Assembly: GCA_965279375.1 (NCBI GenBank)
Contig: OZ257156.1
Location: 1,952,001-2,016,000, forward strand
DNA from: Gemmatimonas sp.
GTDB taxonomy: Bacteria; Gemmatimonadota; Gemmatimonadetes; Gemmatimonadales; Gemmatimonadaceae
Direction of reading: 5' to 3'
DNA: 64,000 bases
Positions 1 to 64,000 of the stretch are shown one piece after another (the first letter of the stretch is position 1; each line of letters starts with the position of its first letter). The notes under the pieces were generated by a model. It ran no database searches. It worked only from the letters and a program-made list of their open reading frames with translations, and had not been told where the DNA came from. A program made the translations under genes and the position numbers.

Positions 1-2
1 GC

Positions 3-1253
3 ATGGGGCAGCCGGTCACGGTGCTCTTCCTCGATCTCGACAACTTCAAGACGGTCAACGATTCGCTGGGCCATGCGGCCGGCGATCGCCTGCTGGTGGA
101 TGCGGCGCGCCGCCTGGCGCAGTGCGTGCGCGACAGCGACCTGATCGCCCGCCTGGGCGGCGACGAGTTCGCCGTGCTGGTGGAGGACGCCGACAACGTG
201 CGCGATGTGCTGGTCATCGCCGAACGCGTTGCCGCCGCACTGGGCAAGCCGTTCATGCTGGGCGGCAAGGAAGTGTTCGTGAGCGCGAGCGTGGGTATCG
301 CGCGTACGGAGCCGGGAGAGACGGCGGACGAACTGGTGCGCAACGCTGACGTGGCGATGTACGTGGCCAAGACGCGCGGCAAGGGACAGTGCGTCTTCTT
401 CGAGCCGCAGATGCACACGGCGGCGTTGGAACGGCTGGTGGTCGAAGCCGATCTGCGACGCGCCATCGAGCATGAAGAGTTCTTCCTGCAGTATCAGCCG
501 ATCGTGTTGCTTGGCACGGGCGAGATCATCGGCGCCGAGGCGCTGGTGCGCTGGTGCTGCCGCGAACGCGGCACGGTACCGCCGGGCGTGTTCATTCCCA
601 TCGCCGAGGAGACCGGACTGATTTCGGCGATCGGGCGCTGGGTGCTGCGACGCGCGTGCCGCACCGCCAAGCAGTGGGAGAAGGAACGCGGCCACCCGAT
701 GCGCATCACTGTGAATCTCTCAGGGCGGCAGCTGCAGGAGCCGGGGATCGTGGAGGAGGTGCGGCAGGCACTGGCCGATTCCGGATTGGACGCCAGGCAT
801 CTCGTCCTCGAGATCACCGAGAGCATGTTGATGCACAACACCGAGATGGCGCTGGCGCGCCTCACCGCGCTCAAGGCGCTGGGCGTTTCGCTGGCAATCG
901 ACGATTTCGGCACCGGATATTCCTCCCTGAGCTACCTCCAGCGCTATCCGATCGACATTCTCAAGATCGACAAGTCGTTCGTGGATGTCATCGACAAGGG
1001 AGGCGAAGGACCGGTACTGGCCAGCGCGATCGTGGCATTGGGGGAAACGTTGCGGATGAACACCGTGGCGGAAGGCATCGAAACCGAGGCGCAGCGTGGC
1101 CATCTGATCGAGCTCGGTTGCGAGCTTGGCCAAGGCTACCTGTTCGCGCCGCCGCTCGACGCCGAGGATTTCTGGAAGATCCTCGTGACCCGTGGCGCCC
1201 GATCGTACGAAGCCAAGCGTCGGCGTCGCGAACATGGTGCACAAGCCGCATAA
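3..1253 (+). CDS. GGDEF-EAL c-di-GMP cyclase/phosphodiesterase (5' end outside window)
   Basis: DLDNFK, RLGGDEF, AEALVRW, DDFGTGYSSL and EGIET motifs. Confidence 0.95.
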   Translation: MGQPVTVLFLDLDNFKTVNDSLGHAAGDRLLVDAARRLAQCVRDSDLIARLGGDEFAVLVEDADNVRDVLVIAERVAAALGKPFMLGGKEVFVSASVGIARTEPGETADELVRNADVAMYVAKTRGKGQCVFFEPQMHTAALERLVVEADLRRAIEHEEFFLQYQPIVLLGTGEIIGAEALVRWCCRERGTVPPGVFIPIAEETGLISAIGRWVLRRACRTAKQWEKERGHPMRITVNLSGRQLQEPGIVEEVRQALADSGLDARHLVLEITESMLMHNTEMALARLTALKALGVSLAIDDFGTGYSSLSYLQRYPIDILKIDKSFVDVIDKGGEGPVLASAIVALGETLRMNTVAEGIETEAQRGHLIELGCELGQGYLFAPPLDAEDFWKILVTRGARSYEAKRRRREHGAQAA

Positions 1254-2454
1254 GGAAGTACCGCAACTCCTCGATTGCTTCATCGTGACGGCGCCAGGGC
1301 TCGCGCCGTTGGTGGCCGCCGAGTGCACCGCGATCGGCATCACGCCGCGCGACGTGACCGATGCCGGTGTCGCGTTCGATGGCACCTTGGCCGACGTGCT
1401 GCAGGTGAACCTGTGGTCGCGCATGGCGAGTCGTGTGCTGATGCGGCTGGCGTCGTTCGAGGCGCGCGACTTCGCGACGCTCGAGAAGCAGGCGCAGAAG
1501 GTGCCGTGGGCGCGTGTGCTGCAACGCGGCATGACGGCGCGGCTGCGCGTGACCTGTCGCAAATCCAAGCTGTATCACTCGGATGCCGTCGCCGAGCGCG
1601 TTGCGCGCGGTATCGAGCGCTCGGTGGCTGGGGTGGAGATCGATCTGCGCGGGCGTGAGGACGAAGAGGGCGACGATCTGCCGCCGGCGCAACTCATCGT
1701 GGTGCGCTTCGATCACGATCGCTGCACCATCAGCGCGGACAGTTCGGGCGAGTTGCTGCATCGTCGCGGATGGCGCCAGGCGGTGGCCAAGGCGCCGCTG
1801 CGCGAGACACTGGCGGCCGCGATGCTTGTCGCGAGCGAATGGGACGGCAACCGACCGTTAGTCGATCCGTTCTGTGGATCGGGAACGATTGGTATCGAAG
1901 CGGCGCTGCGCGTGCGGAACATCGCGCCAGGGCTCGAGCGCGCCTTTGCGCTGGAAGCGTGGCCCGGAACCGATGCGGCGATGGTGCGTGCGGCGCGCGA
2001 GGCCGCACGTGCGCAGGCGAAGCCGTCGAGCGGTGTGCAGATTCTGCTGGCCGATCGCGATGCCGGCGCGTGTGATGCGGCGGTGGCGAATGCGGAGCGT
2101 GCCGGCGTGCTGGGCGACGTGATCATCGCGCAGCAGGCGCTGTCGGATGCCGATTTGGCGGCTGTTGGCCCGGAGGGTTTGGTGCTCACCAACCCGCCGT
2201 ACGGACTGCGCGTGACCGACAAGAGCGATATCCGTTCGCTCTACGCGCGATTGGGCGATGTCTTGCGCGCGGGCGGGAAGGGGTGGCAGGTGGCGATGCT
2301 GATCCCCGACAAGCAGTTGGTCGCGCAGCTCAAGGTGCCGTACGACACCGTGCTGCGCACCGCGAACGGTGGGCTCGCGGTGAGTGTGGAGATGACGCGA
2401 GCGGCGTCTACTCGCTCGGCGACTACTCGTGCCGGATCGCGTCGATCGGACTGA
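1234..2454 (+). CDS. THUMP-domain RNA methyltransferase (RlmL-like)
   Basis: TAPGL, APLRETLAAAML, DPFCGSGT and TNPPYG motifs; start taken at ATG 1234, overlapping the end of the upstream gene. Confidence 0.88.
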   Translation: MVHKPHKEVPQLLDCFIVTAPGLAPLVAAECTAIGITPRDVTDAGVAFDGTLADVLQVNLWSRMASRVLMRLASFEARDFATLEKQAQKVPWARVLQRGMTARLRVTCRKSKLYHSDAVAERVARGIERSVAGVEIDLRGREDEEGDDLPPAQLIVVRFDHDRCTISADSSGELLHRRGWRQAVAKAPLRETLAAAMLVASEWDGNRPLVDPFCGSGTIGIEAALRVRNIAPGLERAFALEAWPGTDAAMVRAAREAARAQAKPSSGVQILLADRDAGACDAAVANAERAGVLGDVIIAQQALSDADLAAVGPEGLVLTNPPYGLRVTDKSDIRSLYARLGDVLRAGGKGWQVAMLIPDKQLVAQLKVPYDTVLRTANGGLAVSVEMTRAASTRSATTRAGSRRSD

Positions 2455-3682
2455 GGCGCGACGCACGACGCGCGGGGTAGGTCCCGAAGATCAGGCCGAT
2501 CGACGCCGCAGATCCCACAGCCACCAGTATGGTGCTGGGTGCGATGGCAAACGTGAGCGTCTCCGCACCCGACCAGACGCGAATGCCGGCCACCGCGCCT
2601 GCGGTGATGGTGGAGCCCAGCGCGACTCCGAGGACACTGCCGACGCACGCGACCATCACGGCCTCGGTCAGGAACTGCACGCGAATGTCGTCGTTGCGCG
2701 CACCCAGCGCTTTGCGGATGCCGATTTCCCGCGTTCGCTCCGTCACGTTGGCGAGCATGATGTTCATGATGCCGATGCCGCCCACGAGCAACGAGATCCC
2801 CGCGAGCGTACCAAGAAACAGCTTCATCACGCCGAAGCCCTGCGAGACCTGCTCGAGCTGCTTCTCGCTGGCGATGATTTCAACCTTCGACGACCAGTCG
2901 CGATAGCGCGCGGCCATCCAGTCTTCAATGCCGGCCTGCATGTCGTGCAGCGACTCGACGGTGCGCGCCTGCAGCAGCATTTGCGGTGCGACTTGTCCGT
3001 ATCCCGGCCCGAAGACAGCGCTCGCCGCAGCGTACGGCACGCGCGCGTTGTATCCGTATTCGCCGGTGTACGACGCAAAGATGCCGATCACCTGTCGTGG
3101 CAGACCTCGCACGCGCACCCACTCGTCCAGCATCGACTCCGCGGGGCGACCCGCCGCCAGCTCCGCCGCGAGACGATGCGACAGGAGGATGACCGGGGCG
3201 TTGTGCACTGCCTCAGCGGCGGTGAACGGTCGGCCCACGGCAAGATCGGTTTGTCCAAACGCATCGATGCCGGCGGTGGTCGCCGTGATGCTGACCTGGC
3301 GTTGCTTCCCCGACCTGAGCCACGCGATGCGGGCGGACCCCGAACGCACGATCGCCGCACCGCGCACCATCGGCAGCGCGCGCTGCAACGCGTCGAGATG
3401 TGTGGGCGAGAACTCCGGGGCATCGCGAACCGCCACCCATTCGCCGTCCACAAGGATTCGCGATCGCGCCTGCACCGTGACCGACTGCACGTCGGTGGTG
3501 CGCGCGAGTTCGCGGCGGACGTACGCCTCCATCGCATCGCCCAGCGACAACACCGACACCAGCGCGCCCACGCCCACGATCACGCCGAGCGTCGAGAGGA
3601 TGGTACGAAGCACATTCTCGCTCAGGGCGCTCAGTCCGACGCGCGCAGCGATGCCGACGGACGACAGCACGGACCGCTTCAA
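2423..3682 (-). CDS. ABC transporter permease, MacB/FtsX family
   Basis: LSTLGVIVGV, VGGIGIMNIML..VTERTREIGIRKALGA and C-terminal PIDAIRHE; TTG start. Confidence 0.92.
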   Translation of the reverse strand: MKRSVLSSVGIAARVGLSALSENVLRTILSTLGVIVGVGALVSVLSLGDAMEAYVRRELARTTDVQSVTVQARSRILVDGEWVAVRDAPEFSPTHLDALQRALPMVRGAAIVRSGSARIAWLRSGKQRQVSITATTAGIDAFGQTDLAVGRPFTAAEAVHNAPVILLSHRLAAELAAGRPAESMLDEWVRVRGLPRQVIGIFASYTGEYGYNARVPYAAASAVFGPGYGQVAPQMLLQARTVESLHDMQAGIEDWMAARYRDWSSKVEIIASEKQLEQVSQGFGVMKLFLGTLAGISLLVGGIGIMNIMLANVTERTREIGIRKALGARNDDIRVQFLTEAVMVACVGSVLGVALGSTITAGAVAGIRVWSGAETLTFAIAPSTILVAVGSAASIGLIFGTYPARRASRLSPIDAIRHE

Positions 3683-3817
3683 ACATCCTCCGGCGGGTGG
3701 GAGACCAGACGCGCCGTCAGGCGCATGCAGCCGGCAAGTCGGAAGGGAGACGGGACAGCGGCGCCTGTCACCTACGCTAGAGCGCGGCGGAAGATTCCGG
3801 CCAGCGCCCCGGAAGCG

Positions 3818-4261
3818 TCAGACGCGGAAGTAGTCCGCCCGCCACTGCTTGACCGACTGCTTGATCTCCTTGGGCTTGATCGCCGGATTCGCGAGGATCT
3901 TGCGCACGAGCTCGGGGACTTCGGCGTCCGAGGCAAAGCGCAGCGCGATGAGCTGCGACGGACGAAGCTCGTCCACGCGGGACTGCAGGTCGGTGGGGAG
4001 AATCCGCGTCAAGCGCAGCCGCTCCTCCAGTCGGATGATCCGATCCTGCGCCTTGAGCGGTGAGATGCGCACGTACGCGATTGCGCCGAAGATCGCGAGC
4101 GCACCGACCAGCGCGTAGGCCGTATCTGCACCCGGAGTGCGCACCAACCGAACGATCGACCAGATCACGTAGGCGAGTCCGAGCGGCGTCGTGATGTAGT
4201 GGTAACCCGGGACCATCTGGGCATGGTTGCTGAAATTCTGTCCGCTTTCGGTGGCCATCAT
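3818..4261 (-). CDS. DUF6526-like membrane protein
   Basis: QNFSNH, two TM segments, QDRIIRLEERLR, QLIALRFASD, WRADYFRV; start at ATG 4261 or 4258. Confidence 0.75.
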   Translation of the reverse strand: MMATESGQNFSNHAQMVPGYHYITTPLGLAYVIWSIVRLVRTPGADTAYALVGALAIFGAIAYVRISPLKAQDRIIRLEERLRLTRILPTDLQSRVDELRPSQLIALRFASDAEVPELVRKILANPAIKPKEIKQSVKQWRADYFRV

Positions 4262-4369
4262 GCGTCTCGGTGGGGTGATGAGCAGTGGGATCGGCCGTAA
4301 GTTATCCTCGTCACGTCCCAGCAGGACGCGACGCATCCGCTCCGCCCCGCCCTCCAACCCGATCCTGCC

Positions 4370-5917
4370 ATGCGCCGCTCGGCTCCTCTGCTCCTATTGC
4401 TCGTTGGCTCACCGCTGGTGACGACGCTGTCCGCGCAGGCCAGTGGCAGCAAGACCGGTGGCGGCAAGCCGGTCGGGCTCTCGCTCATTCGCGAGGCGGA
4501 GATCAAGCGCGATCTCTACGCGATGGCTGGCGACGACATGCGCGGGCGCGAGGCGGGCACCATCGATGAAATGCGCGCGTCGATGTGGGTGGCCGAAGAG
4601 ATGCGGAAGAGTGGTGTGAAGCCCAAGGGGGAAGACGGGAGCTGGTTCCAGTGGTGGAACATGCGGCGAACTCGCATCTCGTCGATTTCGAGCAGCGTGA
4701 AGCTGGGCTCGCGCACGATGTCGTTGTGGACGGAGATCACGCCCACGTCGAACGCCGCGGTGGACGTGTCCGCGCAGACCGTGTTCGTGGGCGATGGCCG
4801 CGACACCACGATCGACGTGCGTGGCAAAATCGCCGTTGCCACGTTGCTGCCGCCTACGACCGCGCTACGCTCGACGACCAACACCTACGAGTATCGCTAC
4901 ACGCGGCAGGCCGTCACCACGCAGGGGGCGCAGCTCTCACGTCGCGGCGCGGCGGGTGTGATTCTCGTGGCCGATTCCATCGGCGACATCGCGTACGAAG
5001 GGATGTGGAAGCTGCAGTCGCGCGGCACATACGACGTGGTGGGTGGCGTACCGCGCTTCTCCCAGAATCCGGGCGGTGGACGCGGGGCAGGCGCGGGGGG
5101 CGGCGCTGCGCCGACGCCGGTGCCGGTGCTGTTCGTCAAGCGCTCCGCGCTGAACGAGCTGCGTACAAACGGCCAGACGGTCGACATCAAGCTGCGCTCG
5201 GAGAGTTTCGAAACCCCGTCGGTGAACATCATCGGCGTCGTGCAGGGAACCGATCCCAAGCTGCGCGACGAGTACGTGGTCTTCAGCTCGCACCAGGACC
5301 ACGACGGCGTGCGCTTTGACGTTGCGGGCGATTCGATCTGGAACGGCGCCGACGACAATGCCACGACGAGCGTCGCGCTGCTCGCGATCGCGCGCTCATG
5401 GGTGAAGCATCCGAGCAAGCGTTCGGCGCTGTTCATCTTTCACGGTGCAGAGGAACGAGGTCTGCTCGGATCGCGCTATCACGTCGCGCATCCGGTGGTG
5501 CCGCTCAAGCAGATGGTGGCGGTACTCAACGGCGACATGCTTGGCCGCAATCACCCCGATACGGCCGCGCTGATGGGATCGCAGCCGCCACATCGCAATT
5601 CCACGGCGCTCGTGCAGATGGCGCTGGATGCCAACCGCATGGTCAGCAAGTTCGTCGTCGACTCGTCGTGGGACCGCCCGACGCATCCGGAAGGCTGGTA
5701 TTTCCGCAGCGATCACGTGCCGTACGCCGAACGCAGCGTGCCGTCATTGTTCTTCTCGAGCAACCTGCACCCCGACTATCACACGCCGCGCGACGAGCCC
5801 AAGACGATCGACTATCCGAAGCTCACTCGTATCACGCAGTGGATGTACATGACCGGCTGGATGGCGGGGAACACCGCGACACGGCCGGCAATCGATCCCG
5901 GGTTCGTGCTGCGCTAG
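4370..5917 (+). CDS. Secreted M28-family metallopeptidase
   Basis: Signal peptide; SSHQDH, NGADDN, AEERGLLGS, RSDH and DYH motifs. Confidence 0.92.
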   Translation: MRRSAPLLLLLVGSPLVTTLSAQASGSKTGGGKPVGLSLIREAEIKRDLYAMAGDDMRGREAGTIDEMRASMWVAEEMRKSGVKPKGEDGSWFQWWNMRRTRISSISSSVKLGSRTMSLWTEITPTSNAAVDVSAQTVFVGDGRDTTIDVRGKIAVATLLPPTTALRSTTNTYEYRYTRQAVTTQGAQLSRRGAAGVILVADSIGDIAYEGMWKLQSRGTYDVVGGVPRFSQNPGGGRGAGAGGGAAPTPVPVLFVKRSALNELRTNGQTVDIKLRSESFETPSVNIIGVVQGTDPKLRDEYVVFSSHQDHDGVRFDVAGDSIWNGADDNATTSVALLAIARSWVKHPSKRSALFIFHGAEERGLLGSRYHVAHPVVPLKQMVAVLNGDMLGRNHPDTAALMGSQPPHRNSTALVQMALDANRMVSKFVVDSSWDRPTHPEGWYFRSDHVPYAERSVPSLFFSSNLHPDYHTPRDEPKTIDYPKLTRITQWMYMTGWMAGNTATRPAIDPGFVLR

Positions 5918-5938
5918 CAACCCGACCGTGCCAAGACA

Positions 5939-5972
5939 AACGCCGCCCACTCGTACTCGAGTTGGCGGCGTT
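5939..5972. terminator. Probable bidirectional intrinsic terminator
   Basis: AACGCCGCC-C-ACTCG / CGAGT-T-GGCGGCGTT stem between convergent M28 and BON genes. Confidence 0.7.
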
Positions 5973-6010
5973 CGTGTATTCGCACCTCGATACTACCGAT
6001 GCGGCTACGG

Positions 6011-6370
6011 TTACGGCTTGATGCTCAGGTTGTTGACGATCGTGTAGCCTGCCGCCTTGGACGTGGCGACCTCGCCCGCGAGAGTCTTCTGGGCCTCCGT
6101 CTTCACGGTGCCGTTCAGTGTGACCGTCTTGGCCGCCTCGTCCGTATCGACGTTGATCTCACCCGCATCGACCCGCGTGTCCGCCATGAGAGCGGTCTTG
6201 ACCTCGCCAGTCTTGGCCGCGCCGCCCATCGCCGTGCCGGCGTCGGACGCAACCTCAGCGGACTTGTCGGCTGCATTGTCCGCATCCTTCTTGACACCGT
6301 CTGCCGTGTTGCCGCACGCGCCTGCGAACGCGACGAGCGCGACGGTCGAAAGAATCCTGAGTGACTTCAT
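6011..6370 (-). CDS. BON-domain lipoprotein (OsmY-like)
   Basis: Lipobox FAGAC; VKTALMAD..INVDT..VTLNGTV..VNNL; start ATG 6370. Confidence 0.88.
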   Translation of the reverse strand: MKSLRILSTVALVAFAGACGNTADGVKKDADNAADKSAEVASDAGTAMGGAAKTGEVKTALMADTRVDAGEINVDTDEAAKTVTLNGTVKTEAQKTLAGEVATSKAAGYTIVNNLSIKP

Positions 6371-6520
6371 TGTTGAGCTCCGGGAATGGGATTGGAGTTG
6401 TCGTACACATGACATCCTCCCACTGTGCAAGTCCCGTTCTCAGCGCCCCGTACCGTTGACGCACGTCACAGTGCGCATCGTCACCACCGGTGGCGATGCG
6501 CAGGAGCAGCCTCAGCGCTG

Positions 6521-7948
6521 CTACCGCTGGCGACTCCCCGTCCAGATGACAACGCTGCCGCAGCCAGACAGGGAGAAGAACTCGGGGGGCGTCGTCATCG
6601 CCGTGTAGACCTCGATGCCGCGTATGATCGACGGATCAATGAACGTGTCGAGATCGCTGTCCTGCATCCGCATTCGATCGATGAAGACAGTTGGTGCGCA
6701 GGCACCGCTCGTACCGCCGCGCATCAACACCCGTGTGCCGCTACCACTCGGCACGACCCGTACGCCGGCCATCGTACGCAGCAGATCTGTGGTGCGAAAA
6801 GCCTGACGCTTGGCGATGGTCTCTTCGTCAATGAAGCGACCGAGACCTTGCCTGCGACGCTCTTCGAACCCTGCCATGTCACGTCCGTAGACCTTTCGAA
6901 TCGCGCGCACCCTCACCGTGTCCAGCGATGCCAGCGATTCGAGCTGCGATGACACGAGCGTTGGTTCCGCATCCAGCAGATCAATGATGCGTCGCTCGGC
7001 CTGATACCCAATGGCGCGTGTTTCGAGGGTGTGAGAGCCGGTAGGCAGCTCACGCAGAGTGAAGCTCCCGTCTGCGCTCGTGGTTGCGTCCAGGCCGGTG
7101 CCCCACACCGACACGCGCGCATTCGCCAGCGGTAGTCCGCCCTTGCCGCGCACGACGCCTTGAACGCGACCCGCACCGCGCATCAGTGTAACGGTCGTCG
7201 TGTCGGCGACGCTGTCTGCATCGACGCTTCGCACCGTGGAGGACACCGCGCGCGCCGCCCCCACCAGCAAGTCGAGACGCCCGATCCCAAACACGGGGAC
7301 CATGGTCTCGAGAACGCCGGATGAGTCAGTCGCGTTCGAAGCGCGTACACGCAAAACGCCGCCGGGGGGCACTCCGCAGGCGAAGTACATCCCCTCCGCC
7401 CTGGTCTTTGCCTCGACCGTGCGGAGCGTGCGCGTCAGCTGCCCGCGCGACAGCTCGAGATCGAGCCAGTCGACGCGAACCGTTCCGCTGGCGCCGAGCG
7501 CTGGGCTTCGCACATCGCGCAGCATGCCGAAGAGCAATCCGGCGGAGTCGTTCGCGACGTTGACACCGCACATGTACCGCATGGTGCTGCTGAGCGACGG
7601 AGTGGCGAGGACGGTGCGTGTGGTCCCTTTCGCCTGCACGTTGATGCGAAGGGTCAGGCGCTCGATGGCCAGCGAGTCCAGGTGCTGGTCTGTCGCGCCA
7701 ATCAACCAGAAGCCCGGCAGCAGACTGTCGACCCGGAATCGGCCGCGATCGTCCGTTTGCGTCTGTCGACTGATCGACGGGTCTGACTCGAACGCGAGTT
7801 GAATCGCCGCCTTCGCCATGGGTCGCGCGCGCACGCTGTCGTACGCAACACCGGCGATCTTGCCGCTGGCAGGCGCGCTTTGCCCACGAGCCACAGCGCA
7901 GGGGAGGAGACACGCCAGCGACAGTCCGAACATTGTAAGCACACGCAT
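6521..7948 (-). CDS. Secreted protein with carboxypeptidase-regulatory-like domains and C-terminal TonB plug-like domain (no barrel)
   Basis: Signal peptide; TDDRGRF and TSADGSF repeats; DLLRTMAGVRV..IRGIEVY..GCGSVVIWT. Confidence 0.8.
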   Translation of the reverse strand: MRVLTMFGLSLACLLPCAVARGQSAPASGKIAGVAYDSVRARPMAKAAIQLAFESDPSISRQTQTDDRGRFRVDSLLPGFWLIGATDQHLDSLAIERLTLRINVQAKGTTRTVLATPSLSSTMRYMCGVNVANDSAGLLFGMLRDVRSPALGASGTVRVDWLDLELSRGQLTRTLRTVEAKTRAEGMYFACGVPPGGVLRVRASNATDSSGVLETMVPVFGIGRLDLLVGAARAVSSTVRSVDADSVADTTTVTLMRGAGRVQGVVRGKGGLPLANARVSVWGTGLDATTSADGSFTLRELPTGSHTLETRAIGYQAERRIIDLLDAEPTLVSSQLESLASLDTVRVRAIRKVYGRDMAGFEERRRQGLGRFIDEETIAKRQAFRTTDLLRTMAGVRVVPSGSGTRVLMRGGTSGACAPTVFIDRMRMQDSDLDTFIDPSIIRGIEVYTAMTTPPEFFSLSGCGSVVIWTGSRQR

Positions 7949-8067
7949 GGCCCTAACCTACGAACGCCGAGGCGTTCGCGAAACCCATACGGACGGCGGA
8001 CGTCAGCCGCGGGCAGGGATTGAAGCCCTGGGACCCGTGGCGCCCCGCGTTGCTCATGCCCCGCCGA

Positions 8068-8376
8068 CTAGCGGTCCAGTCCGCTCTGTGGCGGGGCGCC
8101 GACCTGCTTGAGCACCTCGTCGGGAATGCCGAGCAACTCGATCACTCGCGTCTGGTCAGCGAGTCCGCAGGCCTCACGCTGAACGAAGTATTCCCACACC
8201 AGCTGTGCACACGCGTGCACCGTGCGAGGGTCACTCCGTTGAGAGGTCGCCTGCTCGCCGCGAAGCTGCGCCAGTGCGTACTCGAGGTCCCGTCCGATAC
8301 GACCGAGGCATGCGGCCGTCTCGCTGGCGAGTTGCGTCTCGAGTGCGGAGGGTTTGCCGGCGAACACCTTAGCCAT
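8068..8376 (-). CDS. Small helical hypothetical protein (DUF6665-like)
   Basis: LGRIGR..VWEYFVQREACGL..IPDEVL pattern; ATG 8376 overlaps the end of the upstream gene. Confidence 0.65.
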   Translation of the reverse strand: MAKVFAGKPSALETQLASETAACLGRIGRDLEYALAQLRGEQATSQRSDPRTVHACAQLVWEYFVQREACGLADQTRVIELLGIPDEVLKQVGAPPQSGLDR

Positions 8377-8791
8377 GCGCGCGTTCGTGCTCCAGGCGCG
8401 CATGAATGTCGTGATACGCGGCACCGAGCAGCGCTTCGAGTGCAGTGCGATCGATCGGGTGACCCACGCGAAGCTTCACGTGCCGCATATACCGACCGGC
8501 ACCTTGGAGTATGTCGGCGGGGTCGGCGAGCGATGCGCCGTGAAAAAAGCCGACGGCCGCGTGCGCACTGAAGATGTTCACGTAAGCAAACGGTGCGTCT
8601 TCCACGCAGGCGACGGGGCATCCGTCGTGAATGCACTCCCGCACGTCCGCTCCCAGCGCACGCATCTGGTCAAACCATGAGCGCACTATCGCCACAAACT
8701 CGGCGGGGCGTGCCTCGAACCAGGCGTTCACCGCCGGGTCGCGCTCGAGCGCGCCATCGAATCGCAGCAGTTTGTACACGACGTCAGGCAC
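8369..8791 (-). CDS. DUF1801 (YdhG-like) protein
   Basis: GFFHGASLADP..LQGAGRYMRHVKL motif. Confidence 0.85.
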   Translation of the reverse strand: MPDVVYKLLRFDGALERDPAVNAWFEARPAEFVAIVRSWFDQMRALGADVRECIHDGCPVACVEDAPFAYVNIFSAHAAVGFFHGASLADPADILQGAGRYMRHVKLRVGHPIDRTALEALLGAAYHDIHARLEHERAHG

Positions 8792-8824
8792 GGGCGACCT
8801 CGGGTTGCGCAGTAGAGTGTGCGG

Positions 8825-9643
8825 TTACTGGTCTCGCGTCCAGATCGCGATCAGCCCGCACCAGTTGTCGGTGCGCAGGCCACCGAACTGCGGCGGCAGC
8901 CGTGCGGGGCCGTTGTAGATCTCCACGCCGTACACGTTGGACGGCACCATCTGGTCGATGTTGCTGAGCGCGGGCATGACCACGCCGTCGATGGTGATGC
9001 GCATGACGCAGGGCACGAGACCGAACCCGATGCCGCCGCGGTTGCGCTCGGCCTTTGCGCCGCGCATGGAGACGGCGACGATGCTCCCCGACGAGTCGGC
9101 GATGCGGATGCCACTCACGCCGCGCAGCATCTGCGAGAGGGCGATCGGGTTGCGCTTGGCGATCGCGTCCATCGTGATCGTGGAGGACGGGTCGCCGCGC
9201 AAGCGCCGCATCTCGAAATCGTCCAGACGCGCGGAGAGCGTGCGATTGGCGACGACGCGCACCGCGTCGAGCGAGGCGGACGCGCGGTCGAGATGCACGA
9301 CATGCGCGTTCTCACCGACCCCCACGCGGAGGTCCACGTCTGCCGGACCGAAACCGACGCGGCGCACGGTCGCGCGCCAGATCCCTTCGGACGGAAGTTC
9401 GACGCGTGCGAGGCCAACTGAGTCGGTGCGAGCACGGATCGTTGCGCGCTCGCGTCGCAGCTGTACGTCTGCGTTGGGGACGGGAGCTCCCTGCTCGGCG
9501 ACGACGGTCAGGCGCAGCGTGGCCCGGGTGGAATCGGCGTTGCTGGTCGACTGCGCCGCGAGCGGAATGGCGCACGCCGCGGCACTGCAGATCACGGCGA
9601 TCAGCCGGATGCCGACAAGCCGGGCGGCGACGACGCGTAGCAT
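8825..9643 (-). CDS. Secreted carboxypeptidase-regulatory-like plus TonB plug-like protein (no barrel)
   Basis: Signal peptide from ATG 9643; RTDSVG, VRRVGF, VYGVEIY..WCGLIAIWT. Confidence 0.78.
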   Translation of the reverse strand: MLRVVAARLVGIRLIAVICSAAACAIPLAAQSTSNADSTRATLRLTVVAEQGAPVPNADVQLRRERATIRARTDSVGLARVELPSEGIWRATVRRVGFGPADVDLRVGVGENAHVVHLDRASASLDAVRVVANRTLSARLDDFEMRRLRGDPSSTITMDAIAKRNPIALSQMLRGVSGIRIADSSGSIVAVSMRGAKAERNRGGIGFGLVPCVMRITIDGVVMPALSNIDQMVPSNVYGVEIYNGPARLPPQFGGLRTDNWCGLIAIWTRDQ

Positions 9644-9776
9644 GCACGATATTGCGATCCGTTGCTTTGTGCGGCAAGCGTCCTGCGGCAGACCTCGTAC
9701 GGCTCGACGACTCAGGGACAGATTGACGATCCCTGGATGCATTCGTGCTGCTCCGTTTCCACCACTCGCTCTCGTG

Positions 9777-10334
9777 ATGACCGTACCGACCAGCGTTCGC
9801 CTTGCTACGCCAGCCGACGAGCCGCTTCTGCGCGTGTTGATTCCGCGATCTGCCCGCGCGCTGAGCGCGGGTTTCTATTCGGAGACGGAAGCGGAGGCGG
9901 CGATCACGTACGTGTTTGGCGTGGACTCGATGCTGATCGCCGACGGCACGTATTTCGTCGCGGCTGGCGGCGAGGAGATTCGCGGGTGTGGTGGCTGGAG
10001 CAAGCGTCGCACGCTCTACGGCGGCAATCAGCACAAGGACGCTGTCGATCCGCTGCTCGACCCTGCGGTGGATGCCGCACGTATCCGGGCATTCTTCGTG
10101 GCGCCGGAGTGCGCGCGGCAGGGCATCGGTGCGCTTTTGATGCAGGCGTGCGCCACGGCGGCGTTCGACGCGGGCTATCGCCGGCTCGAGCTGATGGCGA
10201 CGTTGCCGGGCGTCCCGCTCTACAGTGCGTTCGGCTTTGCGCCGTTGGTGGAGGTGGTGGAAACTGCCCCCAACGGCGTGCGCATTCCGTTCGTGCGCAT
10301 GGGTCGCGCGCTCACGCAGCCGATGCTGCGTTAG
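9777..10334 (+). CDS. GNAT-family N-acetyltransferase
   Basis: CGGWS, ARIRAFFV..ARQGIG acetyl-CoA motif, ATLPGVPLY..GF. Confidence 0.9.
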   Translation: MTVPTSVRLATPADEPLLRVLIPRSARALSAGFYSETEAEAAITYVFGVDSMLIADGTYFVAAGGEEIRGCGGWSKRRTLYGGNQHKDAVDPLLDPAVDAARIRAFFVAPECARQGIGALLMQACATAAFDAGYRRLELMATLPGVPLYSAFGFAPLVEVVETAPNGVRIPFVRMGRALTQPMLR

Positions 10335-10349
10335 GCGTCTGGCGCGGAA

Positions 10350-11846
10350 CTACGGCTGGACGGCGCGCCGACGCTTCATCAGCGCCTCGATCTCGGCGAT
10401 TTCGCGCGGTGCCGTGCTGATACGTTCGAGTCCCTTCTCGGTGATGATGTAGTCATCCTCGATGCGCACGCCGATGTTCTGATACTTGAGCACCGTGGCT
10501 CGCACCTTGGCGATGAACTGGCGGTTCCTGGGCGTGTCGGGGAGCACGTCGAGCGCGCGCGTGCCGATGTAGATGCCGGGCTCGATGGTGAAGGCGTCGC
10601 CAACTTTGTACGTCCCGTCGCCGAAAGACGCCTGCACGGGATCGTGCACGGCGAGACCGATGCCGTGCGAGATGCCGTGAATCATCCACAAGTTGGACTG
10701 GCGACACTGCGCCACCTGCTTGGCGCAATCCACTGGCCATGGCGGATCGAAGGAGGCATCGACGCTTTCAATGAGGCCGAGTGCGGCGAGTCCCTTGGCG
10801 CGCACGATGACTGACGAATCCGCAGCCACGGATGCACGCATTCCCGCTTTCGAGTTGCGTTCGGCGACATCCTGCGCGTCACGCACCAGCTGATAGAGCT
10901 GGCGCTGCTCGGTGGTGAAGGTGCCGCTGACCGGGATGGTGCGCGTCACGTCGGCGGCGTAGCCATGGAATTCACCGGCCGCGTCCATCACCACCATGTC
11001 GCCCGGCTTCACGGGGTCAGTGTCCTTCATGTAGTGCAGCTGCGTGCCGTTGATGCCCGCGCCCACGATCGAGCCGTAGGCGACACGTTCCGCACCCATG
11101 CGCGTGAACGTGTACTCGAGCGCGGCGCGCAGTTCGTACTCGCGCGACGGGTTGGGGGTCAGCATCGCAGCGCGATGCCCTTCGGAGCTGATCTGCGCCG
11201 CTTCGCGAATGAGTGCCAGTTCGGCGTCGCTCTTCTTCGCGCGGAGCTGCAGCACCATCTGCATGCCATTCTTGATGGCCAACGACGGATACTTGCGGCC
11301 CAGGGTCTTGATCGCTTCCTGTCCGCGCGTGAGGGTATCGTTGCGCGCGAAGTCCATCGTCTCCACGTCAGGGAGGTGATAGAACGGCAGCCCCGTTTGC
11401 GCGAGCGAATCGAGCGTGGCGGCGAGTGCGCTGTAGGGCCGTCCCGTCATGCCGTACTTCTGCAACGCCGTCGCCGTGTCGGCGCGAGTGCCATAGTAGA
11501 ACGCGGTGCGCGCATCGAGCGGCGTGATGAACAGGGAGCTCGTCGCCTTCTTGTCGCGCACCACCATCACGAACGCAGCGTCCGGCTCGTCGTAGTTGGT
11601 GAGATACAGAAACGCCGGCAGTTGAAAGAATGTCCCGAAGTCGTGCACCAATGCCCGACCGCCAAATGCCACCACCACACCATTCTCCACCTTGGCCGCC
11701 ATCGCCGATTGGCGCGCGGCAACTTCGGCGGCACCGATCGGCGGCGCACCCTGAGCGCCCGCCCCGACGGGCAGAAGCCACGCAAGCGCGACGAGGGCCA
11801 GGAAGCGCGCTCGGCGTGAGGGGATCGGGGAGCGGACAGGCGTCAT
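10350..11846 (-). CDS. Secreted Xaa-Pro aminopeptidase (M24B)
   Basis: MDAAG..YAADVTRT, HGISHGIGLAVHD, TIEPGIY, GVRIEDD; signal peptide from ATG 11846. Confidence 0.93.
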   Translation of the reverse strand: MTPVRSPIPSRRARFLALVALAWLLPVGAGAQGAPPIGAAEVAARQSAMAAKVENGVVVAFGGRALVHDFGTFFQLPAFLYLTNYDEPDAAFVMVVRDKKATSSLFITPLDARTAFYYGTRADTATALQKYGMTGRPYSALAATLDSLAQTGLPFYHLPDVETMDFARNDTLTRGQEAIKTLGRKYPSLAIKNGMQMVLQLRAKKSDAELALIREAAQISSEGHRAAMLTPNPSREYELRAALEYTFTRMGAERVAYGSIVGAGINGTQLHYMKDTDPVKPGDMVVMDAAGEFHGYAADVTRTIPVSGTFTTEQRQLYQLVRDAQDVAERNSKAGMRASVAADSSVIVRAKGLAALGLIESVDASFDPPWPVDCAKQVAQCRQSNLWMIHGISHGIGLAVHDPVQASFGDGTYKVGDAFTIEPGIYIGTRALDVLPDTPRNRQFIAKVRATVLKYQNIGVRIEDDYIITEKGLERISTAPREIAEIEALMKRRRAVQP

Positions 11847-11978
11847 GCGAGTTCGGATGGAAGGTCGAGACGTGGTAACAACCTGAGTTGGGTCCAATAT
11901 CGCGCTTGCGGAACTCGCCGGGAGGGGGTGACGTAGAGGGTGTCGCTTTCTTCCCCTTCCTCCCTGCTGGAGCATTCA

Positions 11979-12329
11979 ATGGACACCAAGGACATCGCAA
12001 CGAAGCTCGTCGAGCTGCGCAACGCCGGCGAGAACACGCAGGCCATCAATACGCTGTATTCCGACGACATCGTGAGCATCGAGGTGAACGAGCCGATGCG
12101 CGAGGTGCACGGTATCGAGGCGGTACGTGGCAAGGCCGCGTGGTGGGTCGAGAATCACGAGGTGCACTCTCACGAGACGCGCGGCCCGTGGGTGAACGGC
12201 GACCATTTCATCGTCGAGCATACCTATGACATCACCTTCAAGCCCACCGGCGTCCGCAACGTGATGAACGAGAAGGCGCTGCACACCGTCCGCGACGGCA
12301 AGATCGTGCAGGAGCAGTTCTTCTACTGA
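11979..12329 (+). CDS. SnoaL/NTF2-like protein
   Basis: LYSDDIVSIE..VRDGKIVQEQFFY; GGAG RBS upstream. Confidence 0.88.
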   Translation: MDTKDIATKLVELRNAGENTQAINTLYSDDIVSIEVNEPMREVHGIEAVRGKAAWWVENHEVHSHETRGPWVNGDHFIVEHTYDITFKPTGVRNVMNEKALHTVRDGKIVQEQFFY

Positions 12330-12355
12330 GCGGTACCAGCCCCCATTATTTGGGG

Positions 12356-13696
12356 GTGAACACACCGTCCTCAGCCGTTTCTGCCAGTGAGCGCACGACC
12401 CCGGGGCTGATTCGCGCCGTCGGGGTCGTTGGCCTCGCCGCCAGCATTTTCAACTGCACCGTCGGTGGCGGAATCTTCCGTCTGCCGGCGGGCGCAGCGG
12501 CAGCGGCCGGTCCCGCTGCGCCATACGTCTACCTGATTTGCGGCGCCATGATGGCCTGCGTCGTGCTCTGCTTTGCCGAAGCGGGGAGCCGAGTGCCGTT
12601 GACGGGCGGACCGTATGCGTACGTGGAAGCGGTGTTCGGGCCGTACGTCGGGTTTCTGACGGGCGTGCTCCTGTGGCTGCTCGGGACAGCGGCCGTTGCC
12701 GGCGTCTCGTCTGCATTTGCCGATGGCGTCAGTGCGCTGGTGGGGATGCCCGCCGTGCGCGTGCCCACACTGGTGGCCACGTTCGTGCTGCTCGCCGCCG
12801 TGAATGTGCGCGGTGTGGAGCAGGGGACACGCGTGGTGGTGATCTCGAGCGTGGCCAAGCTGCTGCCGCTGCTGACGTTCGTGTTTGTGGGGGCGTTCTT
12901 CATCACGCCGTCCAACCTGCATGTGGAGCAGATGCCGGCGCCGTCCACGATGGCGCGTGCCGCGATCATTCTCACCTTCGCGTTCTTTGGCGTGGAGAGC
13001 GCGCTCGTCACCAGCGGCGAGGTGAAGGACCCGGTGCGCATCGTTCCGCGCGCGCTGGCCATCGCGATGACGGGTGTCACGTTGCTCTACCTGTCCGTAC
13101 ATCTCGTTGCGCAGGGCGTACTGGGCGCCGAGCTCGCCACGATGAAGACCGCACCGCTCGCCTTTGCCGCTGAACGATTTCTCGGCGCGCCAGGCCGTTT
13201 GCTGTTGTTGATCGGTGCGAGCATTTCGATGTTCGGCTACGTGAGCGGTATGACCCTCGCAGTGCCGCGCGCGCTCTGGAAGTTCGCGCAGGACGGACTG
13301 CTGCCGCCGATCATCGGCACGGTGCATCCGGTGTACCGCACGCCGCATGTGGCGATCATTCTGCAGACGGCGCTCGTTGGTGTGCTGGCCATCTTCAACT
13401 CGTTTGAACAGTTGGCCGTGATCGCCAATCTCGCGGCGCTGTTGCTGTATGCGAGCTGTGCAGCGGCCACGCTGGTGCTGCGGCAGCGCGGCGTTCGACA
13501 GGAAGGCGCCGTTCCCTTCTCGGTGCCGCTGGGTCCGGTCATCCCCGTGGTCACGATCGCACTCATCGGCTGGCTGCTGACGAGCATTACGGCGGGCGAA
13601 TGGTCGGTGCTCGTCATCACGATCGTCGCGGCGACCATCGTGTTCATTGTTGCGCGACGGACCCTCAAGCCGATGAGCGCTGTCGCGGGTACGTAG
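12356..13696 (+). CDS. APC-family amino acid permease
   Basis: VGGGIF, GGPYAYV, FAFFGVE, GEVKDP; about 12 TM segments. Confidence 0.92.
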   Translation: MNTPSSAVSASERTTPGLIRAVGVVGLAASIFNCTVGGGIFRLPAGAAAAAGPAAPYVYLICGAMMACVVLCFAEAGSRVPLTGGPYAYVEAVFGPYVGFLTGVLLWLLGTAAVAGVSSAFADGVSALVGMPAVRVPTLVATFVLLAAVNVRGVEQGTRVVVISSVAKLLPLLTFVFVGAFFITPSNLHVEQMPAPSTMARAAIILTFAFFGVESALVTSGEVKDPVRIVPRALAIAMTGVTLLYLSVHLVAQGVLGAELATMKTAPLAFAAERFLGAPGRLLLLIGASISMFGYVSGMTLAVPRALWKFAQDGLLPPIIGTVHPVYRTPHVAIILQTALVGVLAIFNSFEQLAVIANLAALLLYASCAAATLVLRQRGVRQEGAVPFSVPLGPVIPVVTIALIGWLLTSITAGEWSVLVITIVAATIVFIVARRTLKPMSAVAGT

Positions 13697-13700
13697 GGGC

Positions 13701-14348
13701 ATGCGACATGTCTCTGCCACGACAACACCGTTCCGGCCCGCGACTCTGCGTTCACTGCGCAGTCCGCTGCTGACGCTGCTGCTTTTATTCGCGACGTCAG
13801 CCTGCCGAATCGAGTCGAAGGCCAACGGGACGGGCGATTCGAGAATGATCGACTCTGCGCGGAGCGCGACGACGAGTACCGCGACCGCCGATAGCGCGTG
13901 GACGTTGCGCATCGATGGCATGGGCCCGGTCAGCATCGGCATGACGGTCGCGCAGGCGTCGCAGGCACTGCGCGGAAGGTCTGACAACGCGCTCACCGCC
14001 GACACCACCAGCGACTGTCAGGTGATACTGCTGCCCGGCGCGCCCGGCGTCGTGCGACTGATGGTCGCAGACGGCTACCTGGGCGCGATTTACACCACCG
14101 ACAGTACGGTCAGGTCAGAACGTGGTGCGCGCGTGGGCGACCGTGAAGCGACGATCCAGTCGCTGTACGCCGGACGGGTATCGGTGGAGCCGCACAAGTA
14201 CGTCGAGCAGGGACACAATCTCGTCGTGTCATCACCCGCGCCGCGCGACAGCCTGTATCGCATCATCTTCGAGACTGACGGCGTCCGCGTAACGGAGATG
14301 CGTGCGGGGATGCTGCCCGTCGTCGCGTTCTCGGAACACTGCAGCTAG
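13701..14348 (+). CDS. Hypothetical lipoprotein
   Basis: Hydrophobic stretch ending in TSAC; starts 4 bp after the permease stop. Confidence 0.65.
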   Translation: MRHVSATTTPFRPATLRSLRSPLLTLLLLFATSACRIESKANGTGDSRMIDSARSATTSTATADSAWTLRIDGMGPVSIGMTVAQASQALRGRSDNALTADTTSDCQVILLPGAPGVVRLMVADGYLGAIYTTDSTVRSERGARVGDREATIQSLYAGRVSVEPHKYVEQGHNLVVSSPAPRDSLYRIIFETDGVRVTEMRAGMLPVVAFSEHCS

Positions 14349-14385
14349 CCAACGCGCACCAGCCGCAACGCGGCTCTGGATCTGT

Positions 14386-15729
14386 TTACGGCTGCGGCGG
14401 CTTGGGCTGCGAAAAGCGCAAGATCGTCAACGCGGCACGCTTGGCCCGCACCGAGAGCGACCGCAAGTCCGCCGTCTCCTGCGGCGAGTGATCGTCGTGA
14501 CCCGCGAGCCCCACGCCATCGATGATCATCGGCACGATCCCCGCCACGAACGACACATCCGCCGCGCCGGCCTTGGATGGATCCACCGGCTGCACCGGGC
14601 CTAACCCCAGGTCGCGGCTCGCCTGATCGTGCAGCGCCAGCAACGCACGGTTTCCATCCGTGGGCGCCATCGGCGGATAGCCATCGTCAAACGTGATGCT
14701 CGCGCTGGTGTGACCCAGATTGGCCGCGACGATCTCGCGCATGGTGGCCTTGGTGCGCGCCAACTGCTCCGGCGACAGCGTACGCAGATCGCCCTGCACG
14801 GTCATCCGTTCAGCGACGATGTTGTTCTTGCCTTCGGCGTTGCCTTTGTTGGCCACGGCATCCAACGCCACGCGCGCACCGCCCAATGCCACGCCCGGGT
14901 TGAAGGTGAGGTACGCCTCCTTGGACAAGCGCGTGCGGAATGCATCGAGGATGCGCGCCGTCTCGAAGATCGCGCCGTAACCGATGCTGTCCTTGAAGAT
15001 CTGCGACGAATGCGCCGCCTCGCCCTTCACCTCGAGCTGCCACGACGCGGCACCGCGGCGCGCCACGATGCCCGTGCGCAGATCACCCGCGCCATCTTCG
15101 AAGCCGATCGCGGCCTTGGCACCCTGCGCCGCCTCGATCAGTGTCCGACGCGCTTCTGCCTGCGGCTCGCCGGCATGCTCTTCATCGCCGTTCATCACCA
15201 CCGTCACGTTCAGGCGATCGAGCATCCCCGCATCCTTGAGCGCTTCCAGCGCGAGGAGCATGATCACGTCGCCGCCCTTCATGTCGATGATGCCGGGCCC
15301 GCGTGCGGTCGAATCGGCGAGTCGCTCCATCTTCTGAAACGGACTGCTCGGCTCGAACACCGTGTCGAGATGCCCCACCAGCAAGAGCTTGGGACCGGGG
15401 CCCTTGTGCTCCGCGACGAGATGCCCCGCGCGATTGAACTTGGCACCGTCGACCCAGCGCGTCGTGAAGCCCAACGCGTCGAATCGACGACGCAGGATGT
15501 CACCGACTTGGCGGACGCCGGCGAAGTTCATTGTGCCGCTGTTGATGTTCACCAATTGCTCGAGCAGCGCGATCGCCTCGGCGTTGCGCTTGTCGATCGA
15601 GCGCGCGATCGCACGCTCGGCAGCCGACAGTGAATCGGTGACGCGCGCCGATGGTGTTGTTGACGGGGCGGCGACGGCGACTGGTGCGTTGAGCAGTGTC
15701 GCAGCGGAGAGCAAAGCGAGGAGATGCAT
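14386..15729 (-). CDS. Secreted M20 peptidase (carboxypeptidase G2-like)
   Basis: GHLDTVF, GPGIIDMKGG, GDEE, AHSS, GAAD; signal peptide. Confidence 0.92.
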   Translation of the reverse strand: MHLLALLSAATLLNAPVAVAAPSTTPSARVTDSLSAAERAIARSIDKRNAEAIALLEQLVNINSGTMNFAGVRQVGDILRRRFDALGFTTRWVDGAKFNRAGHLVAEHKGPGPKLLLVGHLDTVFEPSSPFQKMERLADSTARGPGIIDMKGGDVIMLLALEALKDAGMLDRLNVTVVMNGDEEHAGEPQAEARRTLIEAAQGAKAAIGFEDGAGDLRTGIVARRGAASWQLEVKGEAAHSSQIFKDSIGYGAIFETARILDAFRTRLSKEAYLTFNPGVALGGARVALDAVANKGNAEGKNNIVAERMTVQGDLRTLSPEQLARTKATMREIVAANLGHTSASITFDDGYPPMAPTDGNRALLALHDQASRDLGLGPVQPVDPSKAGAADVSFVAGIVPMIIDGVGLAGHDDHSPQETADLRSLSVRAKRAALTILRFSQPKPPQP

Positions 15730-15787
15730 GCGGGGTCAGCGTGTGAATGGCGAACGCCGCAACCTGCGGCGAGATCGTCGCGGCGAT

Positions 15788-16972
15788 TTACCGGCCGCGC
15801 GTATCGGTCATGCCGATGCTGTTGGAGCGGTACGGCGCGAACCCGCGCCCCCAGTCGACGCCCACCACCTCGAGGCTGATCTTGGCTCCGTCCACATGCA
15901 CGATGACATAGTGAAACGGATTCCCGCCTGGATCGATGGACGGGCGAGCGAGATGTTCGAGCGCCAGCTTCTCGCTGGCACTCTGTCTCAGGTAGTCGCG
16001 CAGGTCGGGCTCGCCAGTGTAGGCGTACAGAGGCGCACCGCCTCCACCGCTTACGATCTGGTCAATGCGATGTGTGCCCGACGTATCGGTGTAACGTTCG
16101 ACCCAGTGCTCGTAGAGGTGCTCGTGCCCGGTCAGTAGCAAGCGTACGTGATGCTGTCGAAACAGCGGCATCCACTTGGAGCGAATGCCGGCCGCTTGTG
16201 ACTCGAGATTCGCGCCGCCGTGTGGCCCGGAGGAAAACGGCGGATGGTGGAAGAAGAGCGCGATGTTCACGTAGCGTTTGCGGTCCAGCCCTTCCAGCTG
16301 CGCTTTCACCCATGCGAACTGCGTTTCGTCGTTAGGGATCGCCGAGTCGAATGCGATGAAGAAGGTGTTGCCGAAGCCGAAGGCGTAGGTGGGGTAGTTG
16401 CTCAAACGACGCGGCGAACCCTCGGCGGGAATGAGTCGCGCGTTCGCCGCGAAATAGTTGCGTAGCCCCGACACGCGCCGCGCGTCGTTGAGGTCGGTGG
16501 CGCTTCCGACGTCGTGGTTGCCCACGGAGAGGAAGTACGGCACCCCGCCGTCCTGCGTCAGTCGATTGATCAGCGGGATGTAGCTGACGTTGAGCTGTCG
16601 TGCGATGCTGCCATTGTTCACCGCGTCGCCGCTCTGCAGCACGAACCGGATCGGATCAGCCGTGCCGGCCGCCGCCTTGATGGATTGCAGCATGGACTCG
16701 ATGACGAGGGTGTGCTCCGACTGCAGCGCCACCCCATCATGTCGGCCGCGCGTGTCGCCGTACGCGATGAACGAGAACTTCGTAATCGCCGCGGAACTGG
16801 CCTCCGACGGCAATGAAACGCGCGGTGCGAGCGATGCGACGATGGAGTCCTGCGGCGCCGCCGTCGGGGGCGTCGTCGTCGCTGTCTGCGCAAAGAGAGC
16901 GCGCGCGCCGAATGCGAGCATGCCGCCCGCGAGCAGTCGAGCACGAAGCCGAAAAGTGCGCATGGGAGACAT
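15788..16972 (-). CDS. Secreted metallophosphoesterase (calcineurin-like / purple acid phosphatase-like)
   Basis: GDT, SGDAV, GNHD, FHHP and GHEH motifs; start 16972 or 16963. Confidence 0.9.
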   Translation of the reverse strand: MSPMRTFRLRARLLAGGMLAFGARALFAQTATTTPPTAAPQDSIVASLAPRVSLPSEASSAAITKFSFIAYGDTRGRHDGVALQSEHTLVIESMLQSIKAAAGTADPIRFVLQSGDAVNNGSIARQLNVSYIPLINRLTQDGGVPYFLSVGNHDVGSATDLNDARRVSGLRNYFAANARLIPAEGSPRRLSNYPTYAFGFGNTFFIAFDSAIPNDETQFAWVKAQLEGLDRKRYVNIALFFHHPPFSSGPHGGANLESQAAGIRSKWMPLFRQHHVRLLLTGHEHLYEHWVERYTDTSGTHRIDQIVSGGGGAPLYAYTGEPDLRDYLRQSASEKLALEHLARPSIDPGGNPFHYVIVHVDGAKISLEVVGVDWGRGFAPYRSNSIGMTDTRGR

Positions 16973-17077
16973 TGCGAGAGGACTGTGATGAAGAACGGGT
17001 ATGTCGGCGACCCGATAGAGCAGACGAATCGCCAATGCGTTGCTGAGGAACCGCCGGTGAACTCGGCGCAGTGCAGT

Positions 17078-18475
17078 CTACGCGCCCACGGCCACCGGCG
17101 CAGCACTCCCCGCCACCATCAGCCGCTTCCGCTCCAGCTCACGGCGCAGAAACCACAGGCTCACCGACATCTGCACAACGACCGTGGCGACGGAGAGAAA
17201 CCACAGCTGCCGCAACGCGAAGCCGCTGCGGCTGGCCATCCACATGGCAGGCACGGCAAACGTCAGCACGCGCGATGCACTGCTGATCAGTGAAGGAATC
17301 GTGTTGCCCAGCGCCTGAAACATCCCCGAGCAGGTGAAGATGATTCCGGTGGCGACGAAGTTCCACGAGATGACGTGCAGGAACTGGCTGCCGACATCGA
17401 TGGCCGCGTCACCATGCGCGAAGAGTCGGATGAGCACATCCGCGCGCCATTGGCACAGCAAGGTGAGCACGAGCATCAGCACGCTCCCCATCATTGCCGC
17501 TGAGCGAAACGTTTCGGCCGCGCGATCGGTGCGACCAGCACCCACGTTCTGTCCCGCGATAGGTGCCGCGGCAAAGGACAGCGCCATCGCCGGCAGGAAG
17601 ATCGCCTGCATCACACGCGAGCCGACGCCGTAGCCGGCCTGCGCGTCCGACCCGAAGTCGCGAATGATCCAGTAGATCACCGCGGTGTTCACGAACATCA
17701 GCGCGAACTCGCCGCCCGCAGGCAGGCCGATGCGCAGAATCCGTCCCCACACTGCCACGCGAGCCCGTAGCAGTTCCGCGTGAAAGCCGACGAACGTCTC
17801 GAGGCGCAGGAAGTAGAAGAACATCATCAGCACGCCCACGGCGATCGCGATCGTGCTGGAGAGTCCCGCACCGAACACGCCGAGCGGCTTGCCCGTGAAC
17901 CAGCCGGCAATGAGGACCGGCGCTAGTGCGGCGTTGATCACCACCGTCAGCATCTGCACCATCATCGTGGGCTTGGAGATGCCCGTGCCGCGCAGTGCGG
18001 AGCCCATCGTCACGAGGGCGAACTGCAACGCGAGTCCAGGAAGATAGGCGTACAGATAGGACGTACCCGCCGCGACGGTGGCTGCATCGGCCGCGACCGT
18101 GCGCAGATACACACCAGCCAAGGCGAATCCACCGAGCAGCGTCGCGAGGGCACACAGCACCGCCAGCGAGACGCTCTGGTTGAAAACGAGGTTCGCATCC
18201 TCGCGATCCTTGCGTCCGGCCGCATGCGAGATCAACACCATCGTGCCCACACCGAGAATCTGCGTGAGCGCCATGACGATGAACTGCACGTTGCCGGCCG
18301 AACTCACGCCGGCGATGGCCGCGTCACCTAACCGCGCAACGAAGTACAGATCGATGAAGTAGTACGCCGTCTGGAACAGCATGCCCGCCGCCATGGGGAC
18401 GGCGAGCTTTATGAGGTGCTTCGGAATGGAGCCCTGCGTCAGGTCCTGCACGATCGGCCTCGGGTGGTGAGACAC
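17078..18475 (-). CDS. MATE-family efflux transporter
   Basis: DLTQGSI..KLAVPM, ALRGTG, GQNVGAG; two-fold internal repeat, about 12 TM segments. Confidence 0.95.
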   Translation of the reverse strand: MSHHPRPIVQDLTQGSIPKHLIKLAVPMAAGMLFQTAYYFIDLYFVARLGDAAIAGVSSAGNVQFIVMALTQILGVGTMVLISHAAGRKDREDANLVFNQSVSLAVLCALATLLGGFALAGVYLRTVAADAATVAAGTSYLYAYLPGLALQFALVTMGSALRGTGISKPTMMVQMLTVVINAALAPVLIAGWFTGKPLGVFGAGLSSTIAIAVGVLMMFFYFLRLETFVGFHAELLRARVAVWGRILRIGLPAGGEFALMFVNTAVIYWIIRDFGSDAQAGYGVGSRVMQAIFLPAMALSFAAAPIAGQNVGAGRTDRAAETFRSAAMMGSVLMLVLTLLCQWRADVLIRLFAHGDAAIDVGSQFLHVISWNFVATGIIFTCSGMFQALGNTIPSLISSASRVLTFAVPAMWMASRSGFALRQLWFLSVATVVVQMSVSLWFLRRELERKRLMVAGSAAPVAVGA

Positions 18476-18520
18476 TGCGCCTCTGAATCGCTCAACATCA
18501 ACGCACTCCTCGCCATCTGG

Positions 18521-19132
18521 TCACGCACGGAAGACCTGGTCGGCCAACCGCATTGCGTGCGCGCGCAGGTCTGCGGGCCACGGTTCGGCGCACTCGGCGA
18601 ACCGTTCGGCGTTTCCGGCGAAGAGCGCCCGCGTCGCTTCCTCGAACCCCGGGGCGTTACCCAGCATCGCCGAAAGAAAACGATACGCCGACTCCTGTGC
18701 ACGGCGCACGCGATCGCGCTGGGCGCCCGCCGTCCGCGCCTCCTCCACGAGCTTCCGAATGGTCACCGAGGCTCCACCGGGCTGCTCGCTCAGCCACTGC
18801 CAGTGGCGCGGCAGCAGCGTGATTTCGCGAGCCACGACTCCCAGCCTCGGTCGGCCCGGACCGAGCCGGTCGGGGGCGGGAGGCGTCTCCGGGTCTGGCG
18901 CATCCGCGGCGATCTCCGTCTCGTCGGGGAGACGCGCCAGCACCTCGTCCAAAGAGCCTCGAAGGTCGAGTTCGAGCGGCTGGCTCGTCTCGATGTCGAA
19001 GACCAACAGCGGCCCCGCGAGCCCATGGTCCACGGAGCGCTTGGCGAGCTCTGCCACCGCCCGCGGTGACCCTGAGGCGATGTGCCGGGATCCGTCGAAG
19101 GCGATGTACTGCGGAAAGGCGAGGTCAGTCAT
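18521..19132 (-). CDS. DUF2239-family protein, probable DNA-binding regulator
   Basis: GRPRLGVVAREITLLPRHWQWL..QPGGASVTIRKLVEEAR signature. Confidence 0.88.
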   Translation of the reverse strand: MTDLAFPQYIAFDGSRHIASGSPRAVAELAKRSVDHGLAGPLLVFDIETSQPLELDLRGSLDEVLARLPDETEIAADAPDPETPPAPDRLGPGRPRLGVVAREITLLPRHWQWLSEQPGGASVTIRKLVEEARTAGAQRDRVRRAQESAYRFLSAMLGNAPGFEEATRALFAGNAERFAECAEPWPADLRAHAMRLADQVFRA

Positions 19133-19170
19133 GGCATCGGAAAATGATTGTCGGGACGGCCAGAGCGCGA

Positions 19171-19211
19171 ATAATGTCCGGGTAATTTACAAAGTCAATA
19201 CTATCCGGGTG
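19171..19211 (-). promoter_or_regulatory. Sigma70-like promoter with two TRTCCGGGTR boxes upstream of DUF2239
   Basis: Minus-strand TTGACT (19198-19193), 16 bp, CATTAT (19176-19171); boxes TGTCCGGGTA 19175-19184 and TATCCGGGTG 19202-19211. Confidence 0.6.
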
Positions 19212-19333
19212 AAATAATCGCGGCCTCGATCTCGCGGGGCAGTAGAGCGCGCCCTGCGCATGACCTAGTCTTGAGGCTCGATTCGGGGTTCGACTGGGCG
19301 CCCGATCGACCATCATCTCACCCGCGGAACGTC

Positions 19334-21232
19334 ATGGCATTGCTGGGCCTGCAGGATGTGCGTGTCGCCTTTGGCGGGCCGCCGGTGCTCGATGCGGCCT
19401 CGTTCGCCATAGAGCGCGGCGAGCGCGTTTGCCTGCTGGGGCGCAACGGTGCGGGCAAGAGCACGCTCATGAAGCTGCTCGACGGGACAGCGGAGCCGGA
19501 CAGCGGTGAGGTCGTACGCCAGGGCGGCGTGACGGTGGCGCGTCTCGAGCAGGACATTCCGGTGGGCGTGGAGGGCTCGATCTACGACGTCGTCGCCGCC
19601 GGCCTTGGGCCTACGGGTGAGCTGCTGGCGCGCTACCACCAGGCCAGTCAGCGTGTGGCGACCGACTCCTCCGATGCGGCACTGCGAGATCTCGACCGTT
19701 TGCATCATGCGCTCGACGCCGCTGACGCGTGGCAGATCCAGACGCGTGTTGAGACGGTGCTGGAGCATCTCGGGCTCGACGCCGACGCGACCTTTGCGGC
19801 GGCATCTGGTGGGCGCAAGCGGCAGACGCTGTTGGCGCGCGCGCTGGTACGGCAGCCTGACGTGTTGCTGCTCGACGAACCGACCAACCACCTCGACATC
19901 GATGCGGTCGAATGGATGGAGCAGTTCCTGATCGATCGTGGCACGACGCTGTTGTTCGTCACGCACGACAGGGCGTTTCTGCGCCGCGTGGCCACGCGCA
20001 TCATCGAGCTTGATCGCGGCAAGTTGGTGGATTGGGGCACCGACTACGACACCTACTTGCAGCGCAAGGAGGCGTCGCTCGCCGCCGAGGCGCGCGAGTG
20101 GGCCGAGTTCGACAAGAAGCTGGCGAAGGAAGAGGTGTGGATTCGCACGGGCATTCAGGCGCGTCGTACGCGCAATGAGGGTCGTGTGCGCGGACTCGAG
20201 GCGCTGCGCGTCGAGCGCGCCGCACGTCGCGATCGCATCGGCACCGTCAAGCTGCAGGCAAGCGAGGCTGAACGCTCGGGAAAGCTTGTCTTCGAAGCGA
20301 AGGGCGTCGGATTCAAGCGCGGTGAGCGGGCGATCGTGCGTGATCTGACGACGACGATCATGCGCGGCGATCGCGTGGGGCTCATCGGTCCAAATGGCTC
20401 CGGCAAGACGACGCTGTTGCGACTGTTGCTGGGCGATCTCGAACCCGACACGGGCACGGTGCGCGCGGGCACCAATATCGAGCTGGCGTACTTCGATCAG
20501 CTACGCGAACAGTTGGATCCCGACCGCAGCGTCTTCGACAGCATCGCCGATGGCGCGGACTTCGTGAACGTGGGCGGCGCCACCAAGCACGTACACGGAT
20601 ATCTGCAGGAGTTTCTCTTCTCCACCGATCGGGCGCGCACGCCGGTGCGCGCGCTCTCGGGTGGGGAACGCAACCGTCTGCTGCTGGCGCGCTTGTTCAC
20701 GCGTTCGTTCAACTTGCTCGTGCTCGATGAGCCCACCAACGATCTCGACATCGAGACGCTGGATCTGTTGGAAGCGCTGCTGTTGGAATACAGCGGCACG
20801 CTGCTGTTGGTGAGCCACGATCGCGCGTTTCTCGACAACGTCGTGACCAGCACACTGGTGCTCGAAGGTGGCGGACGTGTGGGTGAGTACGCCGGTGGCT
20901 ACAGCGACTGGGTGCGGCAGCGAAAGCCTGTGAGTGCCGCAGCGCCCAAACGCGCCGCAGCTCCAGCGGCCCCGTCGACCAATGCGTCGACGCGCAGCGA
21001 AAAGAAGCGCAAGCTGTCGTACAAGGAGACGCAGGAGTTGACGGCCCTCCCCGATCGCATCGATGCACTGGAACAGGAGCGGGCGGTGCTCTATGCCTCG
21101 ATGTCCGATCCGGTTTTTCTGCGTGACGGCACGGCGGTGCTGCAGGCGAATGCCCGACTGACCGCAGTCGATGCGGAGATCGCGCAGCTAACCAATCGTT
21201 GGGAAGAATTGGAGACCATCGCGTCAGGGTGA
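19334..21232 (+). CDS. uup: ABC-F ATPase, Uup family
   Basis: Two ABC domains (GRNGAGKS, GPNGSGKT), ARRTRNEGRVR linker, C-terminal KRKLSYKE..RWEELE domain. Confidence 0.92.
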   Translation: MALLGLQDVRVAFGGPPVLDAASFAIERGERVCLLGRNGAGKSTLMKLLDGTAEPDSGEVVRQGGVTVARLEQDIPVGVEGSIYDVVAAGLGPTGELLARYHQASQRVATDSSDAALRDLDRLHHALDAADAWQIQTRVETVLEHLGLDADATFAAASGGRKRQTLLARALVRQPDVLLLDEPTNHLDIDAVEWMEQFLIDRGTTLLFVTHDRAFLRRVATRIIELDRGKLVDWGTDYDTYLQRKEASLAAEAREWAEFDKKLAKEEVWIRTGIQARRTRNEGRVRGLEALRVERAARRDRIGTVKLQASEAERSGKLVFEAKGVGFKRGERAIVRDLTTTIMRGDRVGLIGPNGSGKTTLLRLLLGDLEPDTGTVRAGTNIELAYFDQLREQLDPDRSVFDSIADGADFVNVGGATKHVHGYLQEFLFSTDRARTPVRALSGGERNRLLLARLFTRSFNLLVLDEPTNDLDIETLDLLEALLLEYSGTLLLVSHDRAFLDNVVTSTLVLEGGGRVGEYAGGYSDWVRQRKPVSAAAPKRAAAPAAPSTNASTRSEKKRKLSYKETQELTALPDRIDALEQERAVLYASMSDPVFLRDGTAVLQANARLTAVDAEIAQLTNRWEELETIASG

Positions 21233-21333
21233 CGCTGCACCGCGCGACGCGAGGCCAGTGACAGCGGTCGAACATGCATTTGTTCGTCTGCTGAACCATG
21301 GCGTCTTACGGCTCGGATCGGCACATTCGGGGC

Positions 21334-23382
21334 GTGAAGCTACCGTTGCCGACCTCGTTGACGCTCACCCAGCAATTCGCGCCTGCTGAATTCCGCCGCT
21401 GGGCGCTCACCGGCATCTCGGTCGGGTTGTCGGGTTACGTGATCTCGTTGGTGCTCAACCTGGTCATGTACGGCCCGGCGTCGCCGATGATTCCGCGGCT
21501 GGTCCTCTTCACCTGCGTTCAGGCGCTCTCGTTGGTATTGGCCGCCAAGGGCCGCGAAGTCCTTGGAGGCATCATCGCGCTGACGGGCACGTGGCTCGAG
21601 CTCCACATCGCGTTCATGCTGGAGGGTGGCTTCCCGCCCGCAGGCATGGTGGTGATGCCGGGGCTGATCTTCACCATCGGCTTGCTACTCGGCGCGCGCG
21701 CTGCGGGCATCACGACCGTCGTCACCATTGCTACGACGACGCTCGCCAACAGCATCTCGCCATCGGTGCGCGCGTCCGGCACTACGCCCGAGGTGATCAC
21801 GTGGCACGTGTTGTACGTCATCGCGATGCTGATGGCCTGGGCAATGGTCGGCCTGAGTCTGAAGGGATTCGCGCGAGTGTTCGACGAGATGACCGCGAAG
21901 GAGCGTGATCTCGCGGACCTCATTCGCTTCTCGCCGGACGGCATTCTGCTGCTCGACGGTGAGCGTCGGGTGCTGATCGCCAATCCTGCCGCCGAGTCGA
22001 TCCTCGATATCTCGGTGGAGCGCATCGTCGGACGTACGGTGGACGCGCTGCTGCTCGAAGCGACGCGCGCAGCCAACGTGGTGGATGCAGCGTCGCTCTT
22101 GCCGCAGGACACCGGCGCCCATCCGGTCGCGATCGAGCTGACGTCGAAGAACGGGTCCACCGTTCACGTCGAGGCCACCTGGCGACGCATGGAAGGCGAT
22201 CGTCGTCAACTGCTGCTGCGCGATGTCTCGGAACGCATGCGTGCCGAAGCACAGCGACGCGCGATGGAGAAGCATCTCGCGCACGCGCAGCGCCTCGAAG
22301 CCGTCGGCCAACTCGCGGGCAGCATCTCCCACGACTTCAACAACATTCTCACGGCGATGGGTGGCTCGGCGGAGCTGTTGCGCGACGAGACGAATCCGCA
22401 GGAGCAGGTTGAGCTCGTGGACGAGATTCTCGCGGCACGCGATCGGGGTGCGACGCTGACCCGCCAACTTCTGGCGTTCGCGCGCCGTGAAGCGATTCAG
22501 ATGCGTGTGGTGGATATCGCCGAGATCGTGCGCGGCATGGAGCGGCTGCTGCAACGCGTGGTTGGAGAGCAGCATCGATTGGAGATGCGGCTCGCTGTCG
22601 GCTGTCGTGTGCGAATCGATGTCGCGCAGCTGGAGCAGGCAGTCGTGAACCTCGTCTCCAATGCCCGCGACGCGATGCCGTCCGGTGGCACGTGCACGAT
22701 CTCCGTCGAGCGCTCTACAGACGCGGCGCGCGCGGCATGGGTGCGGTTGCACGTCACTGACGACGGCGCCGGCATGGCTGCGGAAGTCGCCGCGCAAGCC
22801 TTCGAACCATTCTTCACCACCAAGGCGCGCGGGCAGGGCACCGGTCTCGGCCTCGCGTCGGTCCACGGATCGGCGCTTCGCTTCGGCGGTACGGCGCGTA
22901 TCCAATCGGCGCTTGGTGTGGGTACGAGGGTGACGCTGGAGCTACCGGAGGTAGACGAAGCCCCCGACGAAGCTGTCGGCGCGCCGTTGGATCAAACATA
23001 TCGGCCGGGGCCGTTCTCAATCCTGCTGGCCGAAGATGACCCGGCCGCTCGGAGTATCGTGGAGCGCATGTTGCGACGCGTTGGGTATGATGTGCATCTC
23101 GCGGGTGACGGCGTGGAGGCGGTGCATCTCGTGGAAGATCATGGGTTGCGCCCCGATCTCGTCCTCACCGATGTGATGATGCCCGGGCTGACGGGTCCGG
23201 AAGTCGCGCGACGCATTCATGTGCAGCAGCCTGAGGTGCCCGTGCTGTTCATGTCGGGCTACGCCGAAGAGGCGATCGGCGATCTGGGCACGCAGCGTGC
23301 CGATCGCGACTTGATAACGAAGCCCTTCTCGAGCGCTTCACTGCTCGCGCGGATCAGTGAATTGCTCAAGACCACCGTCTGA
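21334..23382 (+). CDS. Membrane hybrid histidine kinase (TM-PAS-HisKA-HATPase-REC)
   Basis: SHDFNNIL, NARDAM, FEPFFTTK, GTGLGL, TDVMMP; start GTG 21334 or ATG 21298. Confidence 0.93.
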   Translation: MKLPLPTSLTLTQQFAPAEFRRWALTGISVGLSGYVISLVLNLVMYGPASPMIPRLVLFTCVQALSLVLAAKGREVLGGIIALTGTWLELHIAFMLEGGFPPAGMVVMPGLIFTIGLLLGARAAGITTVVTIATTTLANSISPSVRASGTTPEVITWHVLYVIAMLMAWAMVGLSLKGFARVFDEMTAKERDLADLIRFSPDGILLLDGERRVLIANPAAESILDISVERIVGRTVDALLLEATRAANVVDAASLLPQDTGAHPVAIELTSKNGSTVHVEATWRRMEGDRRQLLLRDVSERMRAEAQRRAMEKHLAHAQRLEAVGQLAGSISHDFNNILTAMGGSAELLRDETNPQEQVELVDEILAARDRGATLTRQLLAFARREAIQMRVVDIAEIVRGMERLLQRVVGEQHRLEMRLAVGCRVRIDVAQLEQAVVNLVSNARDAMPSGGTCTISVERSTDAARAAWVRLHVTDDGAGMAAEVAAQAFEPFFTTKARGQGTGLGLASVHGSALRFGGTARIQSALGVGTRVTLELPEVDEAPDEAVGAPLDQTYRPGPFSILLAEDDPAARSIVERMLRRVGYDVHLAGDGVEAVHLVEDHGLRPDLVLTDVMMPGLTGPEVARRIHVQQPEVPVLFMSGYAEEAIGDLGTQRADRDLITKPFSSASLLARISELLKTTV

Positions 23383-23395
23383 CCGTACTCGCCGC

Positions 23396-24745
23396 ATGAA
23401 TCGACGGACCTTCTCGAAGCTGACCACGCAATCGATGGCTGGCGTATTCGCTGCGGTCGCGCTTCCGCGTTCGCTGCATGGCGCGGCGGGCAGCTTCGTC
23501 GCCCGACTGCAGCAGTCTGCGCCGCCAGTGAATGGCGCCCGACTCAACGGATGGCTGTCAGCAATTGGCGAGTTCGGCAAGAATCCGCAGGGCGGAGTAA
23601 CGCGCCTCGCCTACTCGCCACCCGATCTCGCGGCGCGTGCCTACGTCACGCAGCTCCTGCGTGATGCCGGCCTGACGGTGCGTGTCGATGCGGCGGGCAA
23701 CATCTACGGACGACGCGCGGGAACGCGCGCGAATGCGGCGCCGATCATCTTCGGCTCGCACGTCGATTCGGTGCCGGAAGGCGGCAACTACGACGGCAAT
23801 GTCGGCGTGCTCGGCGCCATCGAAGTCGCGCGGACGTTCAACGAACGCGGTATTACGACAGCACATCCGCTGGACATCGTCATCTGGCAGAACGAGGAAG
23901 GCGGCACCTGGGGCAGTCATCTGGTGACCGCGGCCGTCACTGACGCCGAGCTGGCGACCGTGGCGCGCAGTGGCGTCTCGATTCGCGATGGTGTGACCAT
24001 GCTGGGCGGTAACGTAGCGGCACTCCCGACGGCGCGGCTGCAGAAGGGGCAGGTGCACGGGTATCTCGAGCTGCACATCGAACAAGGCGGCATTCTCGAT
24101 CGCGAGAAGCTGCAGATCGGCATCGTCGAAGGGATTGTGGGGCTGCGCGAGTGGGACGTCACCATCGACGGCGTCGCGAATCACGCCGGCACAACGCCGA
24201 TGGCCGAGCGCCATGATGCGATGCTGGCCGCCGCGCGATTCACTGAGCTGGTGAATCGTGTGGTCACCGGCGAGAGCGGGCGACAGGTGGGGACCGTCGG
24301 ACGCATTCAGGCGTTTCCCGGCGCGCCCAACGTGGTACCGGGACGCGTTGCGTGCACACTCGAGCTGCGCGACCTCGACGACCGCAAGATCCAGCGACTC
24401 TACGAGACCATCGTGGCGGAATCGAAGAAGATTGGCGCGATGAACGGCACGACGTTCAACTACCACGAGTTCGTCACACACGAGTCCGCGCTGTGCGACG
24501 AGCGCGTGCGCACCATCGTCGGCGATTCCGCCAAGTCGCTCGGCTTCACCAGCAAGAGCTTGCCGAGCGGAGCGGGCCATGATGCGCAGAACCTCGCGCG
24601 CATCTGCCCCATGGGAATGATCTTCATCCCCAGCGTCGACGGCATCAGTCACGCACCAAAGGAGTTCTCGCGTCCGCAGGACATCACCAACGGCGCGAAT
24701 GTGCTCGCAGCCGCCGTGCTGCGCATGGACCGCGCGACGTTCTAG
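23396..24745 (+). CDS. Zn-dependent amidohydrolase, allantoate amidohydrolase / N-carbamoylase family (M20), with Tat-like leader
   Basis: GSHVDSV, GGNYDG, NEEG, ELHIEQG, NHAGTTPM, SGAGHDAQ, GISH; N-terminal NRRTF. Confidence 0.93.
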   Translation: MNRRTFSKLTTQSMAGVFAAVALPRSLHGAAGSFVARLQQSAPPVNGARLNGWLSAIGEFGKNPQGGVTRLAYSPPDLAARAYVTQLLRDAGLTVRVDAAGNIYGRRAGTRANAAPIIFGSHVDSVPEGGNYDGNVGVLGAIEVARTFNERGITTAHPLDIVIWQNEEGGTWGSHLVTAAVTDAELATVARSGVSIRDGVTMLGGNVAALPTARLQKGQVHGYLELHIEQGGILDREKLQIGIVEGIVGLREWDVTIDGVANHAGTTPMAERHDAMLAAARFTELVNRVVTGESGRQVGTVGRIQAFPGAPNVVPGRVACTLELRDLDDRKIQRLYETIVAESKKIGAMNGTTFNYHEFVTHESALCDERVRTIVGDSAKSLGFTSKSLPSGAGHDAQNLARICPMGMIFIPSVDGISHAPKEFSRPQDITNGANVLAAAVLRMDRATF

Positions 24746-24785
24746 GCGCAGCTGTGCTGCTACGAAGGCGCCGCGCGTTGGTTGG

Positions 24786-25811
24786 TTAGCGGCGTCCCGG
24801 GCGCGAGGGACGGATCGCTGCGAGCGCGTCGCGCATCGCCTGCAGCACGACCGCGAACGCAGGGTGCGTCGGTTCGAGCATGGTGAAGTGACTCGTGGTG
24901 TCGGCGATGACGACCCAGCTGCTGTCGCCGGCTCGACGCGCGCGCTCGGCGTACGGCGTCATGGCGCCGGCGGCCGAGCCGAAGGTGTAGAGCCGCGCAT
25001 CGAGTGAGCCGCGTACCATCGCCTGTGGAACGCCGAGAGGGAGAAACTCCGAGGGGGACGCGTCGCGCCAGCGCGCAGGCTGCGCACTCGGCAGGCTGCC
25101 CAGGAGCTGCTCGAGGACGTTCCCGCCGCAGATCTTGCTGATGCCTTCGTTCGACGCGACGAGATCACCCGGTCCGTCGAGCGCAACGACGGCCTGAATG
25201 GGGAGCGGGGGCGTGGTCGCGTGGATGGCGCTGGTGGCCGGCAGCTTGGGCTGTGCCGCGAGCCACAAGGCGAGATGCGCACCGGCGGAATGCCCCGAGG
25301 CAATCACGCGGGTGAGGTCGAGATGGTACTTGGGTGCCAAGTCGCGCAGCAGGCGGGTTTCCGCAGCGACGTCGAGAAATGTCCCGGGCCATCCGCCGCC
25401 GTCCTCGTCGGCTCGTCGGTACGAGATCGTCCACGACGCGATGCCCGCTTGACGCAGCGCCTCGGCCATCGGGCGCATATACCGCGCGTCCGCGTACTTG
25501 GTGATCCAGCAGCCGCCATGAATGACGATGGCTACTGGATGCGGCCCGTTGCCGGCAGGGACACGCAGCTCGGCGGCGAGGTCCTTCGTACCGGAGCGCC
25601 ACACAACGGTCGTGTCGGCGCGCGGAACGGCCTGCGCTTCGAGTGTTCCCGTAGAGACGCGCTGTGCGAGCAGCGGAGAGGACACGCTCACTATGCCAAG
25701 ACAGAGCAGTCCGAGTGCGCAGGCGATGCGTTGCACTGAGGAGCGCGGCGGGTTGCGCTGGGCAAGCGGGGAGGCGGGGGGCGCCTGCGGCGGGCGGCGG
25801 AGGATCGGCAT
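24786..25811 (-). CDS. Secreted alpha/beta hydrolase (esterase/lipase)
   Basis: HGGCW oxyanion motif and GHSAG nucleophile elbow. Confidence 0.9.
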   Translation of the reverse strand: MPILRRPPQAPPASPLAQRNPPRSSVQRIACALGLLCLGIVSVSSPLLAQRVSTGTLEAQAVPRADTTVVWRSGTKDLAAELRVPAGNGPHPVAIVIHGGCWITKYADARYMRPMAEALRQAGIASWTISYRRADEDGGGWPGTFLDVAAETRLLRDLAPKYHLDLTRVIASGHSAGAHLALWLAAQPKLPATSAIHATTPPLPIQAVVALDGPGDLVASNEGISKICGGNVLEQLLGSLPSAQPARWRDASPSEFLPLGVPQAMVRGSLDARLYTFGSAAGAMTPYAERARRAGDSSWVVIADTTSHFTMLEPTHPAFAVVLQAMRDALAAIRPSRPGRR

Positions 25812-26043
25812 GGTGACAAATCAAACACGATCCAGCCCGCCGCGTGCCAAGCAGACTGCACGGCCACGAGATTCGCGCGCACTTCTCGCGCCGTGCAGGG
25901 AAACACGCTCGACTCGTCGAGCCGGGCGTCGTCCACATCGCCGACGATCGCCAGGCGACGTTCCGCTGTACGATCTCGACGATGCACTGCAATGAGCCGA
26001 CGTCAGGGGCGGCCGCATCGCTCACGCGGCGGCCGCATCACGA

Positions 26044-26253
26044 TCAGTCGGCGCGCTTTGGCGTGTTGGCCAGCTTCTGCTCCACCTTCCCAAGGACCTG
26101 CTGAGCCTTCCCCTTGAGCTGCTCGCCCTTCCCCTTGAGCTGCTGCGAGGTGTCGCCGGTCACTTCGCCAATCGCGCTGCGAGCGCGGCCTTCGGCCTCG
26201 GTCACGGCGCCCTCGATCCGGTTCTTCGTGCCCTTCTCATGCATCTTGGACAT
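26044..26253 (-). CDS. CsbD-family general stress protein
   Basis: NRIEG..GEVTGD..QLKGKGEQLKGKAQ; GGAG RBS before ATG 26253. Confidence 0.88.
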   Translation of the reverse strand: MSKMHEKGTKNRIEGAVTEAEGRARSAIGEVTGDTSQQLKGKGEQLKGKAQQVLGKVEQKLANTPKRAD

Positions 26254-26316
26254 GGTAACTCCGATGTGAAAGGTGTGCGTGCCCGTCACACTTTCCGAGC
26301 ACACGGTACCTTGGGG

Positions 26317-26332
26317 TGCAAGTACCGGGCCT
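26317..26332 (-). promoter_or_regulatory. Putative sigma54 (-24/-12) promoter of the CsbD gene
   Basis: Minus strand AGGCCCG-GTAC-TTGCA, GG-N10-GC spacing, 64 bp upstream of the ATG. Confidence 0.55.
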
Positions 26333-26430
26333 CGGCGTGTGCCACCTGGTCCGCATGTCCCGCATGCGTCACAGTGTGAAAAAAGATCCACGCATCGTCC
26401 CTCACCCCTCTTTAACGCGACCCTCACACC

Positions 26431-26952
26431 ATGAACTGCTCACCATCGATTCCAGTGCCTCGAACATCCACGCAGCGATCGTTGCGCAGCATCGCAATTG
26501 CATCAACCATCATGCTGCTCGCGGCGGTACGGAGTGCCAGTGCGCAACTCGCCGATACCAAGGCGCTCACGGCTGACGCAGTGAAGTCGATGCTCGCCGC
26601 AGCCGAGTCCAAGGCGAAGCAGAACAAGTGGCCCGTGTCGATCAGCATCGTGGATCCGAACGGAGATCTGCTCGGCTTTCTCAAGCTCGACGGCGCGAGT
26701 GTAGGGACCGTTCAGGTGTCGCAGGGGAAGGCTCGCACCGCTGCACGCTTCGGTCGCTCCACCAAGGTCTACGCGGATCGGATCGCCAACGACACACTCA
26801 ACTTTCTGTCTGTCGACGGCGTCTACACGCTGCAAGGCGGATTGCCGATTCTCGTTGGTGGTCGCGTCATTGGAGCCGTTGGTGTGAGCGGTGCAACGAG
26901 TGCGCAGGACGAAGAGGTATCTGCTGCGGCGATCGCTGCGATAAAGCCGTAA
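26431..26952 (+). CDS. Secreted GlcG/HbpS-family heme-binding protein (DUF336)
   Basis: VSISIVD..G, GKARTAA, GGLPI..GAVGVSG..QDE; start uncertain. Confidence 0.88.
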   Translation: MNCSPSIPVPRTSTQRSLRSIAIASTIMLLAAVRSASAQLADTKALTADAVKSMLAAAESKAKQNKWPVSISIVDPNGDLLGFLKLDGASVGTVQVSQGKARTAARFGRSTKVYADRIANDTLNFLSVDGVYTLQGGLPILVGGRVIGAVGVSGATSAQDEEVSAAAIAAIKP

Positions 26953-26985
26953 CAGGGCGTTGCATTGAGGCGCTCTCGCGGCGGT

Positions 26986-27001
26986 TGGCATGGAACGTGC
27001 C
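26986..27001 (+). promoter_or_regulatory. Putative sigma54 promoter of the large outer-membrane protein
   Basis: TGGCATG-GAAC-GTGCC with GG-N10-GC spacing, about 100 bp upstream of the ORF. Confidence 0.5.
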
Positions 27002-27099
27002 CAGTAACGCGAGGGCGCTGAAGCAACCGGCTGGCAGACTGTACGCGAGGTGAATCGCGCAGTGGTTGCGCGCACATCTCCCGCACAGGCTGGCTACAT

Positions 27100-29349
27100 A
27101 TGCGCATCGTTCTGAAGTACAGTGACATTAAACGGAAGCAGTTCGTACCGCAGCAGACTCGACGCGCCGGATACATCGGTGTCTCAGGCGCAGCGTTCGT
27201 AGCACTGCTCGCGGCATCTCTCGCCACTCCCGCTGTGGCAGCGGCGCAGGGCGTACGTTTCACGCTTTCTCCCGCCGCCGAGTATACGTGGTGGGACAAG
27301 TCACTGGGCCTCAAGGATGGTGAGCTCCTTGGCGGTCGCGTGGGCGCAGACTTCGGCTCGCTGCTCTCGGTCAGTGGGTACTTTCACACGCGCGGCGGGC
27401 TCGGCGTGCAGCGCGACAGCATCGGCCCGGTCGGCGGCGTGCTGCCGTCACGCTCGAACAAGACCGATGTTGCGACGTATGGCATCAATCTCGCGCTTCG
27501 ACTCAGTGCAGCGCGCTTCGCACCGTTCATCTCCGCGGGCGCCGGCGTCATTCGATTCGATCCCGACAGCGCCAAACGCATCGAACAGATCAACTACCGC
27601 TACGGCGGCGGATTCCACTATGACATGACGCCGAACATTCGCGCGATGGCCATGGTGGAGGATTCGCGGTTTCGCCTCGCTCCGAACGCACTGTTTCGCG
27701 TGCCTTCCACGACCGTTGGTGGAGCCGGCAGCGACAAGCAGACGACGCGCAGCAACTGGGTGGTGAGCGCTGGACTGGGCATCGCCGTTGGCGGCTCGCT
27801 CGACGGCGTCGATCCCGAAGCAGATCGCTGGTCGGTCGCGTCGATTCCCGTGGAAGCGTTCGCGGGTCGCATCGAGTTTGATGATGCAACGCTGCCGCGG
27901 CAGGCGTTTGCCGGTGTGCGCACCGGTATCGACGTTGGCAACTACGTCGGCCTTCGCGGCTTCTACTGGCAGGGACGCACCGGGGATCTGCGCAACAAGC
28001 AGCAGCTCAACGGCTACGGCGGCGAAGCGCAGTTCAATCTCAATGCATCGCGTGGACCGGCTCCATTTCTGATTGTGGGTGCTGGGCGGCTGGACTTCGA
28101 GAAGGATTATCGCGACAGCCAGGGGCGCACACGCGCCGACGAAACGGCGCTGATCCTTGGCGGCGGCATCGGCATCCGGCTGTCGGACTCGTTTCGACTG
28201 AATGCAGCGGCGCGCGACTATGTGCGTGGTCCGCAGCAGCTCGACAGCATCTCCGGGCTCAAGCAGTTGAGCAACAACTGGATGTACAGTGTGGGGATCG
28301 GATACAGCATCAATCGGTCGCGCCGCGCGGCCGCGCGTCCGAAGCCGGATCGAGACGCGGATCGCTACGCCGATCGCAACGCCGATCGCGACGATGCACG
28401 CGATGGGGCTCGCATGCGAGATCGCGATTCCTCCTACACCGCGGGTGCAGCGCGTCGCGATGGTATGCGCGCGTCGCCATCCCGCGCCGCCAATGATTCT
28501 GCGGCTCGCGCAGAACGTGAGCGGGCGGCTACGGCCGTGCGAACCATCACACTCCCCGTGCCGCTGGTCGGTGAATTGTACGTGCGCTACGGCGACAGCA
28601 CGTCGCGTGCGATGATGCCCATGCCGATGCATTCGCCAATGAACATGCCCGGGAACATGCCGGGGATGATGCCGGGGATGATGGCGCCTCGCGATACCAC
28701 GGTGCGTGCGGCGACGGCGACGGACTCGGTGGTGCGGGCGCTGCAGCTTCGCATCGAGCAGCTCGAAGTGCGTCTGCGTGAGGCAGAAGCGCGTCGCGTA
28801 CCTCCCACTGCAGCAGCACCCGCGACGCCGTCGGTCGAGCCGATGGTCGAGCGTCAGCTCATCGTTCAGATCGATACGGTCGTGCGCCGTGGCACGTCAC
28901 GCACGAACGCGCCGCGCTCAAACTCAGCGACGCAGATCGTGCAGGTTTCTCCCTACGTCGCTGGCTTCGACCAGCTTGTGCTCGGCGTCCAGCTCGACGC
29001 CGGCCCGATCATGGGCATGCAAGCGTTGCGCTTCGTGCCGGACTTCGCGATCGGTCTGGGCTCCGATCCGTCGGTGTCCCTCGCTGCCGGAGCACAGTAC
29101 GACTTCTCCGTCTTGCGGATCGACGAGAAGTCTGCCGTGCGTCCTCACGTGCGCGTTGGACTGGGATTCATCGCGGCCAGTGGTGACCGCGAGTCCCAGC
29201 TCGGAGTGAACGTGGCATATGGCGTGACCTACAGGGGCACAGCCAATGTCAGCGACCCGCGACGGCCTGCGCTGTTCGTGGAGCACCAGGGAATCGATTT
29301 CTTCTCGACGAATCGCTTCCTGGTCGGAATGCGGTGGCAGGTTAGGTAA
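27100..29349 (+). CDS. Outer-membrane protein with multiple predicted beta-barrel domains
   Basis: Signal peptide ending AAAQ; two similar amphipathic-strand domains (PFISAGAG / PFLIVGAG; NWVVSAGLG / NWMYSVGIG), low-complexity and coiled-coil linker, third strand-rich domain. Confidence 0.75.
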   Translation: MRIVLKYSDIKRKQFVPQQTRRAGYIGVSGAAFVALLAASLATPAVAAAQGVRFTLSPAAEYTWWDKSLGLKDGELLGGRVGADFGSLLSVSGYFHTRGGLGVQRDSIGPVGGVLPSRSNKTDVATYGINLALRLSAARFAPFISAGAGVIRFDPDSAKRIEQINYRYGGGFHYDMTPNIRAMAMVEDSRFRLAPNALFRVPSTTVGGAGSDKQTTRSNWVVSAGLGIAVGGSLDGVDPEADRWSVASIPVEAFAGRIEFDDATLPRQAFAGVRTGIDVGNYVGLRGFYWQGRTGDLRNKQQLNGYGGEAQFNLNASRGPAPFLIVGAGRLDFEKDYRDSQGRTRADETALILGGGIGIRLSDSFRLNAAARDYVRGPQQLDSISGLKQLSNNWMYSVGIGYSINRSRRAAARPKPDRDADRYADRNADRDDARDGARMRDRDSSYTAGAARRDGMRASPSRAANDSAARAERERAATAVRTITLPVPLVGELYVRYGDSTSRAMMPMPMHSPMNMPGNMPGMMPGMMAPRDTTVRAATATDSVVRALQLRIEQLEVRLREAEARRVPPTAAAPATPSVEPMVERQLIVQIDTVVRRGTSRTNAPRSNSATQIVQVSPYVAGFDQLVLGVQLDAGPIMGMQALRFVPDFAIGLGSDPSVSLAAGAQYDFSVLRIDEKSAVRPHVRVGLGFIAASGDRESQLGVNVAYGVTYRGTANVSDPRRPALFVEHQGIDFFSTNRFLVGMRWQVR

Positions 29350-32025
29350 CGGCGCGCTCGCGTCGTATCGGGAGGTTCCCCGGGCTCCGCTTGGAGCTCG
29401 GGGGCAGGGGAGACTGGCCAGCGTCCGACGGCGCGCAGTTGTGTACGTCGGCAAATGGCATCCGCCACACGACATCCGCATGCTGAAGTGCGCTGCTGGC
29501 GGGATTGCGGTGTGAAGCGTACGATTGGACCGATTCCTCGATTGAACAGTGGGCTGCGCCGATGCCGGTGCGGCCATTGGGTGGGTGCCTAGTACCGCCC
29601 TGCTTCTACCTCCGACCAGCAGCGCGCTGACGCGCGGGATTGCGCATGGCAATGCGAGAGCGCGCTCCGTCATTGGGCATGACTCGGGAAGAGCATGTCA
29701 CGCGACGCGTGATCCAGGAGATGCCCGATCTGGTGGCGTATTGGGACACGGAGCAGCGCTGTCGTTACTCCAACGACGCGCACGGCACGTGGTTTGAGTT
29801 GCGCCCGGAGGAGATGGACGGCAAGTCGATGCGCGAGCTGTTGGGTCCGCACTACGCCCTGAGCGCTCCATACATCGCCGCCGCCTTGCTCGGCGAACCG
29901 CAACAGTACGCGCGACAGTTCCGACTCCCGTCGGGCAAGATCCGTGAGCTGTTGGTCACGTACACTCCCGACGTGGAAGACGGCGTCGTGCGCGGATTCG
30001 TCGCCTACGTGCGTGACGTGAGTGAGGTCAAGCGGCTGCTCGATCGACTGCACGAGGCTGACGCGGCGCTGCGTGCGGCCCAGGCAAAGCAGGCACGCGA
30101 CGAACAGCTGCACATCCTGCTGAACACGATCGGTGTCGGTGTGCTGGTGCAGGGCGCCGAGACCGAGATGCGCATCTGCAATCCGGCAGCGCTCGAAATG
30201 CTGGGGCTCACCGAGGACGAACTGCTGCAGCGCTCCTCGCTGGATGGCAGTTGGCATGTGGTTCGTGAAGACGGTACGCCGTTCGAGCCGGCCGATCATC
30301 CGGTGCCGCAGGCGATCGCCACGAAGACGCCCGTGCTTGGCGTGGTGATGGGCGTGCTTCGTCCACGACGCGGCGACATGGTGTGGCTGCTCGTCGATGC
30401 GGTACCTCGGTTTCACGAACACGGCGAGGTCGCCGATGTGATCTGCACCTTCGTGAACATCACCGCGCGACATCAGGTGGAGCAGGCGCTGGCCGAGTCG
30501 CAGCGTCGCCTGGAGCAGGCGGTGAAGGCGGGACAGATCGGACTGTGGGAATCGGATCTCTCGACGCACAGGATCAGCTACTCCGCGCAGTGGGCGCGCA
30601 ACGTCGGCTGCGAGCCGCAGGAGCTCACGGACTCCCTCGATGAGTGGACATCCCGACTACATCCGGAGGATCGTGAGCGCGTGGTCGGCGAGGTGCGCGC
30701 GTACGTCGCCAGTGAACAGCAGGAGTCGGCGAACGTATTTCGGCTGTTGCACAAGGATGGCCGCTATCGACACATGCTCGGGCGCGGGGTCAAGGTGTTT
30801 GACGCGAGCGGGCGAGCGGTGCGCCTGGTTGGTACGGCTGTGGACATCACCGAGCGCACGGACCTGCTGCAACAGTTGCAGCACGCACAGAAGATGGAGA
30901 GCGTCGGGCGACTGGCCGGCGGGATCGCGCACGACTTCAACAATATTCTCACCGTCATCAATACGGCCGCAGAGCTGGCACTGCAGCGCGATGACGTACC
31001 TCAGTCGCTGCTGGTGGACCTGCAGGACATCCTGAGCGCCGGAGAGCGCGCGGCTTTGCTGACGCGTCAGCTGCTCGCGTTCAGTCGCAAGCAGCTGCTC
31101 TCGCCCGAAAGGCTGTCACTCAACAGCGTGCTGCTCAGCATGGAAAGCATGCTGCGCCGTGTCATCAGCGAAAACATCCGACTCGAGATGGAGATGGGTG
31201 AGTCGATCGGTCGCGTGCTCGCCGATCGCGGGCAGCTCGAGCAGGTCGTCATGAACCTCGTGGTCAATGCGCGTGATGCGATGCCCGAGGGTGGAACGCT
31301 ACGAGTGATGACGTGTCGGGTGCGCCGGGACACCACCGATCTTGGCGACGGCGTGGTCGTGCCGGCCGGCGAGTTCGCGCAGCTGCGCATCAGTGACACC
31401 GGCATCGGCATGGATGAAGCAACGATGCGCATGGTGTTCGAGCCGTTCTTCACCACGAAGGCTCTTGGAGAAGGTACCGGGCTTGGCTTGTCCACCGCGT
31501 ACGGCATCGTGCGTCAGAGCGGCGGCGTGCTCTCGGTGGAGAGTACGCTCGGCGTCGGCACGCGGTTCGAGGTGCTTCTGCCGATTGTCTCCGAAGACGA
31601 CGGCGAGTCCGTCGCATCGCCCAACGAAAGGTTCACGAGGCAAGAGGCGGCGCGCGTGGTATCCGTCGCGGCGGCGGAGCGCGCTGCGCCAGCGGCACGG
31701 ATTCTCGTCGTCGAGGACAATGACGCCGTTCGCGACTTGCTGGCGCGTTGTCTGCGCGACGCGGGCTATCGATTGCTCGTTGCGCCCAGCGGCGAGGAGG
31801 CGCTGCGACTACTTGCCGCAGAGGGCGAGACGGTGGACTTGCTGCTGAGCGATGTGATGATGGCGGGGATGAACGGTCGCGATCTGGCAGCTCAGGTTCA
31901 ACGGACACACCCCGCGACGAAGGTGCTGCTCACGTCGGGGTACATGGATGACGCAATCCTCGGAGCGAGTCGGCTCGACGAGAGCACGCCGTTTGTGAGC
32001 AAGCCATACACGCCCTCGACAATCA

Positions 32026-34894
<2,869 letters not shown>

Positions 34895-34918
34895 CCGCCA
34901 CACGCAGCGGAGCTACAC

Positions 34919-35578
34919 ATGGTTCGCGCGCCCCACGTCAAAATCTGCTGCATCTCCAGCGTAGCCGAAGCCGCGCTGGCCATCGACGCGGGAGCCTCCG
35001 CACTCGGCCTCGTCTCGGCGATGCCCAGCGGACCCGGTGTCATTGATGATGCGCTGATCGCCGAGATTGTGGCGACCGTACCGCTGCCGATCGCGACCTT
35101 CCTGCTCACGTCGCGGCAGAACGCCGCCGACATCGCGGAGCAGCACGCGTCGATCCGATCGAGCACGATTCAGCTGGTGGATCACGTGGCCGAAGACGAA
35201 CTGCGTGCGCTGCGACGACTACTGCCCGGCGTGAAGCTGGTGCAGGTCATCCACGTGACCGACGAGGACTCGGTCGCGGAGGCAGGCGCCGTGGCGCCGT
35301 ATGTGGACGCGATTCTGCTAGACTCGGGGAATCAGAAGCTGGCCGTGAAGGAGCTGGGAGGCACGGGCCGCACGCACGACTGGACGTTGAGCCGACGCAT
35401 CCGCGACACGGCTGGGGTGCCGATCTTCCTGGCGGGCGGGCTGCACGCCCGGAACGTGGCGGATGCGATCGCGACCGTGGCGCCCTTCGGGCTGGACCTC
35501 TGCAGCGGGGTGCGGACCGGCGGCCGCCTGGACCCAGCCAAGCTGGACGGTTTCATGAAGGTCGTGCGCGGCGCTTGA
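34919..35578 (+). CDS. trpF: Phosphoribosylanthranilate isomerase family protein
   Basis: VKICC, LLDS, GGTGRTHDW, LAGGL..NV, DLCSGV. Confidence 0.8.
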   Translation: MVRAPHVKICCISSVAEAALAIDAGASALGLVSAMPSGPGVIDDALIAEIVATVPLPIATFLLTSRQNAADIAEQHASIRSSTIQLVDHVAEDELRALRRLLPGVKLVQVIHVTDEDSVAEAGAVAPYVDAILLDSGNQKLAVKELGGTGRTHDWTLSRRIRDTAGVPIFLAGGLHARNVADAIATVAPFGLDLCSGVRTGGRLDPAKLDGFMKVVRGA

Positions 35579-35625
35579 CATTTCGGGTGAACTGTTGAAA
35601 AATCAACACAGTTGAAATTTCAGCA
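35575..35625 (+). promoter_or_regulatory. blaI promoter with two tandem palindromic operators
   Basis: TTGACA 35575-35580, 17 bp, AAAAAT; operators TGTTGAAAAATCAACA 35593-35608 and AGTTGAAATTTCAGCA 35610-35625. Confidence 0.8.
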
Positions 35626-35670
35626 GGTGAGGCGCCCGCGCCTCACGACCCCAACACGCCGGACGCACCG

Positions 35671-36063
35671 ATGGCCCAGCCGAGCCCCCACGAAGACCTG
35701 TCCCGCCGCGAACGGCAGGTGATGGACATCCTGCACCGGCGTGGCGAGTCCACGGTCGCCGAGATCATGGCTGATCTCCCGGACCCGCCGACCTATTCGG
35801 CGGTTCGGTCGATTCTGCGCATCCTGGCCGAAAAGGAGCGGATCGAGTTCCGCGAGGACGGTCCCCGCTACGTGTACTATCCGGCCGCGCCGACTGAGCG
35901 CGCCCAGGCCGACGTGCTGGAGCATGTTGTCCGCACCTATTTCGCCGGTTCGACGGAGCACGCGGTGACCGCGCTGCTGCGCATGTCCGACGCCGCGCTC
36001 AGCGAGCCGGAGCTCGCGCGACTGCGAGACCGGATCAACGCCGCCCGCCAGACCGGGAGATAG
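35671..36063 (+). CDS. BlaI/MecI/CopY-family repressor
   Basis: LSRRERQVMDIL, TYSAVRSILRIL, YVYYP, FAGS motifs; directly upstream of an M56 peptidase. Confidence 0.93.
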   Translation: MAQPSPHEDLSRRERQVMDILHRRGESTVAEIMADLPDPPTYSAVRSILRILAEKERIEFREDGPRYVYYPAAPTERAQADVLEHVVRTYFAGSTEHAVTALLRMSDAALSEPELARLRDRINAARQTGR

Positions 36064-36068
36064 TCGCC

Positions 36069-38354
36069 ATGCTCGCATTCTCTGCTTCTCCGGCCGCGCT
36101 GCTGTTGGCCAAGGCGACAGTGCTCTTGGTGGTGGCCTTCGCGGCGACGCGCGTGATGTCACGCGTGTCGGCCGTCACGCGGCATACCGTCTGGCTCGTG
36201 TCGATGTCGGCACTGCTGCTCATTCCGGCCATGTACGCCCTGACGCCGCTGCGCCTTCCCATTCTACCGGCGCAGCTGCTCGGACAATTGCCGGAGCAGT
36301 GGCAGAAGCAGAACGCGCCCTCTGCTGTGTCGGCGAATAGCGCACTCCGCGGCGTGAAGAGCGACGTGGCAGTCTCCACACGCGCGCTCGACGCGTCGGG
36401 TGATGCGGGCGTGCTCCGCGAAACACGCGATGCGTCCGGTCAGCTGTTGACGCAGGAGCTGCGTGGCACGGACGAACAGCGCTCGTCGACGACGCCGGGC
36501 ACCGCCGCGCCGACATGGACGTGGTCGCGCGCCGTGACGACGATGCTGGTGATCTGGCTGGTGGTCGCCGCGGCGCTCACACTCTGGTTGTGCGCCGGGC
36601 TGCTGATGGTGCGTCGGATCGTGCGACGCGCGTCATCCGTGGATGACGCGGAGTGGACCGGCGCCCTGTATGAAATGGCAGATCGCATGGGACTCGAACA
36701 CGCGCCGACCGTGCTGCGCAGCGAGGAGATCACGATGCCGTTCGCGTGCGGCTTCCGTCGACCGATGATCGTGCTACCGGCCGAGTCGGCGGCTTGGACG
36801 GCCGATGAGCGCACCGCCGTGTTGTTGCACGAACTTGCGCACATCAAGCGCCGCGACATCGTCGCGCATACGCTGAGCCGCATCACCTGCGCGCTTTACT
36901 GGTTCCATCCGCTCGTTTGGACGGCCGCGCGGCGTCTCCGCGCCGAAAGTGAACAAGCCTGCGACGATCTCGCGCTACTCTCGGGCGCGCGGGCGAGTGA
37001 CTACGCCGAACATCTTCTGGAAATCGTCACGCGCGTAAAGCACCGGCGTACGCCGTCGCTGGCGATGGCGATGGCGACGCGCTCGGAGTTCGAGGGACGC
37101 ATGCTGGCCATTCTGGATCCGGAGCGCCGCCGTCGTGGTCCGTCGCGCATGCAGTCCGCAACGCTCGTGGCATCGCTGTTGATGCTGACCGTCGTGGTGG
37201 GACTGGCCACGCCCGCCGCGTCGCGCGCCGCTGAACCGAAGCAGGCCGCACGCCTGCGTGATTCCTTGAGTCAGGACAGCACGTCGTCGGCTCGCGTTGC
37301 ACGCTCGCCGCGCCCGGCCAGCGGTGCGGACTCGGTCGTGAACGCGCCAGTGTCAGCAGCGTCAGCGGCGCCTGCATCGATGCCCGTGCAACCACCGGAA
37401 CCGGCGGCCAACCCAGTGGCGCCGCGCGGCATCAGCACGCTGATGTCTGATGGACGGGGCAAGGAAGAGCGTGCCTTTGATCGCGCAGAAGTTCGGCAGG
37501 CTGATCGTGAAGCCGAACGGGCCGGCAAGGCGATGGTCTCGGCGCTGCTGTCGGGTGTGAGCGCGATGCTCGATCGCGCGCCGGCGGCTGTTCCCGGCAC
37601 CAAGCGCGACAGCAGCGCCCGTGTAGCGACGCTGTGCACTGTCCTCCGCGCCGATGCCAACGCAGAACTGCGCCGTGTGTCGGCGTGGGGCCTCGAGAGC
37701 TTCATCACCGAGCCCGCCGCGGTTGAGGCGCTTGTGCAGGCGCTTCGCCGAGACTCCGACCCGTCGGTGCGTGAGATGGCGGCGTGGGCACTGTCCTCGG
37801 CCGACCCCAACGCGATCGTGCGGACCGCGCTGATTGCCAGCGCGCGCAGCGAACAGTCGCCGCTCGTGCTTCGCAGCGTCGTCCGCGCACTCGGCGAGCA
37901 GTCTGCGTCCAACGATCAGGGTGTGGTGGACGCGCTCGTCGCCGTGCTGGAGGCGCGAGGCGCCGGCAACGCATCGCTCCGTGAGATAACCGCGTGGGCG
38001 TTTGGGAACGTTGCGCCGGCGCGTGCACCTTCGGCGCTGATCGCACTATTGCGCGATCCCGAGTCGAGCGTGCGCAAGACGACGGCGTGGGCACTGCACG
38101 AGACGGAAGACGCGCAGGCCGTACCGGCGCTGGCCGAAGCCATCCGCGTGGAGTCGAGTCGCGACGTACAGCAGGCGATGGTTAGGGCGCTGGCGTCGAT
38201 GGGCGAGCCGGCCGTCCCCGCACTGACAAAGCTGATCGATGACAAGGACGCGGCAGTTCGCGCTCAGGCCATTCGCGCACTCGCCGGCACCCAGATGGCC
38301 GGCGGCTGGCCGATGCCACGTCCCGAGCCGCGCCCGTTCCCGGACAACAAGTAG
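36069..38354 (+). CDS. BlaR1-like M56 metallopeptidase with C-terminal HEAT repeats
   Basis: TM segments, HELAH, YWFHPLVW, EQACD; Ser/Ala/Pro linker, then VR..AWAL repeats. Confidence 0.93.
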   Translation: MLAFSASPAALLLAKATVLLVVAFAATRVMSRVSAVTRHTVWLVSMSALLLIPAMYALTPLRLPILPAQLLGQLPEQWQKQNAPSAVSANSALRGVKSDVAVSTRALDASGDAGVLRETRDASGQLLTQELRGTDEQRSSTTPGTAAPTWTWSRAVTTMLVIWLVVAAALTLWLCAGLLMVRRIVRRASSVDDAEWTGALYEMADRMGLEHAPTVLRSEEITMPFACGFRRPMIVLPAESAAWTADERTAVLLHELAHIKRRDIVAHTLSRITCALYWFHPLVWTAARRLRAESEQACDDLALLSGARASDYAEHLLEIVTRVKHRRTPSLAMAMATRSEFEGRMLAILDPERRRRGPSRMQSATLVASLLMLTVVVGLATPAASRAAEPKQAARLRDSLSQDSTSSARVARSPRPASGADSVVNAPVSAASAAPASMPVQPPEPAANPVAPRGISTLMSDGRGKEERAFDRAEVRQADREAERAGKAMVSALLSGVSAMLDRAPAAVPGTKRDSSARVATLCTVLRADANAELRRVSAWGLESFITEPAAVEALVQALRRDSDPSVREMAAWALSSADPNAIVRTALIASARSEQSPLVLRSVVRALGEQSASNDQGVVDALVAVLEARGAGNASLREITAWAFGNVAPARAPSALIALLRDPESSVRKTTAWALHETEDAQAVPALAEAIRVESSRDVQQAMVRALASMGEPAVPALTKLIDDKDAAVRAQAIRALAGTQMAGGWPMPRPEPRPFPDNK

Positions 38355-38361
38355 TCGCTTT

Positions 38362-38405
38362 CGCAGGAAACACGCAGGAAACACGCAGGAAACACGCAGG
38401 AAACA
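38362..38405. repeat. Tandem repeat, 4 x CGCAGGAAACA
   Basis: Four perfect 11-bp units plus a degenerate fifth, starting 7 bp after the M56 stop. Confidence 0.95.
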
Positions 38406-38453
38406 CACAGTACACGATCGGACGCATCTCGCGTCCCTTCGTTTGGCTTCGTA

Positions 38454-38469
38454 TGCTGAAATTTCAACA
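38454..38469. promoter_or_regulatory. Third copy of the putative BlaI operator
   Basis: TGCTGAAATTTCAACA; 38454-38468 is the exact reverse complement of 35611-35625; overlaps -10-like TATGCT. Confidence 0.78.
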
Positions 38470-38499
38470 CAGAGGCCCGATGCGGGCCGGAGGTGCGTG

Positions 38500-39927
38500 A
38501 TGACGCGATGGACAACGGTGGTAGCGATGTCGCTCGGGATGGCGTGCTCGAGCGAAGGGTACGCGGGTGAGCGCAGCAGCATGAGCATCCCCGCAGTCAT
38601 CGATGTGGAAGCGGTGAGTGCGGCGACGGATGGACGGCGTGCGCTCGATGTCTCGGCGGTGTTGTCGGCGGCGCGGGGCGTCGCGCCGACAGTTTGCCGC
38701 CTCGCTGCGGAATCGGTCACGAGCAGCGGATGGTATCGCGCCGGTAGCGACGCACCCGTCACGCCACTCTCGAGCAGCGCCGCCGACCTCAGTTCGTCAG
38801 AGGCCAGCACGGAGGACGATGACCGCTCGTCACGAACGCTCGTTTCGGCCGACGTCGATCGACTCCTGACCGAACTGTCCAACGACGATCTCTGTGTGCG
38901 CGAACTGTCGGTGCGCCTGCTCGCCACCGACCGTCGTGAGACGATCGTGCGTGCGCTGGCTGATCGGCTGACCGCACGCGACTCGGTGGTGCGCGCCGTG
39001 GCCGCGTTCGGCGCTGGGTTGATTGCACGGGATGGCGCTGCTGCCGCACTGACCGCCACGTTGCGCGACGCCGCTGCCTCCGTGCGCGCCAACTCCGCGT
39101 GGGCACTCGGCCGCATCGAGGATGGCAAGGCGCTTGGCGGATTGGAGAACGCGCTGCGCGACAAGGAGTCGATGGTACGTAGGGCCGCCGTCGTCGCCCT
39201 CGGGCAGATCGACTCCACACGATCGGTGCAGGCCTTGGAGCGCGTGCTCACGGAGGACGACGTGGCGTCGGTCCGTCGTGTGGCCGCGTGGGCGTTGGGT
39301 GAGATCGGCGCGCGTCAGTCTGCGCCGGCGCTCGCCCGTGCACTGCAGCGCGACAGCGATGCGCGTGTTCGCGAAATGTCGGCGTGGGCGTTGGGCGACA
39401 TGGAAGCCACCGAGGGAATCCAGGCCCTGCAGTCGGCGTTGCAGAATGATGCGTCGACGGCAGTGCGCGAGACGTCGGCGTGGGCGCTGGGCGAGATGGA
39501 GTCGTCGTCTTCCGGCGGTACGCTGGCGGACGCGTTGGCGAGCGACTCCAGCGTTGCCGTGCGGTCGGCGTCTGCGTGGGCGCTTGGGCAGATAGAGTTG
39601 CGTGTGGCCCCCGCCGCGCTCAGTCGTGCGCTCAACGACAACAGCGCCGATGTGCGACTGAGGGCCGCGTGGGCGCTGTCGGAGATCGGTGATGCGTCGG
39701 CCGCGCCGGCTGTCCAGGCTGCACTCGCCAAGGAAACCTCGCGTGATGCGCGCCGAGCATTGCTGCGCGCGCTGGTACGATCAGGTGCGAAGGCGGAGTC
39801 CGTGCTGACCAACCTGCTCACGTCGAGTGACCCGCAAACCCGTGAGTCTGCAGTGCGCGCGTTAGCTGGTCGATCGGGTGTCGATCCGTGGCCCTGGCCG
39901 TGGCCCCGTCCACGACCGTTCCCGTAA
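38500..39927 (+). CDS. HEAT-repeat protein, probable lipoprotein
   Basis: GGAGG RBS; MTRWTTVVAMSLGMAC leader; about 10 repeats of D..A.VR..SAWALG. Confidence 0.88.
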   Translation: MTRWTTVVAMSLGMACSSEGYAGERSSMSIPAVIDVEAVSAATDGRRALDVSAVLSAARGVAPTVCRLAAESVTSSGWYRAGSDAPVTPLSSSAADLSSSEASTEDDDRSSRTLVSADVDRLLTELSNDDLCVRELSVRLLATDRRETIVRALADRLTARDSVVRAVAAFGAGLIARDGAAAALTATLRDAAASVRANSAWALGRIEDGKALGGLENALRDKESMVRRAAVVALGQIDSTRSVQALERVLTEDDVASVRRVAAWALGEIGARQSAPALARALQRDSDARVREMSAWALGDMEATEGIQALQSALQNDASTAVRETSAWALGEMESSSSGGTLADALASDSSVAVRSASAWALGQIELRVAPAALSRALNDNSADVRLRAAWALSEIGDASAAPAVQAALAKETSRDARRALLRALVRSGAKAESVLTNLLTSSDPQTRESAVRALAGRSGVDPWPWPWPRPRPFP

Positions 39928-39961
39928 TCGTGTCTGAACTCACTGCGAACAGAGGCGAGAC

Positions 39962-42712
39962 GTGAACAAGACAGAGACTACGCGTCGGTCAACACGCGTT
40001 GTGATGTGGGCCGGGGTGGTGCTGCCGCAACTGCTGTTGCTCCTGCTGCGTCCGACGGCGGCGCGAGCGCAAGCTGGCGCGCACGCGATCGCCGTCCCCA
40101 CGGCGACCGCGGCCGCACGGCGTGGGGCGATCACGCTGGATGGGCACCTCGACGAAGCGACGTGGCAGGCCGCGCCGCCGGTAACCGAGTTCACGCAGTT
40201 CAATCCCGACCACGGCAAGCCTGCGTCCGAGTCGATGGAAGTGCGATTTCTCTACGATGAGACGGCGCTCTATGTAGGCGCCCGTCTCGGTGATTCGCAG
40301 GGCGCGCGTGGTGTGATGAAGACCGTTGTTCGCCGCGATGCGTTCTTCAACTCGGACTTCTTCGAGATCGTGATCGATGGCTTTCACGATCATCTGAGCC
40401 GAGCATTCTTTCAGGTGAATCCTTCTGGTTCGCGCAGCGACATCCTGGGAACCGGCAACTCCTGCTGCGACGATGGATGGGATCCGGTGTGGGAAGCTCG
40501 CACGAGCGTGGACAGCACCGGATGGACGGTGGAGATGCGCATCCCACTGAGTCAGCTGCGCTTCTCGCGCGATTCGGTGCAGACGTGGGGGCTGCAGATC
40601 CGTCGCTTTCTCAAACGGCGCGATGAAACCGATCAATGGTCGATCTGGGGCCGTCAGGAGGCCGGCGGCCCCGCGCGATTTGGCCATCTCGAGGGGATGC
40701 ATCTCGCGGCGCGGCGCAGGACCGTGGAGCTGTTGCCGTATGCGATGCAGCGCACGGCGAGTCTGCAGGGTGCGCCGGGAGATCCGTTCAAGGCGGGCAC
40801 GAAGCCGTCGGTGCGTGGCGGGATGGATCTCAAGTACATGGTGACGCCCAACCTCACGCTCGATGCCACCGTAAACCCGGACTTCGGGCAGGTGGAGGTT
40901 GATCCCGCCGTGGTGAACCTCTCCGCGTTCGAGCCGTTCTTTCAGGAGCGCCGGCCGTTCTTCGTCTCCAGTTCGGGCGTGTTCGACTTCGGTGACTTCA
41001 ACTGCTTCTTCTGCTCCAATGTCTCGAATCTGCAGGCGTTCTATTCACGACGTGTGGGGCGTGCACCAACGGGCGGCGATCTTGCCTATGCACGCGGCGC
41101 GTACGCGGACATTCCACCAGCCGCCACGATTCTCGGCGCGGCCAAGATCACGGGGCGCACGTCGTCCGGCGTCACGGTTGGCTTGCTCGACGCGGTGACC
41201 GGGCGTGCTGTTGCGGACGTGCGCACGCTGGACGGAGCACGCGTACGACAGGAGGTGGAGCCGCAGGCGAACTATCTCGTTGGTCGCATCAAGAAAGACC
41301 TGCGGCGCGGTGATCTCGTACTCGGCATGATCGGTACGAGTACGTCGCGGCAGCTCGGCGATGCTTTCGCGTCGCGCTTGAGCTCGCACGCTGAGTTGCT
41401 GGGCGGAGACTGGAAGTATCAGTGGAAGTCGCGCACGTACTCGTGGATGGGAAGCGCGGCGTTGACGGGTGTGTCGGGCGACCCGCGGGTGATTTCGGCG
41501 CGGCAGCTCTCGAGTGCGCGCTTCTATCAACGCCCCGATCGACAGCAGGGTGCGAGTGGGTTCTTCGCGTCGCGTCTCGACTCGACGGCCACGGTGATGC
41601 GCGGATACGGCGGCTACACGCGTCTGGCGAAGGACGCGGGCGCATGGCTGTGGGAGCTGGCGATGAATGTGCGCAGCCCCGGTTTCGAGACGAATGACTA
41701 CTCCTTCCTGACGAGCGCTGACTACATCTGGAACAGCGCGAATCTGCTGCGTACGTGGCAGAAGCCAAGGAAGTACTATCGCGATCTGACGTTGATTGCC
41801 GGTACGCAGGTGCAGCGAAACTTCAGCGGCGACATCACCAGCAACACGCAGCAACATGCGTATGCCGGCGGCACGACGCCGCAGTTCTGGAACTGGAACG
41901 TCATCATGATCCGCAGGCCACAAGGCTTGCTGGACGATCGGCTGTTGCGTGGAGGGCCGTCGGTACGGATGCCGGGCAGCACGCTTTTCGGGATGAACCT
42001 GGGAACGGATTCGCGCAAGCAGTGGCGGCTCAGCACTGGTCCGTCGATTTCCACGACCACGGCAGGCGGCTACGAACGCTCCGTCGATCTGACGGTCCGA
42101 CTGCAAGCCTCGACGCGCGCCTTCATCTCGTTCGGGCCGTCGTTCGCGGATTCGTACAACACGTTGCAGTACGTCACGGCGCGTCGTGATCCACTGGCGT
42201 CCACATTCGCCGGCCAGCGCTACCTCCTGGCCGACGTACACCAGCGGCAGCTCGGTCTGGACTCTCGCGTCAACGTCACCTTCTCTCCCAAGATGACGCT
42301 CGAGCTTTATGCGCAACCGTTCTTTGCGAGCGGACACTACGACGCGTTCAAGGAGTTCGCGGCGCCACGGCGCGAGGCGGTGCAGGTGTACGGAAAGGAT
42401 CGCGGGACAGTGCAGCCGGTCGTTGGTGCCGATGGGATCGTGCAGCAGTACGTGCTGGATCCGGATGGCGCGGGTGCTGCGCCGTCGTTCAGTGTGGGCA
42501 ATCCGGACTTCAACTTTCGCTCGCTGCGCGGGAGTGTGGTGTATCGGTGGGAGTATCATCCGGGATCAACACTGTTCTTCGTGTGGACGCAGCAGCGAAG
42601 CGATCAGGCGCCAGTGGGCGACTTTCAGTTCGGACGCGATCGGAATGCGCTGCTGCGAGCAAAGCCGGACAACATCTTTCTCGTGAAAGCGAGTTGGTGG
42701 TTGGCGCGGTAG
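39962..42712 (+). CDS. DUF5916-family outer-membrane protein with N-terminal CBM9-like domain
   Basis: LDGHLDE..W, GWTVEMRIPLSQLRF, LDATVNPDFGQVEVD, FFQERRPFF, C-terminal FLVKASWW. Confidence 0.88.
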   Translation: MNKTETTRRSTRVVMWAGVVLPQLLLLLLRPTAARAQAGAHAIAVPTATAAARRGAITLDGHLDEATWQAAPPVTEFTQFNPDHGKPASESMEVRFLYDETALYVGARLGDSQGARGVMKTVVRRDAFFNSDFFEIVIDGFHDHLSRAFFQVNPSGSRSDILGTGNSCCDDGWDPVWEARTSVDSTGWTVEMRIPLSQLRFSRDSVQTWGLQIRRFLKRRDETDQWSIWGRQEAGGPARFGHLEGMHLAARRRTVELLPYAMQRTASLQGAPGDPFKAGTKPSVRGGMDLKYMVTPNLTLDATVNPDFGQVEVDPAVVNLSAFEPFFQERRPFFVSSSGVFDFGDFNCFFCSNVSNLQAFYSRRVGRAPTGGDLAYARGAYADIPPAATILGAAKITGRTSSGVTVGLLDAVTGRAVADVRTLDGARVRQEVEPQANYLVGRIKKDLRRGDLVLGMIGTSTSRQLGDAFASRLSSHAELLGGDWKYQWKSRTYSWMGSAALTGVSGDPRVISARQLSSARFYQRPDRQQGASGFFASRLDSTATVMRGYGGYTRLAKDAGAWLWELAMNVRSPGFETNDYSFLTSADYIWNSANLLRTWQKPRKYYRDLTLIAGTQVQRNFSGDITSNTQQHAYAGGTTPQFWNWNVIMIRRPQGLLDDRLLRGGPSVRMPGSTLFGMNLGTDSRKQWRLSTGPSISTTTAGGYERSVDLTVRLQASTRAFISFGPSFADSYNTLQYVTARRDPLASTFAGQRYLLADVHQRQLGLDSRVNVTFSPKMTLELYAQPFFASGHYDAFKEFAAPRREAVQVYGKDRGTVQPVVGADGIVQQYVLDPDGAGAAPSFSVGNPDFNFRSLRGSVVYRWEYHPGSTLFFVWTQQRSDQAPVGDFQFGRDRNALLRAKPDNIFLVKASWWLAR

Positions 42713-42739
42713 CGTGCGATTGTTCGAGGGCGACGCCGC

Positions 42740-43324
42740 ATGGTCTTGTCGTCGCCCTCCCTCACACACGTTCACCACATGGACGCTCGACAGAAAGCCG
42801 CGCTGGCGCTGTGGGACTGGGTGGGACAGGCACGTCCGCACTTTGCCGTCGCACCGACTGACGCACAGGAGTCGGTGTGGGACTATCCCCGGCCGCCGCG
42901 CGTGGTGCCCGACACGCGCGAGGTGATCGTGCGAGTTGGTGGCGTGGAGATCATTCGCACAGCACGTGCGCTGCGGCTGCTCGAGACGGCGAGTCCGCCC
43001 TCGTTCTATCTGCCGATGGCGGACGTCATGGCCGGTGCGCTCGTGCCCGCCGCGGGCGCATCGCATTGCGAATGGAAAGGGCGTGCGCGCTACTGGACCA
43101 TCGTGGCGGGCGACATGCGTTTGGAGCGAGCGGCGTGGTCATACGATGCGCCGGCGTCGCCGTACGAGGTGCTGCGTGATCACGTGGCGCTCTATCCTAC
43201 GCATGCCGAGTGCACAGTGGATGGCGAGCGCGTCCGACCGCAGGACGGCGGTTTTTATGGCGGATGGGTGACGAATGAGATTGTAGGGCCGTGGAAGGGC
43301 GGCCCCGGGACCGGCGGCTGGTAG
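42740..43324 (+). CDS. DUF427 (NTP_transf_9) protein
   Basis: ESVWDYPRPP, LETASPP.FY, CEWKG.A.YW, AAWSY, FYGGWVT. Confidence 0.9.
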   Translation: MVLSSPSLTHVHHMDARQKAALALWDWVGQARPHFAVAPTDAQESVWDYPRPPRVVPDTREVIVRVGGVEIIRTARALRLLETASPPSFYLPMADVMAGALVPAAGASHCEWKGRARYWTIVAGDMRLERAAWSYDAPASPYEVLRDHVALYPTHAECTVDGERVRPQDGGFYGGWVTNEIVGPWKGGPGTGGW

Positions 43325-43327
43325 CAG

Positions 43328-44110
43328 TCAGAATCGCAGCGAGAGGCAGCTCAGCCCACCGTCCATCTTGGCGAACTCGCTCATGTCCAGCACTTCGAGC
43401 GTGTAGCCCGCTTCACGCAGCATCGCATGCGTGCGCGGATAGCCGGCGGCGACAAAGATCACATCGTTCACTCGCACGCAGTTGGCCGCGTACTCCTCAC
43501 CAGCGGGAACTCGCAGCACGTCGTAGTCATCGAATGCCGGATTGTCGGCGAGTGCATCGATCGAAATGAGCAGCTCCTCTTCGAGTGCGCAGACGCCGCT
43601 CTTGAGATGCAGAATGCCGGGCGTATTGCGAATGTCCACGACAGACGCCGTGCAGCCGTTCATCGCGAGCCAGTCCACGAGCTGCTGCGCACCATTGGCG
43701 TTGGTGCGGTGAGAAAGTCCGATGAACACATGCGGACCCACTTCGCACACGTCCCCGGCGTCGAGCGTGCCCGGTGCCTCGATCTGCGGCAGTTCAGCGA
43801 AGACCTTTGCGACGGCGTCGCGGATCGCGTCCACTTCGCCCGCGCGGCTCTCTGCTCCGGGACGGGTGAGAATAGCCCCGTCGTCCGGCAGAATGAGCGC
43901 GGTATCCTCGACAAACGTGGAGTCGGGGTAGCGCGGGTCGGCCGGTAGTGTGGTCAGCGCGCAGCCATGGCGCACGAGTGCCGCGCAGTACGCCGCATGC
44001 TGCTTGAGTGCGAGATCCACGTCGGGGGTGCCCAGGTCCATCGTGGTCAGTCCGTCGGCAAAGTTGCGGGCCGGCGGGCGTACGATGGCGTGGCGAAAGC
44101 GAGAAAACAT
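43328..44110 (-). CDS. Dimethylarginine dimethylaminohydrolase (amidinotransferase superfamily)
   Basis: PDSTFVED, RPGAESRAGE, LHLKS, KMDGGLSCLSLRF. Confidence 0.92.
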   Translation of the reverse strand: MFSRFRHAIVRPPARNFADGLTTMDLGTPDVDLALKQHAAYCAALVRHGCALTTLPADPRYPDSTFVEDTALILPDDGAILTRPGAESRAGEVDAIRDAVAKVFAELPQIEAPGTLDAGDVCEVGPHVFIGLSHRTNANGAQQLVDWLAMNGCTASVVDIRNTPGILHLKSGVCALEEELLISIDALADNPAFDDYDVLRVPAGEEYAANCVRVNDVIFVAAGYPRTHAMLREAGYTLEVLDMSEFAKMDGGLSCLSLRF

Positions 44111-44220
44111 GGCGCGTGGCGTTGGGAGGCAGACAAGAGAATTGTTCACCAGTATGGCGCGACTTGTGTCCGTGCGGAATGATTGGCGCACTGATTTGCG
44201 GCCCACCTCTACCGCCTCGC

Positions 44221-45531
44221 ATGTCCGACACGCTCGAACGAACCCTTGGGGTGCGCGACCTGACGCTGCTGGTGATCGGCAATGTCATTGGGTCAGGAAT
44301 CTTTCTGGTGCCTGCCGCCGTGCTGGCGCAGAGCGGGGAATCGGTGCCAGTCGCGATCTCCGTGTGGCTCGTAGGCGGGCTTCTCTCTCTGCTCGGCGCG
44401 TTGTCGTACGCGGAGCTGGGCAGCATGGACCCGAGCGCGGGCGGACTCTATGCGTACATCCGCGATGCGTTCGGTCCCTTCCCGGCGTTCCTCTACGGCT
44501 GGACACTCTTCTTCGTGATCGGGGCCGGCACCATTGCCACGCTGTGCGTGGCCGCGGCCGACTATCTCACGCAGTTCACGCCGCTCAGCCCGATGGCCAA
44601 GAGCGCGTGCGCGGTCGCGCTGATCGTGCTGATGGCCGTCCTCAACGTGCGTGGCACGCGGGAAGGTACGTCGGTGCAGAATGTGGCGACCGGCATCAAG
44701 GTGCTCGCGATTCTCATCATGAGTGCGGTGATGTTCGCACTGGGACACGGGAGTACGCTCGCGCCGGTGCCCCACACTGTCACGCCGCTCTCGGTCTCCG
44801 GGGTTGGCCTGTCGATCATCTCGGTGCTGTGGGCTTACGAAGGCTGGCAGTACGTCACCTTTGTGGCCGGTGAAGCGAAGGACCCGCAACGTTCCATTCC
44901 CCGCGCTATCATCTGGGGCACGGTCGCGCTAATTGCGATCTACATTGTCGCCAACTTCGGCTATCTCGCGGCGCTCGGCGTGTCGCGTATGGCGGCCTCC
45001 AATCGCGTCGCTGGCGAGGCGGTCGCGCAGGTGATGGGACCACTCGCGGGCTATCTCGTGGCTTCGGCGATCATCGTGTCGATGTACAGCGCGGCGCATG
45101 CGACAGTGATCACCGTTCCGCGCGTCTACTTCGCGATGGCCAAGGACGGCGTCTTCTTTCCGCAGATGACGCGCATTCACCCCAAGTTCGGCACGCCGGC
45201 GTTCGCGATCATCACGAGCTGTGCATGGGCGGCGATACTCGCGCTGAGCGGCACGTTCGAGCAGCTGCTCACCTACGTGGTGTTCATCGGATGGATTTTC
45301 TATGCGTTGGGAGCGGCAGCCGTCATCGCGCTGCGCATCAAGCGGCCCGACGCTGTGCGCCCGTTTCGCGTGCCGGGCTATCCCGTGACGCCGGTCGTGT
45401 TCGTGCTCGCCGCGGCGGTGATCGTGCTCAATACGGTCATGTCGCAACCCGGGCAGGCCGCGATCGGCATTGGGGTGGTGCTGCTTGGCGCGCCGGCATA
45501 CGCGTTGTGGCGCCGGCGCGCCAAGGTCTAG
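44221..45531 (+). CDS. APC-family amino acid permease (LAT/SteT-like)
   Basis: IGSGIF, AGGLYAY, WAYEGW, GEAKDPQR, RPFRVPGYP. Confidence 0.93.
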   Translation: MSDTLERTLGVRDLTLLVIGNVIGSGIFLVPAAVLAQSGESVPVAISVWLVGGLLSLLGALSYAELGSMDPSAGGLYAYIRDAFGPFPAFLYGWTLFFVIGAGTIATLCVAAADYLTQFTPLSPMAKSACAVALIVLMAVLNVRGTREGTSVQNVATGIKVLAILIMSAVMFALGHGSTLAPVPHTVTPLSVSGVGLSIISVLWAYEGWQYVTFVAGEAKDPQRSIPRAIIWGTVALIAIYIVANFGYLAALGVSRMAASNRVAGEAVAQVMGPLAGYLVASAIIVSMYSAAHATVITVPRVYFAMAKDGVFFPQMTRIHPKFGTPAFAIITSCAWAAILALSGTFEQLLTYVVFIGWIFYALGAAAVIALRIKRPDAVRPFRVPGYPVTPVVFVLAAAVIVLNTVMSQPGQAAIGIGVVLLGAPAYALWRRRAKV

Positions 45532-45537
45532 CGGCGA

Positions 45538-48500
45538 CTACGGCTTCTTGGGTGCGTCGTGCGTCGTGCTCGACTTGGTGTTCATCTGCAGCGCGTCGTT
45601 GTTGACCCAGTAATTCGGGCCAAAGGGCACGGCCTTGGGCCATACCTGATCCAGCGACATCGCGTCGTACAACGTGCCGCCCTTCATCACCCACTTGAGG
45701 TCGGTGGTGTTGCGGATGTTGTCGAGCGGATTGGTGTTGAGGATCATCAAGTCGGCCAGCTTGCCCACTTCAAGCGAGCCGAGATCCTTCTCGGCGCCGA
45801 GGAACGTCGCACCGTGCAGCGACGCAACTTCCAACGCGCCCATGTTGCCGAGTGCACTCGCGCCCATCCACACCTCCCAGTGCGGGGCGAGACCGTGGTG
45901 CTCGCCGTGTGAGCCTAACGCGCCGTAGCCGCCTTCCTTGATGATGTCGGCCATCGCCTGCGCGATGAGCGGGAAGCTGTAGTCGGTCATGGGACGGAGT
46001 GTGCGCACGCGAAGCTGCGGCGTGAGTGCGCGCCACGGGAACCAGCGACGCTGCTTGGCGTCCTTCCACACGTCCGACTCCTGGAACCAGTACTCGATGT
46101 TCCACGCCTGTGGGCCGGCAACGACGAGTGTGGGTGAGTATGTCGCCTTGGCCTGGCCGAGGAACTTTGCGCCATCGGAGTACATGGGGACTTCGCTGAA
46201 CGGATGCTCCCACCCCGTCTGTCCGTCCATGATCATCGCGAGGTCTTCGAAAAAGTCGCTGCCTTCGGAGGTGACGTTGATGCCGACCTGACGGCTGGCT
46301 TCCGCGATCCACTGCCGCTGATCGCGACGTGGCTGCGCGTACTGCTTGATTTGCGTGGCGCCCCAGTCGTTCATGCGTCGCACGAGTGCCTGAGCGCCGG
46401 CAAGGTTGGTGATCTCGTTGGTGCGTGCGCCATCGCCAGCGCTGGCGTTGTCACCCGTGCTGAAAGTGCGCGGACCGATCATCTCGCCCGCTTCGATCAA
46501 CTCGGCGGTGGGGAAGACGTTCTGACTCCACGTGCTGACGTCCATCGTGGTGGTGACGCCGTACGCGAGATAGAGCGCCTGTTCGAAGTCGTGCGGCGGA
46601 CGCATGCCACGCCACTCGCGATAGTGATGCGAGTGCATGTCCACCCAGCCGGGAATGATCGTCTTGCCGCTGGCGTTGATGACGCGGTCGACACCGGATG
46701 TGGAGCACTTGCCCACGCAGGTGATGCGACTGCCTTTGACGACGATCGTGCCGCCGTTGATGACCTGCTTGCTATTAAGCGTGATCAGTCGTGCGCCGGT
46801 GATCGCCACCGTACCCGTCGGGACCGCGCGCGGTGCGCTCACGTTGAGCGTGACGGTGTCGGCGCGCTTGCTGTCCACGTGGTAGACGTAGAAGCGATTG
46901 CCGCTGCCCCACTCGAGCGTGCGTGCATCGCGCCAGCGCGGGAAGATGCCGCCGTCGCGTGAGAGCTGCGTGACCGGAAATGCGCCGCGTCGCTTCTCGA
47001 TGCCCAATGCGTTGGCGCCGGTGCCGTTCCACGCGAGCGTGGTGAGGTAGACGTTGTCACCTTCCTGAAAGGCGACGTACTCGCCGTCCGGGCTTGGCAC
47101 CATCTCGTCGGCCGCGGGGAAGGTCAGGTGCGTCTGCTTGTCGCTGCCGTCCGCCTTCACGCTCACCAGTGCCGTGCCACCGCGACCACCGGGAGCGCCG
47201 CCAACGCCCGGCGTTCCCGCGCGTTCGTCAGGAAAGAACAAGCGACCATTGGGGCCAAAGCTCGGGCGCAGCAATTGACGCCGTGCTTCATTGCCGACAG
47301 ACACGTTCGTTGGCTTGACGATCGTCGTGATGACGACTCCCGTGTCGTTGCCCGTTGCGGCGTAGCGTACGAGATCGAACCACGCGTTGTGTGTGAGCGT
47401 GCGACCGCGCGCCGTGGCACCTTCGCCACGCGCGACCACCACGCTGCGTCCGTCAGGGCTCCACACCGGATCGATGAAGTCGCCTTCCACGCGACTCAGC
47501 CTCGTTGGCGCACCACCGCTCGCCGGCGCCGTCCACAAATGCCCACGATTGCCGTCGTCGAAGGTGACGAACGCGATCGACTTGCCGTCGGGGCTCCACG
47601 TGGGCGCGTATTCGAGTGGCTTGAACGACGCGGGTGTGAGTCGCTGCGGCGTTCCCGTCGCGCCACGTTGCACGTACACATGTCCCAATGCCTGAAACGC
47701 GATCAGCGAACCGTCTGCATTGCTGCTCGGCCAGCGCACGAACTGCGCTTTCACGGCATCGTCGGTGATGCGAAACTCACGACGCGCCATCTCCGAGATG
47801 GTGCGATGCACCGTGGCCGTGAAGGCGATCGTGCTTACGGTGCCCGTGGCGACGTCCACACGACGCAGCTTGCCGCCCTGCGCCAGCACGAGACTCTTGC
47901 CGTCGGCTGCCCATTTGTAGCGCGGCAGCACGCCCAACGTCTTGCCGCCGCCGCTCGCGACCATCGGATCGATGGGATCCATGAGCATGCGTTCCGCGCC
48001 GGTGCTCAGGTCGCGCAGCCAGAGCGCGGTGCGTGGGCCGTACTTGTGCCCTTTGAACTCGATCAGGCCGTCGGGGATCTGTCGCGCAAACGCAATCCAA
48101 CGTCCGTCGGGCGAGACTTCAGGCATCGCCGCGCCGCCACTCGAAAAGCGACCGGCCGCCGCGCCAACACTCTCGCCGTTGGTGATGTCGAGAATCTCGC
48201 CGCCCTTGAAGGCAAAGCGACGCAACTGCATCGCACCGGCCAGCGGTTCGCGATCTGTCACCGACGGCATCGACACGTGGTAGTACAGATACCGGCCATC
48301 TGCGCTGATGCTCGGCGCGCTGCCACCCGGAACCAGCGTGAGGCCGCTGCCACCATCGCGGTGATACATCGCGAGTCCCGCTCCGCCACCTTCGCCGCCA
48401 CCACGGCCGCCGCGTCGCACCACGATGAACTGTCCGTCAGGTGTCCACGCCGGCTCCGCGGCGGTGACGGCTAGATCGGTGTAGACCGGCCGTGGGTTGG

Positions 48501-48939
48501 TACCATCGGCGTTCATGACCCAGAGGTTGTTCTGGCCGCGGCGATCGGAGATGAAGGCGATCGTCTTGCCGTCGGGCGAGATGCGCGGCTGGTAGTTGAG
48601 TGCGACGCCGCTGTTCTGTGTGAGCGCGGTTGCCGTGCCGCCGGCGGATGGAACGCGGTAAACGTGCCCCAGCAGATCGAAGTAGATCCACGCGCCATCG
48701 GCCGAGATGTCGGCGGACATCCACGTGCCTTCGCTGGTGGAGAAGTCGATGTCGCGCGTTTTGCCTCGGGCGAGGCTGACGTCCCAGCGGGCGCCGCCGG
48801 AGTCGGCGGCAGGTGCGCCGCCCGCGCGTTGCGCGAACACGGCGCAGGGGGTGGCCGCGATCAGCAGTGGCGCCGACAACAGCAGGGCCGAGAGCGGCCG
48901 TGGCACCGAACGGGCGGCGGCGGGGGTAGCGCGGGGCAT
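45538..48939 (-). CDS. Secreted TolB/PD40 beta-propeller plus amidohydrolase
   Basis: PRISPDG / PTWSPDG repeats; PGWVDMHSH, GWEH, GSLEVGKLADL. Confidence 0.92.
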   Translation of the reverse strand: MPRATPAAARSVPRPLSALLLSAPLLIAATPCAVFAQRAGGAPAADSGGARWDVSLARGKTRDIDFSTSEGTWMSADISADGAWIYFDLLGHVYRVPSAGGTATALTQNSGVALNYQPRISPDGKTIAFISDRRGQNNLWVMNADGTNPRPVYTDLAVTAAEPAWTPDGQFIVVRRGGRGGGEGGGAGLAMYHRDGGSGLTLVPGGSAPSISADGRYLYYHVSMPSVTDREPLAGAMQLRRFAFKGGEILDITNGESVGAAAGRFSSGGAAMPEVSPDGRWIAFARQIPDGLIEFKGHKYGPRTALWLRDLSTGAERMLMDPIDPMVASGGGKTLGVLPRYKWAADGKSLVLAQGGKLRRVDVATGTVSTIAFTATVHRTISEMARREFRITDDAVKAQFVRWPSSNADGSLIAFQALGHVYVQRGATGTPQRLTPASFKPLEYAPTWSPDGKSIAFVTFDDGNRGHLWTAPASGGAPTRLSRVEGDFIDPVWSPDGRSVVVARGEGATARGRTLTHNAWFDLVRYAATGNDTGVVITTIVKPTNVSVGNEARRQLLRPSFGPNGRLFFPDERAGTPGVGGAPGGRGGTALVSVKADGSDKQTHLTFPAADEMVPSPDGEYVAFQEGDNVYLTTLAWNGTGANALGIEKRRGAFPVTQLSRDGGIFPRWRDARTLEWGSGNRFYVYHVDSKRADTVTLNVSAPRAVPTGTVAITGARLITLNSKQVINGGTIVVKGSRITCVGKCSTSGVDRVINASGKTIIPGWVDMHSHHYREWRGMRPPHDFEQALYLAYGVTTTMDVSTWSQNVFPTAELIEAGEMIGPRTFSTGDNASAGDGARTNEITNLAGAQALVRRMNDWGATQIKQYAQPRRDQRQWIAEASRQVGINVTSEGSDFFEDLAMIMDGQTGWEHPFSEVPMYSDGAKFLGQAKATYSPTLVVAGPQAWNIEYWFQESDVWKDAKQRRWFPWRALTPQLRVRTLRPMTDYSFPLIAQAMADIIKEGGYGALGSHGEHHGLAPHWEVWMGASALGNMGALEVASLHGATFLGAEKDLGSLEVGKLADLMILNTNPLDNIRNTTDLKWVMKGGTLYDAMSLDQVWPKAVPFGPNYWVNNDALQMNTKSSTTHDAPKKP

Positions 48940-49147
48940 CCGTCTCTCCGGGAGGGCCAGCGATGCTGGCGTGGTGGTCGGCGTCCCGATGGACGCTCCG
49001 CGCAGACGTTACCACGACGAGCCCGCAGTCGGCCAGCAGCGCGGCCATGTGGCGCGGCCGCACGCTGCCAGTTGGGCGCGCTGGCCGTATGTTCGGAGTC
49101 GCAACCCGACCGATCCAACACGAAGACTCCACGTCGACACCTGCCTG

Positions 49148-51814
49148 ATGCTGCCAAGACTTCTCTCTGCCTGCACCTCCTCGTCCCGTCTGCGCACGGC
49201 CGTGCTGCTCGCGATGGGCGTGACGTTGTTTGCCGCGCCGCTGCGCGCGCAGCACAGCTACACGGAGCAGGCGAACGCGCCCGCGCGTACTTACGATCCG
49301 CGCGTGCCCACGCCGCGTGCGCTGTTGGGCTACGAGATCGGCGATCGCTTCACGTCGCATCGGGCGATGATGCGCTACATCGAACGCATCGCTGCCACGT
49401 CCAGGCGCGTGAAGGTGGACACGGTCACGCGGTCGTTCGAAGGGCGCGAGATGCTGCTGCTGACGGTGACGAGCGAAGCCAATCACGCACGGCTCGCCGA
49501 CATTCAGCGCGACGCCAAGCGTGTTGCCGATCCTCGCGGTGCAGCGGCTGGCGAAGTGGACGCCGCGCAGAAGCGGTTGCCCTCCATTGTGTGGCTGGCG
49601 CACTCGGTTCACGGCGGTGAAGCATCAGGCGTGGAAGCGGGGCTGGCCCTGCTCTACCAGCTCGCAGCCGGTACTGACGCCGAAACGCAGATGGCGCTCG
49701 ACAGCACGGTCGTACTCATCGATCCCAATCAGAATCCTGACGGGCGCGAGCGCTTCACGCACGACCTCGAACGCGCAGCGAGTTCGCAGGGCGTTTCCAG
49801 CGAGCCGCAGGCGATCAACAACGCCGGCTCCTGGCCCGGGCCGCGCACGTCGCACTACTACTTCGATCTCAACCGCGATTGGTTCACGCAGTCGCATCCG
49901 GAGAGCAAGGGGCGCGTGAAGTCGTTCCTTGCGTGGATGCCGCATGTGGCGGTGGATCTGCACGAGCAGGGATCGAGCGCGTCGTTCTACTTCGCGCCGC
50001 CGCGCGAGCCGGACAACGCCAACAACCCCAAGCATCTCGCGAAGTGGTTCGACATCTTCGCGGCGGCGCATGGGGCGGCGTTCGACGTGCACGGCTGGTC
50101 GTACTTCCGTCGCGAGGGTTACGACTCGTTCTATCCGGGCTACGGCGAAGGATGGCCGATGCTCACAGGTGCCATCGGCATGCTCTTCGAGTCGGCGTCG
50201 TCGGCCGGTGGGTCGGTGCGCCGCAACGATGGCTTGCTGCGCACGCTCAAGCAGGCCGCATGGGAGCACTATTCGGCGGAGTGGGCCACGGTGCGCACGT
50301 CGGCCCGTCGTCGGACGGAACTGCTCAAGGACTACGCGCAGGCCCGTGCCGACGCGATCACCAGCCACGCCAAGAATCCGATGCGCGCGATGGTCTTTGC
50401 GCGCGACGATCAGGGGCGTGCGGATTCGCTGGCAGCCAAGCTGCGTGAGAACGGCATCGAAGTGTGGCGCCTGAATGCCGACGCCGACCTCAAGGACGCG
50501 ACGGCGTACGGCAGCAGTGCGATGGCGTTGTCCACCAAGATCAAGGCGGGTGCGTATGTCGTGGACTACGCACAGCCGCAGGGGCATCTGGCGAAGGCCT
50601 TGCTCGAGCCCGATGCCGCGCTCGATTCCGCGTTCCTCAAGTTCGAACTCGAACTGCGGCGCACTGGGCAGCGCAATCGCTTCTACGACGTGACCGCATG
50701 GTCGATGCCGCTGGCGTATCGGCTGCAGGCCTGGACTGTGCGTTCTTTGCCTGCGGGCATCACGGCAGTCACGGACGTGCCGCGCGTCGTATCAGTCGCC
50801 GTGCCCACGGCGCAATACGGCTACGCGTTCGCGCCGGGCAGCGAAGCCTCCATCCGCCTGCTGGCCTCGTTGCTCAAGGACTCGGTGCGCGTCTGGCATG
50901 CGCCGAACAGCTTCACCTCCAACGGCGTGAAGTTTCCGCACGGTGCGTTCGTCGTACGCGTGGCTCCCAATCGCGCGGATGTGCACAACGTCGTGAACAC
51001 ACGCGCCGCGGAGGCCGGAGCGCGCATCGTTGCCATCCCATCCGCTGGCGTGGCCGAAGGCACGGACCTCGGCAGCAACTCCGTCGTGCCGATTCTGGCG
51101 CCGCGCATCGCGCTGTTGGGGAGCACGCCAGTCAGTGGCACGCCCTTCGGCTTCATCTGGTTCGCACTCGACCAGCGCATCGGCTACCCGAGCACGTTGG
51201 TGGACGCCAACTTCGTGGCGAGTGGTGACATGAGCCGCTTCACCGTGCTCATCGTTCCCTCGACGCCCGGCGCAGCGCTGGACCGTCTGCTTGGCGATGG
51301 TGGCAAGGCACGACTGGCTGATTGGGTCCGCAACGGCGGTGTGCTCATCACCACCGAAGCGGCAACGGCGTGGGTGGCGCAGGACAGGTTTCTGCTGCGC
51401 ATGCGCGTGAAGCGTGACTCGGTGCGTGCGGATTCCTCGGGCGGTGCCCCGCTTCCGGGCGGACTGCCGGGTGTACTCGCGCGCGCGACGATCGATACGC
51501 TCTCGCCGCTCCTGACTGGCGTGAATGAGCGTGAGATCCCGGTGTTCGTGAATGCGGATCGCATCTTCACCATTCCCAAGGATCTGTCCGCTGGCGAAGC
51601 GGTGATTCGATTTGCGCCCGACAAGCGTGTGCGAATGGCCGGATACTATTGGCCCGAGGCCGAGGCCAAGCTCGCGCTCACGCCGTACCTGTGGACGGAG
51701 CGCGTGGGACGCGGTCGCGTGATCGCGTTCACGCAGGATCCGGTGTATCGCGACATGTTCCGCGGACTGTTGCCGATCTTCGCCAACGCGGTGTTGCTGG
51801 GCGGAACGTTCTGA
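49148..51814 (+). CDS. Secreted M14 zinc carboxypeptidase with C-terminal GATase-like domain
   Basis: HSVHGGE, NPDGRE, DLNRDW, DLHE, FYDVTAWS; start ATG 49148. Confidence 0.9.
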   Translation: MLPRLLSACTSSSRLRTAVLLAMGVTLFAAPLRAQHSYTEQANAPARTYDPRVPTPRALLGYEIGDRFTSHRAMMRYIERIAATSRRVKVDTVTRSFEGREMLLLTVTSEANHARLADIQRDAKRVADPRGAAAGEVDAAQKRLPSIVWLAHSVHGGEASGVEAGLALLYQLAAGTDAETQMALDSTVVLIDPNQNPDGRERFTHDLERAASSQGVSSEPQAINNAGSWPGPRTSHYYFDLNRDWFTQSHPESKGRVKSFLAWMPHVAVDLHEQGSSASFYFAPPREPDNANNPKHLAKWFDIFAAAHGAAFDVHGWSYFRREGYDSFYPGYGEGWPMLTGAIGMLFESASSAGGSVRRNDGLLRTLKQAAWEHYSAEWATVRTSARRRTELLKDYAQARADAITSHAKNPMRAMVFARDDQGRADSLAAKLRENGIEVWRLNADADLKDATAYGSSAMALSTKIKAGAYVVDYAQPQGHLAKALLEPDAALDSAFLKFELELRRTGQRNRFYDVTAWSMPLAYRLQAWTVRSLPAGITAVTDVPRVVSVAVPTAQYGYAFAPGSEASIRLLASLLKDSVRVWHAPNSFTSNGVKFPHGAFVVRVAPNRADVHNVVNTRAAEAGARIVAIPSAGVAEGTDLGSNSVVPILAPRIALLGSTPVSGTPFGFIWFALDQRIGYPSTLVDANFVASGDMSRFTVLIVPSTPGAALDRLLGDGGKARLADWVRNGGVLITTEAATAWVAQDRFLLRMRVKRDSVRADSSGGAPLPGGLPGVLARATIDTLSPLLTGVNEREIPVFVNADRIFTIPKDLSAGEAVIRFAPDKRVRMAGYYWPEAEAKLALTPYLWTERVGRGRVIAFTQDPVYRDMFRGLLPIFANAVLLGGTF

Positions 51815-51825
51815 CGAGGAGATGG

Positions 51826-52440
51826 ATGAGCGGTGAGCCGCTGGAAACGGGCGCTGAGGCGCCGCGTGATGGTGATGGTCGAGCCTCGGAGCTCTTCGCC
51901 GTACTCTATCAGGAGCTGCATGCGCTGGCGGAACGGCATCTTCGGCGCAGTAGCGATGAGCTGACGATCGGGCCAAGTACGCTGCTGCATGAGGCGTACT
52001 TGAGCCTGTCCGTGCGTGATCAGGCGCGTTTCCCCGACCGCGAGCGCTTCCTGGCCTACGCGTCGCGTGCGATGCGTGGGTTGATCATCGACTATGTGCG
52101 TGCACGCCGAGCCACCAAGCGCGGCGGGGGCTTCGAGATCACGCGCATTGGTGATCACGATGCACCGTCGTCGATGTCGGTGGTCGACGAGCCCGAGTCG
52201 TTGGAGCGACTCAGCATCGCGCTGGATAGCCTGTCGCAGCTCGATGCATCGCTGGCGCAGCTCGTCGATTTGCATTTCTTCTGCGGCTTCACCTTCGTGG
52301 AGATCGCCGCCGGGCGCGGCGTTTCGGAGCGCACGGTGCAACGGGACTGGAAGAAAGCCCGATTGCTGCTGCGACAGATGGCGGGTGTACCGGAGCTGTC
52401 GTCGCACGATGTCGCTTCACCAGACGCGAATCCGATGTAG
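51826..52440 (+). CDS. ECF sigma factor, kinase-associated (TIGR02999-like)
   Basis: LYQELHALA, PSTLLHEAY, AMR..IDYVR, KRGG, SERTVQRDW..AR. Confidence 0.92.
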   Translation: MSGEPLETGAEAPRDGDGRASELFAVLYQELHALAERHLRRSSDELTIGPSTLLHEAYLSLSVRDQARFPDRERFLAYASRAMRGLIIDYVRARRATKRGGGFEITRIGDHDAPSSMSVVDEPESLERLSIALDSLSQLDASLAQLVDLHFFCGFTFVEIAAGRGVSERTVQRDWKKARLLLRQMAGVPELSSHDVASPDANPM

Positions 52441-52478
52441 GTCGTAGGGAGCTATACGTCACTCTGCCGGGATCGGAC

Positions 52479-55229
52479 ATGTCTGCGATGGGGAAGGAGC
52501 GCTGGAAGGCGATTGAACCGCTGCTGGACGTGGCGCTCGAGTTGGAAGGCGAAGAACGCGTGGCGTGGCTGGAGTCGCTGCGCGAGCGTGAGCCAGCGTA
52601 CGCAAGCGACATCGAGGCACTGTTGCGCGGCGAGTCGAGTCGCGGCGGCGATCTGCTCGACGCGTCGCCGCTTGCCGCTGATGCAATCGTCCCTGCGCTC
52701 GTCGGTCAGATCGTTGGTCCGTACACGCTCGTCGAGCCGATCGGCGACGGCGGTATGGGTTCCGTGTGGCGGGGTCGACGCAGCGATGGACGTTTCGATG
52801 GGGACGTCGCCATCAAGTTGCTGCACCTGTCACTGGTGGGTCGGTCGGGTGAGACGCGATTCGCGCAGGAAGGCCAGCTTCTCGCGCGACTGTCGCATGC
52901 GAACATCGCACGTATGCTCGACGCGGGTGTCACGTCCACGGGGCAGCCGTACCTCGTGCTCGAGTACATCAAGGGCGAGCGCATCGATCGATTCGTCAAC
53001 GCCCGACAGATGCCACCGGCGGAGCGCATCAAGCTGTTTCTGCATCTGTGCTCCGCCGTGTCCAGCGCACACGCGCAGCTCGTCCTGCATCGGGACATCA
53101 AGCCGTCGAACATTCTCGTCAGCGAGGATGGCACCGCGAAGTTGCTGGACTTTGGCATCGCCAAGCTCATGGACGATGGACGTGAGCTGGCCAGCGAATC
53201 CACGTTGACGGTGGACTTCGGGCAGGCCTTTACGCCGGAGTTCGCGGCGCCTGAACAGCTGCGCGGCGAACCGGTGTCGATAGCGACGGACGTCTATGCG
53301 CTGGGCATTGTGCTCTACGTCATGCTGGGCGGTCGGCATCCCACCAGTGATGGTTGCACGACGGACGCCGAGCGTCGGAATGCGGCGTTGACTCGTGAGC
53401 CTCTGCGCCTGTCCCGACGCATCAGCGTGTTGACGACGGAAGCCCCGGACGACGCGAAGCGCATCGCCGCCGAACGCAGTGGCTCGCCGGCGTGGCTGCA
53501 GGCGCAGTACAGTGGTGATCTCGACAACATCCTGGCCAAGGCGCTCCGAAAGGATCCGCACGAGCGCTATCAGTCGGTGCAGGCGTTTGCGGACGATCTC
53601 ACAGCGTACCTCACCGATCGCCCAGTATCTGCGCAGGCCGAGTCGTGGATGTATCGTGCGCGAAAGTTTGTGCGACGCAACCGAGTCGCCGTCACAGTGG
53701 GCGCGACGGTCTTCATCACGCTGCTCGGCGCATCCGTGGTGACCACACGGCAGATGTTCGAAGCGCAGCGGCAGCGTGATGCGGCAGCGTTTGAAGCACG
53801 TTACGCGCAGGCGAGCAACGAGTTCCTGACCGCGGTACTCACGGACTACGGGCCGGATGCCGCTCCGGTCTCCCTGCTTGGCTTGCTCGATCGCGCTCGA
53901 GAGGCGGTCCTGTCTCAGACACAAATGGATCCGCGCCTGCGCGGACGTCTGATGGCGGAAGTGGCAGACCAGTACGGAAGAGCGGGCGTATACGACGTGG
54001 CAGCCGCATTGATGTTTGGTGCCGATTCCATCGCACAGCGCATCGCCGATCCCGAGCTGCGGGCAATTGTGTCGTGCCGGATCGCGCTTGGCGCGCTCAA
54101 CGTTGCGGATTCCGCGACAGCGACGAGTCGACTACGCGATGCAGACGAACAGCTTGCGCGTATCACGGCGCCGTCGCCACGCGCCGCTGGACAGTGTCTC
54201 ATCGCTCGCGCAGTGTTCGCGCTCGCGGGCGAACACAACAGCACCAAGGCTGATACGCTCGCCCGCAATGCTGCCGCGCTACTGCGAGAGGGCGGCATGA
54301 AGGACACTCAGCTCTACCTGCTCGCGCTCGAGGCGTTGGCGCAATCGGAATCGTTCCTCGGAAACGACGCCGGTGCGCTGGCCACCCGCAACGAAGTCAC
54401 CGCATCACTGACGCGACAGGGCCGAGTCCGCAGTACCATGCTGCGCGTTTCGCTCGAGCAAGAGGCGGTGTTGCAAGACATCCTCGGCAACAATGTCGCC
54501 GAGTTGCAGGCGACGCTTCGGGCTGCGTCGCTCGTCAGCGCAGCGCGAGCGGCAGGTGCGTCTCCAAAATTCACGTTCCGCGCGCGTGGCTACGCCTTGT
54601 CCAACGGCGCGCAGTACGACTCGGCGAACGTCTATCTGGAGCGGTACATGCGCGTTGCCGACTCGATCGGCGACGATATCGCTGCACTCGATGCGCGAAA
54701 CTTCCTCGTGAAGAATCTCACACAGCAGGGGCGCACCGACCTGGCGCGCCGGCGCATCGCGGAGATGCGCGCCATCGTTCCCCGGATCAGGATGGCCAAC
54801 ATGCGCTCCCGCGTCATCGTGGCGGACGCTCAGCTGTCAGCGGCGGAGGGGCGGCCCGAGGCCGGACTGGGAGCACTCGACTCGCTCCTCCGTGCGAAGG
54901 GCTACCCGAAGAAGGTCCGGATGCTCAATGGTCCCTCGGTCGTGATGCAGCATGCCGATGTTGCGCTCGCGGCACGTCGTTGGGCGCTTGCCGATACCTC
55001 GCTGACGATCGTCGCATCCGCGTATGGGACCACGGTGGCGGATCGGCTGCACAATTGGCGTTTTGGCGAAGCGATGCTGGGGCGGAGCCGTGCGGCCGTC
55101 GGGTTGGGCGATACGGTGGCCGCGCGTGTACGACTGGACAGCGCGCTCGCGCCGCTCAGATTCGGACTTGGCGAAGCGCATCCCAGATCCCGCGAAGCGG
55201 CGGCGCTACGGGATTCCCTGCGTCACTAG
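52479..55229 (+). CDS. Membrane Ser/Thr protein kinase with extracytoplasmic helical/TPR-like region
   Basis: GDGGMG, VAIK, HRDIKPSN, DFG, APE, one TM segment. Confidence 0.95.
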   Translation: MSAMGKERWKAIEPLLDVALELEGEERVAWLESLREREPAYASDIEALLRGESSRGGDLLDASPLAADAIVPALVGQIVGPYTLVEPIGDGGMGSVWRGRRSDGRFDGDVAIKLLHLSLVGRSGETRFAQEGQLLARLSHANIARMLDAGVTSTGQPYLVLEYIKGERIDRFVNARQMPPAERIKLFLHLCSAVSSAHAQLVLHRDIKPSNILVSEDGTAKLLDFGIAKLMDDGRELASESTLTVDFGQAFTPEFAAPEQLRGEPVSIATDVYALGIVLYVMLGGRHPTSDGCTTDAERRNAALTREPLRLSRRISVLTTEAPDDAKRIAAERSGSPAWLQAQYSGDLDNILAKALRKDPHERYQSVQAFADDLTAYLTDRPVSAQAESWMYRARKFVRRNRVAVTVGATVFITLLGASVVTTRQMFEAQRQRDAAAFEARYAQASNEFLTAVLTDYGPDAAPVSLLGLLDRAREAVLSQTQMDPRLRGRLMAEVADQYGRAGVYDVAAALMFGADSIAQRIADPELRAIVSCRIALGALNVADSATATSRLRDADEQLARITAPSPRAAGQCLIARAVFALAGEHNSTKADTLARNAAALLREGGMKDTQLYLLALEALAQSESFLGNDAGALATRNEVTASLTRQGRVRSTMLRVSLEQEAVLQDILGNNVAELQATLRAASLVSAARAAGASPKFTFRARGYALSNGAQYDSANVYLERYMRVADSIGDDIAALDARNFLVKNLTQQGRTDLARRRIAEMRAIVPRIRMANMRSRVIVADAQLSAAEGRPEAGLGALDSLLRAKGYPKKVRMLNGPSVVMQHADVALAARRWALADTSLTIVASAYGTTVADRLHNWRFGEAMLGRSRAAVGLGDTVAARVRLDSALAPLRFGLGEAHPRSREAAALRDSLRH

Positions 55230-55267
55230 CGCCGTCAGTGCTGTGCATCTCTGAACCCGAGGTCCTG

Positions 55268-56137
55268 ATGAAACGCCGCATGTTTTTGCAGAGCGTTGGT
55301 GTGGTCACGGCAGGTTCGCTCTTGGCGCGACCGCGTTTGCTCGATGCGGCAACGCGTTCGCCGAGTGATGCGGCACGTACCACGCTCAACCGCGTCGGGC
55401 TCGAGCTGTACGCCGTGCGCAAGGCGATGAGGGCCGACCCGGAGCGTACGCTCGCGGCCGTGCGCGCTGCGGGCTACGACGATGTCGAGCTGCTTTGGTC
55501 GTTCAAGAACTTCGATCGTACCACGCAGCAGGTGCGTGACTCGCTGGCCAAGGAAGGGCTCAAGGCGCCGTCTGCGCACATCGATCCCAACATCCTGCTG
55601 AACGATTGGGAGTCGAGCCTCAACACCGCCAAGCAGTTGGGGCATCAGTATCTGATCGCGGCCGGATTGCCGGCCGAGTCACGCAAGTCGATCGATGTCT
55701 GGCGTATCTGGGCGGATCGCTTCAACCGCGCGGGTGAGGACGCGCGCAAAGCTGGCATCTGGCTGGCGTTTCACAACGAGCCTGATCACATGAAGCCGAT
55801 CGAGGGGCAGGTGCCGTACGATCTCTTCATCTCGCGCCTCGATCCCAAGGTCACGCGACTGCAGCTTGACGTGGGCAACATGGCGATGGGCGGTGGCGAT
55901 CCGATGGCGTACCTCACCAAGCATCGTGATCGCTACTGGAGCTTCCACGTGAAGGACGTCCTCGCCGATCGCACGCGCGACACCGAGCTTGGGAAAGGCG
56001 TGGTGAATCTCAAGGCGCTGCTGGCTGCAGTTCCGGATATCCAGAAGAAGCCGTGCTACGTGGAGCACGAAAGCCCGACCGACGAGCTGGCGGCGGCGCG
56101 CGCGAACTACACGTATCTCAAGTCGCTGGCGTTCTGA
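55268..56137 (+). CDS. Tat-exported sugar phosphate isomerase/epimerase (AP endonuclease 2 TIM barrel)
   Basis: MKRRMFL leader; FHNE, QLDVG, FHVKD, YVEHE. Confidence 0.9.
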   Translation: MKRRMFLQSVGVVTAGSLLARPRLLDAATRSPSDAARTTLNRVGLELYAVRKAMRADPERTLAAVRAAGYDDVELLWSFKNFDRTTQQVRDSLAKEGLKAPSAHIDPNILLNDWESSLNTAKQLGHQYLIAAGLPAESRKSIDVWRIWADRFNRAGEDARKAGIWLAFHNEPDHMKPIEGQVPYDLFISRLDPKVTRLQLDVGNMAMGGGDPMAYLTKHRDRYWSFHVKDVLADRTRDTELGKGVVNLKALLAAVPDIQKKPCYVEHESPTDELAAARANYTYLKSLAF

Positions 56138-56836
56138 TCATCCGATGGTCGCGTGTTCCGACACCACGCGACCATCGAACAGCTGCACCTCCCGGTGTGC
56201 GTGACGCGCGTACCGGGAGTCGTGCGTCACCATGCAGATCGTGGCGCCGTTCGCGTTGAGCCCTCGCAACAGCTCCATCACCGCCTCCCCGTTCTTCGAG
56301 TCGAGGTTTCCGGTCGGCTCATCAGCCAGCAGGATGGTCGGATCGCCGGCGACCGCACGGGCAACGGCCACGCGCTGTTGCTGTCCGCCTGACAGCTGCG
56401 GCGGATAGTGCTTGGCGCGATGCGACATTCCCACACGCTCGAGCGCCGAGTGGACCCGCTCGCGCCGTTCCTCCGCGTTCATGCTGCGATAGGTCAGAGG
56501 TAGCTCCACGTTCTCGAAGACGGTCAGATCGCTGATCAGGTTGAATGCCTGAAAAATGAATCCGATCTCGCGATTGCGGACGCGCGCCTGCTCCAACGGA
56601 GCGAGCTCTGTCACCGGGGTTCCGTTGATGATGTAGGTCCCCGCCGTCGGGGTATCCAGCAGCCCGAGAATCGAGAGCAGCGTACTCTTGCCGCACCCCG
56701 AGGGGCCAGAAATAGACACGTACTCGCCCTTGGTCATCTCGAAATCCACGTCGGAGAGTGCGTGCGTCTCCATCTCCTCGGTGAGAAACAGCTTTCGAAT
56801 GCCCTTCATCGAGATCAGTGCATCGCTCGCGTGCAT
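56138..56836 (-). CDS. ABC transporter ATPase (LolD/MacB-like)
   Basis: GPSGCGKS, LSGGQQQR, LLADEPTGNLD, VTHD. Confidence 0.95.
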   Translation of the reverse strand: MHASDALISMKGIRKLFLTEEMETHALSDVDFEMTKGEYVSISGPSGCGKSTLLSILGLLDTPTAGTYIINGTPVTELAPLEQARVRNREIGFIFQAFNLISDLTVFENVELPLTYRSMNAEERRERVHSALERVGMSHRAKHYPPQLSGGQQQRVAVARAVAGDPTILLADEPTGNLDSKNGEAVMELLRGLNANGATICMVTHDSRYARHAHREVQLFDGRVVSEHATIG

Positions 56837-56870
56837 GCTCACGCTCCGGCAAGAGGTAATTGTTCCATCG

Positions 56871-58115
56871 CTACTTGATGCGGACACGGTCGGTGGCAGC
56901 AAACGACGACATGTCCGAGAGCACGACACGGTCCCCGACCGAAAGGCCTCGGGATATTTCGATGGTGTTGACCGAGCTGCGACCAAAGTCCACCTGCACC
57001 CGTACAGCCGCATCACCACCATCGAGCACCCGGAACAGTGTCGTCACTCCCGACGTGTTCACCATCGCCGGGCGGCCTGTATACAGCACGTTGGTCATAC
57101 GCTCGATCTGAATCGTGCCGTCAACGTTGATGTCCGGCACGGCGCCGGCCGGAAGCGGACCTTCGAGCTTCACGTCAACCGTCACGTTGCCACCCGTTGA
57201 TCCGGGATCCTTGCGCGTCACGCGTCCCTTCACGATTCCATTGTGCGTATCGATGGACGCGGATTGACCGATCTGCACATCCTTCGCTTGCGACTCCGGG
57301 ATGCGGAGCACCGCCTTGAGTTGCCCGGGCTGAACGACCTTCGCGAGCGTTGTTCCTTCAGGTACCCACTGGCCGAGCTGCAACGTCAGATCCTGTAGCA
57401 CCCCGGCCTCTGGTGCGCGTACATGCAACGAGCGCAGTCGACTCTGCTGGCTCTCGGCGATCGCGTGGAGCTGCTCGACGCGGGACGCCTGCACCGCGAT
57501 CTGCGAATCGATCGACTGCGCCATCAACGTCAGGCGCTCCCGCTCGACGCGATAGCGGATGGTGTACTCTTCAGCCGATGCGCGGCGATTGGCCGCATCA
57601 AACTGCGGTACCAAGCCGAGTTTGCTCAGCGAATCCGCCGCACGGGACTCCTGTGCGCTGCTGATCCACGATGTCTTCATCGTGGCGACTACGCCCTCCT
57701 GAGACAGCAGCGCGCTGCGCAACGACGTGCGAAGATTCAGCAGATCGATCTGCGCCTGCCGCACCTGCTGCTCGGCTTGCATGGTCTGGATCTGCAGGTC
57801 CGGGTTGGAGAGCTCGAGCAATAGATCATCCGCGCCAATCTGACGACCTGATTCCGATGCAAGACGCTCTACGCGAGCGGATGCCTGCGCCGTGATCCAG
57901 CGAACATGCTCAGGCGTCAGTGATCCACTGCCACGTACTTCGCGCACGATATCGCCGCGTCGCACGGTATCCATGACCACGGTCAAACGGTCGACCACGG
58001 GCGCAGCGGGGCGCAGCTGACTCAGTGCGTATGCAGTAGCGACAAGCGCAACGCTGCCGAGCGCAACGGTGATGTTGCGTGTGCGTGAGGACCGGGGCGC
58101 GCGGGCGATGTCCAT
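56871..58115 (-). CDS. Efflux periplasmic adaptor (HlyD/MacA-like)
   Basis: N-terminal TM, VRRGD..VRGSG, coiled coil, VRAPEAG, GLSVGDRVV. Confidence 0.9.
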   Translation of the reverse strand: MDIARAPRSSRTRNITVALGSVALVATAYALSQLRPAAPVVDRLTVVMDTVRRGDIVREVRGSGSLTPEHVRWITAQASARVERLASESGRQIGADDLLLELSNPDLQIQTMQAEQQVRQAQIDLLNLRTSLRSALLSQEGVVATMKTSWISSAQESRAADSLSKLGLVPQFDAANRRASAEEYTIRYRVERERLTLMAQSIDSQIAVQASRVEQLHAIAESQQSRLRSLHVRAPEAGVLQDLTLQLGQWVPEGTTLAKVVQPGQLKAVLRIPESQAKDVQIGQSASIDTHNGIVKGRVTRKDPGSTGGNVTVDVKLEGPLPAGAVPDINVDGTIQIERMTNVLYTGRPAMVNTSGVTTLFRVLDGGDAAVRVQVDFGRSSVNTIEISRGLSVGDRVVLSDMSSFAATDRVRIK

Positions 58116-58145
58116 CGGATCGATCAGTGGGAGAGTAGCGTCGAG

Positions 58146-60731
58146 CTAGTCGGCGCGCAGCGATGACATCGGCGTGATGCCGATTGCGCGACGCGTGGGC
58201 ACGATCGTCGCCACCAGGGCGGAGCAAATCAGGATGCCAGTCGCTGCAGCGAACGATGGAAAGTCCAGCGGCTGGAGTCCGTACAGCGAGCTGCGCAGCA
58301 ATTGCGCCACGCCCGCGGCGGCGATCAGACCGACGACGAGTCCCCAGAGGACGGCACGGGCACTCGCGCCCAGTACGAGCATCGCGATGTGACGCGGCGT
58401 GGCACCCAGAGCGAAGCGTACGCCAATGTCGTGCTGACGCTGCTCCACCCAGTAGGTGAATACGCCCAGCATACCGACGGAGGCGAGCAGCAGTGCCAGA
58501 ACTCCGAGCGCGCCAGACACGGAGGCCGCGAAGTTTCGGTCCGCGAAGCGCTCGGCGACGTACTGCCTGTACGGCTTGATCGATACGGTCAGTGCCGGAT
58601 CACGCTCCCTGATCGCTTGCGCGAGTCGCTGCGCGCCGGCGGCGTCACCACGTACGATGACCCTGGGCGAGGCGTTCCACCGAAACGGGAGGTAGACCGC
58701 GGGCGGGATATCGCGAAATCCAACATCCCTTGCCCCCGCAATCACGCCGACGACGGTGAACGGAACGCTGTCGATGAGCATCGACGAACCCACTGCCTTG
58801 CTCGTGCCGCCAAACTGCTTCGCCATCGGTGCGTTGATGACGACCTCCTTGACGCTGGTGTCGGGTGAGTCGCGGTAGATGCGACCAGCAGCAAGGCGCA
58901 ACCCAAGCACGTCGAAGTACGAAGCGCTGGCGAACATTACCGGCGCTGGATCGTTGGAAATCGCGCCAGCGATGGAGTATCGAACTCCTTCCGGGTTGAA
59001 TGGCGCGAACCTGGCGTAAGCGACGCGCGGCAACGCGCTCGCAGCCACGAGATCGGCGATCTCCGACTGCAGTCGCGGCCCCCTGACGTTCCCTTCCTCA
59101 TTGGCTGGGATACCTACCGTCAGCTCGGTGACGTCTTCGGTGGCGAAGCCGAGATCGAGTGTGCGCTCCACCCGCGCACTGCGCACGAAGAGGCCGGCAG
59201 AGACCAGGAGCACGAGGCTGAACGTCACTTGTGCTGACAGAAACACCGAGCGCAACGGAACGCGACGGCGTTGTGCCATCAGTGGTCGCGTTGCGTGCAG
59301 GGCGGGCGCGAGACCGAAGAGCAAACAGCTCCCGACGGCCAGCGCGAGCGTGAACAGGAGCACGCGCCAGTCTGGCGTGAGTCGCAGCGACAGGGCTTGA
59401 TCGGTGATCGTGGTCATCACCCACTCCGGTACATACCGCGCGAGCAGTAGCGCCGGAACTCCCGCGAGCAGCGCGAGCAGAAGACTCTCGGTCATCAGCT
59501 GGCGTACAATCCGCGCTCGCGATGCACCAAGTGACATCCGAATGAGAATCTCGCGCTGCCGGGCGGATGCGCGAGCAAGCAGCAGGTTGGCGACGTTAGC
59601 GCAGGCCAGCAGCAGCACGACCGCGGTACCTCCGCCGATGAGCAGGAATATCGGCGTCACTTCGCGCGTCACGTTTGGTCCAGCCGACCCGACCATCGTG
59701 AAGGTCTGTGCCGTGACCCGCCGATTGAGCGTGTCGATGCCCGGGCGCATCGTGCGCGCGAGCAGCGTAGTGAGCTCTGCGTCTACTTGAGCGCGTGTTA
59801 CTCCTGCTGCCATGCGTGCGGCGACGTGCACGCAGCACTGATCGCTGTGCGCCAACGCGCCCGTCGACTGATTGTCTCGCGGGCGCACGATGGGCATCGA
59901 TGCCATGGGGATCCAGGCGTCGACGCCGACAAGGTCGGTCCCTGAGAATCCTTCCGCTGCCACGCCAATGACCGTGAACGGCACGCCTTGAACGCGCACT
60001 GTTGTCCCGATGACATTGGGCGACTTGGAGAGTGTCGTGCTCCAGTAGCGATGACTGAGCACGATGACTTGCTGTCGCGCGCCGATGCGGTCTTCGGCCG
60101 GAGCGAACGCCCGCCCACGCACTATGGGTACGCCGAGTACGGCGAAGTAGTTCGCGCTCACCGGCGCAGCGGTAATGCTGCCGGTACCGTCAGCGCGCGT
60201 GCGCTCGTGCGTAAAGACTCCCTCCAGTGTTCGCGCCTGTTCACTGAACAGCTTTACCTGATCCAGTGAGAATCCGGATTGGCGCCGGTTGCCCGGCTCG
60301 CCGATGGACGTCGCGAACAGTGCAGTCAGCCGCTCCGGTTGCTGCACATTCCATCCGCGCAGCATGAACGCGTTCACGCCAGTGAATGCGGCGGCCGCGA
60401 ATCCAAGTCCGCCGCCGAGTGCAAGAATCGCGACGAGCGCGAACATGGGTTGGCGACGGATCGATCGCATCGCATAAGCAATATCCTGACCGACGGACTC
60501 GATCCACGGTCCGAGCCACACGCCGCGGGTGGTCTCACGCACAGCTGTGGCATTGCCAAGGGCACGATGCGCTGCGGCACGCGCGTCATCCGGCGACAAG
60601 CCGCGCGCCTCGAAGTCGTGGCGACGGCTCTCGAGATGATAAGCCATCTCCTCGGCGAGCTCCGCGTTGTGTCGACGCCAGTTCCACAGCACACGCAGCC
60701 GTCGCCACAGGCGCGCCGGGTCGTCAATCAC
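58146..60731 (-). CDS. ADOP-type duplicated MacB/FtsX permease with N-terminal prefix domain
   Basis: ELAEEMAYHL..ARAAAHRALG, QDIAYAMR, LLACANVANLLLAR, second FtsX domain. Confidence 0.93.
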   Translation of the reverse strand: MIDDPARLWRRLRVLWNWRRHNAELAEEMAYHLESRRHDFEARGLSPDDARAAAHRALGNATAVRETTRGVWLGPWIESVGQDIAYAMRSIRRQPMFALVAILALGGGLGFAAAAFTGVNAFMLRGWNVQQPERLTALFATSIGEPGNRRQSGFSLDQVKLFSEQARTLEGVFTHERTRADGTGSITAAPVSANYFAVLGVPIVRGRAFAPAEDRIGARQQVIVLSHRYWSTTLSKSPNVIGTTVRVQGVPFTVIGVAAEGFSGTDLVGVDAWIPMASMPIVRPRDNQSTGALAHSDQCCVHVAARMAAGVTRAQVDAELTTLLARTMRPGIDTLNRRVTAQTFTMVGSAGPNVTREVTPIFLLIGGGTAVVLLLACANVANLLLARASARQREILIRMSLGASRARIVRQLMTESLLLALLAGVPALLLARYVPEWVMTTITDQALSLRLTPDWRVLLFTLALAVGSCLLFGLAPALHATRPLMAQRRRVPLRSVFLSAQVTFSLVLLVSAGLFVRSARVERTLDLGFATEDVTELTVGIPANEEGNVRGPRLQSEIADLVAASALPRVAYARFAPFNPEGVRYSIAGAISNDPAPVMFASASYFDVLGLRLAAGRIYRDSPDTSVKEVVINAPMAKQFGGTSKAVGSSMLIDSVPFTVVGVIAGARDVGFRDIPPAVYLPFRWNASPRVIVRGDAAGAQRLAQAIRERDPALTVSIKPYRQYVAERFADRNFAASVSGALGVLALLLASVGMLGVFTYWVEQRQHDIGVRFALGATPRHIAMLVLGASARAVLWGLVVGLIAAAGVAQLLRSSLYGLQPLDFPSFAAATGILICSALVATIVPTRRAIGITPMSSLRAD

Positions 60732-61059
60732 TGGCCAGCACCAGCTGGATCGCGAACACCATGCGCTCGAAACCTTCGCGCTCCGCCGCCAGATGCTTTC
60801 GTCCCGACGCGGTCAACGTGTAGTAGCGTGCGCGACGGTTGTTCTCAGACGTGCCCCACTCCGCCTTGACGAAGCCATCGAGCAGCAGACGCTGCAGCGC
60901 GGGATAAAGGGAGCTCTCCCCCACGTGCAGCACATTCCCCGAGCGCTGCCCGAGGTACTCGGCAATGCCGTACCCGTGCCGACGACCGGCAACGAGGGAC
61001 TTGAGGACCAGCAGATCGAGCGTGCCCGGCAGAAGCGCCGGCGATTCGCGCGGTGGCAT
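60724..61059 (-). CDS. PadR-family regulator (acidobacterial type)
   Basis: LPGTLDLLVL, HGYGI, SLYPALQRL, WGTSENNRRARYY. Confidence 0.95.
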   Translation of the reverse strand: MPPRESPALLPGTLDLLVLKSLVAGRRHGYGIAEYLGQRSGNVLHVGESSLYPALQRLLLDGFVKAEWGTSENNRRARYYTLTASGRKHLAAEREGFERMVFAIQLVLASD

Positions 61060-61067
61060 GCAGTCGT

Positions 61068-61144
61068 TCTCCCATCGATAGACGATGGGAGAGTATTGTC
61101 AGGCCGGCCGGTGTTTGTCAACTCCCATCGGCTGTCGATGGGAG
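61068..61144 (-). promoter_or_regulatory. padR promoter flanked by two CTCCCATCG-N5-CGATGGGAG operators
   Basis: Palindromes at 61068-61092 and 61122-61144; minus-strand TTGACA 61121-61116 and AATACT 61097-61092 lie between them. Confidence 0.85.
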
Positions 61145-61158
61145 AGGCCCTGGGACAC

Positions 61159-62619
61159 TCAGTGCTTGCCGGCCACGCTCACCAGCGTCCGGAAGATCAT
61201 CTCGGTTCCGTGCTTCAAGGCCTCAACGCCGACGCGCTCGTCATTGCCGTGCATGCGCGTGAGCTCGTCCGTCGAGATGGCGTACGGGTAGATGCCGTAC
61301 ACCGGAATGCCGCGGCTGCGCCACGCGGCCGCATCGGTGCCAGCCTGAAAGAGATACGGCGTGACACGCGCCGTGGGGTACTGCACCTTCGCTTCGCGCT
61401 CGAGCGCGGCGTAGAGCTCGGTGTTGGTAGGCGACTCCATGACCACGGGCGCCGTTGAGGCGAGGGCCGAGGTCGCACTGGCGCTCGCACCGCCGGGTGC
61501 GCGTGCCGTTCCCACTTCAACACGCGGATCGTTGATCACGCGCTTCAGCTCGGCGATGATCGCCGATACCGGCGTGCCGGGAATCGTGCGCACGTTGATC
61601 GTCGCTTCGGCCGATCCGGGAATGACGTTGCTGCGAAAGCCGGCGTTCATCAACACCGGCGCGTAGGTGTTGCGCATGATCGCGTGCAGCAGCGGGTCCT
61701 TGCTGATGATGCGATCGGCGATGCGCACTTTGGCTGGACTGCCACTGACCAGATCGCGGAAGTACTGCGACATGGGTGCTGCACTGGTCGCGGCCAGCGT
61801 GGAGAAGAACTGACGCGTGCTCGCCGTCAACTGAACTTCGGTCTCGTAGTCCGCCAACTTTGCCATCGCCTTGGAGAGCGAGAAGATCGCCTGGTCCGGA
61901 CGCGGCATCGAGCTGTGCGTGGACGTGCCACGCGCCGTGAGCACGATGCCGATCGATGACTTGTCGGCAGTGGAGATGCTCACATACTGCGTCTTGCCGC
62001 TGGCATCGTTGATGATCCAGCCGCCCTCGTTCAATGCGAACTCGGCGTCGATCTTCGCGAAGTGATCCTTTGCCAGCCAACTGGTGTTGAAGGGCGCGCC
62101 TTCTTCATCCGCCTCGGCCATGAAGATCACGTCGCGCGACAACGGGATCTTTTGTTCGGCCAGCATCATCGCGGCGCGCGCAAACACTGCCAGTCCGCCC
62201 TTGAAGTCGATCGCGCCACGGCCGTACACCGCGCCGTCCTTGATCACGCCGGCGAACGGATCGACCGTCCACTTCTCCCGCTCCACGCCTACGACGTCGG
62301 CGTGCGCCGCGATCAGCAGCGGCTTCTTCGATCCGTCACCACGCAGTCGTGCGATGAAGTGCGCCTTGCCGGCCTGCGGTGTTGGGATGATGTCGATCTC
62401 GAACCCGAGTGCCTTGAAGCGCGGGGCGAGCAGGTTGGCGATCTGTTCCTCGTTGCCCGGTGGATTGCTCGTGTTCACACGAATCAGCTCAACCAGCAAC
62501 GCGGCCGTTGGATTGGTTGCCGTCGACGCCGTAGTGGTCTGTGCGTACAGAGCGCTCGAGGAGAGCGACACACTGACGAGCGCCGAGGCGACGAGCGGGC
62601 GGAAAGCGTTGCGTAGCAT
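61159..62619 (-). CDS. Secreted M20-family peptidase/deacylase
   Basis: AHADVV, GRGAIDFKG, ADEE, NEGG, THSS, GTD, HGNDER; start ATG 62619. Confidence 0.92.
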   Translation of the reverse strand: MLRNAFRPLVASALVSVSLSSSALYAQTTTASTATNPTAALLVELIRVNTSNPPGNEEQIANLLAPRFKALGFEIDIIPTPQAGKAHFIARLRGDGSKKPLLIAAHADVVGVEREKWTVDPFAGVIKDGAVYGRGAIDFKGGLAVFARAAMMLAEQKIPLSRDVIFMAEADEEGAPFNTSWLAKDHFAKIDAEFALNEGGWIINDASGKTQYVSISTADKSSIGIVLTARGTSTHSSMPRPDQAIFSLSKAMAKLADYETEVQLTASTRQFFSTLAATSAAPMSQYFRDLVSGSPAKVRIADRIISKDPLLHAIMRNTYAPVLMNAGFRSNVIPGSAEATINVRTIPGTPVSAIIAELKRVINDPRVEVGTARAPGGASASATSALASTAPVVMESPTNTELYAALEREAKVQYPTARVTPYLFQAGTDAAAWRSRGIPVYGIYPYAISTDELTRMHGNDERVGVEALKHGTEMIFRTLVSVAGKH

Positions 62620-62771
62620 GGACGGAGCTGGAGCTGAGAGAGTCGAGACAGTCGGCGACGGGGGCGAAAGACGCGCAAACGTTCGCGTCCGACGGCTGGC
62701 GCCGCCAGAGGCACCCAGGCTGCGTCGCCGGCTCGATTGACCACTCGGCCAGCGAGTCCGTAGCTTGGCGC

Positions 62772-64000
62772 ATGCGACCACTCCAGATCTCGGCGGCCAT
62801 GGCCTGCATCGCGGCACTGCCCGCCACCGCCCTTTTCGCGCAGACGCGTTCCGCTTCGCAACCGTTGGCGGCGAGCGCCGCCGCCGCGATCGATACGCTG
62901 TTCACTGCGTATTCGCACTCCGGTTCGCCCGGCTGTGCGGTTGGCGTCTATCAGAACGGCGCCGTGACGTTCGCGCGTGGCTACGGCTTTGCGAATCTCA
63001 CGCACAACGTGCCGATCACGCCGGATACCAGATTCACCGTCGGTTCCGTCTCCAAGCAGTTCACGGCGGCCAGCATCGCGCTCTTGGTGCGCGCGGGAAA
63101 GCTTTCGCTCGACGACGATGTACGCAAATACGTGCCAGAGCTTCGCGCCTACGACACACCGGTGCGCATTCGTCATCTTGTGCACCACACGAGCGGCATG
63201 CGCGACTTCTGGGAGTTGGCGGAGATCGCCGGCATGCGTCTCGACGACGGCTACACGGTCAATGACATGTTCGCCTTCGCGGCGCGCCAGCAGCGGCTCA
63301 ACTTCACGCCAGGCGCCGAGTATCGGTACAGCAACACGGGGTACCTCGCGCTGGGCGTGGTGGTGCAACGTGTGACTGGGCAATCGCTGCGCCGCTTTGC
63401 CGACTCGGCGATTTTCGCTCCGCTGGGCATGCGAGGCAGTCTGTTTCTCGACGACCACAACGAGATCGTCAGCGGCCGCGCGATGGCCTACGAACCGCGG
63501 AGTGGCGGCTGGCGTATCAACGTCTGGAACAACGATCTGGTGGGTCAGGGCGGTGTGGTCACGTCACTCGCGGATCTGCAGCGGTGGGATGAGAACTTCT
63601 ACACCGGCACCGTTGGCGGACAGCCGTTCATCGACCTGCTGCTGAGCACGGAGCCGTTCAACAGCGGCGCACCCAATTCGTACGCCTTCGGCAATGAGGT
63701 CGATACGTATCGCGGTCTGCGTTTGGTGCAGCACACCGGATCGACAGGTGGCTATCGTGCGGCGCTGTATCGCTTCCCCGATCAGCACACGAGTTTCGCG
63801 ATGCTCTGCAACGTCAGCACGGTGAACACGGGCGCCGTGGCGCTGCGCATGGCGGATGTAGTGCTGCGCGATGTGCTGGGGCCCGTCGTCGCCGCGGCGC
63901 CGCGCGCTGTGCAGGCGGCTGCACCGACCGCGACGGCGACGGTCGCGCGCCCGGCTGAACGCATGATGATCGCGGGGCGCTACACGAGTGCGGAGCTCAA
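62772..64000 (+). CDS. Secreted serine hydrolase, beta-lactamase/PBP superfamily (3' end outside window; absent from ORF track)
   Basis: Hand translation from ATG 62772: signal peptide, PGCAVGV, GSVSKQF (SxxK), HHTSG, YSN, HTG; open to the window end. Confidence 0.9.
   Translation, partial: MRPLQISAAMACIAALPATALFAQTRSASQPLAASAAAAIDTLFTAYSHSGSPGCAVGVYQNGAVTFARGYGFANLTHNVPITPDTRFTVGSVSKQFTAASIALLVRAGKLSLDDDVRKYVPELRAYDTPVRIRHLVHHTSGMRDFWELAEIAGMRLDDGYTVNDMFAFAARQQRLNFTPGAEYRYSNTGYLALGVVVQRVTGQSLRRFADSAIFAPLGMRGSLFLDDHNEIVSGRAMAYEPRSGGWRINVWNNDLVGQGGVVTSLADLQRWDENFYTGTVGGQPFIDLLLSTEPFNSGAPNSYAFGNEVDTYRGLRLVQHTGSTGGYRAALYRFPDQHTSFAMLCNVSTVNTGAVALRMADVVLRDVLGPVVAAAPRAVQAAAPTATATVARPAERMMIAGRYTSAEL

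Follow-up and report, generated by a model that had tools for sequence, protein, structure and literature searches.

A conserved, apparently undescribed circuit of BlaI/BlaR1 type in Gemmatimonadota, with a probable periplasmic HEAT sensor and a second, exported HEAT protein

What might a BlaI/BlaR1-type switch respond to when its protease lacks a penicillin sensor, and which gene would it control? Many Gemmatimonadota carry a conserved three-gene set related to the penicillin-sensing BlaI/BlaR1 switch, with a domain of helical repeats in place of that sensor, and one such locus lies in the window, by which we mean the whole stretch of 64,000 nucleotides of Gemmatimonas sp. DNA that was analysed. 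All four genes of the locus (blaI, M56-HEAT, the exported HEAT gene and DUF5916) are real. Its features are given below by window position; paired counts (x/y + x/y), here and throughout, refer to two locus sets that have some genomes in common and come from related species. The three operator-like palindromes, the hairpin before the third of them and the C-terminal tail common to both HEAT proteins are absent from a preliminary description of this DNA.

35575..35603, + strand: putative sigma70-type promoter of blaI (TTGACA, 17 bp, AAAAAT), its -10 inside operator 1
35593..35608, no strand: operator-like palindrome 1; at least 1 site before blaI in 51/51 + 29/30 loci
35610..35625, no strand: operator-like palindrome 2, 17 bp after site 1; at least 2 sites in 49/51 + 19/30 loci
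35671..36063, + strand: blaI, BlaI/MecI/CopY-family repressor, 130 aa (PF03965, E 1e-22), predicted scissile bond A101-L102
36069..38354, + strand: M56-HEAT, M56 zinc protease, 761 aa (PF05569 at residues 134-347; HEAT_2 from residue 520)
38304..38342, + strand: C-terminal W-P-x-P-x-P-x-P-R-P-x-P tail of the sensor, in 117/117 homologues
38420..38444, + strand: terminator-like GC hairpin with T-rich tract, stem end 17 nt 5' of operator 3
38454..38469, no strand: operator-like palindrome 3, before the free HEAT gene, in 76/77 + 31/34 loci
38500..39927, + strand: exported HEAT/alphaRep-like solenoid, 475 aa; HEAT_2 in 5 stretches, Cys66/Cys132, Trp ladder, sensor-type tail
39962..42712, + strand: accessory gene with a CBM9-like domain (CBM9_1, 59-228) and a predicted outer-membrane beta-barrel (DUF5916; about 24 long strands)

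The conserved three-gene core

We observed that blaI, M56-HEAT and the exported HEAT gene form a conserved core, to which DUF5916 is an optional neighbour. Among loci with room, the M56 gene lies 5' of the HEAT gene in 57/57 + 30/32 and blaI is present in 51/51 + 30/32. The preliminary description had proposed a module of four genes and a synteny search for it; the HEAT gene does adjoin the M56 gene in nearly all loci, but DUF5916 follows the core in only 5/70 + 16/32, although the full order occurs in two families and all four genes are present in one closed congeneric genome (G095, locus L155). The trio is kept in paralogous systems whose proteins are tail-less, and solitary free HEAT genes also exist (L137, L165, L034). 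One apparent fusion of sensor and partner, P0123 (1244 aa), was set aside as a likely frameshift artefact, its linker being a read-through of the intergenic operator.

The family matches listed above bear out the earlier assignments of a BlaI-type repressor and of a BlaR1-type M56 protease with an intact HELAH, which occupies residues 254-258. The repressor profile matches structures of MecI/BlaI (E 1e-13 to 3e-12), and the alignment places A101-L102 on the Asn-Phe pair of MecI; both residues are 100% conserved in 76 orthologues. In the protease, the gluzincin residues H254-E255-H258, E295, D299 and R344 are invariant and align to BlaR1 8EXS, and HExxH..E...D is found in 117/117 M56-HEAT homologues. 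The NCBIfam BlaR1 model matches residues 157-387 only (106 bits vs a cut-off of 400). Further along, the protein has a linker of low complexity, some 8 HEAT repeats and the Trp/Pro tail, with no transpeptidase family among the matches listed for it, in agreement with the earlier view that its C-terminus is of HEAT and not of penicillin-binding type. Four membrane helices are predicted by hydropathy (9-27, 40-58, 160-178 and 366-384). Together with signal-like N-termini in 110/120 free HEAT homologues, identified by a simple hydropathy rule, and with the near-invariant Cys pair of that family, they are consistent with the proposed location of both HEAT domains outside the cytoplasm.

Putative operators and expression of the HEAT gene

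The palindromes share the consensus GYTGA-W4-TCARC; two of them lie over the blaI promoter and the third precedes the HEAT gene, and they are found at the same places in orthologous loci. Across the 5.3-Mb genome, sites within 2 mismatches of this consensus number three, all in this locus, a count that is partly circular because the consensus was drawn from the locus; these only sites precede blaI and the HEAT gene, and none precedes a beta-lactamase or PBP gene. Regions 3' of the HEAT gene contained a site within 2 mismatches in only 1/79. Two recorded misses proved to have a site: L078 was missed through the search range only and L048 through a mis-called ORF. Operator-like matches after the DUF5916 start in L135, L136, L138, L144 and L147 fall within the coding sequence; these were not counted. 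The blaI promoter is the sole promoter-like match in 35400-43400, and since shuffled sequence gives 0.7 such matches it is weak evidence alone; TTGAC(A/T) is, however, found 11-14 nt 5' of the first operator in 50/51 + 26/30 loci. In the tail-less paralogous systems we found TACA-NN-TGTA boxes before blaI in 5/5, the known BlaI/MecI/CopY box according to the accessible text of PMC7253601.

The position of the palindromes over the repressor's own promoter, and their conservation, fit predicted BlaI sites. Judged from sequence comparison, it is probable that BlaI uses these palindromes as its operators, that both HEAT domains lie in the periplasm and that BlaI is cleaved at A101-L102.

For the HEAT gene, the most likely start is ATG 38500, preceded by GGAGG at 38489, and not the first ATG of the open frame, 38239; homologues are 403-528 aa long. 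We compared 99 distinct orthologous gaps before this gene. The 3' arm of the hairpin, at -24 to -18, is paired with a probability of about 0.9 while its bases vary, and positions -17 to -10 are T/C-rich; hairpin stability reached z < -2 in only 63/99. Site 3 shows a weak -35/-10 signal (TTG in 55/99, xAxxxT in 73/99), and its final T is missing in this window's copy. Since an operator-like site of its own stands behind a terminator-like hairpin, the HEAT gene appears to be induced, and it is likely a BlaI-repressed output and not an upstream relay. We consider it fairly probable that the free HEAT gene stays silent in the resting state because transcription begun at the blaI promoter ends at the hairpin, with BlaI at site 3 either blocking a weak internal promoter or stalling polymerase on the T-tract.

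The two HEAT proteins and the reading of the switch

We observed that the sensor domain is a copy of the last eight repeats of the free HEAT protein, with which it aligns in register at residues 238-469 (39%, E 3e-27). Sensor and free domains cluster by system in a tree, the tail-less clade having a support of 97. The free protein is a solenoid of 31-residue, two-helix repeats of alphaRep type; its model is all helical (pLDDT 85), and its best matches in both sequence (E 1e-88) and fold (Z 25.3, rmsd 2.3 over 244 residues) are alphaReps. Among its homologues C66 is present in 120/121, C132 in 121/121 and the tail in 119/120. This protein had been called a lipoprotein, which is possible for the present copy, where Cys16 follows a hydrophobic stretch in a non-canonical lipobox, but a lipoprotein-type Cys occurs in only 14/120 homologues and is not a trait of the family.

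In both HEAT domains a ladder of Trp residues lies on the face with which alphaReps bind their targets, and the near-invariant Trp/Pro tail is common to both. Trp occupies alphaRep position 26 at 99-100% in six repeats of the free protein and at 100% in the three sensor Trp repeats scored, and Glu/Arg is conserved at position 22; in alphaReps these positions make up the variable binding face (PMC3754942, available portion). The fraction of Trp at position 26 was 0.90 and 0.85 in tailed proteins vs 0.13 and 0.24 in tail-less ones, a correlation based on two or three lineages, and the L159 sensor has Trp without a tail. A related class of solo HEAT proteins retains the ladder but has an alternating V-x-V-x-P tail at its end. 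When the genome was searched in six frames with the combined motif for an endogenous mimic of the tail, both halves were found only in the two HEAT genes.

We propose the following reading, to which, as a whole, we give a probability of about 0.45. BlaI would repress its own promoter and the exported HEAT gene. An extended, proline/aromatic-rich peptide, as predicted, would bind the periplasmic HEAT groove of the M56 protease and displace the tail from it, and the protease would then cut BlaI. The induced free HEAT copy would bind the same signal, absorbing it and damping the response, and DUF5916 would be an optional co-induced barrel, often with its own ECF-type promoter. It is conceivable, though doubtful, that each tail sits in its own Trp-lined groove until an inducer displaces it; this part is modelled on BlaR1, whose activation is described in the accessible part of PMC9834060 as exclusion of its own extracellular loop from the sensor. 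The tail had a pLDDT of 58-60 in the single-chain model, vs >90 for the repeats, and is thus not confidently placed. A broader version, which we regard as improbable, would see a phylum-wide peptide switch of natural alphaRep solenoids: the tail would be a built-in ligand mimic displaced by Pro/Arg/Trp-rich peptides from damaged envelope proteins, competitors or hosts, and termination that depends on the repressor would release the secreted decoy, BlaI forming a roadblock 17 nt behind a weak terminator.

The unplaced tail suits an unlikely alternative of tails that act in trans, where the free HEAT protein would bind the sensor, tail into partner groove, as an inhibitor or amplifier, and the signal would be a change in the amount of free partner, as in anti-sigma/partner pairs. 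The partner gene is nearly always adjacent, the two proteins have the same tail and ladder, and alphaReps can bind one another through their concave faces (PMC3754942, in the portion available). However, the free partner is encoded behind a hairpin and an operator, and therefore little of it would be present at rest; moreover, the tail-less systems still have the gene trio.

Other readings turn on the DUF5916 gene, which begins after the reported 34 bp gap (39928-39961). The earlier assignment of its product to the outer membrane agrees with the predicted model (pLDDT 95), in which the barrel part matches only beta-barrel membrane proteins and has long antiparallel strands and a C-terminal aromatic motif; a signal peptide can be read from the sequence. 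Copies adjoining the core belong to several subfamilies and not to one clade, with at least 3 changes forced by well-supported branches of a quick tree, and none has an operator in front. An ECF-type promoter motif, called from motif shape alone, precedes DUF5916 in 14/22 cases vs 2/86 for other next genes.

On these observations one could take the free HEAT protein for a periplasmic chaperone of unfolded outer-membrane proteins such as DUF5916, with the sensor detecting exposed alternating strands and the switch forming a side branch of the envelope-stress response. DUF5916 lies 3' of the core far more often than expected by chance from the 12 DUF5916 loci of this 5.3-Mb genome; the variety of subfamilies, the ECF-type motif and the ladder of the solo class with the alternating tail would also fit. 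Yet DUF5916 is lacking beside the core in 65/70 + 16/32 loci, the ECF call has the limit given above, and no HEAT-DUF5916 fusion was found in the 7 long homologues scanned of 150 listed; we hold this reading decidedly unlikely.

Very unlikely, in our judgement, is the relay of the preliminary description, a trans-envelope circuit in which a ligand bound by DUF5916 would signal via the HEAT lipoprotein to the HEAT domain of M56. The compartments are suitable (a predicted barrel with an N-terminal CBM9, an exported HEAT protein and an inner-membrane protease), as is the four-gene order in two families, but the barrel is optional, absent from about half or more of the loci, polyphyletic and without an operator, the HEAT gene looks induced and not constitutive, and most homologues lack the lipoprotein Cys. 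It is highly improbable that a small-molecule or peptidoglycan-fragment co-inducer frees BlaI, with M56 making no direct cut and the HEAT domain as a scaffold: an indirect route once proposed for BlaR systems, and Ala-Leu in place of the Asn-Phe site, would speak for it, but the available text of PMC9834060 names that route as superseded and reports direct cleavage by S. aureus BlaR1, the catalytic residues are invariant, and the aligned BlaI site is fully conserved with a hydrophobic P1'.

Comparison with known systems

The locus is supported as a conserved circuit of BlaI/BlaR1 type in which the HEAT sensor probably faces outward and a second HEAT protein is exported. Apparently it is undescribed, and this part of the preliminary proposal stands, the relay from DUF5916 being the part that is weakened. 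Literature searches for M56 + BlaI + HEAT repeat, in which subscription journals were thinly covered, returned only general or other-organism papers and no description of the module, and a search for DUF5916 with the same coverage found none.

The sensor domain of BlaR1 is related to the product that it controls, and here, likewise, the sensor domain is related to the product apparently controlled. As in BlaI/BlaR1 and MecI/MecR1 of Staphylococcus aureus and Bacillus licheniformis, a PF03965 repressor adjoins a four-helix M56 gluzincin with HExxH and ExxxD, and tandem palindromes lie over the repressor promoter; BlaR1 has four membrane segments, as in M56-HEAT (PMC9834060, accessible part). 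The present sensor differs in being a HEAT solenoid with a Trp/Pro tail and without a penicillin-binding domain. The operator is GYTGA-W4-TCARC instead of TACA-NN-TGTA, the predicted cut is Ala-Leu, the likely target is a HEAT gene read in the same direction and preceded by a hairpin instead of a divergent beta-lactamase, and the host is diderm.

The diversity of non-beta-lactam BlaIR systems is already known: CenIR of C. difficile, PvmSR of P. aeruginosa and mycobacterial BlaIR similarly pair M56 with BlaI in the absence of a transpeptidase domain. In the available parts of the CenIR paper (10.64898/2026.04.08.717257), a beta-lactam sensor is reported in only about 6% of roughly 15,000 M56 proteins, the ligands of the rest not being predictable, and the most induced target of CenIR is an exported protein. 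The outer domain of CenR is largely disordered, unlike that of M56-HEAT, and these same parts (figure-legend abbreviations, text and two supplements) do not name HEAT as a domain; nor do they describe a sensor/output duplication. With a defined candidate operator, a predicted regulon of one or two genes, a predicted cut site and an encoded candidate ligand mimic, the signal of the present system should be directly testable with a peptide and a reporter.

At residues 9-212 the DUF5916 model has the fold of CBM9 modules (Z 19.9, rmsd 2.9 over 194). Its barrel part is matched by large outer-membrane barrels (MtrB, TonB-dependent transporters, porins), which tie at Z 12-15 and 6-11% identity, with no close solved relative and no PDB sequence relative at E up to 1; the proposed switch would give a first context to such barrels in a poorly studied phylum. 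The HEAT solenoids share the 31-residue two-helix repeat of alphaRep/PBS-lyase HEAT-like proteins (MTH187, YibA, CpcE/F, DOHH), and differ from these in being exported, with invariant binding-face positions, an N-terminal Cys-pair cap and a Trp/Pro tail; the proposed switch would also give natural exported alphaRep-like proteins a function.

Gene order and neighbours of the module

All 4 genes of the preliminary description were found where it had placed them, on the forward strand:

35671-36063, +, blaI, the repressor gene
36069-38354, +, M56-HEAT gene, the sensor protease
38500-39927, +, free HEAT gene, the exported solenoid (best start, ATG at 38500)
39962-42712, +, CBM9+DUF5916 gene

We compared gene order in 2 locus sets, which have some genomes in common and related members, and for which counts are limited to loci with room. 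Set 1 is the top 80 of 280 matches from a scan of GTDB. For set 2, an even sample of 301 genomes of the phylum gave 71 with a match, from which 40 loci were chosen by score; 35 of the 40 were anchored. Upstream of the free HEAT gene, M56 was observed in 57/57 and 30/32 loci and blaI in 51/51 and 30/32 (sets 1 and 2, respectively), and the claimed M56/HEAT pairing thus stands. However, DUF5916, the other claimed partner, came next in 5/70 and 16/32, exclusive of 3 further adjacent loci at contig ends or unanchored, and this part of the claim is weakened. Alternative next genes included a small exported protein family, TPR proteins, amidohydrolases and ABC permeases. Judging from homologue names and record titles, the family occurs in Gemmatimonadota, and M56-HEAT clusters with Acidobacteriota as the commonest phylum were also found. 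The same gene trio recurs in a second, divergent clade, where the HEAT genes overlap or nearly abut and their products have no C-terminal tail; of the 4 loci with a visible next gene, 2 have DUF5916 there.

In one large lineage (L080:1879-2364 and some 17 comparable loci), the gene directly 3' of the HEAT gene encodes an exported or lipoprotein-like product of 150-190 aa with no Pfam match; another lineage has a TPR protein there. Nine loci of a single lineage (L047, L053, L062, L063, L072, L075, L081, L083 and L108) carry a second blaI and M56 pair 1-2 genes upstream of the module, with a DUF4097 sensor as scanned in L047. The module of L070 lies on a 3-kb contig labelled Steroidobacteraceae, probably a binning error; its gap is near-identical to those of Gemmatimonadaceae L067 and L080. 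In the window, a short-chain dehydrogenase (33321-34487), which we take to be reminiscent of protochlorophyllide-reductase-like enzymes, lies ahead of a thioesterase gene and a PRAI-family gene, the latter reaching the blaI promoter; 27100-29349 encodes a 749-aa protein with a signal-like N-terminus, a Pro/Met-rich linker and 2 apparent small beta-barrel-like regions.

The predicted DUF5916 model (pLDDT 95) has an N-terminal CBM9 fold and ~24 long strands, counted from secondary structure, that match membrane barrels only, none closely; the model is to this extent consistent with the outer-membrane protein that had been proposed. The genome has 12 DUF5916 loci, and core-adjacent copies are spread over several subfamilies (5 changes, of which at least 3 are forced), reflecting either repeated recruitment or an ancient association plus replacement. 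The motif CAACC-N17-RTC, presumably an ECF sigma promoter from its shape, was present in the gap before DUF5916 in 14/22 loci (5 of the 14 being near-identical kin) versus 2/86 for other next genes. An unlinked DUF5916 paralogue in the genome has the motif in front of it too, and 17/19 top genome matches lie outside long same-strand frames. Because the window's 34-bp gap before DUF5916 contains neither this motif nor a terminator-like site, the HEAT and DUF5916 genes probably share a transcript there. Non-coding sites of the CAACC-N17-GTCYAA type occur in the window's own genome (G000 C1) at 288043(-), 469172(-), 4399483(-), 1726688(+), 1372386(+), 176687(-) and 4873478(+), and make up a candidate ECF-sigma regulon; several precede genes with signal-like N-termini, one a DUF5916 paralogue.

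Putative operators and the hairpin

A 16-bp palindrome, with up to 2 mismatches to a consensus drawn from the same sites, occurs at exactly 3 genome positions: 35593 and 35610, over the blaI promoter, and 38454, before the free HEAT gene. We observed it before blaI in 51/51 and 29/30 orthologous loci (two or more copies in 49 and 19), with TTGAC(A/T) 11-14 nt to its 5' side in 50 and 26, and before the free HEAT gene in 76/77 and 31/34 (sets 1 and 2, respectively). A site with 2 or fewer mismatches was found in only 1/79 regions 3' of that gene. At the level of sequence, the orthologues independently confirm the palindrome, and we infer that its copies are BlaI operators. In place of the palindrome, the divergent clade carries TACA-NN-TGTA boxes, the known BlaI/MecI/CopY box (PMC7253601). 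Different AT-rich repeats lie upstream of the genome's 5 other blaI genes. There are 6 blaI/M56 pairs in total; one paralogous pair, with a close BlaI relative (G000 C1:2329700-2331830), has 3 tandem variant palindromes of the TGCT-N8-AGCA type, and L157 and L161 have comparable variants ahead of the HEAT gene.

A GC stem recurs across 99 distinct gaps upstream of the free HEAT gene: relative to the operator, its 3' arm spans -24 to -18 (~0.9 paired on average, with G and C interchanging), a T/C tract comes next, and in 79/99 the stem ends 15-18 nt to the 5' side of the operator. The window copy is at 38420-38436. Between it and the M56-HEAT stop, an 11-bp unit is repeated 4 times in tandem (38363-38406), a repeat not apparent in the orthologous gaps examined. 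The hairpin region fits a weak internal promoter, with its -35 in the T/C tract and its -10 at the right end of the operator: TTG occurs in 55/99 gaps and xAxxxT in 73/99, and L162 has a full TTGACA promoter with 2 sites at this position, which favours the promoter for the L162 lineage. The region also fits a weak terminator that BlaI, once bound, would enforce; polymerase reaches ~14 nt ahead of the RNA end. With promoter or terminator alike, the free HEAT gene looks like an induced output.

The protease and the 2 solenoids

S. aureus BlaR1 aligns with M56-HEAT residues 149-349 (E 6e-7), and the BlaR1 motifs H201ExxH, E242xxxD and R294 (PMC9834060) correspond to H254-E255-H258, E295-D299 and R344, invariant in 118 aligned sequences. 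The window protein shows four hydrophobic segments, as does the family average; the last, at 366-384, precedes the HEAT domain, which on the analogy of BlaR1 topology would face the periplasm. The BlaI profile matched MecI and BlaI structures, placing A101-L102, each 100% conserved in 76 BlaI orthologues, on the Asn-Phe scissile pair (N101-F102 in PMC9834060).

The free HEAT protein is predicted to be an all-helical solenoid (pLDDT 85), closest to alphaReps. It had been described as a probable lipoprotein: a signal-like N-terminus in 110/120 homologues bears out export, but only 14/120 have a lipoprotein-type Cys. A near-invariant Cys66/Cys132 pair is suggestive of a disulfide. The sensor domain aligns in register with free-protein residues 238-469, and in a quick tree sensor and free domains group by system; the sensor therefore duplicates its own output. 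Positions 18, 19, 22, 23, 26 and 30, variable in alphaRep binders (PMC3754942), are conserved in the module solenoids, Trp26 above all. A C-terminal tail, P-W-P-W-P-x-P-R-P-x-P, is present in 119/120 free proteins and 117/117 sensors, and presumably resembles Pro/Arg- and Trp/Pro-rich antimicrobial peptides. Tail-less proteins mostly lack the Trp26 ladder; it is retained in a class of solo proteins whose tail alternates between Val and Pro. Solo exported proteins with an alternating Val/Arg/His/Pro tail occur without blaI/M56 in L034, L036, L038 and L165, with the full ladder in the last 3; in the first 3 the gene is near fatty-acid-oxidation-like genes. Aromatic ladders bind polyproline-type peptides, and importin-alpha is autoinhibited by its own tail. 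The tail's pLDDT of 58-60 in the monomer model counts against self-docking.

Proposed mechanism and known relatives

We propose, as the likeliest course of events, that basal transcription would yield BlaI and sensor and mostly end at the hairpin; that an extended periplasmic peptide would occupy the sensor groove and push the tail out; that the protease would then cleave BlaI, whose loss would induce the free solenoid and, in the window, DUF5916; and that the free copy would capture ligand and reset the switch. We regard the regulatory skeleton as probable (about 0.8) and the peptide-displacement step as doubtful. Rival explanations are that the 2 solenoids bind in trans, that the free solenoid has a barrel-chaperone role, that a signal is relayed from DUF5916 through the HEAT lipoprotein to the M56 HEAT domain, as first suggested, or that induction is indirect.

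The module had been put forward as undescribed, and our literature search found no paper on it or on DUF5916. Sensor diversity in BlaIR-like systems is already published (10.64898/2026.04.08.717257; journal version PMC13492132; also the PvmSR preprint, 10.64898/2026.08.03.742534). The proposed tail displacement is similar to BlaR1, in which beta-lactam excludes a self loop (PMC9834060). The module is predicted to work like BlaI/BlaR1, yet lacks the penicillin-binding sensor, the beta-lactamase or PBP target gene and the TACA-NN-TGTA operator of the beta-lactam system, and is a variant on a BlaI/BlaR1-like working principle.
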